Positions 1 to 64,000 of a stretch of 64,000 nt of DNA are shown piece by piece. This DNA comes from a virus: positions 64,001-128,000 of the IMG/VR virus record IMGVR_UViG_3300050343_000215; one strand, written 5' to 3'. Each line of letters starts with the position of its first letter. Within the stretch, counting starts at the first letter, position 1. The notes below the pieces were generated by a model, which was not told the origin of the DNA, did not search any database, and saw only the letters and a program-made list of their open reading frames with translations. Made by a program: the position numbers and the translations under genes.

Positions 1-1440
1 ATCACCAGCATAAAGAGTGATTGAAGGATCAGCATCACCACTGAAAGTGTTACTGCGATCTGATCCAGTGAACAGATAATCTCCAGATTGAGAAGCAGTA
101 GTAATATTATATGTGGTAGGAGTAGTTCCTACTTGAGCATTGATAACTTTACTACTGGTATCATATGTGAAAGAGATACCCAACTGAGTACCATTAAGAA
201 GTGCCTGTGCAGCAGCATCCTTGGCTTCACTATCACTATAGGATGAACCTCCTCCAGATCCAGCACCTTGCCTCAGAGTAATTGTATTCTCGTCTGTTCT
301 CTCAACAGTAAGACCATCAGCACCAGCGAATACAATATCATCAGTAGATGGTGTGCTATAAACATTTCCACTAGCAGTATAATGTGTACCAGTTAATCTA
401 AGTTTTACTGTATTGCCTAATCCTGTCTCAGAAGAAATGGCATACTTTTTAGAACTGAATGTTAACGTATCATTTGAGGCAAAAATTCGTGTTTCGCCAT
501 AGTAATTTTCAGCAAATTGAACTGTATCTGTGATAGTATCAGATCCAGTTAGAGTTAATGTCCTATTACCATCAAAACTTAAAGTATATGTGGTGTTAGT
601 ATCTTGCTGAATGTCAGTATATCTTGCAACTCTATACCATGAGTTACCAGCAGCATAATAGAGTTGGTTATCATCATCATTAAAAGCGATTGCTCCTTCG
701 TATGTCGTGGCACTTGGGAAACTTCCCTGCTGATCATACCAAAATGGAATCTTACTCGCTGTTTGTGTAGCAGTAGTAATACTATTAACACCTGTTAGAT
801 TGCTATTAGTATCTACAACTAGTGTAGAATCTGAAAGAACTGTTCCATTTACCCCATCAAACAATGCGATAGCATTATCTGTTGTTGTACTAGGAGCACC
901 TACAGTTCCTGATAATGAAGTAGAGAATGTTACTGTATTATTATTTCTAGTAATGGTAATATTACTACCACCTTTCAAGATCAATGAATCAGAACTACTA
1001 TCAGATCCTGTCAGCGTAGCACTGGCACCATCTACCTCATTAGCAAAAATTAAATCATATGTAGTATTAGTATCTGTTCCAGTGAATGTAATAACACCAG
1101 CATTTTCTGCCAGGGTTACACCTCCAGCACCTGTGAAGGTAACTTGATCCTGCTGTCCTGTAGCATCTCCAGTACCGGTGAGTCTCAACTTAACATCATT
1201 TACAGCAGCATTAACTGATGAAAATGCATATGCACTATTAGTATCAGTGAATGTAATCCACTTTAATCCAGAACCAGTGGATGCTAAAATTTGATTATTA
1301 AGTCCAAGACCATCCGACAAAGTAATTGTCGCACCATTCAAATCAAGGGTTTCCCCCGTTGAAATTTTCGCTCCTTCAGCAAAAATAACTTTATCGTTAT
1401 TCGCTAAATTTACTAGTTCGTCAACTAATAGTCGTGACAT
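1..1440 (-). CDS. Virion structural / tail-fibre-like protein, 3'-partial (runs off left edge)
   Basis: Hand translation: ATG at 1440 (MSRLLVDELVNLANNDKVIF...), open where checked down to base 1; Thr/Gly/Ser-rich beta-repeat composition; late promoter upstream; missing from ORF track because there is no stop. Confidence 0.75.
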   Translation of the reverse strand, partial: MSRLLVDELVNLANNDKVIFAEGAKISTGETLDLNGATITLSDGLGLNNQILASTGSGLKWITFTDTNSAYAFSSVNAAVNDVKLRLTGTGDATGQQDQVTFTGAGGVTLAENAGVITFTGTDTNTTYDLIFANEVDGASATLTGSDSSSDSLILKGGSNITITRNNNTVTFSTSLSGTVGAPSTTTDNAIALFDGVNGTVLSDSTLVVDTNSNLTGVNSITTATQTASKIPFWYDQQGSFPSATTYEGAIAFNDDDNQLYYAAGNSWYRVARYTDIQQDTNTTYTLSFDGNRTLTLTGSDTITDTVQFAENYYGETRIFASNDTLTFSSKKYAISSETGLGNTVKLRLTGTHYTASGNVYSTPSTDDIVFAGADGLTVERTDENTITLRQGAGSGGGSSYSDSEAKDAAAQALLNGTQLGISFTYDTSSKVINAQVGTTPTTYNITTASQSGDYLFTGSDRSNTFSGDADPSITLYAGD

Positions 1441-1468
1441 TACATGTCCTTTATACTTTCCTTCAAAG

Positions 1469-1476
1469 TATTTATA
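1469..1476 (-). promoter_or_regulatory. T4-type late promoter TATAAATA
   Basis: Exact TATAAATA about 30 nt upstream of ATG 1440. Confidence 0.75.
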
Positions 1477-1482
1477 AATCTA

Positions 1483-2037
1483 TTAAGGGACGTAAGAATA
1501 CCATCCAGTAGCAAGATACTTATATTGTGTTTGACTGATCACACCATGATGATAGTGTGTCCATGAAGTAGGCCAAAATACTGCTCTTCCTTGAACAGCA
1601 TCAGTAATCAAATTATGCTGAGGAAACTTAGTGCCACCATCATCAGTAACCGTATTAAGATAAATCATCCATACCACGACACGATGGCAAGTATTCTTGT
1701 GTCCTGCCTCACAGTGTGGTTGTGGGTATCCACCACCAGGAAGATACTTCTGGAGATTATATCTATTCTCCAATCCCCAGAACCCTATTTCATTCAACTC
1801 AGGGTTTTTAATTTTATAATCTTCATAACATTTACATAGAGCACCATGTATCATGGTATCTACTTCAGTTTGATTTTGAAATCTATTGTGTATGTCCCAA
1901 CTATCTTTCATTGAAAGATTAACACCAGCACCGATCTCCCCACGCTTTATTCCAGAAAAGTTATCAATATAACTGATGATACTATCACATTGATCTGGTG
2001 ACAAAGCATTATCATATAGTTCAATAAAATTATTCAT
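1483..2037 (-). CDS. 2OG-Fe(II) oxygenase (prolyl-4-hydroxylase-like)
   Basis: HCE...YLN...GGT.F...FWP..WTHYHHG...KY motifs; likely start MNNFIELYD at 2037 (track ORF starts 2091). Confidence 0.85.
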   Translation of the reverse strand: MNNFIELYDNALSPDQCDSIISYIDNFSGIKRGEIGAGVNLSMKDSWDIHNRFQNQTEVDTMIHGALCKCYEDYKIKNPELNEIGFWGLENRYNLQKYLPGGGYPQPHCEAGHKNTCHRVVVWMIYLNTVTDDGGTKFPQHNLITDAVQGRAVFWPTSWTHYHHGVISQTQYKYLATGWYSYVP

Positions 2038-2121
2038 AAAAAAGGTGGCATTAATGCCACCTATAGAGGGTTTTACATGCCGCGCCACCAATTCTTTAAC
2101 TGGAAATTGGAAACCAGTACA

Positions 2122-2505
2122 TCATGAAAATGTAATTACATCTTGACCCGCAGCACCAGGCATAGGTACTTCTCCGGCAGCATAAGTAGCAGCACTATCT
2201 AAATTGAAATTGATATTGTCACCAATATATCCATCATATAGATCAGAATTAGATGAAGGAAACTGAGGTTCATTGCTACCAACAAAGGAACGTTTCATGT
2301 CTTCAATATCTTCAATGATGTTAAGAAGTTTACGAAGTTTAATAGCAGAAGCAGTGCCAGTTACAGAACCAAGAGCAGAACGAAGTTCTTTCTCAGCAGT
2401 ATCAAGGCGTTCATAGGTAGTCATAGTGTTTGTAAATTCAGGAGGTTTTGCAGGAACAAATTTAGTTTGGTTATTGAACTTAAAAGGAGTGTTGTTTAAC
2501 GACAT
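2122..2505 (-). CDS. Hypothetical protein
   Basis: 127-aa ORF overlapping upstream gene. Confidence 0.6.
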   Translation of the reverse strand: MSLNNTPFKFNNQTKFVPAKPPEFTNTMTTYERLDTAEKELRSALGSVTGTASAIKLRKLLNIIEDIEDMKRSFVGSNEPQFPSSNSDLYDGYIGDNINFNLDSAATYAAGEVPMPGAAGQDVITFS

Positions 2506-2734
2506 TATTTTTTACATAGCAGGGTACGCCGTCAGGATCTAACCATTTGGTATATTCAAAATCTTCCATCGCTGTAGTCATCTGCATTACATTATCACAC
2601 AGGTACATATCTTTGTAACGCTTAGTCCAAGGATCTGCTTTCTGAATGCGAAAGTCTGGTTTACCATTGATTTCTAGTACACCAGACTCAATATAACGAT
2701 AGGGGAAACGCTCAAGAAGAACTTTCATAATCAT
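2480..2734 (-). CDS. Conserved cyanophage hypothetical protein
   Basis: MKVLLERFPYRYIE...; co-directional, typical of cyanomyovirus small ORFs. Confidence 0.7.
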   Translation of the reverse strand: MIMKVLLERFPYRYIESGVLEINGKPDFRIQKADPWTKRYKDMYLCDNVMQMTTAMEDFEYTKWLDPDGVPCYVKNNVVKQHSF

Positions 2735-2775
2735 GATGACTTACTGAATAATAATAGCAGGGGAAGCAGGAGTTG

Positions 2776-3279
2776 TCAAGGGTCAACCCAGATTTGTATG
2801 GAACACCGTGGGTATTCAGTGAGAGCAGAAACTGGTGTGACCATGTGTTCCTGATGAGAATCATTGATCACCATCATATTACGTTTGGGAACAATTGCTT
2901 TCATAATTAATGGATCGCCGTCATCCCAAATAAAAATACCACCGTGGTTTTTATCCCAAATATGATTCAAATATATTGTAGCACCATATCCATGCTGACC
3001 ATCATTGTGACTAGCAATACCAGCATTCTGTAACCAAACATAATATTGCATATCATACTTAGATCCCGCAGGAAAATATTTTGATATAGATTTAATTATT
3101 TTGTTTTTAGTTTCTTCAGGAACATATGTGTGAATAGAATCTCCAGTAATTCCCTTTTTAAGATTTGGATGCCACCTTAACATAGAAGACCCCCAACAAC
3201 GTTCTTTCATTAGTTTATCTAATTCAGAAGAACATTTTTTTAAAAGATCTTCAGGGAAAACTTTATGATGAATTTGCAT
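2776..3279 (-). CDS. 2OG-Fe(II) oxygenase
   Basis: SHND...IYLN..W....GG.F...EHMVTPV...R.SIQ motifs. Confidence 0.85.
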   Translation of the reverse strand: MQIHHKVFPEDLLKKCSSELDKLMKERCWGSSMLRWHPNLKKGITGDSIHTYVPEETKNKIIKSISKYFPAGSKYDMQYYVWLQNAGIASHNDGQHGYGATIYLNHIWDKNHGGIFIWDDGDPLIMKAIVPKRNMMVINDSHQEHMVTPVSALTEYPRCSIQIWVDP

Positions 3280-3497
3280 TAGATTAATAAATCAAGGTCT
3301 TTCTCCAATTGTGTCAGCACCACTTCATAGTCATCATCAGGGTCTCCGAACAGTTGCAGACCACGTATGTCATAAAACTCATAGATCTTCTTATAAATCT
3401 GTGGATATTCATCCTCAAGATTCACAACTCCGTCCACAGCATCATTAAGAATATCAATGTCCTCGGGGAACTTGCGAAGAATATTTTGTCTGTTCAT
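3279..3497 (-). CDS. Hypothetical protein
   Basis: 72-aa acidic ORF coupled to next gene, sigma70 promoter upstream. Confidence 0.7.
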   Translation of the reverse strand: MNRQNILRKFPEDIDILNDAVDGVVNLEDEYPQIYKKIYEFYDIRGLQLFGDPDDDYEVVLTQLEKDLDLLI

Positions 3498-3521
3498 TAG
3501 TATGTGTGAGATACACTACTA

Positions 3522-3549
3522 ATTATACCATAAAAAATTTGAAGGTCAA
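3522..3549 (-). promoter_or_regulatory. sigma70-like early promoter
   Basis: TTGACC-16-TATAAT with extended -10 TG. Confidence 0.65.
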
Positions 3550-3743
3550 AGAGAACTATGAATTAATTCTTTTTTATACTTATACCAAGGATGTTCGTAC
3601 ACTTTAGGTAAAGATCTTTTAGATTGATAACTTTGTTCATGTAGATCTTGGATTTGATGACTCATTGTATGAAGTAGACCTTTTATGTAAATAATCTCAT
3701 CAGAAAGTTCTTTAATTTCGGCGTGAAGTTTTTCGTGTTTCAT
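3546..3743 (-). CDS. Hypothetical coiled-coil protein (65 aa)
   Basis: ATG at 3743 (MKHEKLHAEIKELS...); the longer track ORF runs through tRNAs and is an over-extension. Confidence 0.6.
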   Translation of the reverse strand: MKHEKLHAEIKELSDEIIYIKGLLHTMSHQIQDLHEQSYQSKRSLPKVYEHPWYKYKKELIHSSL

Positions 3744-3760
3744 TAGTAAAAGTATACTAA

Positions 3761-3832
3761 TGCTTGATGACGGGATTGAACCGCCGACCGCCTCGGTGTA
3801 AACGAGATGCTCTACCGCTGAGCTAATCAAGC
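3761..3832 (-). tRNA. trnV: tRNA-Val(TAC)
   Basis: Cloverleaf: GCTTGAT/ATCAAGC acceptor, anticodon loop TT-TAC-AC, GGTTCAATCC T-arm; no encoded CCA. Confidence 0.93.
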
Positions 3833-3835
3833 ATA

Positions 3836-3917
3836 TGGGCAGGGTTGGATTTGAACCAACGTAGGCAGAGCCAGTGGATTTACAGTCCACCTCCATTAAC
3901 CACTCGGACACCCACCC
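3836..3917 (-). tRNA. trnY: tRNA-Tyr(GTA)
   Basis: GTGGA-CT-GTA-AA-TCCAC anticodon arm, long variable arm, GGTTCAAATCC. Confidence 0.93.
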
Positions 3918-3920
3918 AAA

Positions 3921-3992
3921 CTCCCAAGGCTGGATTTGAACCAGCGACCAGCCGATTAACAGTCGGCGGCTCTGCCACTGAGCTACTTGGGA
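3921..3992 (-). tRNA. trnN: tRNA-Asn(GTT)
   Basis: TCCCAAG/CTTGGGA acceptor, loop CT-GTT-AA. Confidence 0.93.
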
Positions 3993-4147
3993 TTGTTTTG
4001 TTCTCTCTTGAGTTTAAAGTACAATTTATAGTATCTATTACACATTTCTCTAAGAATTTTATGGTCTTCAGTAAAACCAAGATTCTTAGTATGTGTACAT
4101 GATCCTTCCATCTCACTAATAAGAAGAAGAATTTCAACTGGTTTCAT
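3983..4147 (-). CDS. Small hypothetical protein (54 aa) inside tRNA cluster
   Basis: Hand translation MKPVEILLLISEMEGSCTHTKNLGF...EQNNPK*; stop lies inside tRNA-Asn. Confidence 0.6.
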   Translation of the reverse strand: MKPVEILLLISEMEGSCTHTKNLGFTEDHKILREMCNRYYKLYFKLKREQNNPK

Positions 4148-4169
4148 AATGTAATGCCTCAAGAGAGGA

Positions 4170-4241
4170 AGCCCTCAGTAGGATTTGAACCAACGACCTA
4201 CGCTTTACAAAAGCGTTGCTCTACCACTGAGCTATAAGGGC
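4170..4241 (-). tRNA. trnT: tRNA-Thr(TGT)
   Basis: GCCCTTA/TGAGGGC acceptor, ACGCT-TT-TGT-AA-AGCGT. Confidence 0.93.
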
Positions 4242-4245
4242 AAGG

Positions 4246-4319
4246 CGACTCAGGTGGGACTTGAACCTACGACCGACTGCTTAGAAGGCAGTTGCTCTAT
4301 CCATCTGAGCTACTGAGTC
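4246..4319 (-). tRNA. trnR: tRNA-Arg(TCT)
   Basis: GACTCAG/CTGAGTC acceptor, ACTGC-CT-TCT-AA-GCAGT. Confidence 0.93.
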
Positions 4320-4327
4320 ATGTAATA

Positions 4328-4356
4328 ATTATACCCTATGCAATTGATCTTGTCAA
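4328..4356 (-). promoter_or_regulatory. Consensus sigma70 promoter driving tRNA operon
   Basis: Perfect TTGACA-17-TATAAT ending 8 nt before tRNA-Arg. Confidence 0.9.
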
Positions 4357-4893
4357 TTATCCTTCCGTCTTGATTTTCACAAAGTTTGCAGCGAAAGCAA
4401 TTCTCTTATCTTTAGTTGGAAATACATTATGATCCACAATTCCTGGAAACAATACCAACATACCATCTTTAGGTTGAATTTGCAATTTGTTTTCAAAAAC
4501 TATAGGAGAACTTTTTTCAGTGATACTGATATAATAAACACAAGAAAAATCTGCAGGATAATGATTATGTTTATATGCACAGTCACCCTCAGAATACTTC
4601 ATTGCCCAAAAATTTTGACACTCATAAAAAGTATGACTATCATTAAAGTAATCTTGATTGGCATCATAGATGACTGCAATAATTTTTTCAATCAAAAAAT
4701 TAAAATCTTTTGTATCTTTCCTGGTATAAAATTCTGTTCTCCATGCATCAACATTAGTTCCTTGCTTCAAACCTTTTGGATTTAATTTCTGATGATCATC
4801 AATGATACGGATAAGTTTTTCGTTTAATGACTGATGATCATCTATAATGGTTGTAAATACTGGAAGTTTTTTTACGACATTATAAGTTTCCAT
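4357..4893 (-). CDS. 2OG-Fe(II) oxygenase-like protein (HxH type)
   Basis: W....G....HNH..A.FSCVYY...P..G.LVLFP....HNV....R...AAN. Confidence 0.75.
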   Translation of the reverse strand: METYNVVKKLPVFTTIIDDHQSLNEKLIRIIDDHQKLNPKGLKQGTNVDAWRTEFYTRKDTKDFNFLIEKIIAVIYDANQDYFNDSHTFYECQNFWAMKYSEGDCAYKHNHYPADFSCVYYISITEKSSPIVFENKLQIQPKDGMLVLFPGIVDHNVFPTKDKRIAFAANFVKIKTEG

Positions 4894-5098
4894 AATATGC
4901 TTCGTAATACTTAACTATACCTGAAGAAATTTTATGCCCTTGTGACACCCAATCATGAGCACAGGCGTATATGGACTCACAGGTGTATTTGGATTTTCGG
5001 GTGGTGTCAAGTTCACCACCATACTTTTCAAGGAGGATACTCAGAACTTCCTGCCTGAGTTTCAACCTGTCCTCACTATAGCGCCAATCTTCGCTCAT
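4880..5098 (-). CDS. Conserved cyanophage hypothetical protein
   Basis: 72-aa ORF overlapping both neighbours. Confidence 0.7.
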   Translation of the reverse strand: MSEDWRYSEDRLKLRQEVLSILLEKYGGELDTTRKSKYTCESIYACAHDWVSQGHKISSGIVKYYEAYYGNL

Positions 5099-5688
5099 GC
5101 CAACACCATTTTTTTTGTGTAGTCAAATGCATATAGTTCACGGTTACCTTTAATACCCCACCCTAACCAGTAGTATGCAGGAACCATATACTGACTCACA
5201 GTTCGTCCACTACCCTCAAACTCAGGAAGATAGCGTTGGAAGGTAGATTCATTAATCATGTAACGAGTTTGACCCTTAAGTGTACTGGGATCACAACCAA
5301 ATTTATCACAGAACCTACCAAGGTTATCATAACGTCCTATTGATGTCCACTGGATGAGACCATAACCGCCACTACGACACTCACTATAAGACACTCTAGC
5401 ACCACCCTCACAAATGTCGGGAGTAAAATTAGATTCTTGTTTGATGTTCCCCATGATTGTAGCAAGGGCATTCTTGTCCTTGATTCTAGTGTTTTCTTGG
5501 AGTTCTTCAAGGACATACTGTTCTTCAGGGGAACATGATGGACACTTCCAGGATGGAAATGACACTACTTCAATAGGTGTAATATTATCACGAAGTCCTG
5601 TGCCCACAATCTTGCTATTGGGCAGTAGGAATGGTGTTGCAGCTACTGCTGTTGCTGCTAACAACACGGAATACATAAGATTTCTCAT
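5095..5688 (-). CDS. Lysozyme-like cell-wall hydrolase (phage tail lysozyme family)
   Basis: N-terminal hydrophobic anchor; A.IMGNIKQES.F and GYGLIQWT motifs. Confidence 0.75.
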   Translation of the reverse strand: MRNLMYSVLLAATAVAATPFLLPNSKIVGTGLRDNITPIEVVSFPSWKCPSCSPEEQYVLEELQENTRIKDKNALATIMGNIKQESNFTPDICEGGARVSYSECRSGGYGLIQWTSIGRYDNLGRFCDKFGCDPSTLKGQTRYMINESTFQRYLPEFEGSGRTVSQYMVPAYYWLGWGIKGNRELYAFDYTKKMVLA

Positions 5689-5701
5689 CAGTGTTCATAC
5701 C

Positions 5702-5752
5702 AACATACCATGTATATAGAGAGTTGTCAACCCTAAAATAAATACCTATAAT
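5702..5752. promoter_or_regulatory. Bidirectional sigma70 promoter pair sharing one -35, plus a late-promoter box
   Basis: Plus: TTGTCA(5724)-17-TATAAT(5747); minus: TTGACA-17-TATGTT; ATAAATA at 5738-5744. Confidence 0.7.
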
Positions 5753-5774
5753 ACAGAGGCACTAAGGTCTTACC

Positions 5775-5933
5775 ATGAGATTAAACGAAGTAGACGTGGC
5801 ACGTCTGATTACTGCTTGCAACATGTACAAAGAAAAAACTGGTTCTGAATATATGTGGGACGAGTATACTGAACTTGTAGAAAAATTAGAAAGATTATGC
5901 GAACAAGGATACTGTTCAATCACTAGTGATTGA
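5775..5933 (+). CDS. Small conserved cyanophage protein (52 aa)
   Basis: Hand translation MRLNEVDVARLITACNMYKEKTGSEYMWDEY... Confidence 0.65.
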   Translation: MRLNEVDVARLITACNMYKEKTGSEYMWDEYTELVEKLERLCEQGYCSITSD

Positions 5934-6005
5934 GTGTGTAAGTCCAAACAAAAACAATATTCACACAAAATTAAATACCTAGATAATGTAGTTGCACACA
6001 AGTTT

Positions 6006-6329
6006 GTGAAAGTCTTAATTACATTTTTTATTGCCCTATTTTTTGCTGCTCCTGCATGGGCAGTAGATGTATCAATGGGTGCTAATGGCAACCTAGCATT
6101 CTCACCGAATGAGATCACAATCTCTGCAGGTGATACGGTTCATTTTATCAATGAATCACTACCTCCTCATAATATTATTGTTGAGGCACGTCCAGATCTT
6201 TCTAGAGAAGCATTACTGTTTGCTCCAGGAGAATCACAAGACGTTGTATTTGCTGACAAAGGGGACTATAATTTCTTCTGTGGTCCTCATCAGGGCGCAG
6301 GTATGACTGGCGTAGTTCATGTTGAGTAA
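6006..6329 (+). CDS. petE: Plastocyanin
   Basis: Signal peptide (APAWA), PPHN and C-x2-H-x4-M copper ligands (FCGPHQGAGM); probable GTG start 6006. Confidence 0.95.
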   Translation: MKVLITFFIALFFAAPAWAVDVSMGANGNLAFSPNEITISAGDTVHFINESLPPHNIIVEARPDLSREALLFAPGESQDVVFADKGDYNFFCGPHQGAGMTGVVHVE

Positions 6330-6597
6330 GGATTACATAACAAAAGAAGAATGCCAGGAGATGATTGATGATGCCATACGAAAACATAATCGTAATGCTG
6401 GAATTATCTCTATGTGTGTTGGTTGGGTTGTTCTCGCACTTTTTGCTGAGGGTCTTCTTAGACTCATTGGAGTAATTCCTCCACTATTACCATGGTTAAA
6501 GATTAACACTATGATGAGCGGACTATTTGTATTTGCATTTATTACACTAATGGTAATTACCATGGTCAAGATAACATGGTCAATGAATTGGGTGTGA
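6319..6597 (+). CDS. Small membrane protein
   Basis: Two hydrophobic segments; follows petE. Confidence 0.6.
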   Translation: MLSKDYITKEECQEMIDDAIRKHNRNAGIISMCVGWVVLALFAEGLLRLIGVIPPLLPWLKINTMMSGLFVFAFITLMVITMVKITWSMNWV

Positions 6598-6622
6598 TTG
6601 TAAAAAATAAAGGAAAATTAAA

Positions 6623-7090
6623 ATGAAAGTAGGAATGATTGGTTTGGGTCGTACTGGTGAAGGTATGTCTCGCCGTATGATCGAAAAAGGAATTGAAGTT
6701 TGGGGTTACAGTAGTACTAACTATGAGAATGCCTGTGGACAGTATGAAGCAGGACATATCAGTGGATGTGTAACCTCAATAGAGTATCTTGTTCAGGCAG
6801 TTAAATCTGATGCTAAGAAGTTTACTAGTGCTGGTAGGATTCCTGGCATCTTTCAGATTACATGTCCCGAGCAAAAAGCAGAAGACACACTTGATGAGTT
6901 GCTGCCATTACTTGAAGAGGGTGATATTGTTATTGATTACAGCACCAATGACATCTCAAAATGTCAGGAACTGGAACTGTATTGTTCCAAGTTAGGTATC
7001 TCATATATCTTCTCTGGAGTATATGGAGCAACCCATGCTGTAAATGCATGTTCTAAAATTTTCCAATCGCTATCACCAGGTGTTATCTAA
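6623..7090 (+). CDS. gnd: Truncated 6-phosphogluconate dehydrogenase (NAD(P)-binding domain only)
   Basis: MKVGMIGLGRTGEGMSRRM...LLPLLEEGDIVID matches Gnd N-terminus; 155 aa, no catalytic C-terminal domain. Confidence 0.8.
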   Translation: MKVGMIGLGRTGEGMSRRMIEKGIEVWGYSSTNYENACGQYEAGHISGCVTSIEYLVQAVKSDAKKFTSAGRIPGIFQITCPEQKAEDTLDELLPLLEEGDIVIDYSTNDISKCQELELYCSKLGISYIFSGVYGATHAVNACSKIFQSLSPGVI

Positions 7091-7731
7091 TGCCACACGA
7101 ATTTGATCCATGCGAAGCACCTGTAGAAGGTGAAGTTGATAAGTGGGGGTTTACTATCAAACCCTCTATCAGTGATGATGAATTAATTCTTATGATGTTT
7201 AAAAAATGCTCCTGTGGAAGTGATAGAAAAGCAAGCAATTGAAGTTAATTAAAATCTACGAGGATAAAATCAATGACGTTAGCTACATGTCCTACTTTTC
7301 GGATCACTACCCTTTGTATGTGCCACCATTTATTTCGGGCTACGAAAAGGTGAAAATAACTATTATGAAACCGACGCCTACTCAGGAAATGGAACAGCGC
7401 ATTAGAATGAGATTTGCGTTTGCCATGTCATCATTCGGTAGAATGTTTCGACCAGATGGTATTACACCATTGAGATGAGAGATCTTTGTAATGAATGGTC
7501 TCAAATTGAAGAGCAACCACCTCAAGGTGATTTGTATCAAGTCGATCGGTATTTTCTAGAACTTTGGAAAAAAAGAAATGAAAAATTAAAAAATTAAAGG
7601 AGGAAAACCTTAAATTGAAATTAGAAAATATAAAATTGCGTATCAAAATTCAAGGATTATCATATAATGACTGGATTCACCCAAGATCTTGTTTACACAA
7701 TGATGATCCATGGGATCATTTAGCAGGTTAA
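7090..7731 (+). other. Run of about four small cyanophage ORFs broken by single-base indels
   Basis: MPHEFDPCEAPVEGEVDKWG..., MTLA-HVLLFGSLPF...ETDAYSGNGTAH, MEQRIRMRFAFAMSS...-MRDLCNEW..., KLKEENLKLKLEN...DPWDHLAG*, each readable across frame changes. Confidence 0.6.
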
Positions 7732-7732
7732 A

Positions 7733-7837
7733 ATGAATCACATTATCTTTCTTAGTTTAATTTTATTTTCCAGCATAGTAATAAGTATATCATTAAGTTT
7801 AAACTATGCATATCAAGCACCTACTCACATAATCTAA
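7733..7837 (+). CDS. Small single-TM protein (34 aa)
   Basis: MNHIIFLSLILFSSIVISISLSLNYAYQAPTHII*. Confidence 0.45.
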   Translation: MNHIIFLSLILFSSIVISISLSLNYAYQAPTHII

Positions 7838-7859
7838 ATATCACACAAGTAATTATCAC

Positions 7860-8510
7860 ATGAAAATTTTTCTAGACACAGCTGATCTGAACGAAATTAA
7901 AAAAGCAACACGCACTGGATTAGTTGATGGTGTTACAACTAATCCCACATTAATTAAACGAAGTGGTAGAACTCTTATTGACGTTGCTAAGGAATTAATT
8001 GCCGACTATCCTCAATTTGAAAGTGTGTCCTGTGAGGTAGTTGCCGAGACCGCTGAAGAAATGATTGAACAAGCTCAACAGTTTATTCAGTTAGCCAATA
8101 AAGCAATCACTATCAAACTACCATGTACTGTAGAAGGTTTGATTGCATGTAAAGCACTCTCTGTTCTTGGTGTTAAAACCAATGTGACTCTTGTGTTCTC
8201 TGTGGCACAAGCAATCATGGCAGCAAAGTCAGGTGCTACTTATATCTCACCTTTCGTAGGTCGCTGCAATGATAACTCATTCAGTGGTGTAGAACTTGTT
8301 CGTGCTATCAGTGGAACTTATTGTTCTCAAGGTGTAAGAACTCAAATTCTTGCAGCGTCATTGAGAGATGTTCATCATGTATCACGGTGTTTTGCTTATG
8401 GTGCCAGCGTTATTACAATGCCACCTAAAGTATTTTGGGCGATGTACGATCATGTACTTACCCGTGAAGGATTAGATCAATTTCAAAAAGATTGGGAAGA
8501 CGTGCAATGA
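7860..8510 (+). CDS. talC: Transaldolase (TalC/Fsa type)
   Basis: IFLDTA, GVTTNP, Schiff-base IKLP, YISPFVGR, ILAASLR. Confidence 0.95.
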   Translation: MKIFLDTADLNEIKKATRTGLVDGVTTNPTLIKRSGRTLIDVAKELIADYPQFESVSCEVVAETAEEMIEQAQQFIQLANKAITIKLPCTVEGLIACKALSVLGVKTNVTLVFSVAQAIMAAKSGATYISPFVGRCNDNSFSGVELVRAISGTYCSQGVRTQILAASLRDVHHVSRCFAYGASVITMPPKVFWAMYDHVLTREGLDQFQKDWEDVQ

Positions 8511-8662
8511 TGCTACAGTTTGCTAGATTTTGTGGAACTGTATTAAACAACCCTTGGGGATGTGGACTACTGGCATGGTGCCTGGTCTTCGTCCCCATTA
8601 TTGGTATGTGGGCAGTTCATAAATACAGTTGGCAGCACTGGGAACCTTTCCATAAAAAATAA
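8507..8662 (+). CDS. Small membrane protein (51 aa)
   Basis: MMLQFARFCGTVLNNPWGCGLLAWCLVFVPIIGMWAVHKY...; ATGA overlap with talC. Confidence 0.65.
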   Translation: MMLQFARFCGTVLNNPWGCGLLAWCLVFVPIIGMWAVHKYSWQHWEPFHKK

Positions 8663-8664
8663 GC

Positions 8665-8850
8665 ATGGAAGCCGATTACACCGTCAATTTAAGAATAGAA
8701 GATATACGTCTATTACATCACTGTGTAATAAAAAGACTAGAAATGTGGGAAGGATCACCTGCTCGTCCAGCAGAAGAACAAGAACATTTATGGTATATGA
8801 GAAATTCTCTTTACCGAATGATTTTAGACTATCAATTTAATGAATCATGA
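8665..8850 (+). CDS. Conserved hypothetical protein
   Basis: 61-aa ORF, coupled to neighbours. Confidence 0.65.
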   Translation: MEADYTVNLRIEDIRLLHHCVIKRLEMWEGSPARPAEEQEHLWYMRNSLYRMILDYQFNES

Positions 8851-9060
8851 ATCCAGTAATTTTAATCGGTTGCTTCACCCCACTGGGTATTATCTACATA
8901 GTAATGAAACTTGCTGTTTGGGCATCTGCTGTAAATGCCGAAAACTCGGATTATGTTCGGACGAGAACCTCTACGAAAACGAGGACCCTTCGTGGAAAAT
9001 CCGTATGAGGATGTTGACGAAGAGGAAGAGGAATTTACAGATCGCACAGACTATAGATAA
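8847..9060 (+). CDS. Small membrane protein with one apparent +1 indel
   Basis: MNPVILIGCFTPLGIIYIVMKLAVW... continuing after a shift as EPLRKRGPFVENPYEDVDEEEEEFTDRTDYR*; 214 nt = 3n+1. Confidence 0.5.
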
Positions 9061-9184
9061 TGCACTCCACCAATACTATGTTGTGGAGCAAGGAAAACCT
9101 GTTCCCAATTGGAGATATGTAAAAGATCAAGATTGGTGGATAGAATATTTAAAAGATTTAGGAATTGATCCGAGGAACCCATGA
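9005..9184 (+). CDS. Hypothetical protein
   Basis: MRMLTKRKRNLQIAQTIDNALHQYY...WWIEYLKDLGIDPRNP; C-terminal part of track ORF 8840..9184. Confidence 0.5.
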   Translation: MRMLTKRKRNLQIAQTIDNALHQYYVVEQGKPVPNWRYVKDQDWWIEYLKDLGIDPRNP

Positions 9185-9351
9185 ATTTTGAATTAGATAT
9201 GGAGGATTATGCAATTATCCTCAACGCATTACACTACTATAAGAAAGTTGAGAAACGAGGAAACTTCAAACAGTATAATGAAGACCGTATTAATATGTTA
9301 AGAGATAAGATGGCTTATCAACTAGTTCCCAGTGCAGATAGTATGAGATGA
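9181..9351 (+). CDS. Hypothetical protein (56 aa)
   Basis: MNFELDMEDYAIILNALHYYKK...; ATGA overlaps on both sides. Confidence 0.65.
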   Translation: MNFELDMEDYAIILNALHYYKKVEKRGNFKQYNEDRINMLRDKMAYQLVPSADSMR

Positions 9352-9545
9352 ATTTATTATTAAGACCTCTAGATAATGCTAACGACCCTGTGTGGTCTGT
9401 AATTATTTGTGTGATACTTGCTGTTGCAGGAGCATTGTTTGTCGTTGTATACATATTACGACAAGCATTTGCAGAGTTAGAAAATGGGAGCAATGACACC
9501 CCCCAGCAGGAAGAGCTGCTACAACTTCCGAGTGATAAAGGTTAA
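9348..9545 (+). CDS. Single-TM hypothetical protein
   Basis: WSVIICVILAVAGALFVVVYIL TM segment. Confidence 0.65.
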   Translation: MNLLLRPLDNANDPVWSVIICVILAVAGALFVVVYILRQAFAELENGSNDTPQQEELLQLPSDKG

Positions 9546-9945
9546 TCGTGTTGTTGACGGCGATACTATTGATGTCACCATTGATCTTGGGTTTGACTTA
9601 TACAAGAAAGAAAGAGTTAGAGTTGCAGGCGTTGATACGCCAGAGAAAAGAACGAGAAATTTAGAGGAGAAAGCACTTGGAATTGACGCAACAAATTGGA
9701 TTAAAGAGCATCTTAACTCAGCAATTGCTGGAGAAGAAGATCTTGTTATCAGAACTGAGCTTGTTGGTGGAGTGGGCAAATACGGCAGACTCCTTGGATG
9801 GCTTTACATCGGAGATGCTGAACTGTCAGTCAACGAGCAAATGATTGCAGAAGGATATGCTCACCCATATGATGGTGGCACTAAGAATATGGATCTTGAA
9901 GCACTAAGAAAAATTCGTAGATCACACGGAACATTAGTAGAGTAA
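9484..9945 (+). CDS. Staphylococcal nuclease (thermonuclease)-like protein
   Basis: RVVDGDTID, RVRVAGVDTPE, GKYGRLLG, NEQMIAEGYA. Confidence 0.85.
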   Translation: MGAMTPPSRKSCYNFRVIKVNRVVDGDTIDVTIDLGFDLYKKERVRVAGVDTPEKRTRNLEEKALGIDATNWIKEHLNSAIAGEEDLVIRTELVGGVGKYGRLLGWLYIGDAELSVNEQMIAEGYAHPYDGGTKNMDLEALRKIRRSHGTLVE

Positions 9946-10023
9946 TTGTCTACCATGATACAGTTTTAGCATTTCAAAAAAACCTTATGCTAAATAAATA
10001 TACATACCGCTTTGGTAAATCAT

Positions 10024-10518
10024 ATGAAAAGGTTTTTACCCTTCATAATGTTACTGATGACAGCACCAGCAGCGAATGCAGGTGCCCTTACTCATAAGTT
10101 ATCTTCTAGTGTTCAGTTAACCGTTGATGCTGCTGCTACTAATGTCACAAGACTTGGTAGTAACTTCTCAATTTCAGGTAGCGGTGTAGATACTACTGAC
10201 GGAACAACAGTTAATACAATTTCTACTGGTGCAATTACCAGTGGAATTTATGCCCCAGGCACAATTGCTGCTACTCAAGATAATCCTGGTAGTGCTTTTA
10301 GTTTCTCTCAGTCTTATACACAGGCAGATGCAATCCCAACCAGTGCAGTCACTGTTGGTGATGTAGCAAACTTTGGCAATATTACATCTACAACTGCAGG
10401 ATCTGCTGGTTCTCTAGCTGGTACTCTTAGTACTGCTGGTGCTATTACTTTGACAGCTGGTGGAGCTGGTACAAATGCTACAGGTCAGTTCGTAAGTGAA
10501 CTCACAATTCTACACTAA
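10024..10518 (+). CDS. Secreted/structural Thr-Gly-Ser-rich protein
   Basis: Signal peptide MKRFLPFIMLLMTAPAANA; late box ATAAATA at 9994-10000. Confidence 0.75.
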   Translation: MKRFLPFIMLLMTAPAANAGALTHKLSSSVQLTVDAAATNVTRLGSNFSISGSGVDTTDGTTVNTISTGAITSGIYAPGTIAATQDNPGSAFSFSQSYTQADAIPTSAVTVGDVANFGNITSTTAGSAGSLAGTLSTAGAITLTAGGAGTNATGQFVSELTILH

Positions 10519-10538
10519 ATAAATGGAGGTCAATCAAA

Positions 10539-11015
10539 ATGACTTCTCCAAAGACTATTACGATTCTTTGGTATGTCCTGAGTGCGGTGGGTGCAAGTGT
10601 CATACTTGCTCCTGCCCAGGCGGTCCCTGTAGTCCCAAACTTCAGCCAGGGCTCAATGACGAGCCACACAGAGACAACATCAAAGGTGACTGAAACGATT
10701 AACTCTATAGACTATGCAACCGGATGGCAATATTCAGTATCGGGAACAAATGTGACCAATGGGGGGCAATCCCTCAGTCCGAACCCAACAACAAACTCAG
10801 TGATAGTGAATCCATTAGGAGGAACAGAGGGGCAAGTAACAAGTGCCAACTCTGGTCTAGATTTAAATGGACAGAGTTTCACAATCGCAGAACCAGGAGC
10901 AGCATTCCAGTTCACTCAGACCTACATGGGACCGGGTGTAACAAATCAAACTGTGATTCAAAGAACCACAGAGGTTACAAGCATCACAGATACCACAAGT
11001 ATCTTTACCCAGTAA
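10539..11015 (+). CDS. Secreted Thr-rich protein
   Basis: Signal peptide (..LAPAQA), GGAGG RBS, CTAAATA upstream. Confidence 0.75.
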   Translation: MTSPKTITILWYVLSAVGASVILAPAQAVPVVPNFSQGSMTSHTETTSKVTETINSIDYATGWQYSVSGTNVTNGGQSLSPNPTTNSVIVNPLGGTEGQVTSANSGLDLNGQSFTIAEPGAAFQFTQTYMGPGVTNQTVIQRTTEVTSITDTTSIFTQ

Positions 11016-12002
11016 TATCACTTCTTATCGCCTCCCCTGTCAGTGCTGCTGATGTAGGGGGTGTAAGTGCAACAGCAAATCCAATAGCTAATAGTTCAGG
11101 CTCAGTTACGAACCAAGCTATTCAGGTATTACAAGGACCATATATTACTAACCAATATGGTGGTGGTATTGCATGTCAAGGACCGACTGCTAATATCACA
11201 CCATTCATTACTCATGCTCGTAGTCAGAAGGATCCATTTGAACAATACTATATGGAACCTCAGTATGACAACAGAGATTTTAACGGTCAGATGGTAGAAA
11301 CTCAGAAAGTAGTAAAGAACTTTCCTTGGGAACCACATTATGATAATAGAACATATACAAACTCAGAAGGTGAGGGAAGTTCGTGCCTATGAAGATGGTG
11401 CAGACATGACTATCACCGTTATGGAAATGATGGGTGATGGTGTGCCCGATAATCCAGGGTCAGAATTGTGGAAAAAACCAGTAAGGACTGGTGATGCAAT
11501 TAATAACAGTACAAGTCTTGGTTTATCTGCAACACTTTCTTTCCCACTTGATGGTGGAATGCAAGAGCGTTGTAAGACAGCAGCAGATACTCAGATTGCT
11601 TTACAAGGTCAGATGCTTGCTAATAAAAGATTAGACTTTGAGATCGCTAGACTTAAGAATTGTGGTGAACTAATGCAGAGGGGAATCAGTTTCCACCCCA
11701 GAAGTCCTTACTATAAAATATGTGCAGACATTGTAGTTAATAATGTTACTGGTGTTAAGCAACATCGTCACTCTATCCCTTCGGTTTCAGTGCCGACCGT
11801 AGGATCTTTATCGCCCGGTTCCGATCCCGTTGCTCCGCCCTCTTCTGCGACACAGACAGTACCGGGGGAGTCTTACCCCGTAAGGCAGCAATCTTCTTTA
11901 TCACCTTCTTCACAGTCGGTTTCACAACCTTTAACAAAAGATCAGCAAGAGGCTTTGCAAGCAGTGCAGAGGTCGTCGCGACTACAGCAATTGAGGCGGT
12001 AA
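10990..12002 (+). CDS. Secreted protein with one apparent frameshift near 11375; start uncertain
   Basis: Track ORFs 10724..11392 and 11340..12002 join at ggtgagggaagtt (GEEVRAY if one G is removed); signal-like HKYLYPVISLLIASPVSAA. Confidence 0.6.
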
Positions 12003-12579
12003 CAGTTATCATACCTGCTGATGGTATGTTCTGTATAATCTGATCAGGTATATTTAAATTTTCAAATACGGGGAGACATTCTTTTCCTACTGTCTCATAC
12101 CCAGTAATCTTCTTATTGCCCTCTAGGATCTTTCCTACAGGGTTTTTTAATTCTTGTGCTCTACTAGGACACTCTGCTATTGCAGCATCAGTTCTAGGTG
12201 GTGCTGGTGCAGCAGGAGTCTCTGGTGTTTCTGGAGTGTTTGGGATGACTGGTAGAGGTGGAGAAGACTCTGTTGTTATCTTTAACCTACGGGGATCATA
12301 ATCTATTGGATTGAAACTAGGTGTTCCTGCATCACAAAATACTCGGACTCCATCACTATCCTCTTCTTTGAGTGTTTGATTCTCACTACTATCTCTATGC
12401 GACTCAACACATCCAGGTATATTAACAATAGGAACACCCACCTGTGTAGTCACGGGTGGGTAAACTGGTAGTGCCTGCGGAGGATTACTCATCCAATCAG
12501 GCATTACATTAATATTTAAATCACGAATATTACCGATACTAATATCATTATTCGGAATATTAATATTAGGTATGTCCAT
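11773..12579 (-). CDS. Membrane-anchored Pro-rich protein
   Basis: TGATG overlap with upstream gene; C-terminal TM followed by basic tail. Confidence 0.7.
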   Translation of the reverse strand: MDIPNINIPNNDISIGNIRDLNINVMPDWMSNPPQALPVYPPVTTQVGVPIVNIPGCVESHRDSSENQTLKEEDSDGVRVFCDAGTPSFNPIDYDPRRLKITTESSPPLPVIPNTPETPETPAAPAPPRTDAAIAECPSRAQELKNPVGKILEGNKKITGYETVGKECLPVFENLNIPDQIIQNIPSAGMITVTASIAVVATTSALLAKPLADLLLKVVKPTVKKVIKKIAALRGKTPPVLSVSQKRAEQRDRNRAIKILRSALKPKG

Positions 12580-13214
12580 CAGCAATCATTAAACACACTG
12601 CCCACTGTAGAACCAAGTGATGATCCTGCTTTCTGTCCTAGTAACAATGCCCAACCACCTGCTAGCCATCCAACGTATGGGATACCCATTACAGCAGGAA
12701 CAGCAACACCAGCAGCGATAGCACTACCTGCCATGGCACCTTGACTTCGTGCTCCAGCGTCCGCCACTAAACACTCTGCGCTTACACCCCCGGTCTTTCC
12801 CAGTTCTCCTATGTCACCTCCTCCCATGTTACGGGTGCCTTCCATAGTGAATTGATCACTACGATACTCACGACGGTTCTCATATTTCTTGCCGCCAAAG
12901 AAACCACTTTGATTTTTTTGAAGTTCTAGGGATTTCTCCGACTGTAGAATTTTAGGATCGTTTGCACGATACTCAATTTCATATCCATCCTTACCTGCTT
13001 TAATAGTATAGGATGAATAATCTCCACGAGGGATATTAATTGTAGGAACCTGAGGAACTTTTGGTTCTTCTGGTCTATGAATTACATAACCTAACAAACC
13101 AATATGTGCCAGAGCAAAGAGTCCACCTAATGTCAGTGCAATACCTTTAACAGGAGACTTACGTGGTGCTTTCTCAGTAGAATATTTTTGTGCTAACTCT
13201 TCTGGATTTGTCAT
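12579..13214 (-). CDS. Membrane protein with C-terminal glycine-zipper
   Basis: N-terminal TM; GAMAGSAIAAG...GWLAGGW...GSSLGSTVG between two Cys. Confidence 0.7.
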   Translation of the reverse strand: MTNPEELAQKYSTEKAPRKSPVKGIALTLGGLFALAHIGLLGYVIHRPEEPKVPQVPTINIPRGDYSSYTIKAGKDGYEIEYRANDPKILQSEKSLELQKNQSGFFGGKKYENRREYRSDQFTMEGTRNMGGGDIGELGKTGGVSAECLVADAGARSQGAMAGSAIAAGVAVPAVMGIPYVGWLAGGWALLLGQKAGSSLGSTVGSVFNDC

Positions 13215-13471
13215 GGCAATCTAATCCCCGGACCAGTTGTAGATGGTGAGGAAGGAATAGCACCACCAGTAACACTAGGAAGTTCTGGCATCGCTGCATC
13301 CATCATTCCAGGAAGTTGTCCTGCAATTGCTTCTGCTGCTGCACCAGCAACTTGAGATTTGATATTCTCAACAATAGAATCTCTGTTGAGATACACTGCA
13401 GTACCTCCTCCAACAATACCAGCAGTTCCTACAAATGATAGTACTGCCAAAACATTAATTACTTTTTGCAT
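13211..13471 (-). CDS. Single-TM hypothetical protein
   Basis: N-terminal TM, Ala/Gly/Pro tail. Confidence 0.7.
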   Translation of the reverse strand: MQKVINVLAVLSFVGTAGIVGGGTAVYLNRDSIVENIKSQVAGAAAEAIAGQLPGMMDAAMPELPSVTGGAIPSSPSTTGPGIRLP

Positions 13472-13482
13472 TTTATTCTCCG

Positions 13483-13908
13483 TTACATTTTGTATGAGTC
13501 GTCAGTAGAAATTTTGATTGGTCCCTGCTCAATACGAATAGTCTGTGAAGGTGCAGTCTGTGCTGCTTTTTCAATCAATCTTTCCATCTGCTCTTTGGTG
13601 ATACTGCCACCACCATTACCACCACCACCTTCTCCTGCTTTCTTTGCAGCCTGGACACCAAAAGTAGCTAAAACTCCGGTGAAGACGCTGGCAATAAAAG
13701 TGGGATCTAGTTTTTGTTCAGGAATTCCAAGTGCTGGTGGAAGTTTGATGTATGCCAGCGTGAGTATTCCGCCAGACCAAACAAGGATGCCGAGCCTAAC
13801 AAAAGTAGACAAAATAGCAAGTTGTTCTTCTTTATCATCTGCTGCCTCCTTAATCTTACCGAGAAGACCTTTCTTCTTAGGTTCTACTTTCTTTACTTCT
13901 TCTGACAT
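13483..13908 (-). CDS. Two-TM membrane protein
   Basis: LGILVWSGGILTLAY and FIASVFTGVLATFGV segments. Confidence 0.7.
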   Translation of the reverse strand: MSEEVKKVEPKKKGLLGKIKEAADDKEEQLAILSTFVRLGILVWSGGILTLAYIKLPPALGIPEQKLDPTFIASVFTGVLATFGVQAAKKAGEGGGGNGGGSITKEQMERLIEKAAQTAPSQTIRIEQGPIKISTDDSYKM

Positions 13909-13928
13909 CCATGAACAGCAAGGCTCTT

Positions 13929-14120
13929 TTATTTATCTAAAAGATACTGTTTTTCATTTTGGTATATATGACGCTGACCTGTCTTAAGTTCCCATGCATA
14001 TACTAGGTCAGGAATTAACCACTGATCCACCCTAATACATTGCTGCCAGTTAGCAGGGTGAGCACAACTCACTACTACAACAGCAAAGAATGCCTTAACG
14101 TGGATCCAGATGGTAAACAT
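13929..14120 (-). CDS. Hypothetical protein
   Basis: 63-aa ORF coupled to upstream gene. Confidence 0.55.
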   Translation of the reverse strand: MFTIWIHVKAFFAVVVVSCAHPANWQQCIRVDQWLIPDLVYAWELKTGQRHIYQNEKQYLLDK

Positions 14121-14797
14121 TACTCTTTAATATATCCGAAGTCTACCAGATACTTTCTGGTAAGAGGTGTGGGTTCATATTCAGTCCACATCTGACCAGC
14201 CGCACAAGCATTCAATGCATTCATAGTCATGTGTTCAGTCTTACCTGCCCACATTGCTTCCTTCTCCCACGGAATTGCTGCTGGTTGCATTGCATATGTT
14301 CTACGTGTCATCTCTTGCCACATCTCAGGGACAGCATCTTCGGGTAAGATAATAGCAATCAAACTATTGTCAATCGTTCCTGCCATACAATCCTGTGCAG
14401 CGTGCCATCCTTCATGACGCATGACACTCATGAGCACATGAGGACGACCCATGAATGTTTTGTTTAGATAGAAGTTATTACTTACCGTATGGTAGACACC
14501 ACGATTTCCTACTGGAAAATACTTTTCGTCAGCAAGATATACACCCACACCAACATGGTTCAGTGAAGACATCATATGATTAAACTCTTGTGCCACTGAA
14601 GTAAATGCTTCAGGGTTATCATAATTTGAAGAAACGTCTAACAAAGAATTCACTTTAGTTACATCATCAGTGCATTCTTGAAGAAGCATACACCCCATTG
14701 AATGACTGGTATAGTAATCATCCTTTCCAATAGGGTCTGCCATTGCAGGAATAACTAAGGTAGCTGCAGCAAGTGCAGCAAATAATGTTTTGATCAT
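14120..14797 (-). CDS. Secreted zinc metallopeptidase-like protein
   Basis: Signal peptide; MRHEGWHAAQ (HExxH) and downstream WEKEA. Confidence 0.65.
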   Translation of the reverse strand: MIKTLFAALAAATLVIPAMADPIGKDDYYTSHSMGCMLLQECTDDVTKVNSLLDVSSNYDNPEAFTSVAQEFNHMMSSLNHVGVGVYLADEKYFPVGNRGVYHTVSNNFYLNKTFMGRPHVLMSVMRHEGWHAAQDCMAGTIDNSLIAIILPEDAVPEMWQEMTRRTYAMQPAAIPWEKEAMWAGKTEHMTMNALNACAAGQMWTEYEPTPLTRKYLVDFGYIKE

Positions 14798-14799
14798 AA

Positions 14800-15132
14800 T
14801 TAGTTCTGAAAGGTTTTAATGAAGTACTCAGCGTCAATTACTACTAAAGGTTTCTTACCATTTTTTTTGATAATTACAATAGGTTCATAATCACCGCAAT
14901 TGGATGCCGATTGTTCGTAAGCATCCCAGACATTTAGTTTCTCCACGTTCTTGCATTCTACACTATGGGGGAACTTTTGTCTAGCTGCTCTTGCCATAAT
15001 GAGATCTTCTCCACCAGCACCCATTGATCTAGATTCAATGTCCTCAGGATGTACGCTAAGATGTTCAATCAATTTATCCCTAACCCACTGCTGTAACTTT
15101 CTACCCTTCGCTTTAGCACTCTGTGGTTTCAT
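14800..15132 (-). CDS. PD-(D/E)XK nuclease, Holliday-junction-resolvase-like
   Basis: KAKGR..QQWV, GEDL, SVECKN motifs. Confidence 0.7.
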   Translation of the reverse strand: MKPQSAKAKGRKLQQWVRDKLIEHLSVHPEDIESRSMGAGGEDLIMARAARQKFPHSVECKNVEKLNVWDAYEQSASNCGDYEPIVIIKKNGKKPLVVIDAEYFIKTFQN

Positions 15133-15168
15133 AAAAAAATACCCCCATCATATGATGAAGGTATTTAG
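15133..15168 (-). terminator. Intrinsic terminator overlapping late promoter CTAAATA
   Basis: ATACCTTCATCA-TA-TGATGGGGGTAT plus T7. Confidence 0.65.
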
Positions 15169-15169
15169 A

Positions 15170-15316
15170 TTACATTAAGATGTCATCCCACGGATCTGGT
15201 ATCTGTACTTTATCGCCTGTAAGTGGAATGCCTGAGCCAGACTTGACGGACCTAGTTTCAGTAATGTCCACTCTTCCTCTGTCAGTTTTGGGTCTGCTAA
15301 TGCTAACAGTTTCCAT
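15170..15316 (-). CDS. Small hypothetical protein
   Basis: METVSISRPKTDRGRVD...PDPWDDILM; probable start just after nrdB stop. Confidence 0.5.
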   Translation of the reverse strand: METVSISRPKTDRGRVDITETRSVKSGSGIPLTGDKVQIPDPWDDILM

Positions 15317-15329
15317 GGTGGTGGTGTTT

Positions 15330-16520
15330 TCACAGTTGAAAATTAGCGAAAGTATCTTTCTTAACATCCTGCTTAATTCCTCCAACAATGTAACTTTCAT
15401 TCTCAGTTTCCTGAGGTGCTACCTGAAGACCTTTAGAAGAGATCCAATGCTCAGTCCATGGTAGTGGATTATTTCGTGCAGCAATATCATAAACTGGTTT
15501 CAGACCGATTGCTTTCATACGACGGTTGGCAACCCACTCAACATACTGTGTAAGAAGTTTAGCATTAAGACCAATCATAGAACCTTCTTTGAACAAATAG
15601 TCTGCCCAGACACGTTCCTCACTTACCGCTGTCTCAAATGCTTGATAACACCATTCTGTTTCTTCTTCAGCGATGCGAGCCATGTCTGGATCGTCTCCCT
15701 GTTTCCATTTATTGATAATGTTCTGTGTAAGAACAAGATGTTGGTTTTCGTCTCTGGCGATGAGAGAGATGATTTTAGCGGATCCCTCCATGAGTTTAAG
15801 CTCTCCAAAAGCAAATGAACAGGCGAACGAGACATAGAACCGGATTCCTTCAAGGATGTTGACATTCATAACAGCGCGAAACAACTTACGCTTGAGTTCG
15901 TAGAGGTCATCCTCTGCGAGGGGAACTCCATCAAGATTGTGTTCCCACATTCTACCGCTACCATATTCTTGAGCATGATTAATAAACTCATCATACGCTT
16001 TGGTAACAGTCTCAGCGCGTGATATAATCATATCATCTTCTAGGATGGTGTCAAGCACTTCTGCTGGATCAGCATAAACATTTTTGATTACATGAGTATA
16101 TGAACGACTGTGGATCATCTCCATGAAACCCCAGACTTCCATACATGCTTCTAGTTCAGGCAGAGAACAGTAGGGAATGAATGCCATACCAGGAGCACGT
16201 CCCTGAACTGAGTCAAGCATGATCTGATACTTCAGATTAGAAGTAAAGATATGCTTTTGTTCTGGACGCAACGATTGGTAATCACCCCGATCTTTTTGTA
16301 GGGAGACCTCTTCAGGACGCCAGAAATATCCCAGTTGTGTTTGCGTTAATCTATCAAATACTGGATACTTATATTGATCATAACGCTGCACCCCCAGAGG
16401 AGCACCAAAGAACATAGGTTGCTTTAATGTATCAACTTTATCCTTATTGAATACTGTCATTCCTTTAACTGTTGACATATCGTTACCTGCTGTACCTGTT
16501 CTAAAGTTTACACGATTCAC
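15330..16520 (-). CDS. nrdB: Ribonucleotide reductase class Ia beta subunit
   Basis: FWRPEE, MLDSVQ, EMIHSRSY, LEGIRFY, RDENQH. Confidence 0.97.
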   Translation of the reverse strand: MNRVNFRTGTAGNDMSTVKGMTVFNKDKVDTLKQPMFFGAPLGVQRYDQYKYPVFDRLTQTQLGYFWRPEEVSLQKDRGDYQSLRPEQKHIFTSNLKYQIMLDSVQGRAPGMAFIPYCSLPELEACMEVWGFMEMIHSRSYTHVIKNVYADPAEVLDTILEDDMIISRAETVTKAYDEFINHAQEYGSGRMWEHNLDGVPLAEDDLYELKRKLFRAVMNVNILEGIRFYVSFACSFAFGELKLMEGSAKIISLIARDENQHLVLTQNIINKWKQGDDPDMARIAEEETEWCYQAFETAVSEERVWADYLFKEGSMIGLNAKLLTQYVEWVANRRMKAIGLKPVYDIAARNNPLPWTEHWISSKGLQVAPQETENESYIVGGIKQDVKKDTFANFQL

Positions 16521-18807
16521 AATCTTCCTCCTGAGCGTTTTCTAATTGACTGATTAAATTTTCTAAACTTTCTTTGACATCCTCTTTATACTCGTCGGTC
16601 TTAATATCATATGTGTTTTGATAATAAGAAGTTTTCCAACCGTACTTATAAGTTGTGAGGAAGTCTTGTGCCATTACTGAGACAGGAACCTCATTGTCTT
16701 TGTAGTTCTCTGGATTATAACTCCAATTGCCAGAAATTGCTTGGTCAAAGAACTTCTGCATCAGAGAAACAATTTTAATGTAACCACCATTGTCAGGCAT
16801 CTCCCAAAGCAGAGTATAATTGTTCTTCAACGTAGTATATTGTGGAACAATCTGCTTAAGAACCCCCTTTTTACTTTTCTTAATGGACAGAAAGGCTCTA
16901 GGTGGCTCAATTCCATTTGTTGCGTTTGACACAACGGAACTGCTCTCCGATGGCATCTGAGCGGACAGTGTTGAATGTCGTAATCCGTGGGTGGCGATAG
17001 ACGCCCTAAGAGAATCCCAATCATAGGTTAGTTCGTTAGGTACAATATCATCAACATCCTTCTTATAGGTGTCAATAGGGAGGATGCCATCACTATACTT
17101 GGTGCGGTGGAAGTATTCACATGATCCTTTCTCCTTAGCAACTTCATTAGAAGATTTTAGAAGGAAGTATTGGAATGCTTCAGACAGTTCATGTACTGCT
17201 TTCCAAGCACCAGGATCATCGTAATGCTCGCCCCTGCGAGCGAGATAATGTGCAAGACCAATAAAACCAATACCAAGAGATCTTCGTGCCTTTGTAGACC
17301 GTTCTGCAGCAAATACAGGGTATTCTTGATAGTCAATCAATTCCTCAAGAGCACGGACAGAAAGATCACAGAGTTCTTCCATTTCAGAAAGTTTATGAAT
17401 CTTACCTACATTGATAGCAGACAAGATACACAAAGCAATCTCACCACCAGGATCATCAATGTGAGTAAGTGGTTTAGTAGGCAGTGTAATCTCCTGACAA
17501 AGATTACTCATATAAACTTTATCTTTAAATGAAGAATGCTCATTGCAGTGATCAATGTTCATGATATAGAGACGACCAGTCTCTGCACGTTCTTTCAAAA
17601 GATCTAGAATAAGTTCTTGAGTCTTGATAGTCTTCCTTGGAATGAGTCCATCAGATTCATAATGTTGATACAGAGCATCAAAGTTGTCAGTGCCAAAAGC
17701 ATCAAAAAGACCTGGAACATCGTGAGGTGAGAAGAGTGACATCTCCTCATCTTTGATGAATCTTTCATAGAAGAGTTTTGAGATTTGGATTGAGTAGTCA
17801 AGTTTTCTGACACGATTATCCTCTGTACCTTTGTTGTTCTTCAGGACAATAATATCTTCTATTTCTTGGTGCCAGATTGGGAAGTGGACGGTTGCTGATC
17901 CTCCACGAATCCCATTTTGCGTGCAGCATCGTACAGTTGATTCAAACTTCTTAAGGAATGGAACAACACCTGTGTGTGCAACTTCTCCTCCTCGGATCTT
18001 AGCATTGATGCCACGGATTCTACCTGCGTTGATACCAATTCCCGCCCTCTGAGCAACATAACGACCAATAGCCATGTCGCTGCTAAAGATGCTATTGAGG
18101 GAGTCATCAGAATCAATAAGAACACAGCTTGCAAATTGTCGCAGTGGTGTTCGGACTCCTGCCAAGATTGGCGTTGGGACGTTGATTTTGTGTTTGCTGA
18201 TTGCGTTGTAGTATTTTCTGACATATTCTAGTCTAGTTTCCTTAGGATAATCTGCAAAAATTGTGGCAGCAACAAGAATATATGCATACTGTGGGGTCTC
18301 ATAAACTCTATTAGAACTTCTATCTTGCACCAGATACTTATCTGCTACTTGACGTAGACCAGCATAGGTGAACAAATAGTCGCGACCATGATCAATAAAT
18401 TTATCAATCTTGTCCCACTCCTCGTCAGAATATTTATCAATAAGATCTTGATCGTAGATACACTTTGAAATTCCTTCAGTCAAATGAGATTTAATTTCAG
18501 GAAAACCTTCCTTCCAGTCTGGTCCAAACACTTGCTTGTAAAGACCAAACAATAGCAGACGAGCTGCCACAAATTGGTAATTAGGATTATCTAATGAAAC
18601 TAAATCACTAGCAGAACGAACAAGAATCTCTTGGATATTATCTGTGCTAATACCATCATAAAATTGAAGACCAGAATTCATTTCTACTTGACTAGCAGAT
18701 ATCCCCCCAAGTCCTTCACATGCACACTCAACCATTAAATGAATCTTTTCCAAGTTGAGTGGTTCAATCTCACCACTACGCTTAACAACTTTGATTCCGT
18801 TACTCAT
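16501..18807 (-). CDS. nrdA: Ribonucleotide reductase class Ia alpha subunit
   Basis: ATP cone, FASCVL, SNLCQEI, C-terminal CESC. Confidence 0.97.
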   Translation of the reverse strand: MSNGIKVVKRSGEIEPLNLEKIHLMVECACEGLGGISASQVEMNSGLQFYDGISTDNIQEILVRSASDLVSLDNPNYQFVAARLLLFGLYKQVFGPDWKEGFPEIKSHLTEGISKCIYDQDLIDKYSDEEWDKIDKFIDHGRDYLFTYAGLRQVADKYLVQDRSSNRVYETPQYAYILVAATIFADYPKETRLEYVRKYYNAISKHKINVPTPILAGVRTPLRQFASCVLIDSDDSLNSIFSSDMAIGRYVAQRAGIGINAGRIRGINAKIRGGEVAHTGVVPFLKKFESTVRCCTQNGIRGGSATVHFPIWHQEIEDIIVLKNNKGTEDNRVRKLDYSIQISKLFYERFIKDEEMSLFSPHDVPGLFDAFGTDNFDALYQHYESDGLIPRKTIKTQELILDLLKERAETGRLYIMNIDHCNEHSSFKDKVYMSNLCQEITLPTKPLTHIDDPGGEIALCILSAINVGKIHKLSEMEELCDLSVRALEELIDYQEYPVFAAERSTKARRSLGIGFIGLAHYLARRGEHYDDPGAWKAVHELSEAFQYFLLKSSNEVAKEKGSCEYFHRTKYSDGILPIDTYKKDVDDIVPNELTYDWDSLRASIATHGLRHSTLSAQMPSESSSVVSNATNGIEPPRAFLSIKKSKKGVLKQIVPQYTTLKNNYTLLWEMPDNGGYIKIVSLMQKFFDQAISGNWSYNPENYKDNEVPVSVMAQDFLTTYKYGWKTSYYQNTYDIKTDEYKEDVKESLENLISQLENAQEEDCESCKL

Positions 18808-19802
18808 ACTTTTTTCCAGGCGTTTAATTTGATGGTTGCTTCTAAACCGCAGTAGTTGTTAGAGTCTACCACTCTTTGCACGTCATGTCCAGACATTATC
18901 ATGTCATTCAGATCTTTCTCCTTAATGGTGCTTGGCCAAATGACTATCTGATTTCCAGACTGAATAAGTTTTTCATACTTTTTCACAATTTCATAGTTTC
19001 TTGGTTCATTGTCAAGTACATAAACGATGTCATTAAACTGAGTGTCATCCAGTGTAACGTCAGATCCACACATGGCAATTGCATTTGATAAGAATAAGGA
19101 ATCAAATGGTCCTTCTGTGACATATACTTTTTCTTTATTGTTTACTCTATCAAGCCCAAACAATTTAGGATAATCTTTATCCAAAATTGTAGTAATATAT
19201 CTCAGTTTCGTATTCCGATCTAGAGATCTTCCTTGATACCCAAACACCTTACCATCATTAGAAATTAAGGGGATGATAATTCTAGATTCTTTCTGGTTAT
19301 TACTGAGTTTTGCCCAAGCATTGAAGTCTTCTGCGTAGTAAAAAATTGAGAATAAATCCTCTGGAATTTGGCGCTGACTTAAGTATACTTTTGCGGGATG
19401 TTCTTTATTTAGAAAATTTATTTTTTTAAGATTTGAAAATATATTGGTATTAAATTTTGGTTTTGGGATGTCAAATTTAGGGGCAGGAGTGTTACTAGAT
19501 TTGCCCGTCAGACCCTCCTTATATCGCTCCAGAATGTATTCATCATGCAATAGAGGATTCTGATCCTTCAGAAAATTTGTGAAGGTTCTACCCATGCCAC
19601 AGTTGTGACATTTAAAAAAGTAATCATTACGCTTCCGATAAAAATAACCCCTAGTTTTATTGCGGTGCTTCTGTGAGTCACCGCAGTAGGGGCATCTGAA
19701 TGTATACAGATCTGATTTCTTTTTTGCAAACTTTACTAACTGAGACGAAATAAGACTAATATATTTCGCATCAAGATATATCATAATGTAAGGGGGATTC
19801 AA
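18804..19802 (-). CDS. gp61: DNA primase (gp61)
   Basis: CPYCGDS...CHNCG Zn finger, TOPRIM EGPFDS. Confidence 0.95.
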   Translation of the reverse strand: MNPPYIMIYLDAKYISLISSQLVKFAKKKSDLYTFRCPYCGDSQKHRNKTRGYFYRKRNDYFFKCHNCGMGRTFTNFLKDQNPLLHDEYILERYKEGLTGKSSNTPAPKFDIPKPKFNTNIFSNLKKINFLNKEHPAKVYLSQRQIPEDLFSIFYYAEDFNAWAKLSNNQKESRIIIPLISNDGKVFGYQGRSLDRNTKLRYITTILDKDYPKLFGLDRVNNKEKVYVTEGPFDSLFLSNAIAMCGSDVTLDDTQFNDIVYVLDNEPRNYEIVKKYEKLIQSGNQIVIWPSTIKEKDLNDMIMSGHDVQRVVDSNNYCGLEATIKLNAWKKV

Positions 19803-20229
19803 TCGTATTCATACTAGCAGATTGAGCAGAGGGTGTCAAGCGGTTATAGACAGGAAATATAATTTGTGCAATAACCCCAAGTGTCGCGAGCACAGCACCT
19901 GCACCCACTACAAACTTTTGATTTGAGTCTACCTTCTTCTGCATTTTATCAATTCTTTCATGTAGAATTTTATGATTTCTTTCTTCTTGTTCCTTCAATT
20001 CATCAATCATTTTGATGATAAGATTGTCAGTTCTCTCACTCTCATCTAGTCTGTTCTCATGGCGCTCCAAGATAACAGCAATCTTGTTACTGTTATCAGA
20101 GATTGTGCCTACTGCTCTTTCAAGCTTGTCAAGCATCTCTTTAGAGAGATCTTCATAAATGTCAAGTTTTGATTCTAAAACTGCTAATCTACCAAGACCG
20201 AAGGGCATATCAGACCTGCGACGGATCAA
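19771..20229 (-). CDS. Coiled-coil protein with C-terminal TM
   Basis: Heptad pattern then hydrophobic segment. Confidence 0.65.
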   Translation of the reverse strand: MIRRRSDMPFGLGRLAVLESKLDIYEDLSKEMLDKLERAVGTISDNSNKIAVILERHENRLDESERTDNLIIKMIDELKEQEERNHKILHERIDKMQKKVDSNQKFVVGAGAVLATLGVIAQIIFPVYNRLTPSAQSASMNTIESPLHYDIS

Positions 20230-20953
20230 ATCTCATAATCTGAAGAAACGATTCTACGCTCTTATTCATTAGGAAACGATACTGATCTTGACGTTCCGTG
20301 TCAAGTGCTTCAAAAGTAGAAACCATTCTCTTAGCAACGTCGCTATTAACTCTCAGTGAACGACCATCCTTAAACTGGATATGTCCTTCTACTTCCTGAT
20401 TGCCATAGGTATTTTCTTGAGCAAGTTTCAATAGGGTGCCAAGAACTTCTACGCCAGGTGCCTGAGTTCCTGCCGATTCTGATACTTGCTTCTGAAGTGA
20501 ACTAGACTTCTCAGATGCTTTCTTTCTAAAATCAGACAAACGTGCCTTCATCAGAGTATCCATCTCCTTAGTCTTACTTTGCATTTTGCCTTTGGCATCC
20601 TGCGCTTTCTTCTGAACTTCTTTTTGCTTGTTCAGTTTCTTCTGCTGAGCAATTTGCTTTTGAGCTCTCTCAGTTTCGGATGGACCCTTCTGCTTATCGT
20701 CAGCTTCAGTAATGTGTTGTTCTTGTGTCATTTTTTTCTTTGCCTTCTTGTCTCGGTTGGTTAAAATACGGTTTACAAGTTTACGACCTGCTTTTGTCCT
20801 ACCATCATACTTCTTTTTTTTCTTACTGGCAGGAATACCAGGAGGTTCATGTGCAGGAGGTAGTGCTACATTAGCACCGGAACCAACAGAATTTGTTGGT
20901 TCTTCCCACATTTGATATCTCGCTTGTTGTAGAAGTTTTCTAATGTTTTTCAT
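20210..20953 (-). CDS. Late hypothetical protein (basic, coiled-coil)
   Basis: CTAAATA at 20958-20964; KKYDGRTK.GRK motif. Confidence 0.7.
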   Translation of the reverse strand: MKNIRKLLQQARYQMWEEPTNSVGSGANVALPPAHEPPGIPASKKKKKYDGRTKAGRKLVNRILTNRDKKAKKKMTQEQHITEADDKQKGPSETERAQKQIAQQKKLNKQKEVQKKAQDAKGKMQSKTKEMDTLMKARLSDFRKKASEKSSSLQKQVSESAGTQAPGVEVLGTLLKLAQENTYGNQEVEGHIQFKDGRSLRVNSDVAKRMVSTFEALDTERQDQYRFLMNKSVESFLQIMRFDPSQV

Positions 20954-21312
20954 ATCCTATTTAGTTCTTCTAAACATTTATGATCTGGTTCAACATGCTC
21001 CAGATAGTTTGGGGGCATCCTGTTTAAGTATATCAGAAAAGATTTGAGAACGGGCCAACAATTTCTTTCTATTTTAAAAAACAACAGAGGTACTGTTGCA
21101 TCATTGAATACATTAAAAAGTAAAATTAAATGATTAAGGATAAGATGATGTTTAAGTATATCAGAATTAAGATACTTTCGTATTAATTTTTTAACATACT
21201 TAAACCTCTTCAAGTCCTCATCAAATTCTTCTTTAGTTGTGCAATGTGGATTGTTATAATGCTTAATTGCAAAGAAGATATAGTTATCTTCATTCAGTTC
21301 ATCAAATCTCAT
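20950..21312 (-). CDS. Conserved T4-like hypothetical protein
   Basis: MRFDELNEDNYIFFAIKHYNNP...LILNHLI. Confidence 0.75.
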   Translation of the reverse strand: MRFDELNEDNYIFFAIKHYNNPHCTTKEEFDEDLKRFKYVKKLIRKYLNSDILKHHLILNHLILLFNVFNDATVPLLFFKIERNCWPVLKSFLIYLNRMPPNYLEHVEPDHKCLEELNRI

Positions 21313-21319
21313 CTAATTA

Positions 21320-22102
21320 TCAGGTAACAGTTAGGGTAGCAGCAGCGGAAACTACTTCAGTAGCACCAGAGTCGGTAGTAACTTTGACTCTGTACTGTCC
21401 ACCATTGTCACCAGCAACAGTTGCGGCAGTGGTAAAGGTAGCAGCATTTGCACTAGAGATGTCAGCAAAGGTTTCGCCAGCATCTGTGCTGAGTTGCCAT
21501 TGATACTCAAGTGTGCCCGATCCAGTAGAAACTGTAGCGGCAACAGTAAAGGCTGCAGTGTTAGTAGCAGCAACAGAAATATCAGCAGGTTGAGTGCCAA
21601 TTGTGATAACAGCAAGAGCATCAGCAGCAATTCTATCATCAGTAAAGTCGCCAGAAGTTCCAGAAGCAACATTCATATGTGCCAAACATTCTGCCTTATG
21701 ACGGGTTTGACCCTCAGCATCATAAGATTTATAAAGCCACCAACCAGGACCCCAGATGCCACGCAATTTGTTTGTAGCAAGTGATGCCTCAGTGCTATCA
21801 GCGAAGATGAGTTCTCCAGGTAGAGTATCACCACCTTTAATTACATAATCTGCGACTGCTTTAGGAGCAGTGCGACGAACTGCACCAGCAAGAGCAGCAT
21901 CAGTTGCTGCCACATATCCTTTATGCAGTTCAATTTCAGTGGTGCTGGTTACTTCTTTAACGATATATGATACACCGCTAAGAACCAGAATGTCTCCTAC
22001 ATCTACACTATCTGCAGCGTTCTTCGTAACAGTAGCATCATTCTGTGTGACGGCTACATTGTTAGCAAAGTTGGCGGCATCAATTTTTCCGAGAATTGCC
22101 AT
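21320..22102 (-). CDS. Virion structural protein with C-terminal Ig-like domain
   Basis: ITIGTQPAD...YQWQ...YRVKV...EVVS Ig pattern; TATAAATA at 22136-22143. Confidence 0.75.
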   Translation of the reverse strand: MAILGKIDAANFANNVAVTQNDATVTKNAADSVDVGDILVLSGVSYIVKEVTSTTEIELHKGYVAATDAALAGAVRRTAPKAVADYVIKGGDTLPGELIFADSTEASLATNKLRGIWGPGWWLYKSYDAEGQTRHKAECLAHMNVASGTSGDFTDDRIAADALAVITIGTQPADISVAATNTAAFTVAATVSTGSGTLEYQWQLSTDAGETFADISSANAATFTTAATVAGDNGGQYRVKVTTDSGATEVVSAAATLTVT

Positions 22103-22142
22103 TGGTCTCCCTAAAAGTTTTTCTTAATCTTTTTCTATTTAT

Positions 22143-22166
22143 AAAAAAAGGGGAGTAAGACTCCCC
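22143..22166 (-). terminator. Intrinsic terminator
   Basis: GGGGAGT-CTT-ACTCCCC plus T7. Confidence 0.8.
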
Positions 22167-22189
22167 GATCATTAGATTTTTAACAGCGT

Positions 22190-22414
22190 TCAACCGTCAT
22201 TAGTTTCCAGAGTAGCAGGATCTCTATTCTTAATTGCCTTAGTGACAACTTCTAGAAGTTGATCATCCATGTCAGTCTTTGTCAACTTAACAGCTTTAGC
22301 AAGAATAACAAGACAGATCTCAACCATCTTCTCACCGAGTTCTTCATTCTCTGGAATTTTAGAAACAGCATCGGTGATAATTTTTGATGCGAGTGGAAGT
22401 AAAAATGCTAGCAT
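22190..22414 (-). CDS. Small conserved hypothetical protein
   Basis: MLAFLLPLASKII...TKTDMDDQLL. Confidence 0.7.
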   Translation of the reverse strand: MLAFLLPLASKIITDAVSKIPENEELGEKMVEICLVILAKAVKLTKTDMDDQLLEVVTKAIKNRDPATLETNDG

Positions 22415-22447
22415 AATCTTATGTCAGTAGTGTTCAAAACTTATTTA

Positions 22448-23365
22448 TCAATACTTCATTTTCATTTTTTTGCTGTCGCCACAACCTTCATCTACAGTGT
22501 CTTCACATTTACATTCAGCAGTTCCATGTACCTCACATTTAATTCCTTTCTTAGAATTATTGCATTTACCTTCTTCCAATCCCATTTCAGATCTCCAATC
22601 TGAACGCTCTTCTTTCTTCATTCCAATTGCTTTGCCGATTGCCTTACGACGCTTCATAAGGTACTTATCACTCTTATCAGTATCACCATCATTATCAACA
22701 TCAGAATCTTCTTTGCCGACAGGATCAAGTCTCTTTTCATCTAAATCTTCCTCCTTCACGCAGTTAGGAACAACCTTACCGCCCTTATTCTTAGTACCCT
22801 TTGCTTTATAACCATCCCAGCAAGTATCGGCACCAACGTTCTTGCGTGCCTGCTTCATGCTGCCTTCAAATAATTTACCTGAAGAAAGTTTAGCGACAGT
22901 AGCATCCATCAGTGATGATGAATACTCATCGGAAACCTCTTGCTTATTTTCTACTTCTCCGTAGCACTCTTTTCCAGCAATGCCCTCAGAGGATCGCTTA
23001 ATTAAAGAATCCGAATAACTATCGTTGTACATTTCTTTATGGGTACTTTTTCTTTTATTTATAGATGTAGACCATTCAGGAGTCTTAGTTTTACCATACT
23101 GCTCTTTATCTTGACCGGGTGTAAGGTCCTGAAGATACTCTCTGGTCTCATCAGTTCCAAGTTCATGGACCTCGCTGATATCAGAAATCCAACTTCTAAA
23201 AGTCTTATGATCTTCACCTAAGCAAATAACATAGTTAGGTCCACGCCTAATAATAGTCCCCACTTGATCGTTTCCATTACGAACTTTCATTCCTTCAGGA
23301 AAGATTTCATCATTATAATACTGTTCACGAGTGTAAACCTTTGAGTATTCTGAAAAGTTATACAT
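22448..23365 (-). CDS. Late protein, probable internal head protein with modular charged repeats
   Basis: CTAAATA upstream; SH3-like N-terminus, CWDGYK..G.K.K.GK.VPNCV module, DxDxDxDG loop. Confidence 0.6.
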   Translation of the reverse strand: MYNFSEYSKVYTREQYYNDEIFPEGMKVRNGNDQVGTIIRRGPNYVICLGEDHKTFRSWISDISEVHELGTDETREYLQDLTPGQDKEQYGKTKTPEWSTSINKRKSTHKEMYNDSYSDSLIKRSSEGIAGKECYGEVENKQEVSDEYSSSLMDATVAKLSSGKLFEGSMKQARKNVGADTCWDGYKAKGTKNKGGKVVPNCVKEEDLDEKRLDPVGKEDSDVDNDGDTDKSDKYLMKRRKAIGKAIGMKKEERSDWRSEMGLEEGKCNNSKKGIKCEVHGTAECKCEDTVDEGCGDSKKMKMKY

Positions 23366-23390
23366 TAATAGTTAAATTCTATCAAACTAT

Positions 23391-23940
23391 TTAGCTGAGC
23401 ATAATATCTCTAATCTTATCCATAAGTTCTCTACAGTCTCTATCAGAAATAGTTCTAGGCATTCCTGCTCTAAATGAATTAAAGTCAGATTGAACTGCTG
23501 CTGCTCTCATCTTACTAGCAGACATACCCTCAGCACCATCAGCATCAGGATCTCTCTCACCAGCAGATACTACTTCCAAATTTCTAAATGTATATTCAAT
23601 ACCATTATACTTACTAATCATTTTATCATATGATTGTACACGATCTGATCCTGCTACTAGAACACAGTCATGATATGTTCCCTGTAATTGCTGTAATGCT
23701 TGAATAATAGTTTTAATGTGAGGGTCATATATGATATTCCTACTCATCGTAGGAAACATTTTTTGCATTACTTCAGATTTAGTTTTAGAATCTAGAGGAT
23801 TCTTCTTCTTGTCCTGTGTATGTGTAGGGGTAGATAAAGAAATCATCCTGACCAGCAATGTTCTTGACTGACAGTAGAAGTTTCTCATGTCCGATGGTTG
23901 GTGGGTTAAATCTACCCCATGCAAATACTACTCGTTTCAT
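23391..23940 (-). CDS. HIGH-superfamily nucleotidyltransferase (cytidylyltransferase/NMNAT-like); one apparent +1 indel
   Basis: MKRVVFAWGRFNPPTIGHEK then a shift at a C4 run (about 23828) into THTQDKKKNPL...VAGSDR...SAGERDPD...GMSASKMR. Confidence 0.8.
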
Positions 23941-26546
23941 TTATCTCCTGATACCCAGTCTTTGGATACGTTAAAGTTTGCTACACTAAATGACAAACGA
24001 TCCACTAACTTTACAGCATTGGTGCCACCACTGATGGCAACATAACCCTCAGGTGCTGTAACCTCATAACCATCTTCAGTCTTAAGATAAGTACCAATCT
24101 TCTCACCTTTTTCAAGTTTACGAATGAATACTAACTTCGCTTCTTGTAATAACTTATATAGTTGAACCGTACTGTTTAAAGAACTTTTATTCTTTTCAAT
24201 AAACTCTAGACCATCAAACATCTTCTTGAGTTTGGTTGCTTTTGCCTTCGGAGTTTTTACTTTATCAACTGCCTTCTGACATTCAGTCTCAAAATATTTT
24301 GTGAACTCTTTGTAAAAAGCATCAGGTGAAGGAACCGTTCTACCCTGACGAACATAAGCATTAAAGAAGATCTTCAGTCGTGGTCCAATAGTCAACTGAT
24401 CTTTAGCAACAATCTGCTCAGCAACCTCATCTAGAAATGCTCCTGCAGAGCGTACCATTGATGGTGCTTGAGTTCTCAATTGTCCTAGTTTAGTTTTCTC
24501 TCCCGTTGTGAGAAGTGTATCATTACCAAGTGTTCCTATCTCTGCACTTAGAACTAGAACATCTTCAGAAGATTTAAGTTGATTGACATTGAAACCAAAC
24601 GAAGCATTCATAGTACTGACATCATTGCCAGTATATGTGGTATGAAATACTACACCAAGTTTTGCTTTCTTTGCTTTCTCATAAAGATCACTATCTTCTG
24701 GAATAGCATATGTAATAGTATTAGGTTGAAATGTAATACAATTCTTTCCGTCAATCACCTGTTGCTTTTTATCAGTGGTGAATAAAAGATCACCCTGTGC
24801 AACTCCTTTGATACCTAATGCTGGAAGATATTTAAGTGATGCTTTTAGTTTTTCAACCAACCCTGCAGCATGACCATGATTCCTATCAATATCAGAATCA
24901 GCGTAGTTAATCTTGGCGTCCTTATTGAAAACTGATTTAGTTCCTACAAAGAAGTTATCAGTACCAGGATAGATACCACAAAATATAGCAGGTGCTCCAT
25001 CCCACTTTGTGGTAATCTTAAATGCATTAGACCCACCAGTGGTAAATGTTTTTGCCAGCAAATCTAAAAATTTAAATGCATCAGTAGCACCTTCCTTTCC
25101 ATCAAGTAAAATGCTGTCCTCTAAATGTTCTAAGTGAGTGTTCTTGCTCATCCCGATGTAGTCCTCCAGACCAGAACGTTTCTCAACATAATTACGGATT
25201 GCTTTAGGAACACCACCAGTTCCTTTCTCCATCTTAAACCGGAACTGGACTAACTCATACTTCTTATTATCATTTTCATTAGTACCAGAGACTCTAACTG
25301 TAGGTAAACCGCTAGCACCTGTAACATAATCAGAACTTAATTTAAGGTTAGCAGGAACGTCTGCATCAGGGAATCCTACCAAAGCAACTTTTAATTTTTT
25401 AAAATCATATCTGTGGAATGTATCACCTTTGATCTCAACCAGTGCAACGTTCTCTTCTTTATATGTTGCAAAATTATCTAATACCTCAACAAAATTTTCC
25501 AACCATACTTTATTATTAAACTTTTGCTGTAATTGACCATCAGCCCATGTGTAAACTCTCCTCATAGTTTCAGCAGCAACCTCCTCCGTGGTTCCCCTCA
25601 TCTCAGCAGAGTCAGCATAGATCTGCTGAACAATACTAGATATAGATGGTTTGCTGCCAAGGATCTTACCCCACAAATTATCCATTTTATCAAGAGTCCA
25701 TCCACCAACTTGAGCAAACTGATCAACATCTTTCTTCAATGAGATTTGAGTCAATCGCAACTGTGTACCATTAACAGTACCGGGAATAGAAATGTTCTTA
25801 GAGTTATTGATGATAAGATTCACATCAACTTTTGTTCCTGTCTCATCACCAATACCATCAGCGATCACATCAATATAATCTTTCTTACCATTGCGATACA
25901 TCATCAGTGCCGCAGTATTAATCTCCTGTGAATTTGCATACGAAATACATGCTGGCATTAATTCCTTCAATGCCACATACTCATCAGGATCACTGGTGAA
26001 CAGCATATCCATATTTGCTGCTGTAAGGTTTACAACTACCTTAACATCATCAAACAAAAGTTTTCTCATCTTAGGATGAGGAGCATTAGGTGACTGGAAT
26101 ATCTTACCTGACGAAGTTCCAGATCTTGTAGGTTTAACTGCATTCAAAACCTTAACGAGATCTTGTTCTGTAATTCTTTTATTCTTATTTAAAAATCTTG
26201 CAGTAATAGCAAATGCCAGAATACCTTCCGCTACGTTTCCAAGGTTATACTTCTTTCTGGGACTTCCTACACTTACATTTACCTTAAGAATTGCACCTAA
26301 TGAAATCTCACCACCACCAAGTTTAGGGAAAGAATATCCTCTACCCTTCTTAAATTGTTCCATACCAATTTGAGCATTGGCATCAAAACTATTAGCGTTC
26401 TTTAAAAACCCCCAACGCTTGTCACTCTTGTCTATAGTTACATGTCCATCCTTAGTAAGAAGTGCGACATCATTCCGAACTTTCTCAGCAAAAGTTTTCC
26501 AATAGTGAGTACCATTGGATGCTTTTTTGAATTCGGCAATACCCAT
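23937..26546 (-). CDS. Fusion: N-terminal PD-(D/E)XK-like domain plus C-terminal Rnl1-like covalent nucleotidyltransferase (ligase) domain
   Basis: AEG...TKVDV...ISLK in N-half; KWDG, QGDLLF, EGYVA, VKL in C-half starting MSKNTHLEHLED (25151). Confidence 0.6.
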   Translation of the reverse strand: MGIAEFKKASNGTHYWKTFAEKVRNDVALLTKDGHVTIDKSDKRWGFLKNANSFDANAQIGMEQFKKGRGYSFPKLGGGEISLGAILKVNVSVGSPRKKYNLGNVAEGILAFAITARFLNKNKRITEQDLVKVLNAVKPTRSGTSSGKIFQSPNAPHPKMRKLLFDDVKVVVNLTAANMDMLFTSDPDEYVALKELMPACISYANSQEINTAALMMYRNGKKDYIDVIADGIGDETGTKVDVNLIINNSKNISIPGTVNGTQLRLTQISLKKDVDQFAQVGGWTLDKMDNLWGKILGSKPSISSIVQQIYADSAEMRGTTEEVAAETMRRVYTWADGQLQQKFNNKVWLENFVEVLDNFATYKEENVALVEIKGDTFHRYDFKKLKVALVGFPDADVPANLKLSSDYVTGASGLPTVRVSGTNENDNKKYELVQFRFKMEKGTGGVPKAIRNYVEKRSGLEDYIGMSKNTHLEHLEDSILLDGKEGATDAFKFLDLLAKTFTTGGSNAFKITTKWDGAPAIFCGIYPGTDNFFVGTKSVFNKDAKINYADSDIDRNHGHAAGLVEKLKASLKYLPALGIKGVAQGDLLFTTDKKQQVIDGKNCITFQPNTITYAIPEDSDLYEKAKKAKLGVVFHTTYTGNDVSTMNASFGFNVNQLKSSEDVLVLSAEIGTLGNDTLLTTGEKTKLGQLRTQAPSMVRSAGAFLDEVAEQIVAKDQLTIGPRLKIFFNAYVRQGRTVPSPDAFYKEFTKYFETECQKAVDKVKTPKAKATKLKKMFDGLEFIEKNKSSLNSTVQLYKLLQEAKLVFIRKLEKGEKIGTYLKTEDGYEVTAPEGYVAISGGTNAVKLVDRLSFSVANFNVSKDWVSGDK

Positions 26547-26547
26547 T

Positions 26548-26574
26548 AAAAAACCCCCTTACGGGGGTATTTAT
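26548..26574 (-). terminator. Terminator with overlapping late promoter ATAAATA
   Basis: ACCCCC-GTAA-GGGGGT plus T run immediately before ATG 26546. Confidence 0.65.
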
Positions 26575-26972
26575 TAGAGATCTCCTGCTACTCGGTTTTC
26601 CGAGCGTTCAATACTAAATGTTCCTTCGGGGTAACGAGAACTCAGTTTTTCAAAATTCATCTGAATGATTTCCTCAAGCGAAATGTTGAGACCAATACAT
26701 GCTTGCATAACATACCACATGATGTCTCCAAGTTCACGTTTCAGATGAAACATTTTCATATCAACAGGTTTACCCTGGAAAACAATCTTCTTCACAATCT
26801 CAGTAAACTCACCTGCCTCAGCAGACATTCCTACAGCAGCAGTAAGCAATCGCTCGGGAGGAAAACCTTCTTTTGTAAGTTGATAACAACGATAGTGAAT
26901 TCAGTGGATCTTTGCTAGGTTCCTGTGAGGTAACCTCATTAACAAACTCGGCATACTTTTTTGATCAATCAT
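26574..26972 (-). CDS. mazG: MazG-like nucleotide pyrophosphohydrolase (frameshifted near 26880-26910)
   Basis: EAGEFTEIVKK...RELGDIMWY...N..KL..RY; N-terminus MIDQKKYAEFVNEVTS in another frame. Confidence 0.8.
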
Positions 26973-28343
26973 ACTTTAAATCTTGAAATGTTTTCTTTGC
27001 TGTGAACTTTTTAACTAGATCAATTTGCTGTTCTTGACCAGAATCAACTATGTCTTCTTGAGCAGACTCCTCTACATCATACAACCTCATCTTTGATCTG
27101 TCAATACCTATACAAATCTTTTGTATGTATTGGTATCATTATATCTATTCTTTAGTTGTTTGACCATAAGTTGATTCATGCCCTCAAGCTCCTCCGTACT
27201 AATAAGGGCAAACATAAGATCAGCAGTAGCAGGGAGGCCAAAGGATTCACTAGTATCAGTAAGGTCAACATCAGTGCTACCAAAACCTGAACGAGTGGTC
27301 TGCGTAGCACTGACAATAGGAACGTTACACTCCACAGCAAAACCCCTAAGTTCTTCTGCGATTGCTTTAACGTAGGTGTAGGAGTTAACAATGCTCCCTT
27401 TATATCTCTGGGAAGCACAGATATTGAGGTAATCCACAAAGATAATATTGGGTTTAATGCTCCGCTTAAGAGCAAGATCAGAAACAAGAGACTTAAAATG
27501 TCCAACATGTGCAGATGCCGTAGGATATTCTTTAATGATTAATTTACCTTAGTCTTCTTAGAAAGTTTGCAATCTTCTTTTCAAACATTACCTCAGGAAG
27601 ATCTCCAAGTTGTTGAATAGGAACATTAAGTAGATTGGCGTCAATTCGTTCTGCGATCTTCTCTTCTGCCATCTCCAATGTAATGTAAAGAACATTTTTA
27701 CCTTGAAGTAAGGACAGCAGCAGCACAGTGACACATAAACAAAGACTTACCAACACCTGTGCCAGCAAGTGCAACGTTAATGACTTTTGTTAACCAGACC
27801 ACCCTTTGTAATCTTATTAAAGAGCGAAAGATCAAATGGAACTTTATCTTCTTTTCTGTGATAATACTCGTAACGATGTTCATAGTCTTCTATGTAGTCG
27901 TGTCCGATATGATCATCAAATGAAACTGCAAGAGCTTCCTGTAGAATTGAGGGGATCGCATCTTCAGTTCTCTTCTCATCCTGACCATCAGCAATCTTAA
28001 CACTATCTAATAGTGCCAAGTAAACTGCACGTTGCTTACACCATTTCTCAGTGGAATCTAACAACCACTGAGAGTCAACTTCAGTATTGTCAATGTTCTG
28101 AATTTTAACCTGTAACTCTTTGTATGAATCTTCATTCAGATCTTTACGATTCTCTACCTCAATAGTAAGAACTTCTTTAGTTGGAGTCTGACCATAAGTC
28201 ACGATAAAGTTGTTAATGATATCAAACAAAATCTTATCCGAATAATCGTTAAAGTATTCTGGTTTAATATAAGGAATTACCTTACGAACATAAGTGTCAT
28301 CACCAACTAAGTTCTTGATAATAGTGCTTTCAATTGCTTCCAT
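26965..28343 (-). CDS. gp41: Replicative helicase gp41, split by about four frameshifts (likely sequence errors)
   Basis: Pieces: MEAIESTII..., ALAGTGVGKS (Walker A), ITLEMAEEKI, VDYLNI, SATQTTRSG, QLKNRY, RSKMRLYDVE. Confidence 0.9.
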
Positions 28344-29356
28344 CAAGATCCATAGCAGAACTCTTTCTTGGCGCACTCATCAAGTGCTTGGAGGATTTCT
28401 GGGGTAAAATACTTCTCAGGTTCTTTGTAGATAACAGAAGGATATACGTTCCCATGCTCAGTCTTAACACGGTTGCCAACACGCTCAAAGACTCCGTGCT
28501 CCTGACCCAATTCCAATAGTCCGTAATACTTGTCAAGTCCACGTTCGTCAAAGAATAACCTCGTTTCCACAATAGAATTTTCTTTAGTAAAGCGAGACTT
28601 ATGTGCCTTCACTTTAATGATGTTACCAACCTGTTCAGTACCATCCTTCTCCTTCTTTTTAGAGAGGAACAGAATGCTAGAAGCAGCATACTTAAGACCA
28701 GTGCCACCACCCATTTCCTTAGTAGGAACGTAAGCACCAACAACATCATAAGTATGATTGGTAACAATCAGGGGGATACCTGCCCGACCCAGTTTTAGCG
28801 ACAAGATTCTAAAGATAGACTTGATCACCTGAGCACGAGTCATATCACGAGTCTCCTTACCGTCAGTGGCATCCTGCACTTCTTTAGTAGTGGACAGCAT
28901 ACCCAAAGAGTCTAACACAAAAAGCATTGGAGGACGATCCTCCTTTTTAAACTTCATGTACTCATCAACAATCTTGATTGCCTGAGTTCGGAACTCCTGA
29001 ACTGTAGTTACAGGAACCAATCCAACATTTTTAGTACGAATTCCACGGACTTCCATCATGTCCTTAGAAATAGCAGACTCAGACTCAAAGTATGCAACCT
29101 CACCATCAGGATTTTGATCCAGAAAGTTTTTTACAATACTAAGAGCAAAGAAGGTTTTGCCTGTACTGGACTCTCCTGCGAGGGCAGTGACTTTGTTTTG
29201 TGGGAGACCACCAAAAATGCTCCCAGACACAAGAGCATTGAGGATATAAGAACCGGTGTCCACAAAAGTATTACAATCTCCTGCGGCGATGCCTTCATCA
29301 ACGATTGATGCAAATTCATTATCCAACTCCTTGATAACGTTGTTAAGAAAACTCAT
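28343..29356 (-). CDS. uvsX: RecA-like recombinase UvsX
   Basis: [27 protein letters not shown]. Confidence 0.95.
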
Positions 29357-29358
29357 AA

Positions 29359-31854
29359 TTAAGAAAAGAAACTAGTTAGTGTGCCTGTACGCTCATGCTT
29401 CCAACCAATACAGTCTAGCACATTTTTGAGAGGATCCAAGAAAGACTTCTCAAACTGTTTGGTATAATCAACATACTTGTCAAGACCAAACTCTTTCGGA
29501 ATAGTATTGAAGAATGAAATAATATTCTCGTTAATGGGGTTTGGTTTTTTCAAATAGATGAATTTTATTTTTTCTCCCTCTTGGATAAGAGGAAACTTAT
29601 TAGTAATCCGATGCTGCTTGAGATAGTGATTATACAATAATGAACCTCGGACAGCAATAGGTGTACCCTTCTTATAAATCTCTGAGTAACTTTTATAAGT
29701 ACCAAGATTATTGCAACCTCTAGGAAACGAAATATCTAGGTAACTTTGTTTGCGAGTATCAGATTTGATACCTGCAATATAATCAATCATGTCATCATTA
29801 GTTCCTTCAATCATGATCTTATATGCTTTAAGTAGTTTATCCTTAAAGTATGCAGGGGTAGAAGAACGTTGTGTCTCCAGTCCCATGATCTTCATCTTAG
29901 GTTCCTTATAACGAACACCCTCACTGTCCCATACATTAAGAATGTATCTCTTCTTAGCAGTCCAGATGCCACGGTTAGCGATGTTCTCGCGTTTCATTAC
30001 CATCTTCTGCTGATATGCATTTACATATTGTGCCAGTTCTTGGTAACAACTTTCAATATAAGTTTCAAGTTCCACCTTACAGATCTTATCAAGGAAATTG
30101 ACAACCTTCTTATCAGACGGCGTTCCTCCCTTGAATACATTCTTAACCAGATCACCCAGATCAAGATAGATGGAATCAGTATCCACAGCAATAACATAAT
30201 CTTTATCACCTGATTTTAAAATTTTATTAAGATACTCATTCATCTTATTCTCAATCCATCTGATAGAGAGTTGTCCTGAAAGAGTAATTGCTTCAGCGTT
30301 CTCTAGTCGGAAGTACCTGAAGTATTCATTACCAATAGCACCATAAGCAGAGTTCAGTTGGATCTTACGTGCCATCTGAATGTTATTGTACTTAGCAATA
30401 TCCTTAACAAGTTGAGGATCTTTAGTATTCTCATACTCTTGCTTAGCAGCAAGCATCTTCTTCTTGTAAATTGTGCGCTCCGTATAGATTTTCTGCATCA
30501 ACTTAGGAAGGAAACCCTGCTTCTTTGTAGTAAACAAAGTTCCGTTAGGGCACATAGTAACGCCATCTAAGGTGCTTGTATCAATCTCACGGTTTAGTAG
30601 TTTGTCTACATTAATACCGCTCACACGGTCATCCAGAAGGGTCTCAGGAGAGATATTATACTGCATGATAAGGTGTGGATACAGTGAGTTAAGGTCAAAG
30701 TTAACTACCCAATCATAAATGCCAGGTTTAGGTTCCTTCACATAAGCACCAGCATACTGCTGATCCTTTGTACTCTCAGTTTTAGGAGGAATGACAATGT
30801 TCTCCTGTGTCAAGGCATCATAGATGATACTATCCCACATACGAACCTGATAGAATACATCCTCAAAGTTTACCTTGGCATCATATGCCATGGTAACAGC
30901 AAGTTCAATCAGTTTCATCTTATCTTCCAGCATGTCTACAAGTTCAACGTCATGGATGTTGTACTCAATAAACTTCTGCCAGTTACTACGATAGAAGTCC
31001 TGGAAATTATCAAACTCACTATGATCTAGTTTCTTCTGACCAAGTTCAACGAAAGCAATATGGTCAAGGCGATATGATTCCTGGTTAGTGTAAGTAAACT
31101 TCTGATACAGATCATAGTAATCCAGAGTTGCTACACCAATAAGGTCATAGTAAATTTTCTTCTGACCCTTGACATGCAGTTCACGCTCACGCACAGAGTT
31201 CCATGGAGACAATGCTCTCATGTGCTTCATACTAAGTACACGATCCATGCGACGGCAGATGAATGGAATATCAAAGAACTTAACGTTCCATCCAGTCACA
31301 ACATCAGGAGTCTTCTGCACCCAATATTCTTGAAACTTGAGAAGAAGTTCACGTTCATTCTGACAATAAACATAGTGAACATCACTACGTGAGTTTTCAA
31401 ACTCACCACAACCCCAAGTAATAATCTTCTTACTAGTAAAGTCCTTTACAGTAATGCAAAGAATTTCTTCCCGTGCTTCCTCAACACTAGGAAATCCATT
31501 CTCAGATGTAGTCTCAATATCAAGAGACATGATATTAAGTTGACTGAAATCATAGTCAACTTCTTTAGGATACTTACTCAGGATATACTGATATAAGTAT
31601 TTGGTATTACCGTAGATAGTAAAGTTATCTACTGCCTCATAAGTATTAACAAACTCTTTAGCATCTTTGATGCCACCAAAATGAACAGGTTCTACACAGT
31701 TGCCCTCAAGAGTTTTATATTCAGTTTCATTTTTTGATGCAACATAAAGAGTTGGTGAAAACTCTTCGCGGCGCTCAACCCTATCACCTCCATCAAATCC
31801 ACGATACAAAATAGTATCGTTGATAATGGCAACATTAGTATAGAAATTCATCAA
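29359..31854 (-). CDS. gp43: Family B DNA polymerase gp43
   Basis: DIET exonuclease, [21 protein letters not shown]. Confidence 0.97.
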
Positions 31855-32102
31855 TCAATAGCATCACGATATAATTTTAGCAGACTATCCATAGGATCCA
31901 CGATAGTAATAATATCAGTAGACCTAATAGGAATCTGCTTTTGATGTGAATATGGAACAAAATTTTCCAAAATAAAATCTGGAATATATCCAATCACCAC
32001 TTTAGGGTTGATGAGGATGCAATCAGCATCTTCTTCTGGACGTTCTTCAATCTCCGAGATCAGGTACTGACCCGTTTTCATCAAGATTACTTTGACTGTC
32101 AT
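31851..32102 (-). CDS. Small beta-rich protein, Sm-like paralog 1
   Basis: VKVILMKTGQYLISEI...LINP motif shared with four others in window. Confidence 0.6.
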   Translation of the reverse strand: MTVKVILMKTGQYLISEIEERPEEDADCILINPKVVIGYIPDFILENFVPYSHQKQIPIRSTDIITIVDPMDSLLKLYRDAID

Positions 32103-32406
32103 CGCTTACTCCAATGTTTTTAATGTAACTGTCTCGGATGTCATCCGTGGGTTCGCAAATAGTAACTACCCAATCTTTATTTAAGAAAAATTCATCGTCC
32201 TTTGTTGTGGACAACCAAGGAACGAAACTCAAAACACTATTTCCTGGATTAGTATCTTCAGTAAGAACTCCTTGCTGAACAACAGTTACTCTAACTGGTT
32301 TTACTAAAACTAGATCTAATACTACATTATTTTCGCGATCATAAATCTCACGAACGTCTGCAACGAGTTCTTCGCCAGACTTCAGAAGTACAAGTTGTAC
32401 CGACAT
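32047..32406 (-). CDS. Small beta-rich protein, Sm-like paralog 2
   Basis: VQLVLLKSGEELVADV...LVKP...LSFVPW. Confidence 0.6.
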   Translation of the reverse strand: MSVQLVLLKSGEELVADVREIYDRENNVVLDLVLVKPVRVTVVQQGVLTEDTNPGNSVLSFVPWLSTTKDDEFFLNKDWVVTICEPTDDIRDSYIKNIGVSDDSQSNLDENGSVPDLGD

Positions 32407-32442
32407 AAACTCCTAGAATTCAACCCTCATCATAGCATGAGC

Positions 32443-33153
32443 TCATCCGATTGACAAGCTGGAAACCTTAAGATTTCTTAGATGTGCTGACATTTTATCA
32501 AGATACCCACGGTTGCGTAGTTCCTTGAATACAAGGTTCTCTACAGCAAACTCACCACCACGTTGGATGGCAGATGATCTCATGTCACGCAGTTTCTCTT
32601 TAAGTTTTTCAAATGCCTCACGGTCGTCTGCCCTATTATCAATCAGGAAATCAATCTTTTCCATATAGTGCATTACCTTCTTGGCAATGTTAGCATCAGC
32701 AAGATTTACATCCTGATATGTGGGGCGGCGCAACCACAGACTATTCATTAGGGAGAATACTCCTTGCCCTGAGGGGGTTGGGTCTCTTCTATCTTGAGCG
32801 TAGAGTTCAACATCGTGTCCATAGATCTGAATATTATGGGTGAGAGCCCAGAGTTGTTTCTTGTCTCGTAAGTAATCATCAATGAGATCAGGACAATCGG
32901 CAATGTCTTCCTTGGAAACAATAAGATGAAGGTCCAGATCAGAATACTTAGTATAATTGTAATTGGCATTGCCACCTACTAGCACTACATCAATTATAGC
33001 ACTGCTAGGAATTTTTGCAAACTCCGCCCACTCCTCGGCAATACGAACTAATCCCTGCCTGACCTCAGGTTTCATTGCTTCGCCAACCCAGATCTTAGGA
33101 TTTAATTGCTGGTTATATCGGAGAGTAAGTTTTAAATCCCTATATGTTTTCAT
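32443..33153 (-). CDS. Pol-beta-superfamily nucleotidyltransferase
   Basis: VLVGGNANYNYTKYSDLDLHL (GG/GS...DxD) and third acid in DVELY; TATAAATA at 33172-33179. Confidence 0.7.
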   Translation of the reverse strand: MKTYRDLKLTLRYNQQLNPKIWVGEAMKPEVRQGLVRIAEEWAEFAKIPSSAIIDVVLVGGNANYNYTKYSDLDLHLIVSKEDIADCPDLIDDYLRDKKQLWALTHNIQIYGHDVELYAQDRRDPTPSGQGVFSLMNSLWLRRPTYQDVNLADANIAKKVMHYMEKIDFLIDNRADDREAFEKLKEKLRDMRSSAIQRGGEFAVENLVFKELRNRGYLDKMSAHLRNLKVSSLSIG

Positions 33154-33185
33154 CAGGACAGACTTTATTTGTATTTATAAGCAAG

Positions 33186-33238
33186 AAAAAAGAGGGTTAC
33201 CTGACTGTGACCAGGACCCTCTGCGGCGACGATATTCA
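33186..33238 (-). ncRNA. Candidate late small RNA 1 (about 50 nt)
   Basis: TATAAATA (33243-33250), then GAATATCGTCGCCGC and AGAGGGTCCTG...CAGGTAACCCTCT-T5 terminator; no ORF. Confidence 0.5.
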
Positions 33239-33245
33239 ATTGTAT

Positions 33246-33461
33246 TTATAGAACAAAGTGTTTATCAAGAACTTCAATACGTTCTTCTTCATGTGCGATG
33301 ATATCAAGTTGCTCTTGAATGGCAGCAAGAACATCAGGATGTTCACCAATACCAACAGGGTTCTCTAGATAGACTTCAATGTTTGCTTTTGCTTTGGCAA
33401 TGTTGCCAGTAGCATCAGCACGAAGTGCTTCTAGAATTTTAAAACGTAGAGTGACAGACAT
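33246..33461 (-). CDS. Conserved cyanophage hypothetical protein
   Basis: A.IEVYLENPVGIGEHPD. Confidence 0.75.
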   Translation of the reverse strand: MSVTLRFKILEALRADATGNIAKAKANIEVYLENPVGIGEHPDVLAAIQEQLDIIAHEEERIEVLDKHFVL

Positions 33462-33532
33462 TATTTTTTAGGAGTAAGTTTATATGCACCGAAAATTGCA
33501 CCACCAACAAGGGCAATCATTAAAATTTCCAT
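33461..33532 (-). CDS. 23-aa single-TM peptide
   Basis: [23 protein letters not shown]; TAATG coupling at both ends. Confidence 0.55.
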   Translation of the reverse strand: MEILMIALVGGAIFGAYKLTPKK

Positions 33533-33822
33533 TAATAAAGTTCCTCTTCTTTTTCAGTTTCAATTACACAATCAGATGTGGGATAGGACACACATGTAAG
33601 TAAAAACCCTGCTTCAATTTGATCATCATCTAAAAATGACTGATCTTCTTGATCAACAGTTCCACTCACAATCTTACCAGCACATGAAGAACAAGCACCA
33701 GCACGGCAAGAGTAGTTCATATCAACACCTGCTTCTTCAGCAGCATCAAGGATATATTGATCACTCTCACATTGGATAGTGTGATCACCCTCAGTGGTCT
33801 TGAGGGTAATGGTGTAGGACAT
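33532..33822 (-). CDS. petF: Plant-type [2Fe-2S] ferredoxin
   Basis: [13 protein letters not shown]...LTCV. Confidence 0.96.
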
Positions 33823-33874
33823 TTACTTTCTGAGAATAGATATGGTATATATTATACCACACTTTGTGTAATTA

Positions 33875-34315
33875 TTAATTGCCCGTCAGCTCATATTTTT
33901 TCTTCTTCTGATGATCAGGAATAATTCTCTTTAATCTAATCGTAAGAAGACCGTTGGTGAGATCAACACTTCGGACCTCAACATCATCAGCAATAGTTCT
34001 ACTCCAAGTAAATGCACGACGTGCAATTCCTCTTTGCAAATACTCATGGTCTGGTTCAGAATCTCCAGGTTTAGTACACTGAACAAATAATTTATTTGAT
34101 TCTGTTTCAACTTTAATATCTTCTTTAACATAACCAGCAAGTGCTAGTTCTAATCTAAAATCAATACTAGATTCTTTGACAAGATTATGGGGTGGATAAT
34201 TTGCATCTGATTCATGGACTGTAGCAAATCTACGAATCCATTCATCCATACCAATACCAAATCTTGATGCATCATTTAATAGCGCATCAATATCCGCAAT
34301 GTTATACTTAACCAT
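33875..34315 (-). CDS. hsp20: Small heat-shock protein Hsp20
   Basis: NYPPHNL, LELALAGY, QRGIARRAF, NGLLTI; AAGGAG RBS. Confidence 0.92.
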   Translation of the reverse strand: MVKYNIADIDALLNDASRFGIGMDEWIRRFATVHESDANYPPHNLVKESSIDFRLELALAGYVKEDIKVETESNKLFVQCTKPGDSEPDHEYLQRGIARRAFTWSRTIADDVEVRSVDLTNGLLTIRLKRIIPDHQKKKKYELTGN

Positions 34316-34373
34316 TATAGTAGCTCCTTAAAAAGCGAGTTTGTGTTGTGTGGACCCCGAAGGCATCCACAAA

Positions 34374-34381
34374 TATTTATA
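34374..34381 (-). promoter_or_regulatory. Late promoter for hsp20
   Basis: TATAAATA followed by cUUCGg leader hairpin. Confidence 0.75.
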
Positions 34382-34388
34382 TCACAAC

Positions 34389-34472
34389 AAAAAAAGCAGA
34401 TACAGTGTAAACCGTATCTGCCTATAAGGGTTTCCGACTTTTGTAGAGACCGCACGAAAAGAGTCTCAAGTC
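34389..34472 (-). ncRNA. Candidate late small RNA 2 (about 80 nt)
   Basis: ATAAATA (34473-34479); GACTT-GAGAC...GTCTC-AAGTC hairpin; GCAGATAC/GTATCTGC-T7 terminator. Confidence 0.55.
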
Positions 34473-34475
34473 TAT

Positions 34476-34919
34476 TTATGTTTCTGTAGGGGCAGAAACT
34501 ACTTTCTTCTTACCAATGTTATATTTTGCCTCCAATGTCCATTCAGACTTCTCCTTGTAGGCAATAACTTTGATTTGATTAAGAGGAGAAACCTCTTCAA
34601 TTGCTTCGGGTTTAACTACAGTAACCAATTCCCAGTCAACCAGAAGTTGTGTGATACGATTACGACGCTGTACATCATTTAATGTCAGGTTAGCACGTTT
34701 GCCATCCAGGGCAAACAGTTCCTTAAAATGAACGATATAATAACGACCCTGCTTATGAAGAATGTGGCAAGATTGATATAGTTTCTTTTCCTTCCGAGAG
34801 GCAACGCCAATTCTAGTCAGAGTCTCACGAACTTTAAGAAAATCATCGGGTTCACTTAAAGTAACTTCCACCATATCGGCAGGTTCCCAAGTTACTTCAA
34901 TATCAGTGGATGTAGTCAT
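34476..34919 (-). CDS. regA: Translational repressor RegA
   Basis: DDFLKVRETLTRIGVAS, QSCHILHKQG.YYIVHFKE. Confidence 0.95.
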   Translation of the reverse strand: MTTSTDIEVTWEPADMVEVTLSEPDDFLKVRETLTRIGVASRKEKKLYQSCHILHKQGRYYIVHFKELFALDGKRANLTLNDVQRRNRITQLLVDWELVTVVKPEAIEEVSPLNQIKVIAYKEKSEWTLEAKYNIGKKKVVSAPTET

Positions 34920-35296
34920 TGTTTACCGCCTTTAGTCAATTTTTGTTTAATAGAACTCAGTTGTGTATCGGAAAGAATACTAAGAGCGGACTTAGCTTTC
35001 TCGTTACTATAACCATAGTAAGATTTCACTGCATCCAAATCATCAATCTTTTCTTTCTTCAACCACGGAGAGAATCTCCGTTTTGGTCTGACAATATTTA
35101 GTAAAAATTCATATTGTAGTTTCTTAGACAGGTGGTGGTTAATATTAACCTCATTCGCCACCATAATAGTATCTATAAAACCTGACAAACAGCGGTTTAC
35201 GATGTAAGGAGGATATGCATTTTTATTCTCATCAGTCATGATATTTCGTTTCTCATGATTGATAGAATTTAACCAATGTTTAAGTTCGGTTTTCAT
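34916..35296 (-). CDS. gp62: Clamp loader small subunit gp62
   Basis: YPPYIVNRCLS, QYEFLLN, YYGYSNEKA. Confidence 0.92.
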   Translation of the reverse strand: MKTELKHWLNSINHEKRNIMTDENKNAYPPYIVNRCLSGFIDTIMVANEVNINHHLSKKLQYEFLLNIVRPKRRFSPWLKKEKIDDLDAVKSYYGYSNEKAKSALSILSDTQLSSIKQKLTKGGKQ

Positions 35297-35853
35297 TTCA
35301 AATAATAATACTGTTGAGGTTGGTCCGACTGAGGTCCAGGCTTGCTTTTATATGCATGAACGTCCATTGCCATAGATATTCTAATTTGATCTGTGGGATT
35401 AGGATCTACCCAATGATGAGTATCACATTCAAAAACCATCAACTCCCCTGGATTATTAACTTGGTTCTTTCCTTCAAACCAAGTTCCAATTTCAGGATCC
35501 CCACCAATAAAAAGGTTGACACAAGACCATGGAAATGGTCGTTGATCTTTTGGTATTGATGGGCGGTGACAATGTGATGCAATACCTTCACCTTTCCTAA
35601 AAGTATTTGCCCAACACTGAATCCAGACCTGACCAACAAATACTACCTTCAACTTAGGAAGGAGGATCGGACCAATCACATCATCAAAAAGATAATTATT
35701 AATCCAATGTCTCCCAGTTAAAGAATTATCAGAAGTTCCCTCATGTAAATCTTCACCAAGTGACTTTACATAATCCTCAGTCTCTAGAATTCTATCATAG
35801 ATTATTGAGCATTCATCTGCGGAAAGAAACTCAGGAACCTTAAATAATTTCAT
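35293..35853 (-). CDS. 2OG-Fe(II) oxygenase-like protein
   Basis: WAN....GEGIASHCH...PGELMVF....HHWV....RISMA. Confidence 0.75.
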   Translation of the reverse strand: MKLFKVPEFLSADECSIIYDRILETEDYVKSLGEDLHEGTSDNSLTGRHWINNYLFDDVIGPILLPKLKVVFVGQVWIQCWANTFRKGEGIASHCHRPSIPKDQRPFPWSCVNLFIGGDPEIGTWFEGKNQVNNPGELMVFECDTHHWVDPNPTDQIRISMAMDVHAYKSKPGPQSDQPQQYYYLK

Positions 35854-36670
35854 AGTTAGTCAACAGTAATTCAGCACGGTCTTTCTGTTCGTTCATATAA
35901 TCGCCTGTAGAGCGCATAGTATAAGTTAGGTCATAAGTACATGCAAACCAGTCTTGGAAGCGATCCTTGACCATCTGAGTGGAGTTATAGGAGATCATGT
36001 GGCGAGCAAGGTGGTTATCGCAATCAGCAGCAAACTGATCATGATCAAAACGCTTATGTAAATCTCCCTTGTTCCCATAGAGATTATCTTTAATATCATA
36101 GGGTGGATCAGAATATATAAGACAACGTAAATTGTCTGTAAGAAGTCCTTCATATGACCAGTTCGTAATTTTCCAGTTCTGAATTATTTCTGAGTATCCT
36201 TTTAGTTTCTCAATTCCTCGCATTGAGAAGTTGGAGACAGATGCCTGCCTGCTAAAGGATGAGGACTCAGTGAGACCAGAAAAAGAGCACTTGTTAATAA
36301 CGTAAAAACTAACAGCACGAGATAAATTGGATTGATCATAATCGTTTACTAATTCCTTTGATTCAATGAATAGTCCACGGGCAGATTCCTGATCAGGATA
36401 CCTGGACTTAAGTTCTTGCAGACGACGCTGAAGTTTATCACCATCATCTTGTAATACTCTCCAGAAGTTATACAAAGGTTCGTAAAGATCGTTCACCCAC
36501 ACAGGAATGTCTGGGTTCTCTTTAGTGAATGCGATGGCAACACTACCACCACCAAGAAATGTCTCACGATATTCTTTGATCTCCTTAGGAAATCTTGGAA
36601 GAAGATACTTAGTGGCGCGAGACTTACCGCCAGGATAACGAAGAGGGGTTTTCAATGCTTTCATAATCAA
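35840..36670 (-). CDS. dam: DNA adenine methyltransferase (Dam/D12 class)
   Basis: LRYPGGKSR, FLGGGSV, DPPY. Confidence 0.92.
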   Translation of the reverse strand: MIMKALKTPLRYPGGKSRATKYLLPRFPKEIKEYRETFLGGGSVAIAFTKENPDIPVWVNDLYEPLYNFWRVLQDDGDKLQRRLQELKSRYPDQESARGLFIESKELVNDYDQSNLSRAVSFYVINKCSFSGLTESSSFSRQASVSNFSMRGIEKLKGYSEIIQNWKITNWSYEGLLTDNLRCLIYSDPPYDIKDNLYGNKGDLHKRFDHDQFAADCDNHLARHMISYNSTQMVKDRFQDWFACTYDLTYTMRSTGDYMNEQKDRAELLLTNYEII

Positions 36671-36679
36671 ATAGAAAAA

Positions 36680-36970
36680 TCAAAGAATAAGTTTTTTCTT
36701 TTCAGGAGTTGAGATAGGAGAATACATTTGCTCATACTGAGAAACAATTTCTTCTGCTGCGTCAGCAACATATACCACAAACTTAGTAGACACTGTGATA
36801 TCTTTTACTTCCTTACTAATCATCGGAGACCATGCTACAAATGATAGTGTGCCCTGCTGTGTAGGAACACCTACAATTCCATTCTTTAGTGTGAGGGAAT
36901 TATCATCATGGTTGACGACTTCAGCAATCACATCCTCTCCAGAGGACATACGGATCAGTTTTACGTTCAT
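36680..36970 (-). CDS. Small beta-rich protein, Sm-like paralog 3
   Basis: MNVKLIRMSSGEDVIAEV...LSFVAW; probable start 36970. Confidence 0.6.
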   Translation of the reverse strand: MNVKLIRMSSGEDVIAEVVNHDDNSLTLKNGIVGVPTQQGTLSFVAWSPMISKEVKDITVSTKFVVYVADAAEEIVSQYEQMYSPISTPEKKKLIL

Positions 36971-36977
36971 TTTAAAT

Positions 36978-37136
36978 TCAGTCTTTTGTTTGTTGACGTT
37001 GGTATTTTTTTTCTGCACGAGTCATTTTACGAACCCAAGGATCTTTCAGAGGAATTTCTTTCCCCTGTCTAATGAGTTCTTTAATGTGCTCGGGAGGATT
37101 CTTCCAAAGATCTTCTTCATTTATTTGAACTGACAT
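36978..37136 (-). CDS. Small hypothetical protein (52 aa)
   Basis: Hand translation MSVQINEEDLWKNPPEHIKELIRQGKEIPLKDPW... Confidence 0.5.
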   Translation of the reverse strand: MSVQINEEDLWKNPPEHIKELIRQGKEIPLKDPWVRKMTRAEKKYQRQQTKD

Positions 37137-38062
37137 TCCATCATAATTTCAGTTAGACATGCCAGAAGATTAATCTCCTGATCAGCAGCAAACGCTGCCT
37201 GATATTGATATTTAGCAATCACTAAGACTGCCATAGGAATAGTAGAAGGAACGAGAACATCATACATTGCCTCATAGATACGATGAATAACCATATTAAA
37301 ATCGTTATCCAAATTTGCAACCACCCACTTACGGACAGTCGGAAACTCCTTTGCTTTCAAAGCATTCGTAAGACCTTTAAGATTAACATCACTAATCTCT
37401 GTAAGGATACCAGTATCAATGTTACCAGTATTACCATACTTTTGAAGTTGATTCAAAACACGACGCCAGTCTGGGAAGTGAGTTTGAATTAGTTCTGCAA
37501 CAACCTTTGGATCGTATGCAACATTCTCACTCTCAAGTATAGACCGGACACGGTTGAAAAATTGCCCCGCAATAGTTGCCTTTTCTTTTCCTTTGAATGC
37601 AAAATCAATGACGGAACATCTTGATTGGATGGGGTCAATGATTTTGTTTTTGTAGTTGCAGGTGAAGATGAATCTGCAGTTGCTATGATACGCCTCAATA
37701 GAACTCCGTAAGAGGAGTTGTACATCATTGGTTGTATTATCTGCTTCGTCAATGATGATGACCTTGTGCTTACTTCCTTGAAGTGATACGGTCGTTGCAA
37801 AAGTTTTTGCTTGGTTCCGTACCGTATCCAGAAAGCGTCCTTCGTCAGATCCATTAATTACAATATAAGATAAGTTTAGTTCTTCACATAATGCTTTAGC
37901 AGCAGTAGTTTTACCAACACCAGGAGGACCAGTGAGAAGAAGATTATTCAACTCACCAGCAGCAACCTGTTGCTTAAGATCACGTTTGATGCTATCAGGC
38001 AGAATGCAATCTTCAATCTTACGAGGGCGGTATTTTTCCACCCAGAGATACTGGTCGTTCAT
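37121..38062 (-). CDS. gp44: Clamp loader large subunit gp44
   Basis: WVEKYRP, GPPGVGKTT, IIDEAD, SRC. Confidence 0.96.
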   Translation of the reverse strand: MNDQYLWVEKYRPRKIEDCILPDSIKRDLKQQVAAGELNNLLLTGPPGVGKTTAAKALCEELNLSYIVINGSDEGRFLDTVRNQAKTFATTVSLQGSKHKVIIIDEADNTTNDVQLLLRSSIEAYHSNCRFIFTCNYKNKIIDPIQSRCSVIDFAFKGKEKATIAGQFFNRVRSILESENVAYDPKVVAELIQTHFPDWRRVLNQLQKYGNTGNIDTGILTEISDVNLKGLTNALKAKEFPTVRKWVVANLDNDFNMVIHRIYEAMYDVLVPSTIPMAVLVIAKYQYQAAFAADQEINLLACLTEIMMECQFK

Positions 38063-38076
38063 AATATAAAAAAGTT

Positions 38077-38742
38077 TTAGTTAGAGTCGGGCTCAAGTGC
38101 AATCCAATATGTCAAAGGAATCGCCTGATGCTGAAAACAACTAATCAAACGCTTAGACATAGTGACCTTGTAATCACCCTTAAAGATTTTCAAGTTCTCA
38201 ACCTTCATGTTGAGTACAAATTCATCAGCAGTCGCACCAACATCAACAGAAAAAGTATTTGAAGTATCGTTTTCTTTATCACGAACTACCACAGAGATCT
38301 TCTCACCATCACCAACAACAGAAAGATCAGGGAGATTGTTGACTGCTGCCATACGAATCAAACGATCAAGATCTTTTGCCGTCAAAGTAAAACTCACATC
38401 TTCAGAAGGAAGTGTGGGATTATCTTCTGGTGCTTTCTTAATCAGACTAGGATCTGCAAAAAAGTACTTCATAGAAGAACCCGTGTCAGTAATTTTTACA
38501 TGATGATCAGCACCAAACTCCATGTCTGCACCATGCATCAGAATCATATTGCTGAGGAACTCACTCAAATCATAGATAGCAAAATTTTGTGGAAATGCTT
38601 CTGTGACATTTGCTTCAGCAAGAATATTTTCTGCGATAGAGAATGTGCGAAGTCTATTGCCTGCTTCCACGGCGATGGATTGATTGATTGAAGAAAAATT
38701 CTTCAAAATTTCAAACGTATCGTTAGATAATTTCATAGTCAT
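38077..38742 (-). CDS. gp45: Sliding clamp gp45
   Basis: ILKNFSSINQSI, YFFADPSLI, YWIALE. Confidence 0.94.
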   Translation of the reverse strand: MTMKLSNDTFEILKNFSSINQSIAVEAGNRLRTFSIAENILAEANVTEAFPQNFAIYDLSEFLSNMILMHGADMEFGADHHVKITDTGSSMKYFFADPSLIKKAPEDNPTLPSEDVSFTLTAKDLDRLIRMAAVNNLPDLSVVGDGEKISVVVRDKENDTSNTFSVDVGATADEFVLNMKVENLKIFKGDYKVTMSKRLISCFQHQAIPLTYWIALEPDSN

Positions 38743-39022
38743 TGAGGGTATTCTTCAGTAATGTTGGATTTGTCAGAGAAATGGAGAAGGAGTAATCCGT
38801 AGTGTAGGATCTTAATGATAATGTCGCGACGGGCAGTACCTTTACGATCATAGCGTGAAGCATACTTTAGAATGTTACTTCTACAGAATGCTTCAGCATC
38901 ACCACAGGACTCAATCAAATCTAACGTTTGAATCTCATCGTTGCCAGCAGAATAATGTTGCCATACGTCCCAGAGATGTAATCGCGCAACTCCTTTGAGA
39001 AGCGCTCTTCATTGTATTTCAT
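38739..39022 (-). CDS. Small conserved protein with one apparent -1 indel
   Basis: MKYNEE...ISGTYG then QHYSAGNDEIQTLDLIESCGDAEAFCRSNILKYASRY; 284 nt = 3n-1. Confidence 0.65.
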
Positions 39023-39024
39023 AA

Positions 39025-40752
39025 TTAGTCTCCGTTAGTCAATTGTTCCATTTTACTAAAATTTTTCACTTTGTCAAATTTGAGAACACGGTCAAACTTC
39101 TCAACCATATGCTCTCGGTGCGAGATAATAAACAGATTAAGGTCGTTAGTAAAGTTCCTCAAGATATATGATAACTCATCAGTGCCGCTGCTGTCAAGTG
39201 AGCTGTCAAAGATCTCATCAAGGATGAGAAGGTTGGTGTCCACGCTGTTTTTGAGTTTGGCAACTGACCTCCATGTTAGCATAAGAGCGATGTCAATGCG
39301 AGACTTCTCACCCTCTGAGAACGATGCATAACTAAAGTCGTCTCTATAACGAGACTTGATAGTCTCCTCAAAACTCTCACTGAGTGTGAAGTTCACAAAG
39401 AAATCCATCTGCTGTAGGTATTGGTTGATGAGTTTGTTCATCACCGGCAGGTATCGTTTGATGATCCTGGTCTTGATACCAGTGTCCTTCAGCAGGTTAG
39501 CAGCAACATTAAAGTAATCTTTATTCTCCTTATGCAAGAACAAAACTTTCTCATATTCTTCTTTCTGATTTTTCAGTTCACTTAACTGCTCTTGCTCCTT
39601 ACTAGAATTGCTTTTGTTATCAGCAATGGATTTAATCTCTAACTCAAGATCTCTAATCTGACGATTGATATGATTAATGATTCCATTGTTCTTATCAATG
39701 GCAGAATAATTATCTCTGATATCATTAGAGATTTCTTTATACTGATTAATCTGAGTCTTTACATCACCAATTTGTTCGTCAAGAACGCCCCATGCTTTTT
39801 CTGTTTCAGAAATAGATTTCTTATTTTTATCTACCTTACTTTGCTTAAAGTCAGAGTCTAGTGTTTGCTTACATGTAGGACATGTATCATTGTTAGTATA
39901 AAATAAAAGTTCTTTATTTAAATTAGAAAGTTTTGTTTTAAACTTTATCTTAAACTCTTTTAAACTATCATACTTTTTAGATAATTTATCGCCGTCAAAT
40001 AAGTCACTCTTTCTAGTTTCAATATACTCTGTAATTTGATGATTTTGTGATAAGATCTCTTCGCTTTGAGAAAATAATTTACTTATCTTCTCTTGTTTAT
40101 GTTGTATAAAATTGTCGCTCTGTGTTTCAATCTGTTTAATTAAATCTTCATGAGATTCAATGCGATGCTTTACCAAGTCAAGATCTTTATCCGTGAAGCG
40201 AATAGCATCGTTTAATTGCTTCATGCGATCCTTAAGATTAGTATTCATTGTAGAGAATACCTGGATATCCAGGAGATCTTCAATGATATCGCGACGGGAT
40301 GCCAATGGCAACTGCATGAATGGAACAAATGTAGAAGATCCCAGAACAACAATCTGTGTAAATGACTTATAGTTTAGTTTGAGGATTGTTTGTTCTAGGA
40401 ACTTCTGTTGATCTGCTGCTGCAGCATCTTGGTTCAGCATTTCTCCATCAACATAAACCTCAAAGAGATTAGGTTTCATGCCACGGATAATTTTATAAGA
40501 TTTCTTAGCGATTGAAAACTCAACTTCAACACAACAATCTTTGCCATTGATAGTGTTTACAAGTTGAGGTTTATTGATCTTACGGAATGGTTTATTAAAC
40601 AATACAAAAGTAAGAGCATCTAACACTGTGCTTTTTCCAGCACCATTACTGCCAATAATTACATTGTTACCATGTGTATTGAGTTTTATTTCTGTGAAGT
40701 TATTGCCACTAGATAAGAAATTTTTATAACGAATAGTTTCAAAGATAATCAT
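39025..40752 (-). CDS. gp46: Recombination endonuclease subunit gp46 (Rad50/SbcC-like)
   Basis: GSNGAGKST, CPTC hook, FSEGEK, LILDE. Confidence 0.95.
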   Translation of the reverse strand: MIIFETIRYKNFLSSGNNFTEIKLNTHGNNVIIGSNGAGKSTVLDALTFVLFNKPFRKINKPQLVNTINGKDCCVEVEFSIAKKSYKIIRGMKPNLFEVYVDGEMLNQDAAAADQQKFLEQTILKLNYKSFTQIVVLGSSTFVPFMQLPLASRRDIIEDLLDIQVFSTMNTNLKDRMKQLNDAIRFTDKDLDLVKHRIESHEDLIKQIETQSDNFIQHKQEKISKLFSQSEEILSQNHQITEYIETRKSDLFDGDKLSKKYDSLKEFKIKFKTKLSNLNKELLFYTNNDTCPTCKQTLDSDFKQSKVDKNKKSISETEKAWGVLDEQIGDVKTQINQYKEISNDIRDNYSAIDKNNGIINHINRQIRDLELEIKSIADNKSNSSKEQEQLSELKNQKEEYEKVLFLHKENKDYFNVAANLLKDTGIKTRIIKRYLPVMNKLINQYLQQMDFFVNFTLSESFEETIKSRYRDDFSYASFSEGEKSRIDIALMLTWRSVAKLKNSVDTNLLILDEIFDSSLDSSGTDELSYILRNFTNDLNLFIISHREHMVEKFDRVLKFDKVKNFSKMEQLTNGD

Positions 40753-41012
40753 AGATCATGTGATGGTGGAATTATTAGTTCATTGGGTTCTATTACAGTG
40801 TAATTATACCCGGTGCTTTCGCACATTTCAATCATTGACTCAGTGTCAACTTCAACAGTTGACATTATTGGAAAATCATCTGCCTCCAGAAGACCAGCAA
40901 AACGTTCAGCATCTTCTAATTCAGTGAAGAGCAAAAGAGTTCTTTCGTTCTTACTATTTGAAACAGCATATGCTCCTTCAGTTTCCTTACCTTCTAGACA
41001 CAGTATATACAT
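40749..41012 (-). CDS. Hypothetical protein
   Basis: 87-aa ORF coupled to gp47 and gp46. Confidence 0.7.
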   Translation of the reverse strand: MYILCLEGKETEGAYAVSNSKNERTLLLFTELEDAERFAGLLEADDFPIMSTVEVDTESMIEMCESTGYNYTVIEPNELIIPPSHDL

Positions 41013-42058
41013 TATACCACCTCAAGTGCCTCAACGTACAGAGATTTCATAATCTCTTTTAACTTATGACTATCTAGGTTGGTATTAAGTTCATCAACAT
41101 ACTTCTCCAAAATAGTTAGAGTGTCTTCATGCTCAAGTTCTATGTCATCATCATCATCAACTTCTGTAGAAAAGTCTTCAATAATTTTAAGATCTAATGC
41201 AACATCTTGTAAAGAATTAATAAGATAATCAAACTCAGTATAATCTGTTTTATTTTCTACAACAACTTTTACTACAGTATCTTTATATTTTTCAACATCT
41301 ATATTATAATATTCATTTTTAGTGTCATCATAAAATATTTTATGAAACATTTCGTAAGGATTTTTAATATGCTGTAACTTTAGAGTTTCAGTATCAAAGA
41401 TATTAAATCCACGTTCATCAGCATAATCATTCCAATACATCTGATAGGGATTACCAATATATTGGAAGTTTCCTTTCTTACTTCTAGTATGATAATGACC
41501 CGACATCACCATCTTAAATTTAGAAAACTCGGAAACCTGCCTACCATGATTAGCAACGTAGGTAGGATTAGTTTTAAATCCTTCCATCTCCAGGTGTCCT
41601 AAGACAACCTCTGCCTCAGTTTCCCTCATAAGATTTACTGTTTGTTCTTCATTCTGATCGCAGATCCAAGGAAGATAAACCATCTTACGACCACCAACAG
41701 TAACCTCAGAAGGTCCAGTATAGACACGGAGATTATCATACTCCTGTAGAAGGCACTCCAAAGAATTAATCTCTAGAGTGTTCTTATAGAAAGCATCATG
41801 ATTACCGACCATCATATCAACAGTCACCCCCAGATCCTGCAAAGGATTGAAGATGTTTTTCCTAGACCAGTCAAGACTCCAGAAATCAATGTTGCGACGA
41901 ATATCAAACACATCACCCAGATGGATGACATGCTTAATTTTTTTCTTCTTTAATGTTGGGAAGAAAATATCATTATAGAATTTAAGAAAAAAATCATGAT
42001 AATCTTGATTACCTTTCTTAAATCCGTAGTGGGTATCAGTAATCAGGGCAACTTTCAT
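41012..42058 (-). CDS. gp47: Recombination endonuclease subunit gp47 (Mre11/SbcD-like)
   Basis: TDTH, HLGD, GNHD, SGHYH. Confidence 0.95.
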   Translation of the reverse strand: MKVALITDTHYGFKKGNQDYHDFFLKFYNDIFFPTLKKKKIKHVIHLGDVFDIRRNIDFWSLDWSRKNIFNPLQDLGVTVDMMVGNHDAFYKNTLEINSLECLLQEYDNLRVYTGPSEVTVGGRKMVYLPWICDQNEEQTVNLMRETEAEVVLGHLEMEGFKTNPTYVANHGRQVSEFSKFKMVMSGHYHTRSKKGNFQYIGNPYQMYWNDYADERGFNIFDTETLKLQHIKNPYEMFHKIFYDDTKNEYYNIDVEKYKDTVVKVVVENKTDYTEFDYLINSLQDVALDLKIIEDFSTEVDDDDDIELEHEDTLTILEKYVDELNTNLDSHKLKEIMKSLYVEALEVV

Positions 42059-42531
42059 TTTCTAGTTTTTTGCTCAATGTTTTGTTTGATACTATTATAA
42101 TCAGAAGCGGAAAAGTTTAGTTCATTCTTATCAGCATAGAGGACTTCATCGTATCCAGAACGCTCAAGAATTTTGCTTTTAATTTCTAGTTGCTTCTTTT
42201 CTTTTTGAATTCTTCTCAAGAATGCATAGTAAATAATTTGAGTAAAGTATGCAAAAGGATTGCCACGATTGGGATCAAAGTTATCAATGTACTGAACACA
42301 GTTCTCAATACCATCACTAATCATGTCCTCACGGAAAGGATAGTTGATGAAGTTAGGACGGTAAGACAGATGCTGTGCGATCTTCAAGAAGCACTCACCG
42401 ATATAATTTGGTATCCTAGGGCGAGTGGTCTCTTCTGTCAAGGCTTTTTTTACAAAGTATTTGTAATCAGAGAGTGCCCTCAAGAACTCTTTATTATCTA
42501 CATAATGTTCTGGTTTCTTTTTGGATCTCAT
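42055..42531 (-). CDS. gp55: Late transcription sigma factor gp55
   Basis: HYVDNKEF, NFINYPFREDMISDG, NPFAYFTQI. Confidence 0.94.
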   Translation of the reverse strand: MRSKKKPEHYVDNKEFLRALSDYKYFVKKALTEETTRPRIPNYIGECFLKIAQHLSYRPNFINYPFREDMISDGIENCVQYIDNFDPNRGNPFAYFTQIIYYAFLRRIQKEKKQLEIKSKILERSGYDEVLYADKNELNFSASDYNSIKQNIEQKTRK

Positions 42532-42564
42532 TTTGGTTCATCTTCCATAAGTTATTGTACCAAC

Positions 42565-42615
42565 ATTATAACATATGTAAGAGGGCTTGACAAGATTGGA
42601 TTTGATCTGTAGAAT
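42565..42615. promoter_or_regulatory. Bidirectional sigma70 promoter pair with shared -35
   Basis: Minus: TTGTCA-17-TATAAT toward gp55; plus: TTGACA(42587)-17-TAGAAT(42610). Confidence 0.7.
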
Positions 42616-42652
42616 AACTCTGTAAGGGTTCAAAGGAAGTAATAGCTTTAAG

Positions 42653-43060
42653 TTAATAAGTATCAAATAAATTCTCAAAAAATATTCTAGCATCTTCTAC
42701 AGATGCTCTGTATCCTTTGTATTTTTTTCTATTTAATTTTTTAGCAATTTGTTCCTTAGCTTTTTCGTTTATTTGAACAACTGCTTTTTTATAATGACTT
42801 AATCCTGGTTCTAGTAATTCATTAACTGTTATTATTTTAGTATCAGTTATAAAGAAGATATTGTCTGTTGATGATTTAATCCATTTAGATAATCTTAATC
42901 CTGTTATTTTAATATTGTCTCCTAACAAATCGTGTAGATCACTCATGTCCTCTAATATTAATGGGTTCTTAATTAATAAACCTTCTTCATGGACTTCAAC
43001 TAAACCAACAATTTCTTCTCCAGTCATTAATTTTATTGTGCCGAAGAATTTATCGTTCAT
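42653..43060 (-). CDS. Small beta-rich protein, Sm-like paralog 4
   Basis: TIKLMTGEEIVGLV...LIKNPL...LSKW. Confidence 0.6.
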   Translation of the reverse strand: MNDKFFGTIKLMTGEEIVGLVEVHEEGLLIKNPLILEDMSDLHDLLGDNIKITGLRLSKWIKSSTDNIFFITDTKIITVNELLEPGLSHYKKAVVQINEKAKEQIAKKLNRKKYKGYRASVEDARIFFENLFDTY

Positions 43061-44529
43061 CTTTTAATATTTACTGGGATAATTTCATAATTAAATTGCT
43101 CTTCATTGTAAATTTTAATTCTTTCTTTGAGGTGATTGAGAGTATAGTTATTGTAACTACCTTTAGAAAAATCATCAGCAATGTCATAAAGCACTGCCTG
43201 AGCTTTGTTGTCTCCTTTGCGAAGGACTCTACCAATAGATTGTAGATTCCTAATTCTTGATTTGCTAGGTGAAGCAAAAACAATATTATGTAGATTTTTA
43301 ATGTTGATACCAGTAGAGAAGGTTCCGTAGGAAGCAATGATAACGCAGTTATCATTTACCTCTGCTAACTGTCTGATGTTCTCACGTTCAGATGCTTCCA
43401 CACCACCATGAACAAAGAAAACTTTCTTGGTATCTCCGATACTATTATTTATCATATCAAAAAGTGGTTCACCATGCTTCTCCACATAATTGAATAGAAC
43501 TAATGTGTTACCACTTAGGTCACCCACAAGATTTTTAATAAACACATTACGTTTATCATGTGTTACAATGTATTCCATTTCATCTTGGTATGTTTCAAAC
43601 TTATATGATTCGTGCCTCAGAGCAAGGATTTTAATCTTTAGTTGTGAGAGTTGATCTCGCTTCATAAGATCAGCAGTACTAGTAACCCGATCAGATAATC
43701 CGAACAGACCTTCCAAAACCAGACGGTGAGTTTTTGTTCCGTCCAGTGTGCCTGTGAATCCGATACGATATTTTGCTTCATGGAGTTTTGTCATAATACT
43801 TGTTAAAGACTTTGCCTTAAACGTATGGCACTCGTCTCCGATTACAGCAGTATATGAATCAAAATACTTTTTAGGTAGTTTGTAGATAGACTGCCATGTT
43901 GTGATAACTACAGGTGCAGTTGACATTTTTGCTTCACCAGCATATACTTGGTGGCAATAATCTTCTGCATTCCAACCATAGTTTTCAAAATCTTTATACA
44001 ACTGTGTTACAAGTGAAATACTCGGAACAATAATTAATGTCTTAAGATTAGCAGCAGTAAAATATCTAACCAAAGAATATATCATAAAAGATTTGCCCGA
44101 CCCTGTAGGAGAAACAATGATCTTCCTATACATTTTTAATGCTTTGAATACAGCATTATATTGATAGTCTCTGGGTTTAATCTCTGTACCTTCAGTAAGG
44201 TAATCCAAATATTCTTTTACAGTCTCTGGCAAAATATACGGATCTCGTTCAATAACCTTACCGTAATATTCATTATCTTGATAAGAATAAGTATAGTCTC
44301 TTTCCTCTGCCCACTCTATCAAATAATGTAATAACCCAATATAAAGTTGACCATTACCAGGAGAGAACAATCTAATTTTACCGTCCCAATATTTTTTCTT
44401 ATACTGAGGCATGAACTTTGCATCAGGTACTTCAAATGTAAAGTACTCTGATAACTCCATACTTATGTGTGCTTCACATTCAAGTTCTAAGTATACTTCG
44501 TTTCTTTTCCTGATAACAATGTCAGACAT
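43057..44529 (-). CDS. uvsW: SF2 helicase UvsW
   Basis: SPTGSGKS, GDECH, TGT, QSIGRVLR. Confidence 0.95.
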   Translation of the reverse strand: MSDIVIRKRNEVYLELECEAHISMELSEYFTFEVPDAKFMPQYKKKYWDGKIRLFSPGNGQLYIGLLHYLIEWAEERDYTYSYQDNEYYGKVIERDPYILPETVKEYLDYLTEGTEIKPRDYQYNAVFKALKMYRKIIVSPTGSGKSFMIYSLVRYFTAANLKTLIIVPSISLVTQLYKDFENYGWNAEDYCHQVYAGEAKMSTAPVVITTWQSIYKLPKKYFDSYTAVIGDECHTFKAKSLTSIMTKLHEAKYRIGFTGTLDGTKTHRLVLEGLFGLSDRVTSTADLMKRDQLSQLKIKILALRHESYKFETYQDEMEYIVTHDKRNVFIKNLVGDLSGNTLVLFNYVEKHGEPLFDMINNSIGDTKKVFFVHGGVEASERENIRQLAEVNDNCVIIASYGTFSTGINIKNLHNIVFASPSKSRIRNLQSIGRVLRKGDNKAQAVLYDIADDFSKGSYNNYTLNHLKERIKIYNEEQFNYEIIPVNIKR

Positions 44530-44957
44530 TACCTAATTCCTTCAATAAATGATTTCCACTCAATAGCATTTTTTATTTGGAATGACCGATTATTAATCAT
44601 CCTGATTACACTCTCAAGGTATTCAATGATGATGTCATACATATCAATCTTCATCTGTAAGTCTTTGACTTGAGAATCTGATTCAATATACATTGGTAGA
44701 TCTGACTTGAGTACTTTCAGATCAAACGGTTCTTCTTTGTAATCTTCCTCGGATCCTCGTCCCGCATAGTATTCAAACTTGCGTCTGTTAAGTTGTTTGA
44801 GGTCCAGTACTGCTAATTTCTTTTTGAATTTGTAGTCTGAAAAAAAATTTAAATATTTTGAATGTAGTGTGGGAATATTAAGTGCAGCGGTATCAAGTTC
44901 AACAGGATCAATTTTTGAATCCTGTTCCCACATCGCCTGAATTTCTTCAAAGGTCAT
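44529..44957 (-). CDS. uvsY: Recombination mediator UvsY
   Basis: LHSKYL, YYAG, INNRSFQIKNAIEW. Confidence 0.9.
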   Translation of the reverse strand: MTFEEIQAMWEQDSKIDPVELDTAALNIPTLHSKYLNFFSDYKFKKKLAVLDLKQLNRRKFEYYAGRGSEEDYKEEPFDLKVLKSDLPMYIESDSQVKDLQMKIDMYDIIIEYLESVIRMINNRSFQIKNAIEWKSFIEGIR

Positions 44958-45490
44958 TAACTAATCACATTTCCATCATACTTAATTCTATATATGGTAT
45001 ATTTAAAGGTGACATTTGCAGTCAGGTACTGAACTCCTTGCTCAGTTGCATCAAATGCTACAGATGTTAATGCAGTAGGCCATGCATTCTCAAACTCAAT
45101 TTGAATATTTGAATTAAAGTTACTATTTAAAATTTCTAAAGAAATATTTCCTTCTATTGGATCTTTGTCAGTATCAAATTTTTCTGCAAGACCAGTCTTT
45201 GCAATCCATTTATGTATTGATACATAATTTGTCATGTCCTCATCAATCAAAAACTTGACACTAAGGTCTTCATACTCTGTCTCAGTTCCAGCGATAGGAA
45301 TGTCCCTAAATGGTGTGGTGACATTAATCTCAGGAATTCTTATGCCAGGGATGTTTGCTGACTGACATAAGAATGCTACCTTAGGAAATTTTTCAATTGA
45401 TAATTTGAAACCTTGTGGCGCTAGGTAGTTAAGATTATCAATCTTATCTTCTAACCAATTTGCCTGGGTCATCGTTAAAAATACTTTCAA
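44957..45490 (-). CDS. gp3: Tail tube terminator / head-proximal tip gp3
   Basis: FLCQSANIPG, FLIDEDM.NY, AWPTAL; CTAAATA at 45492-45498. Confidence 0.85.
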   Translation of the reverse strand: MKVFLTMTQANWLEDKIDNLNYLAPQGFKLSIEKFPKVAFLCQSANIPGIRIPEINVTTPFRDIPIAGTETEYEDLSVKFLIDEDMTNYVSIHKWIAKTGLAEKFDTDKDPIEGNISLEILNSNFNSNIQIEFENAWPTALTSVAFDATEQGVQYLTANVTFKYTIYRIKYDGNVIS

Positions 45491-45500
45491 ATATTTAGAT

Positions 45501-45523
45501 AAAAAAAGACCCCTTTCGGGGTC
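45501..45523 (-). terminator. Intrinsic terminator
   Basis: GACCCC-GAAA-GGGGTC plus T7. Confidence 0.85.
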
Positions 45524-45528
45524 GGTAA

Positions 45529-45702
45529 TTAAATAAGAATTCGTTTACATATTCGTTTACATTTATGTTGATCTAAAGAATCACATTCTACTAAACATTC
45601 GTAGTAGTCATTTAATTTTTCGTTTTCTAAACGTAATCCATCCACAGTATCATCAAAATGTCGCCACTCATTTAACTGAGATCGGGATAAAAGATTGTGC
45701 AT
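45529..45702 (-). CDS. 57-aa four-cysteine small protein
   Basis: Hand translation MHNLLSRSQLNEWRHF...YECLVEC...CKRICKRILI*; AGAGGT RBS. Confidence 0.7.
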   Translation of the reverse strand: MHNLLSRSQLNEWRHFDDTVDGLRLENEKLNDYYECLVECDSLDQHKCKRICKRILI

Positions 45703-45840
45703 TGAGTCACCTCTAACATTTAACTCATAACCAAAAAGTAGGGGTCATGTGTACCTAACAATTCTACTACTATGTATATAAAAATGTTCATTTCAGCACA
45801 ATTAAGAAATAAAAATTTATGCCTACGAGTATATACCCAT

Positions 45841-45865
45841 AAAAAAAGACCCCTTAGAGGGGTCT
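45841..45865 (-). terminator. gp23 terminator
   Basis: AGACCCCT-CTA-AGGGGTCT plus T run. Confidence 0.85.
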
Positions 45866-45888
45866 GTGTGGACCTGTGAGAGGTTATA

Positions 45889-47241
45889 TCACATGAGGTT
45901 AGTAACACGAACACGTCTGTAGTAGACGTTGGTGTTGACGTTACCACCAGCAACAGGATCGGAATCCGAAAGGGCGGTCGCGCCTTTAGCGAATGGATTA
46001 AGAACCATGCCGTAGCGTGTCTTAAATCCGATTTTGGGCTGGAAGGTGTCAGGACCAATTGCACGAACCATCTGGAGAGGAACGTATGGGCAATAGAACA
46101 GACCAGCATCATAAGGGGAAGTACCCTTATAACCAGCGATGAAGAACTGAGCAGCATTGTTGCCCTCAGTAGGCAGTGCCGAATAAGGATCAATGTAAAC
46201 GCGGATGCGTCCGTTCAGCGTACCAACAAAGGTGCTGCCGGTGTCATCAACATTAAGACCAGTATTCAGAGCAGGGTTGTAATCAAGGACGCCTGCCATG
46301 GACAGAGCAGAAGCAACGTCTGAAGAACAGACGAGCATGTTGCCCTTCCCTCTACGAGTCTCTTTCGCGATGGCGTTCATTTCACGCTCAATTTGGAAGA
46401 GGAGACCCTTGAACTTCTCAACGCTCCAACGTCCGTTGGAATCAACGTCCATGTCAAACGTGCCTTGAGTAGCAACGTTCTGCTGAGCACCAGCTTTAGC
46501 GGAACGGAATACGGTACGGACGACTTCTCTGTTGATTTCGGTAAGGATTTCAGCAGAAAGGATGTTGGCGAGTTCAGTCTCGGCATCCAGACCATGAATT
46601 GCTTTCAGGTCTTGTGCGAGTTCAATGCTGTACTCAGCTTTCAGAGCGCGTGACTTAGCAGTAACGGCGATCTTCTCAATGCTGAATGCCATCTCGGGGA
46701 ATACGCTAGCAGCGGCTTCGCCAAGTGCTTCGGCAGTGGTTGTTGCCATAGCGCCTGCAGAACCATAGGTGCCGCTGTCATTCAAGACACCGGGGTTTGA
46801 ACCTGTAGGAGCAGTACCACCAGCAGAGTTAGTGGAGTTATAACCAGTACCAGAGAAGGCAGAGTTAACTTCGTTGTAGAATGTCTCATCACCAGTCTGA
46901 CTTTCAACGCGGGAACGCATTGCAAAGATCAGTCCAGTAGGACCATTCATTGGTTGAACGCCACAAATATCATAGGCGATCAGGTTAGGCATTGAGCGAC
47001 GGATCAGTGAGATCAGTACGGGGTCAAAACCTGCGACGTTACCAGCGCCAGTTGTGGCGGAATTAATAGGACCAGCGTTTGTAGGCGCTTCGGTCAGCAT
47101 TCTCTCCTCACGGAGGAATTTTTCTTGGTTTTCCAGAAGTTGAGTGGTGACAGCCTTCTTGTAAGTATCCTTGATCTCGGGAAGATCAGAATGAGACAGA
47201 ACTGGTGCCCACTTCTCCTGGAGTTGTTCGGTATTGAACAT
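45889..47241 (-). CDS. gp23: Major capsid protein gp23
   Basis: GVQPMNGPTGLIFAMR, KSRALKAEYSIELAQDLKAIHG, GFKTRYG; TATAAATA at 47284-47291. Confidence 0.98.
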   Translation of the reverse strand: MFNTEQLQEKWAPVLSHSDLPEIKDTYKKAVTTQLLENQEKFLREERMLTEAPTNAGPINSATTGAGNVAGFDPVLISLIRRSMPNLIAYDICGVQPMNGPTGLIFAMRSRVESQTGDETFYNEVNSAFSGTGYNSTNSAGGTAPTGSNPGVLNDSGTYGSAGAMATTTAEALGEAAASVFPEMAFSIEKIAVTAKSRALKAEYSIELAQDLKAIHGLDAETELANILSAEILTEINREVVRTVFRSAKAGAQQNVATQGTFDMDVDSNGRWSVEKFKGLLFQIEREMNAIAKETRRGKGNMLVCSSDVASALSMAGVLDYNPALNTGLNVDDTGSTFVGTLNGRIRVYIDPYSALPTEGNNAAQFFIAGYKGTSPYDAGLFYCPYVPLQMVRAIGPDTFQPKIGFKTRYGMVLNPFAKGATALSDSDPVAGGNVNTNVYYRRVRVTNLM

Positions 47242-47298
47242 TAGGTTCTCCTTAGAAAATTAATTTGTTAGTGAACTATGATTTATTTATAATTTAAA

Positions 47299-48384
47299 TC
47301 ACTTATTGTAGCGTGCGATGGCAGAAACATAACGCTCCATGCCAGCAGGAACATCCTTTTCAGCAACGGGATCCGAAGCTTCTACGCTCTCATTGATTGA
47401 AGTTTTGGGGAAATAATTTTCCTTAATAGTTTCAACTTTCTCTCTAAATGACTCTTCAGTACTAAACTCTACACCCTCAGCAAGTGAGGAAAGTTTTTCT
47501 TTTTGAGTATCAGCGAGTCCCTGAGATACTTCGCCAACGATAGATTCTTTGACGAACTCTCCCAAAGAAGAATTTAATTCAATATTTTTGTCAATTTGTT
47601 CGTTGAGTTTTGTCTCCATCTCATCTAATTTGTTTGTCATACCCTCAACCATATCAAATTTCTCTTCAGGGATATCCATGTAATGTTCAGTGAACACACC
47701 CTTCAGAGCAGTCATAAACGATTCTGCAATCTCAGTACGAATACCTTCGTTGATTGCGAGTTTGTTATCATTAATCCATTGTTCTACAATATAGTTCAAG
47801 AATGAGTCAACCTTAGATGACATTTCTTCCTTGATCACGTCAAGTTGCTCATTTAACTGAGCAGCATAGTTTTCTTCTAAACGTGTTGTTTCTTCATCAA
47901 TTCTAGAAGAAACAGCAGCGGTGAAGATTGTTGTTGCCTTTTCTTTAAACTCTTCAGAAAGTTCCTCGCCATTGACGAGTGCGTTGATGTCATCAGTAAC
48001 ATCAATTTCTTCTTTCTTCACAGTAGGCATTGCGTCCCCGCCACCACGACTGACACTCTTGCCAGACATATCCTTACCACCTTCTAATTTAGGCATAGGA
48101 TCTTGCTTGCCTTCACCCGAGTTAACTGCGGTCTTAGACTTCTTAACAGCGGCAGCAGCTTTAGCGCCAGAGTTTTCAAACTTGCCTGAGTGACCTTCCG
48201 AAGAACCGGCAGCCATTGGTTCTACATTAGCAACTGCAACTTCAGCACCTGATGCACTAGGAAGATGTGAACCTTCTGCTGGAGCTGCACCTGCTGTTAC
48301 AGCATTGTTCATTTCTGTAACAGTTTCCGCATCAATTTCTTTAGATACGAAATCTTCAAATTTCTCGTTTAACGAATTAGCCAT
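47299..48384 (-). CDS. gp22: Prohead core scaffold gp22
   Basis: LSEEFKEKATTIF, acidic coiled coil, position before gp23. Confidence 0.9.
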   Translation of the reverse strand: MANSLNEKFEDFVSKEIDAETVTEMNNAVTAGAAPAEGSHLPSASGAEVAVANVEPMAAGSSEGHSGKFENSGAKAAAAVKKSKTAVNSGEGKQDPMPKLEGGKDMSGKSVSRGGGDAMPTVKKEEIDVTDDINALVNGEELSEEFKEKATTIFTAAVSSRIDEETTRLEENYAAQLNEQLDVIKEEMSSKVDSFLNYIVEQWINDNKLAINEGIRTEIAESFMTALKGVFTEHYMDIPEEKFDMVEGMTNKLDEMETKLNEQIDKNIELNSSLGEFVKESIVGEVSQGLADTQKEKLSSLAEGVEFSTEESFREKVETIKENYFPKTSINESVEASDPVAEKDVPAGMERYVSAIARYNK

Positions 48385-48435
48385 TTAAAATAACCCCTAA
48401 AGGACCTTGGTTTTTCTATTACTTATTTATTAAAA

Positions 48436-49080
48436 TTATAAGTTAAAGAGCAGTTTCTCAAAGCTCTCAAGGATTTTACCCTCAAGTTCTCCGCGTGAAA
48501 CCCTCTCTAAATTTTCTCTTACTTGCTGAAGTTCTGCTTCTTTAAACATTCCATTGTTCCAAACCCATTCTTTTCCTTCCATGATTCCATTGACAAAGGC
48601 ATCAGGAGCAGAAGGATCTGCTACAATATCTGCAGCAGTAGTAAGCATAAAATCATCTCTGACATAATTAGAACCACCTTTGGATTCTAAACTGCCCACA
48701 CCTCTAGATGAAACACCTAGTTGAACACCTTCCCTAAGAAGATTTTTAGCTATTGATCCCATTGGAGTCTCAAGCAATTTTGCCTTACCAATATAGTTTG
48801 CACCATCCTGGTAAAGTTCTACAATCTTATGTGATACACGATCAAGGTTGATGGTAGGACCATCAGGATGACCTAGTTCACCAAGAGCACGAGACTTTTG
48901 TACAAAATTTTCATTGTAGTTAGTCACTTCGCGCTGAAGAACAGGCATGGGATATACACGACCATTGCGATTTTTGATATCGCCCTGGAGAAATACTCCC
49001 TGGATATATGTATACTCTTTTCCATCTTTCTCTTCAGTGAGAAGTTTAATATCTTCGCTGTGCTCTACGATAAGTTTCAT
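48436..49080 (-). CDS. gp21: Prohead protease gp21
   Basis: NRNGRVY, ALGELGHP, VSSRG, DPSAP. Confidence 0.95.
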   Translation of the reverse strand: MKLIVEHSEDIKLLTEEKDGKEYTYIQGVFLQGDIKNRNGRVYPMPVLQREVTNYNENFVQKSRALGELGHPDGPTINLDRVSHKIVELYQDGANYIGKAKLLETPMGSIAKNLLREGVQLGVSSRGVGSLESKGGSNYVRDDFMLTTAADIVADPSAPDAFVNGIMEGKEWVWNNGMFKEAELQQVRENLERVSRGELEGKILESFEKLLFNL

Positions 49081-49322
49081 GGTTCTTCTGGTTCGGGTTC
49101 GGTGGTTGTTTGTTCTGTAGATGCTTCAACTTCAGGAACTTCGGACTCAACTTCAGGTTCTTCAACTTCAGTAGTTGGATTCATAAGTTGAGCAGCATAT
49201 TCTTTTTTATAACTATCTAGTGTTTCAGATGCTTTTGCATAGAGCATATCAATCACTTCATCAGATGCTACAGAGTTTTCCCCATTAACAATTTTGTCAA
49301 TCAATTCTTTAGTTACTGTCAT
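49077..49322 (-). CDS. Small acidic prohead core protein (gp67/68-like position)
   Basis: Between gp20 and gp21; Glu-rich tail. Confidence 0.6.
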   Translation of the reverse strand: MTVTKELIDKIVNGENSVASDEVIDMLYAKASETLDSYKKEYAAQLMNPTTEVEEPEVESEVPEVEASTEQTTTEPEPEEP

Positions 49323-49346
49323 AATAGTAAATTATTATAGTATTAT

Positions 49347-50978
49347 TTAGTTTTCAACTTCTTTAGAAGTTTGTGCCTTCATTGGAGGTTTTGATGATGT
49401 GTCAACAGGTCCACCTGCTGGCGGCAATGCAGCATTAGGATCTTCCACTGGCATCACTGGAGTATCCATCAGTTCACCTGATTTTTTCTCAACTTCAATT
49501 TGAATGCGGATCTCTTCAATCTCGGATTCTTTTTGTTGGAGAATTTGACGTTTGATATGATCATTGGAATAATATACTCCAAGGAAAGGTTGCATTCTTT
49601 CTACGAGATTTAACCTCTCGCCAATCATTTCAATTTCTTTTAGTTCAGTAAAATGGTTATCAAACAGATAGTCATATTGAATATGCTGCTCCATCAGTTC
49701 CCAATCATCCACGGTAATAACACCTTTGAGGATTAATTGAGTCTTCAACATATCATTAAAGAGATGTGAGAACTGCTTACGAAGTCTACCGACAAATTTA
49801 ATAAACTTGAGTTCGTCACGTAGGATCTCATTAGAGCGTCCTAGACTAAATCCCTTTTCTTCGCCCACGCGAGATGGTGGGAGGTTGAGAGATTTGTAGA
49901 GTTTCTTCAGGAAGTATTCAACGTCCTTTAGTTCTCCAAGGTTCTGAGCACCAGGAAGTGTGGTGATTTCTGTACCTCTACCACCTTCGCGGCGAGGCAA
50001 CCAGAAATCTTCCAGCATACTCATGAACTTTTTATCGTCACGAATCTCACCAGTGCTGGCATCATATACCAGTTTATTTCTATAGCGAGACATAACCTCT
50101 CTGAGGTATTGCTCTGCCTTAACTTTAGGAAGATTACCAACATCAATGTAGAAAATTCTACGCTCAGGAGCGCGTGACATTCTATAGATAACCAGAGAAT
50201 CTTCAATCATTCTCAATTGGTTAACTGCCTTCAATGCCTTATGAAGATAAGACAATGGCAGATTTTGATTCATGTCCATCAGTCCTGACGTGCAGAACGT
50301 AATCGCATCGGGTGCAATCTTCACACCGAGTTGATCGTTCCCTGCAAGACTAACCGCTGCTTTGTGGTTGAATATTCCTTTGGGATTGTAAAGATAGTAT
50401 TCGTTTACATCACCATAGTTTAGTTTTTGATTATCTCCTTGTCCAGCAGTGGGTTTCTTCTTAACCTCACGCATTTTTTTGACCTTCATTGGGTCAATGT
50501 AGCGAAGTTCTTTAATCCCTTCAGTGGGTTTATTTACATCAATTACCTTATGGTAATAAAGTCTTCCGTCAATATACCAACGTCTAAAAATATGATAGCA
50601 TTTTTTATCAAACTGCAGTAAGCGTTTGATCTCATTAAATTCTTCTCTGATTCTCTTCTTGATTGAATCGCTTTGATCAAGATTAGAGAGTTCAATTTCT
50701 ACAGGTGAATCATCACCATCCGCAACAATTGCTTCGTTGACTACTTCATCAATTGCGGAGTCAACTTCAGGGTGCAATGAGACTTCACGATACTTTCGGA
50801 TCTGCTGAAACTCATTTTTGGATACGCCCTCCATGTCAACGTATTGACCGTAATAACCTCCAGCAGAGATTGTTACGGTCCCGTCGTCATTATTAGGAGC
50901 AACAGGAGATACTAACCCCTGCTGCTTCTTTTTCTTTTGGTCTCCTTTATCAAGGGAAAACCCAAATAACTCCGCCAT
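49347..50978 (-). CDS. gp20: Portal protein gp20
   Basis: FRRWYIDGR, RAPERRIFYIDVGNLP, EDFWLPRREGGRGTEITTLPG. Confidence 0.97.
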   Translation of the reverse strand: MAELFGFSLDKGDQKKKKQQGLVSPVAPNNDDGTVTISAGGYYGQYVDMEGVSKNEFQQIRKYREVSLHPEVDSAIDEVVNEAIVADGDDSPVEIELSNLDQSDSIKKRIREEFNEIKRLLQFDKKCYHIFRRWYIDGRLYYHKVIDVNKPTEGIKELRYIDPMKVKKMREVKKKPTAGQGDNQKLNYGDVNEYYLYNPKGIFNHKAAVSLAGNDQLGVKIAPDAITFCTSGLMDMNQNLPLSYLHKALKAVNQLRMIEDSLVIYRMSRAPERRIFYIDVGNLPKVKAEQYLREVMSRYRNKLVYDASTGEIRDDKKFMSMLEDFWLPRREGGRGTEITTLPGAQNLGELKDVEYFLKKLYKSLNLPPSRVGEEKGFSLGRSNEILRDELKFIKFVGRLRKQFSHLFNDMLKTQLILKGVITVDDWELMEQHIQYDYLFDNHFTELKEIEMIGERLNLVERMQPFLGVYYSNDHIKRQILQQKESEIEEIRIQIEVEKKSGELMDTPVMPVEDPNAALPPAGGPVDTSSKPPMKAQTSKEVEN

Positions 50979-51020
50979 TGTATAAAGTTAACTACGTTTA
51001 CTGTAGTTATTTATTCAGGA

Positions 51021-51617
51021 TCAGATAGAAGCACCAGCGCCAATATCTACAGTGCTATCAGATTTCTTAGATTCCCACCAGTCATACTGGAATTCAACAG
51101 TGTATTCAGCAATAGTATTATTGTTGTCATATGACAAATCAATCTGAGCAATGTTAGTTGGGAAAGCATTCTGAAACTCATATGATCTCACAACGCTATG
51201 TGGATCAGTGAGTGATGTAGCAGTGCTTGTACCACGTTCCAGTTGTGAAACTTTTAGTGTGGAAGCAAAATCATCTGTGTAACCTGCACCGTTTTCATGC
51301 TTATTCAATTTGTTCATCCACTTTTCAAAGTATGCTCTTACTGACATGTCCTCATCAGCCATGACTGTAATAGTCCATGATTCAAACGTTCTGTCACCAG
51401 GAAGTTTGATAACTCTACCTCTGAAAGGAACTTCTACAGTTCCGATTGTACTAGCAGGAATGCCAGCAGAACGACAGAGGAATGTGAAATCGGCGTCTGA
51501 TCCTTTTACTGCTGCTACATCATCTAAATTAGATTCCAGGTTTGTTACCTGGACCATGAATAAATTGGGGCGGATACCGTATCCAATTTTGTTCTTGAAT
51601 GAAGTTAAGTTTGCCAT
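51021..51617 (-). CDS. gp19: Tail tube protein gp19
   Basis: RPNLF, VPFRGR...GDRTFESW, FPTNI. Confidence 0.94.
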   Translation of the reverse strand: MANLTSFKNKIGYGIRPNLFMVQVTNLESNLDDVAAVKGSDADFTFLCRSAGIPASTIGTVEVPFRGRVIKLPGDRTFESWTITVMADEDMSVRAYFEKWMNKLNKHENGAGYTDDFASTLKVSQLERGTSTATSLTDPHSVVRSYEFQNAFPTNIAQIDLSYDNNNTIAEYTVEFQYDWWESKKSDSTVDIGAGASI

Positions 51618-51653
51618 TGTTTGATTATCTCCTTAAGTGTATTTATTTTCTAA

Positions 51654-53594
51654 TCAAACTCTGCCGATAACTTCATTAAAGCTAACACCACTGCGAGTAG
51701 CAACGAATGTTAGAGTAATGAAATTAATAGAGCGAGAAGGTTTGATGTAGATGTCAGCAACAAATTCATTACGATCAATAACATCAGGGGTGTTATTTGA
51801 CGTATCCGCAACTATGAGGAAATCAGTCATACCTCTTCTTGCTTGGATATCACGCATGTAGTTATTAACCTGCGTGGAGAAGTTCAAGCGAGTAGTCTCA
51901 TCATTTAATTCAAACAGAACGTTTCTTGAGAAGTTCTTGACTGTTCTCTCAAGAATGAGGAACAAACGGCGAACGTTAATTCTGTCAAAGGCAGAAGGAC
52001 TGCGAAGAGCAGTTTTGTCGCCAAACAGAACGATACCCTGACCAGGGAACGAAACGATTGGATTGACACGATTAGAATAGAGATCATCTCTCTGTGCTTT
52101 ATTTGGATTAAATGCAATCTTAATTGCATTTCTTAGGTTTCCTCTATTGAAACCAGCAGGGGAATACCATGCTTCCGAGACAGCAGTTGTGTTAACACAA
52201 AGACCAGCCATGTCAGCATTGGTTGGAATATAACGATATTGATCGTTAAATCTGTCGTAGATATACTTGTAGTTGTTATCAAATACAGCGTAAGAAGAAC
52301 TATCGCTAATTGCCTCAAAGAACTTAGTTACATTCTCTGCTTGAGCAGATGTTGTAGAAGCATTTGCGCCAACAACATCAGATCTTTGTGGTGAAATGAA
52401 GGCGATGCAATCTTTTCTCGTGTTAGCAAGGTTGATCAGTGCGTTTGCTTTGGCAAGGTTTGATGGTCCTGCAAGAACGTAGTCAATCGTGATAGTTTCT
52501 GTGTCACCAAAAACATCAAGATAAGTTTGAGTCTCATTACCAACAGTATAAGTGTTGTAATCAGTACCAGCAGATAGTGTATACGAACGAGGACCGTATA
52601 AGTGGAATGAAGAAGCAGCAGTGGCAGAACCTGTAATTGCTACAGAACCAGTATAGCTGTAAACATCAGATCCATCTTCATATGATCCAAGGAACACATA
52701 CTTGGAACGACCCTTGATTACATCTTTATAATGATTTGCTTCACCTTCGCTGGTTCTAGCACCAGGAGCTTTTGAAACGTAAAGAATTTTTTCTAGAACA
52801 GAATTTGCTGTTCCAGTAATACCACCTGTTTTATCAAGAACTACGACGTGCATCTCATCGTTAGCACCACCACGAGACGCGACAAAAGGAGAAGTACCAG
52901 GACGAGGAGCAAGTGCATTCCATTTGATGCCTCCAGCAACAGTATATTGCATGTCATACCAGTTGGCGACACTTTCAACATTTTCTGTGCTTACTGTTCC
53001 GCCTTGTACGAATTTAGCAGAACCGGCATCAAGAACGACAGAGACTTTCGTTGTGTCGCCAGTGTTATCTTCATATGCAACACCAGTAGCAGTTCCGTCA
53101 GTAACTGCGTCTCCTTGTGAGAATGCTACACCGTTAGCAAGTGTCAGAATTTGATCTGCACCACTGTCAATGGTTACAACCTGAAGTGCGTTTCCATGAG
53201 TTCCTGGAGTTCTTGCAGCGAAGTCATAAGATTGAGCACTACCTTCAATGTTTGCTTCGTATGCAGCACGGTTGTTAATTTTTACCGTTGCGACTGCTGC
53301 TGAGTTAGCATTTGTGAGATGAGTTGAAGATGCATCAGCAATTCTAGCAACCTGCAGGTTACCACCATAGTTAAGAAACTCAGAAGCAGTAAACCAAAAC
53401 TCGTAATTATCTGCAGTAGGTTTACCAAATTTTTCTACTAATTCTTTCTCACTCGTAACTAATTCTGCTGCGCCGACATCCCCTTGCAGGAAAGGTGCAG
53501 CAATAGCGCCGATGTTAGTGATTGTTTCTTGGAGACGTGAATTAGTAAAATCGCGCTCCTGAACAACAATCCCTGGCGATACTTGTGTTGCCAT
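51654..53594 (-). CDS. gp18: Tail sheath protein gp18
   Basis: SPGIVVQE, WYSPAGFNRG, FDRINVRRLF. Confidence 0.96.
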   Translation of the reverse strand: MATQVSPGIVVQERDFTNSRLQETITNIGAIAAPFLQGDVGAAELVTSEKELVEKFGKPTADNYEFWFTASEFLNYGGNLQVARIADASSTHLTNANSAAVATVKINNRAAYEANIEGSAQSYDFAARTPGTHGNALQVVTIDSGADQILTLANGVAFSQGDAVTDGTATGVAYEDNTGDTTKVSVVLDAGSAKFVQGGTVSTENVESVANWYDMQYTVAGGIKWNALAPRPGTSPFVASRGGANDEMHVVVLDKTGGITGTANSVLEKILYVSKAPGARTSEGEANHYKDVIKGRSKYVFLGSYEDGSDVYSYTGSVAITGSATAASSFHLYGPRSYTLSAGTDYNTYTVGNETQTYLDVFGDTETITIDYVLAGPSNLAKANALINLANTRKDCIAFISPQRSDVVGANASTTSAQAENVTKFFEAISDSSSYAVFDNNYKYIYDRFNDQYRYIPTNADMAGLCVNTTAVSEAWYSPAGFNRGNLRNAIKIAFNPNKAQRDDLYSNRVNPIVSFPGQGIVLFGDKTALRSPSAFDRINVRRLFLILERTVKNFSRNVLFELNDETTRLNFSTQVNNYMRDIQARRGMTDFLIVADTSNNTPDVIDRNEFVADIYIKPSRSINFITLTFVATRSGVSFNEVIGRV

Positions 53595-53673
53595 GTTTAC
53601 CCCTAAATTTCAGAAATTTGTTCTGTGATTATTTATTAAAACCTATCTTTTAAGAGGGGAAACAATGCATGAA

Positions 53674-53898
53674 CTACCAGTCTGGATATGACCAACTACG
53701 GTTGTCACTACGTTTTCTATTTTTGGTTACTCTATCTACAGTACATTCCTTACACTCATAGGCATATGCTGAAGGTGTTGCTCTTCCTTTTCTGGTTCTA
53801 TAGAAATCGCTAATTAATTCTTTAATTTTCCCACAAGATTTACATTTTCTTTGGGTAAAAAGTAGGTGTTCTAATTCAAACTCCTCTTCAAAATTCAT
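53674..53898 (-). CDS. Small Zn-finger protein
   Basis: CKSC...CKEC; between gp17 and gp18. Confidence 0.7.
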   Translation of the reverse strand: MNFEEEFELEHLLFTQRKCKSCGKIKELISDFYRTRKGRATPSAYAYECKECTVDRVTKNRKRSDNRSWSYPDW

Positions 53899-55562
53899 TA
53901 TAGATAAGAACCCATGTAAGTAAAGTCAGAAGCTACATCACCATACTCATCTAAGAACCAACGATCTCCTTCTTTATCCACAAAACTTTCTTGTTCTTCT
54001 AGACCATCGGAAACAAAACCGAATGGTGCCATGTCCTGCTCAATCTGATTCTTTTGCTCATCATAGATTCTTTGACGAACATCATTGTCCGTCATTTCTT
54101 TAAAGTAATCTTGTACTGCTAACCATGCAAAAATTACTAGACACATCGCAAGATCATCATGACATCCTTCTTCTGCCTCAAACGATTCACGTTTAGAGAT
54201 GAATGTCGTGAGTTCTGCGATAGTCTCATAGTCTGGGATGACTAGTTTGTCATCCTCAATAAAAGTCTTTAGGTTCAAACATCCAATCTTCTTCACGGTC
54301 TTAGACATCTTAACGCCAAGTTGTGTTTTCTTTCCAGAGAATCCTGTTCCAACAATCTGACCAGCACGTCCTCTCATGGCACACATAAGAATATGATCAT
54401 ACTCCAGATCATAATGCATCATAGATGCTACCTGATCTCCAATATCATTAACTTCAGTTAAAATATATGCTCTATTATATCCATTGGCAATATCAACAAT
54501 AATTGTAGGGAACATGATAGCTTTGATTTCATTGTTCCTGTATCGTGCTACCAACCTGTAAGGGAACTTTGTAATGTCAAAAACCAAAAATGCGCTATAA
54601 TCACTGCCCACACCACGGGCAACGTCAACAGTAACAATGTAATCGTGGTCCTTTTGCGGGTTTTCATATACTACTAAACCTTTATTATTACTAGTGATAG
54701 GATCATCATACACCATTGTCCGCAATTTGCTTGCAGCAATTAATGTATCTACAGATCCCAGAAACTCACACTCAAATTCTTGAGTGAACTGTCGCTGGGA
54801 AGTGTTTGCAATCGTTTGTGCTTTCCAGTTAGCATCTCTGCCAGGAACTTGACTCCAGTGTACTTCTGTAGTGATATATTCGTTCTTACCCCTCTCAGCA
54901 TCATGCCAGAGTTTGTAGAACATATTCATCCCGTTAGGGGTGGAGATGATAATAACCTTGGTAGACTTACCAGAGGAGATCGTAGGGTATACTGAGGAGA
55001 AAAACTGCTCGGCAATGTGAGTTGGAACGAAAGCAAATTCGTCCAGGAAGATGATGTTGAATGACATACCTCGGACAGCAGAACTAGAAGTAGATGCTGC
55101 CATGATCTTAGAACCATTCTCAAGTTCTAGAGATCCTTTATTCCATGACACAATACCTTGCTGCATCCACTTAGGAAGGTTCTCATAAGCAAGTTGCAAC
55201 CTACCGAGAAGTTCTCTGGATGTACTTAGTTTGTTTGCTAGGATACCGATGTTGACATTATCATTAAAGATACAATAATGCAGCAGGTAAGAAACCACAG
55301 TGGTACTCTTACCAGTCTGACGTGGTAACTTAGCAATGTTAAAACGATTGCCATGGAACCTTTCAATCATCTCTTCTTGAAAGTCCCACATCTTAAATGG
55401 CACCAGACCCTCATCTAGTGACACAATCTTGATATAATTTTTAGTAAAGTAGACGGGATCGTCAGCACATTTCAACCACTCCTGAACCTGTTTAGGAGTG
55501 AAACTCATTTCCACGTTCGCCGCTTTTAGATTGGGCGAACCTTTATAAACTTTATCAGCCAT
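53898..55562 (-). CDS. gp17: Terminase large subunit gp17
   Basis: RQTGKST, IFLDEFAF, STPNG, DVARG, HDDL. Confidence 0.97.
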   Translation of the reverse strand: MADKVYKGSPNLKAANVEMSFTPKQVQEWLKCADDPVYFTKNYIKIVSLDEGLVPFKMWDFQEEMIERFHGNRFNIAKLPRQTGKSTTVVSYLLHYCIFNDNVNIGILANKLSTSRELLGRLQLAYENLPKWMQQGIVSWNKGSLELENGSKIMAASTSSSAVRGMSFNIIFLDEFAFVPTHIAEQFFSSVYPTISSGKSTKVIIISTPNGMNMFYKLWHDAERGKNEYITTEVHWSQVPGRDANWKAQTIANTSQRQFTQEFECEFLGSVDTLIAASKLRTMVYDDPITSNNKGLVVYENPQKDHDYIVTVDVARGVGSDYSAFLVFDITKFPYRLVARYRNNEIKAIMFPTIIVDIANGYNRAYILTEVNDIGDQVASMMHYDLEYDHILMCAMRGRAGQIVGTGFSGKKTQLGVKMSKTVKKIGCLNLKTFIEDDKLVIPDYETIAELTTFISKRESFEAEEGCHDDLAMCLVIFAWLAVQDYFKEMTDNDVRQRIYDEQKNQIEQDMAPFGFVSDGLEEQESFVDKEGDRWFLDEYGDVASDFTYMGSYL

Positions 55563-55565
55563 TTA

Positions 55566-55995
55566 TCAACAGTTCCAAGCTCTCAGTGATTTATTGATCC
55601 TGCTATCGGGATCTCTAGATGTTTTCTTACTAGTCAATTTCTTTTTCATACCCTTCATTCTAGCGCAGAAGGATGCCCTCCTGGGATTTCCAACCTTTTG
55701 CTTGGTGCTTTAAGGTCAGATCCTGGATTTTCCTTTTCATAAGACTCTGCGTCCTTTTTCGTTAAGTCCTCCTTGACTTACTTTTTCCTGACTTTTTTGT
55801 CCAGGCTGCTCCTTCTTGGGTGAGTTCAAATTCTTCTTTAGCAGTCCTCTCCGACTTTTTGAAAGCATCCTTGTCTGGATAATCGGAGGATCCAGGTTTA
55901 GCAGGTGCTTCTCCACGCTTTCTTTTAGCGTGAATGTTAGCATAAAGTCCACGTTTCGCTTCGCTTAGTTCTCTAAATTCTTTAAATGACTTCAT
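55566..55995 (-). CDS. Basic late protein, probable internal head protein (one apparent indel)
   Basis: MKSFKEFRELSEAK...AWTKKSGKSK then EGGLNEKGRKSYERENPGSDLKAP...SFCARMKG...RAWNC*; ATAAATA at 56020-56026. Confidence 0.7.
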
Positions 55996-56026
55996 GCCAG
56001 CAGGGAGGGTTTACTAGGATATTTAT

Positions 56027-56275
56027 TCAATTAAGGTGTGCGACAGAGGATGCCCACACAGAAGCAGAAGAACCTGTAGTTGCTTCAAGTGTTTCTGCAG
56101 GAAGTTTTTTTACCTCAACACGCTCACCAGCGCCGATATAAAAATTATTTCCATTACTGTTAACGATCAAGCAAGCAGCAGTATTAGTGTTGAGAACTGA
56201 AACTAATGTTGCCGAAGATACATTGCTTGCTGCAGAGTCAAGATCAACAGCAACTGATACGGGTTTGATAATCAT
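56027..56275 (-). CDS. Hypothetical protein
   Basis: 82-aa beta-rich ORF after gp16. Confidence 0.65.
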   Translation of the reverse strand: MIIKPVSVAVDLDSAASNVSSATLVSVLNTNTAACLIVNSNGNNFYIGAGERVEVKKLPAETLEATTGSSASVWASSVAHLN

Positions 56276-56291
56276 TGTTCTAAATTTTTAA

Positions 56292-56708
56292 TTATTTATC
56301 TTCTAATTTATTTTTTGCTTGCTTCAACATCTTAGCGAGATCAGCAGTAGATCCTACAAACATAGTATTGTTAACTGTTGTTGGTCCTTTCTTTTCTTCC
56401 TGACCTAGATCTTTCATCTTCTTCTGAAGATCAGATAATTTATCAGTGATGTCAGCAACGTTCTTAATGCCCTGGAAGGCGACTTCGTATGCTCTTGGGT
56501 GGTTACTGCTCCTAGCAACGTCTAGGAGTTCCTCAATGGCAACCTGACCCTTCTGAATGAGTTCATACAACTCACCACGAGCATACTTATAATCTGTCTC
56601 TATATCAGCACTAGTAACATCAACCTTTTCAGGTTTAGGTTGCTCCTCTTCATCCATAGGAGTGATGTCAAAAACATCTTCCATATTCTTCTGGAATTTA
56701 TTGTCCAT
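56292..56708 (-). CDS. gp16: Terminase small subunit gp16
   Basis: DYKYARGELY, HPRAYEV, NNTMFVGST. Confidence 0.92.
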   Translation of the reverse strand: MDNKFQKNMEDVFDITPMDEEEQPKPEKVDVTSADIETDYKYARGELYELIQKGQVAIEELLDVARSSNHPRAYEVAFQGIKNVADITDKLSDLQKKMKDLGQEEKKGPTTVNNTMFVGSTADLAKMLKQAKNKLEDK

Positions 56709-57504
56709 GATACGTTATACCTTCATTAAATCCGAAGTCATCATCTGGTTGTAATAGAGCATCATCTGCTGCGTTAATAGTACCGTCGTTATTTTTATCT
56801 TCTAATGCTTTAGGTGTAACGTTATATTCCATTATCCTAGCATTAGTATCCTTATCGCCAAGAAAAGTAGTAGCAATAGACTTTCTAATGATGTCATTGG
56901 CAGCAACAGGACCATACATAAAGGTCTTGACGCTAAATCTTAGTGTATAATAAATGTATCTTCTGGTAGAGTAATCACCTTCATAATCATCAGTAAAATC
57001 AATACTTTCTAAGATGATTGGAATATCTCTCTTCTCATTCATTTCAGGAATAAGATCCACAGTCATACTAAATTGTGGTTGAAAGAATGGAAGAATTTGC
57101 TCAAGAATCTGCAATGCATCATCTTGAGATTTTGAGATTACATTCAACTCAAATCCAATATTATATGGAACAGGAAGATATTGAGTTTTAGTTGTTGTCG
57201 TTTTACCATCACCAACCGCTCTATTTCTCTGAATAGGAGGAACTTTCCTTGTGCTATCATATGAGATACCGGTCATTTCAAATGACAATCTAGGAACAGT
57301 AATCGTTACCTTCTTGTCAAGATTTGGAGCAGCAGCAAGTCTTGCTAAAAACTTTTGAATGGGACCATATGCCAATGGAACTTTTTGCTCCATGACATCT
57401 TTGCCATTAGCATCTAAAGTTTTTAATTGAATGTTATTAAAAAGCGTACCAAATGTGGTAACTGTCTTCCTAATAATTTTGTGATAAAAATAATTTCCTA
57501 ACAT
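56698..57504 (-). CDS. gp15: Tail sheath stabilizer gp15
   Basis: FGTLFNNI, VPLAYGP..KF, PVPYNIGFEL, EQILPFFQP. Confidence 0.93.
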   Translation of the reverse strand: MLGNYFYHKIIRKTVTTFGTLFNNIQLKTLDANGKDVMEQKVPLAYGPIQKFLARLAAAPNLDKKVTITVPRLSFEMTGISYDSTRKVPPIQRNRAVGDGKTTTTKTQYLPVPYNIGFELNVISKSQDDALQILEQILPFFQPQFSMTVDLIPEMNEKRDIPIILESIDFTDDYEGDYSTRRYIYYTLRFSVKTFMYGPVAANDIIRKSIATTFLGDKDTNARIMEYNVTPKALEDKNNDGTINAADDALLQPDDDFGFNEGITYHGQ

Positions 57505-58649
57505 TAGAAGCTACCTGTAAAATTACCAAATTCTCCAAACGGATTCCTTTCAGTGAAGTCAAGAATATCATCTGCTTCATCTTCTAGTTCTCTATTTTCT
57601 GAGAACGAATCAGTCATATCAAGAGTGTCAAATGATGAGACTGACCATCTTGCATTAGAATCAGCGCCAACTAATTCTTCGTTGACATTAAATGTCCCAT
57701 TTGCATATGCAACACTTAATGTTCTAGTGTCCTCGTTCCACTCTGCAACTTTTCCTACAATGTTTGCAGGAGATCCATCAATAACAATAGTGGGTGCATA
57801 ACCAGCAACACTTTCAACATTGCCAAAAACATCATATGTAATGTCGCCATAAACATATGGAGTTGTTGGTGAATTAACTTTAGAGACTACACCATTAGTA
57901 ATCTCTGTTGTTGATGTACCAATCAAAGAATTAGTTGGTGTGAACCAACGTGCTACTGGTGCAGTTTCATACTTACTACCAGCATTGGTAATAGTAATTT
58001 GACCAAGAACTCCATCTACTGCAACTACAGTAGTTGCTGCAGCATTGAATCTTGTTCCTGTAACTTTCTCATCCTGAATCCAATATCCAGAACCACCGGC
58101 ACTGAATACAACGGGGTATACACCAGATTCCATTTCAGTGTTGTCAACAGCAGCAATTCCAGTATCAAAGATACTGTCACCGTACTCAAAGACTTCACAT
58201 GTCATGGTATATGTATATAGACTTCCTAACTGATAGAAAGGTTTTTGGTTTTCTACATACTTAATTTCAAATACTGTTTCATTTAATGGAAACCAGATAA
58301 GGTCACCATCATTAGGTCTTCCGCTGACTATTTTGTTTGTGGAAGTCTCTACAAAATCTTGCCATCTTCTTCTAGATACTGTCAGTTGAATTTCATCAGT
58401 TACACGAAGACCAAATTTAGACAGCATATCTCCATTGCCACCAAACTGCTCAAAGTTTTCAAGATACATCTCAATGAGATAACTATCCTTAAACTGTGAG
58501 TAGTAGATGTCATTCCATAACTTATCCTCATGAATTTTACGAGGAATATAATAGCAATCCAGACCATACATCTTGATCTGTTCGTCTACAAGATCCTGAA
58601 CTAGACCCTGCTCACCCTTTGTTCCTTGTGTGAAGTATAAATTCTTCAT
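57504..58649 (-). CDS. gp14: Neck protein gp14 (with internal beta-rich insertion)
   Basis: YGLDCYYIPR, P.DGDLIWFP, PFYQLG, DFTERNPFG. Confidence 0.9.
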   Translation of the reverse strand: MKNLYFTQGTKGEQGLVQDLVDEQIKMYGLDCYYIPRKIHEDKLWNDIYYSQFKDSYLIEMYLENFEQFGGNGDMLSKFGLRVTDEIQLTVSRRRWQDFVETSTNKIVSGRPNDGDLIWFPLNETVFEIKYVENQKPFYQLGSLYTYTMTCEVFEYGDSIFDTGIAAVDNTEMESGVYPVVFSAGGSGYWIQDEKVTGTRFNAAATTVVAVDGVLGQITITNAGSKYETAPVARWFTPTNSLIGTSTTEITNGVVSKVNSPTTPYVYGDITYDVFGNVESVAGYAPTIVIDGSPANIVGKVAEWNEDTRTLSVAYANGTFNVNEELVGADSNARWSVSSFDTLDMTDSFSENRELEDEADDILDFTERNPFGEFGNFTGSF

Positions 58650-58650
58650 C

Positions 58651-59445
58651 TTAACCGACCATATCTAGTGGTGGTAACTCTGCTGCTAATTTAAATTCAC
58701 CAAGAATAGTTTCAATTTCTTCTTGTGCATCTTCATAGAACTCTCTTCCATTTAGAGTTGTACCACCAGGAAGTGATACGTTCTTAAATTTAATAAGGTT
58801 TTGTCCCCACTGACGTTTGATCAGAGCGGTAAGATATCTCTTTAACCATACATCATTATAAATTTCTGCTGCATTATTAGGATCAATCATTCTATAACAG
58901 TCAAGAATTAAATGTTGTCCTGCAGTAATATTACCCCAGTCAGTATCAATGTATAATCTATTTTCTCTTTTGTTAAATCTAATTGGTTTGAAGTTACCAA
59001 TTACAAAATCAAGAGTTTCAAGATACTGCTTAACCATATAGTAGTTCAAGATTTCCATTGAACCAAAATTATAAAAGTCATTCAAGAATAACTGGTACTT
59101 CATACTAAAAATATTTCCTGATGTCGCTGATGAACTATTATCATAAGCATAGACTTGCGTTACTCCAAGTACATGCTCAGGAACAGTAATATAGTTATTC
59201 TGCTCCTTAAAATCAGTACCAGCAATTGCACTGTTCGCTTTCGCGTCAGTAATCATCTGTTCAGTAATTTCTACCTTTAAAAATGTTTTGATGCTTCCAT
59301 CAAAATGACGCTCTTGGAAGAATTGAATAGCATCGTCCATGAGATCCTCAATCTGATCATCATCTACATTAATCTCTAGGACGGGAAAACCTAATTTCCT
59401 TAAGCAGTAGTCAACTAACTCCTGGCGTGTTGAGGGTCGTGCCAT
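58651..59445 (-). CDS. gp13: Neck protein gp13
   Basis: YCLRKLGFPVLEINV, KRQWGQNLIKF, LNG. Confidence 0.93.
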   Translation of the reverse strand: MARPSTRQELVDYCLRKLGFPVLEINVDDDQIEDLMDDAIQFFQERHFDGSIKTFLKVEITEQMITDAKANSAIAGTDFKEQNNYITVPEHVLGVTQVYAYDNSSSATSGNIFSMKYQLFLNDFYNFGSMEILNYYMVKQYLETLDFVIGNFKPIRFNKRENRLYIDTDWGNITAGQHLILDCYRMIDPNNAAEIYNDVWLKRYLTALIKRQWGQNLIKFKNVSLPGGTTLNGREFYEDAQEEIETILGEFKLAAELPPLDMVG

Positions 59446-59449
59446 GAAT

Positions 59450-59482
59450 AAAAAAATACCCTAGTTTCCTAAAGGTATTTAT
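59450..59482 (-). terminator. Terminator with overlapping late promoter ATAAATA upstream of gp13
   Basis: ATACCTTTAG-GAAA-CTAGGGTAT plus T run. Confidence 0.65.
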
Positions 59483-59488
59483 CATACT

Positions 59489-59950
59489 CTATTCTATACC
59501 TTCTGGAAATCCACTACATTCCACACATTCTTGATCTGGAAGATCTCCAAAATTTTCTGGATTTCTTTCTCGGTATGCAGCATACTCTTCATCTGTATGA
59601 ATAACTTCTCCTTCTTCATTCCTAACTAATTCACCCGAAAATTCACCCGAAGAATAATGCCAGCAGACATCTCCCATTTCCTGAACTTCTGCTTCAAGTT
59701 CTTCATCAAATTCTACTTCATTTAAAAACCAATCTTTTACACGAGTAATATTATCAAATACTTTTACTTTATCCTGAAATTCACACCACCACATGAGTTC
59801 ATCTACTGGCAATTCTGGTTCTGATTCATAATCTTCGGGATTTTTTCCCTCAGGAAGTAATGCTTCAATAACCATATGCACGTCCGACCCGTGCTTCTCC
59901 TCAATTGACTGAATTACATCATATAGGGGGATATCCGTAACAGAGTTCAT
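59489..59950 (-). CDS. Highly acidic hypothetical protein
   Basis: 153 aa; hand count about 43 D/E vs about 9 K/R. Confidence 0.65.
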   Translation of the reverse strand: MNSVTDIPLYDVIQSIEEKHGSDVHMVIEALLPEGKNPEDYESEPELPVDELMWWCEFQDKVKVFDNITRVKDWFLNEVEFDEELEAEVQEMGDVCWHYSSGEFSGELVRNEEGEVIHTDEEYAAYRERNPENFGDLPDQECVECSGFPEGIE

Positions 59951-59992
59951 TCTTTATGCACTAAATAAAAACACAACACAATATATAGTCAA

Positions 59993-60020
59993 TTGACCTG
60001 ACTTGAATATGTGTTATAAT
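59993..60020 (+). promoter_or_regulatory. sigma70 promoter for plus-strand three-gene operon
   Basis: TTGACC-16-TATAAT with extended -10 TG; CTAAATA also at 59961-59967. Confidence 0.7.
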
Positions 60021-60043
60021 ATAGTATAGTATTCCGATAAAAA

Positions 60044-60550
60044 ATGAGTCTTCAACTTTGCCTCCTAGAAACTGGAGAAACTATTATTGCTGATGTTCGC
60101 GAAGCAATTGATCCAGAATCAAATGAATCCCTTGGGTATCTAGTAACTAATCCATTTAGTGTAAAACACATCATTAATAATGTAGTTAATGTTGAGGAGA
60201 TGTCAGAAGAAACTAACACTTCTCCTGAAAATGCCGCATCCCTATCATACTCTGTATGGGCACCTTTAGCTCGTCAAAATACCTTTAATTTTCATACAGA
60301 TTTTATCCGTGTAATTTATAATCCTGATCAAACTGTTATTGATCAATACACAAATATCCTTGAAAAATGGTTAGAAGAACACACTGTAGAAGTTGAAACT
60401 GATAAACACTCAACTACAATTACACTGGGATCAGACGCAACGCAAGCTGCATTGAGAGAAGAATTAGAGTCTATGAATAATGATAAAAAAGAAGGTGACT
60501 TTAATCCAGAGTCAATGACTGCTGCTGGAGAAGAATCTAATGCAAACTGA
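60044..60550 (+). CDS. Sm-like paralog 5 with acidic tail
   Basis: LQLCLLETGETIIADV...LVTNPF...LSYSVW. Confidence 0.6.
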   Translation: MSLQLCLLETGETIIADVREAIDPESNESLGYLVTNPFSVKHIINNVVNVEEMSEETNTSPENAASLSYSVWAPLARQNTFNFHTDFIRVIYNPDQTVIDQYTNILEKWLEEHTVEVETDKHSTTITLGSDATQAALREELESMNNDKKEGDFNPESMTAAGEESNAN

Positions 60551-61361
60551 ATTAACTCCTGCTCCTGCAATTAAAAAAAGTAAAATTACTACTTTTGATA
60601 CAACACTACTTATGGCGAGTAGACCTCCTGAAATTGAGGAGATGGATAACTGTATTCTTGTTGATAATTTTTTTCATGCATATGAGAAAATAGAAGAAAA
60701 CCTCTTAAAATTTCACTCAACAAACTGTCATGAGATTAATGAAATTTTATTTTATGGTGGGAAAAATGTTGAATATTTAGGAACCAAGGGTATTGTTCAA
60801 CCTATCCCAAGAGATTTTTCAGTTGAATTTATTAAAACAATTTATGAATATCTTACTGAAAAAGATTATTTAATTCCTAATATTAACTCTGATGAGACCA
60901 ACCTAGTTGATAAAATTATATTTTCAAGTGCTACTGAAGCAACATTATATTATGACGAAATGATTGTAGATAAAGGATTTAATGTTCCATGTCCTAGTGG
61001 TGGTGAATTTACTAGTACAGTGTTCTTATGTGATGATACAGAAGAAAGTAAAATGGGAGTTACTTTCTACGATTTTGTTTTTGAGGGAAGATCATATTCC
61101 TCAGTTGAAGATTTCATGCTTGAGGATGATGATACCCGAGAAAAGATTTTTAAAGTTCTTGGGGAATACAGTCTTGCTTCAGGAGAATTAAAACTATTTG
61201 AAGAATTTACTGAGTCCGAACACTTTAAACCAACAGAGTATATTGAAGCAAAACAAAATAGAATGATTGCTTATAAAAGCAGTTTTTTCACTGTTAATAA
61301 TTTTACTGCAGGTGAAAGGTATACTTTAAATTGCTCATTTAATGCTACTAATGTTGGTTAA
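60540..61361 (+). CDS. 2OG-Fe(II) oxygenase-fold protein lacking metal ligands
   Basis: VDNFF, VFL, G.TFY, NRMIAY pattern parallel to downstream gene but no HxD or distal H. Confidence 0.5.
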   Translation: MQTELTPAPAIKKSKITTFDTTLLMASRPPEIEEMDNCILVDNFFHAYEKIEENLLKFHSTNCHEINEILFYGGKNVEYLGTKGIVQPIPRDFSVEFIKTIYEYLTEKDYLIPNINSDETNLVDKIIFSSATEATLYYDEMIVDKGFNVPCPSGGEFTSTVFLCDDTEESKMGVTFYDFVFEGRSYSSVEDFMLEDDDTREKIFKVLGEYSLASGELKLFEEFTESEHFKPTEYIEAKQNRMIAYKSSFFTVNNFTAGERYTLNCSFNATNVG

Positions 61362-62134
61362 TGGATATTAATAATTTTTCTAGATATTCATCTGGAGACA
61401 TAGAATCTTTGATTGAAATTAATCCTGATTCTGAATTTGAATTATGCAGGTTTGAAGGAATTAAATATATCAAAGGTCACAATGTCTTAAAACGACCAGA
61501 TGATTTTGCTGAGTTTCTTTCTAAATTTCCTGCTGAAGATAGGAATGTGAGTCTTCAACGAAATCAAGAAACTAAAATTGATAGTTCAGCTCCAGGTTTT
61601 CAGCAATACCTCAAAGAAAATTATTTTGCTAAATTAAATGAACATTTTTTTAAAGTTGGTCATCAGTTAAAATTCCATAGATACCCTTTAAATAGAGTTA
61701 GTTTTGATAACTTTACTAACTGTTGCTATCCTGGAATGAAAGCATATCAAAAAAATTATCTTCCTCACACAGATCGTTTTGGAATTGCTTCAAATTTATA
61801 TTTAACTGATCCTGGAACTAAAACATCAACTTCGTTTTATAGAATTAAATGCTCAAGTGGAAATGTATACCACAATGAATTTGAACTTAGTCGCGCTCCC
61901 AAAGAAGATGCGTTAGAACTTAGAGATAGATATGCTGAGGAAGGTGCTAATGCTGGTTGGGAACCTTGGGTTTTCTTTAGGGGAAATAAATTTTATGAAT
62001 TTTATTTTGAAATTCCAGCAGAATATAATAGTATGAGTATGTACAGAGGAAATGCATGGCATAGTATATGTTATGATGCATCAGAAAAATCTAAACTACG
62101 ATATTCTTTTGTTACTGCAATGTTTGCAGAATAA
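61361..62134 (+). CDS. 2OG-Fe(II) oxygenase-like protein
   Basis: LPHTD...NLYL...TSFY...YNSMSMY.GNAWHS...RY. Confidence 0.7.
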   Translation: MDINNFSRYSSGDIESLIEINPDSEFELCRFEGIKYIKGHNVLKRPDDFAEFLSKFPAEDRNVSLQRNQETKIDSSAPGFQQYLKENYFAKLNEHFFKVGHQLKFHRYPLNRVSFDNFTNCCYPGMKAYQKNYLPHTDRFGIASNLYLTDPGTKTSTSFYRIKCSSGNVYHNEFELSRAPKEDALELRDRYAEEGANAGWEPWVFFRGNKFYEFYFEIPAEYNSMSMYRGNAWHSICYDASEKSKLRYSFVTAMFAE

Positions 62135-62163
62135 AAAAGGGGGCATATGCCCCCCATTTTTTT
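62133..62163. terminator. Bidirectional intrinsic terminator
   Basis: A6-GGGGGC-ATAT-GCCCCC-CA-T7 between convergent genes. Confidence 0.85.
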
Positions 62164-62180
62164 GGTTTTTTATACCAGGA

Positions 62181-63998
62181 TCATGCCTGAGATTCTTGCC
62201 AGGTGACCCTTGCCGACACAGCGAAGGGGTTAGCAGTGCTAACTCCAGTAGCGTCAACGATCTTCGCAACAACTGTGAGGATGTCAGGTCCGTTGGGGAA
62301 TGTACCATCTCCACCTAGGATTGAGTTGCCCAGTGCAGAGATCTGACTGAGGTCGTAAGCGGTTGAAGTAGATTCACCAGTACCACCACCAGCAGCACGG
62401 AAGGAGAGAATCGTTGAACCACCCGCGACAGTTTCGTTAGAAGAGTGTCTAACCAACTGACACAAGGAAGGTTCTTGAACATTCTGATATGCGTCAGTAC
62501 TCAGTCTTCCGTTCAGTTTGAGACTGATTTCAGTCTCATGCGTGGTAAGAATACCAACGGAAGCAAGTTTAAGTTGCATTCTGTTAACGATTTCTCTTTC
62601 GCCCAGTGCGCCTGTGATTGATGAGTCAACCGAAGGTGCGAGTCTGATTGAGATAAGAGGAATATCCTGAGGAATTGGGTTGTCAGTTCCAGAAGGAGCA
62701 CCGATAGACATCGTAGTTCCAGAAGGAACAGTGATACAACCATTAGATCCGCAAAGAGTTCTTTGGATGTTATCAGTGTGATATCTGTTGAATACAGCGT
62801 TAGTTCCTTCAAAGTACTGGATGTATACTTCATAGTAACTAGATCCATTCCTACTTCTAGAGTTAATTGCTCTACCAGTTTGGAAGTATCCACTCGCGAT
62901 CGTGTTGTGATACAACAGTGTGTTAGTAGCGAATGCAGATGCGTCAGATTGCTGGAAGAACAGTACGAGGAAGTACTCTCTGTAGTAATAGCTACCTTGG
63001 TATCTTTCACTACGAATAGCAGTATTTGATTGAGTGTTCTTATCAACAGCGGATTCGTTAGTAAACTTCTGGACGTTGCCAGATGCCGTGAACAAGTACG
63101 CTTCGTCATCCTGATACATACCATCCATAATAACTGAAGTACCCCAGTGGAACAGAGTTCCGACATAACTTGGTAGTTCATTATTTTCAATCTCATAACG
63201 TGCAGGCAGGTTACCTGAACGGAAGTAAGATTCAGTCAAGCGGTTGTTGTGCTTGAATTCATGGACATACTTGACGTGACCGTTTTGATCCTTAAATCCG
63301 AAGCGGATCTTACCAGCACCATACCAGGAGTAATCCATGTAGCACATCTGGATCTTGCTGACATCAAGATCAAATCCAGAAGGACCATTACCATCTGCTT
63401 TATCAACATTCCAGTCGGGTTGACCAACCTTAGTATCAATTGTCTTAGTACAAATAACGTTTTCAGCAGTAACGCCACGATAAGCAGGTTGAACTGTAAC
63501 CTGTGTATTGCTGGTAACTTTAACGACTCTGTAAGACATACCGCGAATAACGATCTGCTCACCCTTATTCAGTTCCGAGAGGAACTTAGTATTTGTACCA
63601 GTAACAATGTTATCCTGATTCGTCACACTAACTGTACCAGGAAGCTGAAGAACTGAACTTCTTCTTACACAATTCAGAGTTTGACCATTGAATTCATAGA
63701 AGAAACCATTCTGATCATCAAACATACCAGCGCGGATGTCACAACCAGACCAGGAAAGAACCTGTGCTTTAGGGAATCCACCAGAATTACTTCTAGCAGG
63801 TTCAACATCAAGAAGATATTTAAATTCATAATCATTTTGAATGGAGGTTACGTTAGAAGAAATATTCCACGCCTGATCGTCCGATTCAATAATCTTAATA
63901 TCAAGTTGATTTGTAAGATTATGTGGTTTTGATGTCGTTACGAGACCTTCAACAATTTCATGGAATACAAGAGTCTCAGAAACAAGACTTGCTTCACA
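62181..63998 (-). CDS. Large virion structural protein, 5'-partial (enters from right edge)
   Basis: Frame of track ORF 62181..63725 is open to the window end (CEASLVSETLVFHE...); ends SARVTWQESQA; upstream of neck genes. Confidence 0.75.
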   Translation of the reverse strand, partial: CEASLVSETLVFHEIVEGLVTTSKPHNLTNQLDIKIIESDDQAWNISSNVTSIQNDYEFKYLLDVEPARSNSGGFPKAQVLSWSGCDIRAGMFDDQNGFFYEFNGQTLNCVRRSSVLQLPGTVSVTNQDNIVTGTNTKFLSELNKGEQIVIRGMSYRVVKVTSNTQVTVQPAYRGVTAENVICTKTIDTKVGQPDWNVDKADGNGPSGFDLDVSKIQMCYMDYSWYGAGKIRFGFKDQNGHVKYVHEFKHNNRLTESYFRSGNLPARYEIENNELPSYVGTLFHWGTSVIMDGMYQDDEAYLFTASGNVQKFTNESAVDKNTQSNTAIRSERYQGSYYYREYFLVLFFQQSDASAFATNTLLYHNTIASGYFQTGRAINSRSRNGSSYYEVYIQYFEGTNAVFNRYHTDNIQRTLCGSNGCITVPSGTTMSIGAPSGTDNPIPQDIPLISIRLAPSVDSSITGALGEREIVNRMQLKLASVGILTTHETEISLKLNGRLSTDAYQNVQEPSLCQLVRHSSNETVAGGSTILSFRAAGGGTGESTSTAYDLSQISALGNSILGGDGTFPNGPDILTVVAKIVDATGVSTANPFAVSARVTWQESQA

Positions 63999-64000
63999 GT

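Follow-up and report, generated by a model that had tools for sequence, protein, structure and literature searches.

DUF6267 of T4-like marine cyanophages, a probable divergent lysine nucleotidyltransferase with a predicted fold closest to RNA ligases

The DUF6267 gene and family

DUF6267, a protein of 404 amino acids, probably represents a separately translated, divergent and previously unannotated family of lysine nucleotidyltransferases. Its fold is closest to the ATP-dependent RNA ligases, and it would serve as one enzyme of a conserved gene cassette. The gene is located in a stretch of 64,000 nucleotides of the IMG/VR record IMGVR_UViG_3300050343_000215 (record positions 64,001 to 128,000), which was analyzed as a whole and is called the window here. 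The translation begins MSKNTHLEHLED. Positions of all features are compiled in Table 1.

The preliminary description of this DNA had named the family only as a DUF. It is identified as Pfam DUF6267 (PF19782; E-value 2.5e-127, 425.7 bits, cut-off 27), and the match extends over the whole profile (positions 1-376 of 376). No ligase family was matched in the Pfam search of the protein (PF01068, PF09414 and PF09511, the Rnl1 family, all without match). DUF6267 matches were obtained in 467 phage records and 2,449 metagenome cluster representatives, and nearly all T4-like marine cyanophages carry the family. Members outside the cyanophages and short forms of about 300 aa exist. UniProt labels the viral homologues as 'uncharacterized' or with the name of a fused domain. 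DUF6267 and PF19782 were mentioned in none of the papers searched, and nowhere was the family named a ligase.

Table 1. Positions of the DUF6267 cassette and its sequence features in the window
Feature	Position	Strand	Remarks
Late-promoter-like TAATAAATA	26553..26576	minus	putative, from sequence; overlaps the MazG stop; followed by a terminator hairpin just before the first ATG of the cassette
Upstream 465-aa gene, phrog_3560	25152..26546	minus	predicted restriction-endonuclease (PD-(D/E)XK) fold; invariant E107, D241, S269-L-K271, Q279
GGG run joining two ORFs	25152..25154	minus	GG in three contigs: ATC GGA TGA, ATGA stop/start overlap
DUF6267 CDS, 404 aa	23940..25151	minus	stop codon 23937-23939; predicted ligase-type covalent nucleotidyltransferase
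N-terminal HLEHLED element, residues 6-12	25116..25136	minus	H6, H9, E11, D12 invariant or nearly so
Motif I KITTKWDGA, residues 45-53	24993..25019	minus	K49 predicted nucleotidyl-accepting lysine; K49, D51, G52 invariant
Motif Ia-like FVGTK, residues 68-72	24936..24950	minus	K72 invariant
Motif III AQGDLLF, residues 118-124	24780..24800	minus	D121 invariant; strand 117-124 (model)
Motif IIIa-like GVVFH, residues 166-170	24642..24656	minus	H170 invariant; strand 165-174 (model)
Helical domain, about residues 206-350	24102..24536	minus	inserted between motifs IIIa and IV; variable; largely absent in short forms (~300 aa)
Motif IV PEGYVAI, residues 367-373	24033..24053	minus	E368, G369 invariant; local alignment to T4 Rnl1 E227-G228
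Motif V AVKLVDR (VKL, residues 380-382)	23997..24017	minus	K381 invariant; D384, R385 nearly invariant
HIGH-type nucleotidyltransferase (CTP_transf_like, PF01467)	23391..23940	minus	one extra C at 23830 shifts the frame; intact 182-aa gene in relatives
Next strong terminator-like hairpin downstream	22150..22166	minus	likely end of the cassette transcription unit, from sequence

Motifs and predicted fold

Six motif strings had been read from the letters as those of a ligase-type domain, and all are present in the 404-aa translation in the order given. Conservation across homologues, on which that reading had been made to depend, was found: 103 homologues with 34-66% identity all retain K49, D51, G52, P54, K72, D121, Y148, H170, E368, G369 and K381, as do the short forms and the non-cyanophage members. 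Judged from the aligned sequences, this conservation is far beyond chance. Motif I has the superfamily pattern K-x-D-G with an invariant lysine, and motifs III, IIIa, IV and V follow in order with conserved acidic or basic residues. Two features depart from the superfamily: Asp replaces Glu in motif III, and motif V contains only one Lys. As in ligases, predicted beta-strands carry each of D121, H170, E368-G369 and K381. K49 coincides with K99 of T4 Rnl1 when positions are counted by offset from the ends of the structural alignment; the spacing from K49 to K72 is 23 residues, compared with 20 from K99 to K119 in T4 Rnl1.

The predicted structure contains the adenylyltransferase (NTase) domain fold. 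A comparison of the model with ligases and capping enzymes, suggested in the preliminary description, yielded ligases in 49 of the 50 best structural rows. Predicted fold and invariant catalytic residues together support computationally the ligase NTase domain proposed there. The best neighbors are RNA ligases, including the tRNA ligases Trl1 and T4 Rnl1, and the fold similarity peaks with the Rnl2/Rnl5 group. RNA ligases score 1-3 Z units above DNA ligases. Capping enzymes did not appear among the best 50 of either structural list, which as an absence is weak evidence. A long helical insert before motif IV, also described beforehand, is formed in the model by the helices 216-249, 255-268, 276-297, 301-320 and 322-348, which lie between the strands of motifs IIIa and IV. 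Neither an OB-fold domain nor a motif VI follows motif V; the protein ends 23 residues past K381 with two short helices in the model. According to the model, the combination of a missing OB domain with a variable helical domain between motifs IIIa and IV is a new architecture.

Profiles of Rnl1 (26 sequences) and Rnl2 (20 sequences), built from T4 and IMG/VR relatives, were compared by hhalign with the DUF6267 alignment as a whole, split, and without the insert. Rnl1 matched at motifs IV-V only (E 0.0017); no significance was obtained against Rnl1 outside these motifs or against the Rnl2 profile. Sequence searches of solved structures, using the single protein or a profile of 103 sequences, returned low-complexity noise only, and the ESM Atlas structure search retrieved nothing beyond the DUF6267 family itself. 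A feature search pointed to an RNA_ligase cluster with a score of 0.75, a lead only.

Comparison with known ligases

T4 RNA ligase 1 (gp63, Rnl1) and Trl1 share with DUF6267 a helical accessory domain in place of the OB domain. In T4 Rnl1 this domain is positioned after motif V, whereas it precedes motif IV in DUF6267. DUF6267 further differs from T4 Rnl1 in the Asp of motif III, the one lysine of motif V and the N-terminal HLEHLED element, which was not seen in Rnl1. There is no match to the Pfam Rnl1 model, nor is the overall profile comparison significant. The gene partner of T4 Rnl1 is Pnkp, that of DUF6267 a nuclease-fold protein and a HIGH nucleotidyltransferase. The Naegleria gruberi RNA ligase (Rnl5) carries an N-terminal OB-like domain and the Rnl2 group (T4 Rnl2, trypanosome REL1) a C-terminal domain, both missing in DUF6267. 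Compared with these two groups, DUF6267 has no PF09414 match, and the inserted helical domain is unique to it. In contrast to the ATP-dependent DNA ligases (T4 gp30, Chlorella virus, T7, human LigI/III/IV), DUF6267 is devoid of an OB domain, motif VI and a DNA-binding domain; the structural scores against these enzymes are below those against RNA ligases.

The cassette and the apparent gene fusion

DUF6267 is the middle gene of a conserved cassette in the order restriction-endonuclease-fold protein, DUF6267, HIGH-type nucleotidyltransferase. In the window and in relatives, the cassette directly follows gp43-UvsX-gp41-MazG. The upstream protein resembles the type II restriction endonucleases MspI and HinP1I with modest scores, and its assignment as PD-(D/E)XK nuclease is putative. 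It is twice as long as these enzymes, with extra N- and C-terminal domains. An HMM of the upstream family revealed no detectable homology to the upstream genes of other lineages. A short xSLK motif is the only feature common to upstream genes across lineages, kept in 33 of 47 other-lineage genes vs 33 of 158 control ORFs. A complex prediction for the upstream protein and DUF6267 gave a score of 0.00, uninformative either way.

The downstream gene belongs to the PF01467 family according to its intact relative (L004:6603-7151, E 1e-5, 26.2 bits, cut-off 21), and the motif GRFxPPTIGH is present. NMNAT and PPAT models remained far below cut-off (NMNAT-like E 1.8e-4). Fusions of this nucleotidyltransferase to DUF6267 occur in some phages, in both orders. 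A virion location of DUF6267 was considered and found unsupported: the virion proteome of S-SZBM1 lists SSZBM1_140, a cytidylyltransferase, and SSZBM1_139, the next gene, and not SSZBM1_141, the gene at the DUF6267 position.

In the window, no stop codon precedes the ATG of DUF6267. An uninterrupted frame runs from 26546 to 23940 and joins the 465-aa gene and DUF6267 in one ORF of 869 aa, in which the PF19782 match spans residues 469-862. This open frame would fit a natural nuclease-ligase fusion protein, a reading that is highly improbable. The 869-aa ORF results from one extra G (GGG for GG). Contigs from three separate samples (L008, L009, L010) encode an identical 465-aa upstream protein and all read GGATGA. 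L008, the one of the three aligned in full over the DUF6267 gene, carries it as a separate gene identical in 1215 of 1215 nucleotides (100%), and the extra G is the sole difference at the junction. The same record has other indels: the insertion at 23830 breaks the next gene, and a gp41/MazG stretch shows 87-88% identity with dozens of indels between flanks that are 100% identical. The N-terminal domain of the upstream protein was found in none of the 37 long DUF6267 representatives, and 120 of the 120 closest homologues of the 404-aa protein measure 389-406 aa. On this evidence a natural nuclease-ligase fusion was rejected; the fused frame is, on sequence grounds, an assembly error or a private defect.

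Proposed reaction and alternative roles

Formation of a lysyl-NMP by DUF6267 is likely, as predicted from the superfamily. Initially, a nucleotide, with ATP the most probable donor and NAD+ a less likely one, would be attacked at its alpha-phosphate by K49 of motif I, yielding an enzyme-lysyl-NMP. D121 (III), H170 (IIIa), E368 (IV) and K381 (V) would hold nucleotide and metal, and the HLEHLED element may participate in metal or pyrophosphate handling in this step. Subsequently, the NMP would be handed to a 5'-phosphate polynucleotide end, and attack of a 3'-OH would seal the strand. The helical insert and the HLEHLED element probably assume the handling of substrate and leaving group in place of an OB domain. 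DUF6267 would act in the cassette with the upstream nuclease-fold protein and the downstream HIGH nucleotidyltransferase. For the choice between RNA and DNA, the modeled architecture and structural neighbors lean towards RNA or a duplex nick.

An RNA-repair ligase like T4 Rnl1, which reseals RNAs, tRNAs among them, after cleavage by host anticodon nucleases or other defence RNases, is conceivable, though rather unlikely. RNA ligases including Trl1 and T4 Rnl1 as nearest structures, motifs IV-V nearest to Rnl1, the OB-less helical domain and the tRNA genes of the genome itself agree with it. However, the end-healing partner needed by such pathways was not found, because no Pnkp-like kinase of the window's genome reaches the family cut-off. 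Instead of healing enzymes, DUF6267 has a DNA-endonuclease-fold protein and the HIGH nucleotidyltransferase as its conserved partners, and the tRNA cluster of the window is located 20 kb from the cassette. Formation of lysyl-NMP without strand joining is very doubtful. DUF6267 would then be a capping-type or end-adenylylating enzyme, or pass the NMP on to a protein or a small molecule, acting in one pathway with the HIGH nucleotidyltransferase that is fused to it in some phages. The tight linkage to this second nucleotidyltransferase, the missing second lysine of motif V and the lack of a nucleic-acid-binding OB domain are in line with such a transfer; the residue set, which agrees with ligases throughout, the ligases in nearly all structural rows and, as weak evidence, the absence of capping enzymes from these rows speak against it.

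The role of a 'missing' replicative DNA ligase is unlikely. Together with the upstream protein, DUF6267 would mature Okazaki fragments in place of T4 gp30 and RNase H, and the HIGH nucleotidyltransferase may supply or regenerate a cofactor, e.g. NAD+ from NMN. The position of the cassette right after the replication genes and the weak NMNAT-like scores of the partner are consistent with this role. The genome of the window, 95% complete, is free of PF01068, PF01653 and PF09414 ligases and of any FEN/RNase H member. In a census limited to seven genomes, S-MbCM7, ACG-2014f, HTVC008M, Melnitz and C48C1 have DUF6267 and no PF01068, and the pattern is inverted in T4 and in a KVP40-sized phage; PF01653 is absent in S-MbCM7, HTVC008M, Melnitz and C48C1, with ACG-2014f outside this test. 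According to Clokie et al. (2010; PMC2984593), homologues of g30 and rnh are lacking in cyanomyoviruses, which might otherwise 'have distant homologues not yet identified'. Against a DNA ligase, the motif preceding the cassette is late-promoter-like, not early or middle, and RNA ligases outscore DNA ligases structurally. In Stenotrophomonas phage DLP6, DUF6267 occurs together with a canonical ATP-dependent DNA ligase, so that a strict mutual exclusion of the two was rejected. DUF6267 has neither an OB nor a DNA-binding domain, and among known ligases, those that lack an OB domain after motif V are all RNA ligases.

Significance

Few viruses of the ocean are as abundant as the T4-like cyanophages. 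The ligase superfamily is well studied and a source of laboratory reagents. A ligase-type fold in DUF6267 matters because these very abundant phages have been thought to be ligase-free. Reviews credit them with neither a DNA ligase nor an RNase H, leaving distant homologues possible (PMC2984593). In the most far-reaching reading, which is quite doubtful, DUF6267 would be a new class of OB-less polynucleotide ligases and the long-missing DNA ligase of the Kyanoviridae (T4-like cyanophages, pelagiphages and relatives). It would operate in a three-part machine, in which the nuclease-fold partner recognizes or processes a nick or flap and the HIGH adenylyltransferase makes or regenerates the cofactor, e.g. 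NAD+ from NMN and ATP. If true, some of the ocean's most abundant viruses would replicate their genomes independently of host ligase and host NAD+ levels. The probable ligase-type nucleotidyltransferase proposed here would add a new architecture to the superfamily, with a helical domain set into the catalytic domain, a missing OB fold and a tight link to a second nucleotidyltransferase. A ligase-type identity would provide a core cyanophage gene with a testable activity and make the question of the 'missing ligase' directly testable.

Family assignment, catalytic residues and predicted fold

The 404-aa protein, with the translated N-terminus MSKNTHLEHLED, is assigned to DUF6267 (PF19782, E 2.5e-127) in Pfam and to phrog_455 in PHROGs, both of 'unknown function'. 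The source record is a T4-like cyanomyovirus of 177.7 kb, about 95% complete (IMG/VR), with the local gene order gp43 - UvsX - gp41 - MazG - 465-aa gene - DUF6267 - cytidylyltransferase-like gene. The last three genes form a cassette. In cyanophages, pelagiphage HTVC008M and Methylophilales phage Melnitz, this cassette is placed after the replication genes. Five clustered tRNA genes (Val, Tyr, Asn, Thr, Arg) lie 20 kb away from it in the window. No mention of DUF6267 or PF19782 was found in the papers searched, and the family is not described in two wide-ranging comparisons of phage ligases and NAD systems. Viral homologues are named 'uncharacterized' or 'cytidyltransferase-like domain-containing' in UniProt.

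Judged from sequence and a structural model, the protein is probably a ligase-type lysyl-NMP enzyme working on polynucleotide ends. A preliminary description had proposed a ligase or capping-type function from a series of motif strings, all of which were recovered from the translation in the claimed order. Conservation, predicted fold and register on T4 RNA ligase 1 (Rnl1) agree with this reading. An alignment of 103 DUF6267 representatives (34-66% identity) revealed H9, K49, D51, G52, P54, K72, D121, Y148, H170, E368, G369, K381 and F388 as invariant in 103/103. This set covers the motif I Lys/Asp/Gly, the motif Ia-like Lys, the motif III acid, the motif IIIa ring residue, the motif IV Glu-Gly and the motif V Lys. 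The conservation of the motif residues extends to short, divergent and fused forms: the same positions stay invariant after addition of the ~300-aa forms of S-RIM2 and ACG-2014f, and in pelagiphage, Methylophilales-phage, Stenotrophomonas-phage and C48C1 proteins as well as a fused 854-aa form. At the N-terminus, an HLEHLED element is fully or almost fully invariant.

Confidence in the AlphaFold2 model is high (pLDDT 94.4, pTM 0.90). Structural alignment ranges cover model residues 3-395, so an insert interrupts the catalytic domain. The alignment with Rnl1 pairs model 3..394 with chain 52..252. Counted from either alignment end, K49 falls on K99, E368 on E227 and K381 on K240 of Rnl1, at most one residue off; the three Rnl1 residues were confirmed in the T4 sequence and are invariant in 26 Rnl1 homologues. 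The sole locally significant profile match paired PEGYVAISGGTNAVKL with IEGYVAVMKDGSHFKI, with a Glu-to-Lys spacing of 13 residues in both.

Gene boundary and probable assembly defects

In the window, the frame upstream of the DUF6267 ATG is open back to 26546 without a stop, yielding an 869-aa ORF. In three contigs from three different samples (L008, L009, L010), the upstream gene specifies a 465-aa protein that matches the N-terminal half of this ORF at 100% identity; these contigs read ...ATC GGA TGA GCA... at the junction, an ATGA stop/start overlap, versus ATC GGG ATG AGC in the window. Remoter relatives (87% identity) likewise have two genes with the ATGA overlap. Across the DUF6267 gene, window and L008 are identical in 1215/1215 bases. 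The nearest homologues measure 389-406 aa in 120/120, and the N-terminal domain of the 869-aa ORF occurs in 0/37 longer DUF6267 representatives.

The record carries further irregularities. The cytidylyltransferase-like gene, intact with 182 aa in relatives, is frameshifted in the window by one additional C that L008 lacks. A stretch spanning the gp41 C-terminus and MazG N-terminus shares 87-88% identity with L008, with dozens of 1-3 base indels, while its flanks (UvsX on one side, the cassette on the other) are 99.9-100% identical. Within it, the gp41 coding sequence is spread over four or more frames, and the first ~28 codons of MazG are missing. This stretch looks like a mis-assembled or chimeric part of the metagenomic record, not biology. 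Because three contigs read GGA TGA, the nearest homologues measure 389-406 aa and the same record carries other indels nearby, the fusion is rejected as natural state and concluded to be an assembly error or private defect; the 404-aa unit described earlier is the real gene. Many DUF6267 proteins (e.g. P0180, P0188, P0198, P0203) possess N-terminal extensions of 400-670 aa that are unrelated to the upstream protein of the window. The extensions gave no Pfam match and may represent more fusion partners or more read-through artefacts.

Coordinates of the features (window positions unless a contig is named)
Feature	Location	Strand
DUF6267 gene	23940-25151	minus
465-aa upstream gene	25152-26546	minus
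Downstream cytidylyltransferase-like gene	23391-23940	minus
Extra C	23830	
Late-promoter-like sequence	26553-26576	
Mis-assembled or chimeric-looking stretch	26750-27780	
tRNA cluster	3760-4319	minus
S-RIM2 short form	L096:3007-3903	
ACG-2014f short form	L095:2929-3834	
S-SZBM1 cassette genes	L094 (OL473597) 10989-13478	

Cassette partners and transcription signals

The downstream gene encodes a HIGH-type nucleotidyltransferase (PF01467, motif GRFxPPTIGH). NMNAT and PPAT models scored weakly, far under the cut-off, and no close relative was found among solved structures. In other phages the nucleotidyltransferase and DUF6267 occur as fusions, in either order (P0159, P0250, P0201 and an S-PM2 entry), and the nucleotidyltransferase motif follows DUF6267 in 35/64 metagenomic loci versus 0/68 control regions. 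Of the functional associations, this link is the best supported. In pelagiphage, Methylophilales-phage and related genomes (L089-L092), the transferase is encoded by a long gene (447-722 aa) that also contains DUF5824, a further domain of unknown function. In purified S-SZBM1 particles, virion proteomics detected the cytidylyltransferase (SSZBM1_140) and the next gene product, a hypothetical protein of 457 aa (139), while the gene at the DUF6267 position (141) is absent from the virion protein list (PMC9146016). The cassette may be packaged in part.

Upstream genes of other lineages showed no detectable homology to the upstream protein of the window. An xSLK motif, often preceded by K-x-D, occurred in 33/47 of them versus 33/158 control ORFs. 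In ACG-2014f, the short DUF6267 form is distant from the upstream cassette gene with a putative nuclease fold, which there adjoins a Dam methylase. A GC-rich terminator hairpin with a T-run follows MazG, the T-run stopping one base short of the ATG of the first cassette gene. Directly before the hairpin, TAATAAATA overlaps the MazG stop and resembles a T4-type late promoter; it is unusual for a promoter-like sequence to precede a terminator in this way. The late expression proposed earlier has this resemblance as its one basis.

Architecture and possible substrates

The long helical insert noted before motif IV appears in the model as about 145 residues of helices (216-348) between the motif IIIa and IV strands. 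It is variable and mostly gone from the ~300-aa short forms, which retain all catalytic residues; those of S-RIM2 and ACG-2014f also lack a beta-hairpin. In the model, 23 residues separate motif V from the C-terminus, leaving neither an OB domain nor motif VI. Ligases known to lack an OB domain downstream of motif V are RNA ligases, whose accessory domains differ from family to family. The lack of an OB domain in DUF6267 and the ranking of structural neighbours, by a margin of 1-3 Z units, favour an RNA ligase or a nick-sealing ligase over a replicative DNA ligase, which is not decisive. A function in RNA repair is possible but doubtful; the expected end-healing kinase/phosphatase gave nothing above threshold.

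Sealing of DNA in replication is a somewhat unlikely role. The genome of the window gave 0 matches to PF01068, PF01653 (DNA-ligase families) and PF09414 (RNA_ligase) and no FEN/RNase H family member. S-MbCM7, ACG-2014f, HTVC008M, Melnitz and C48C1 likewise possess DUF6267 without PF01068, and the four tested of these lack PF01653, too; T4 and a KVP40-sized relative have the DNA ligase gp30 and no DUF6267. Cyanomyoviruses were described as without g30 and rnh homologues, 'or have distant homologues not yet identified' (Clokie et al., PMC2984593). In Stenotrophomonas phage DLP6, DUF6267 occurs together with a canonical ligase, and one therefore does not strictly replace the other. An NMP transfer enzyme other than a ligase is improbable; this reading, RNA repair and DNA sealing are partly nested in the preferred ligase-type assignment. 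Within a known superfamily, DUF6267 is rated as a new family whose architecture is also new.
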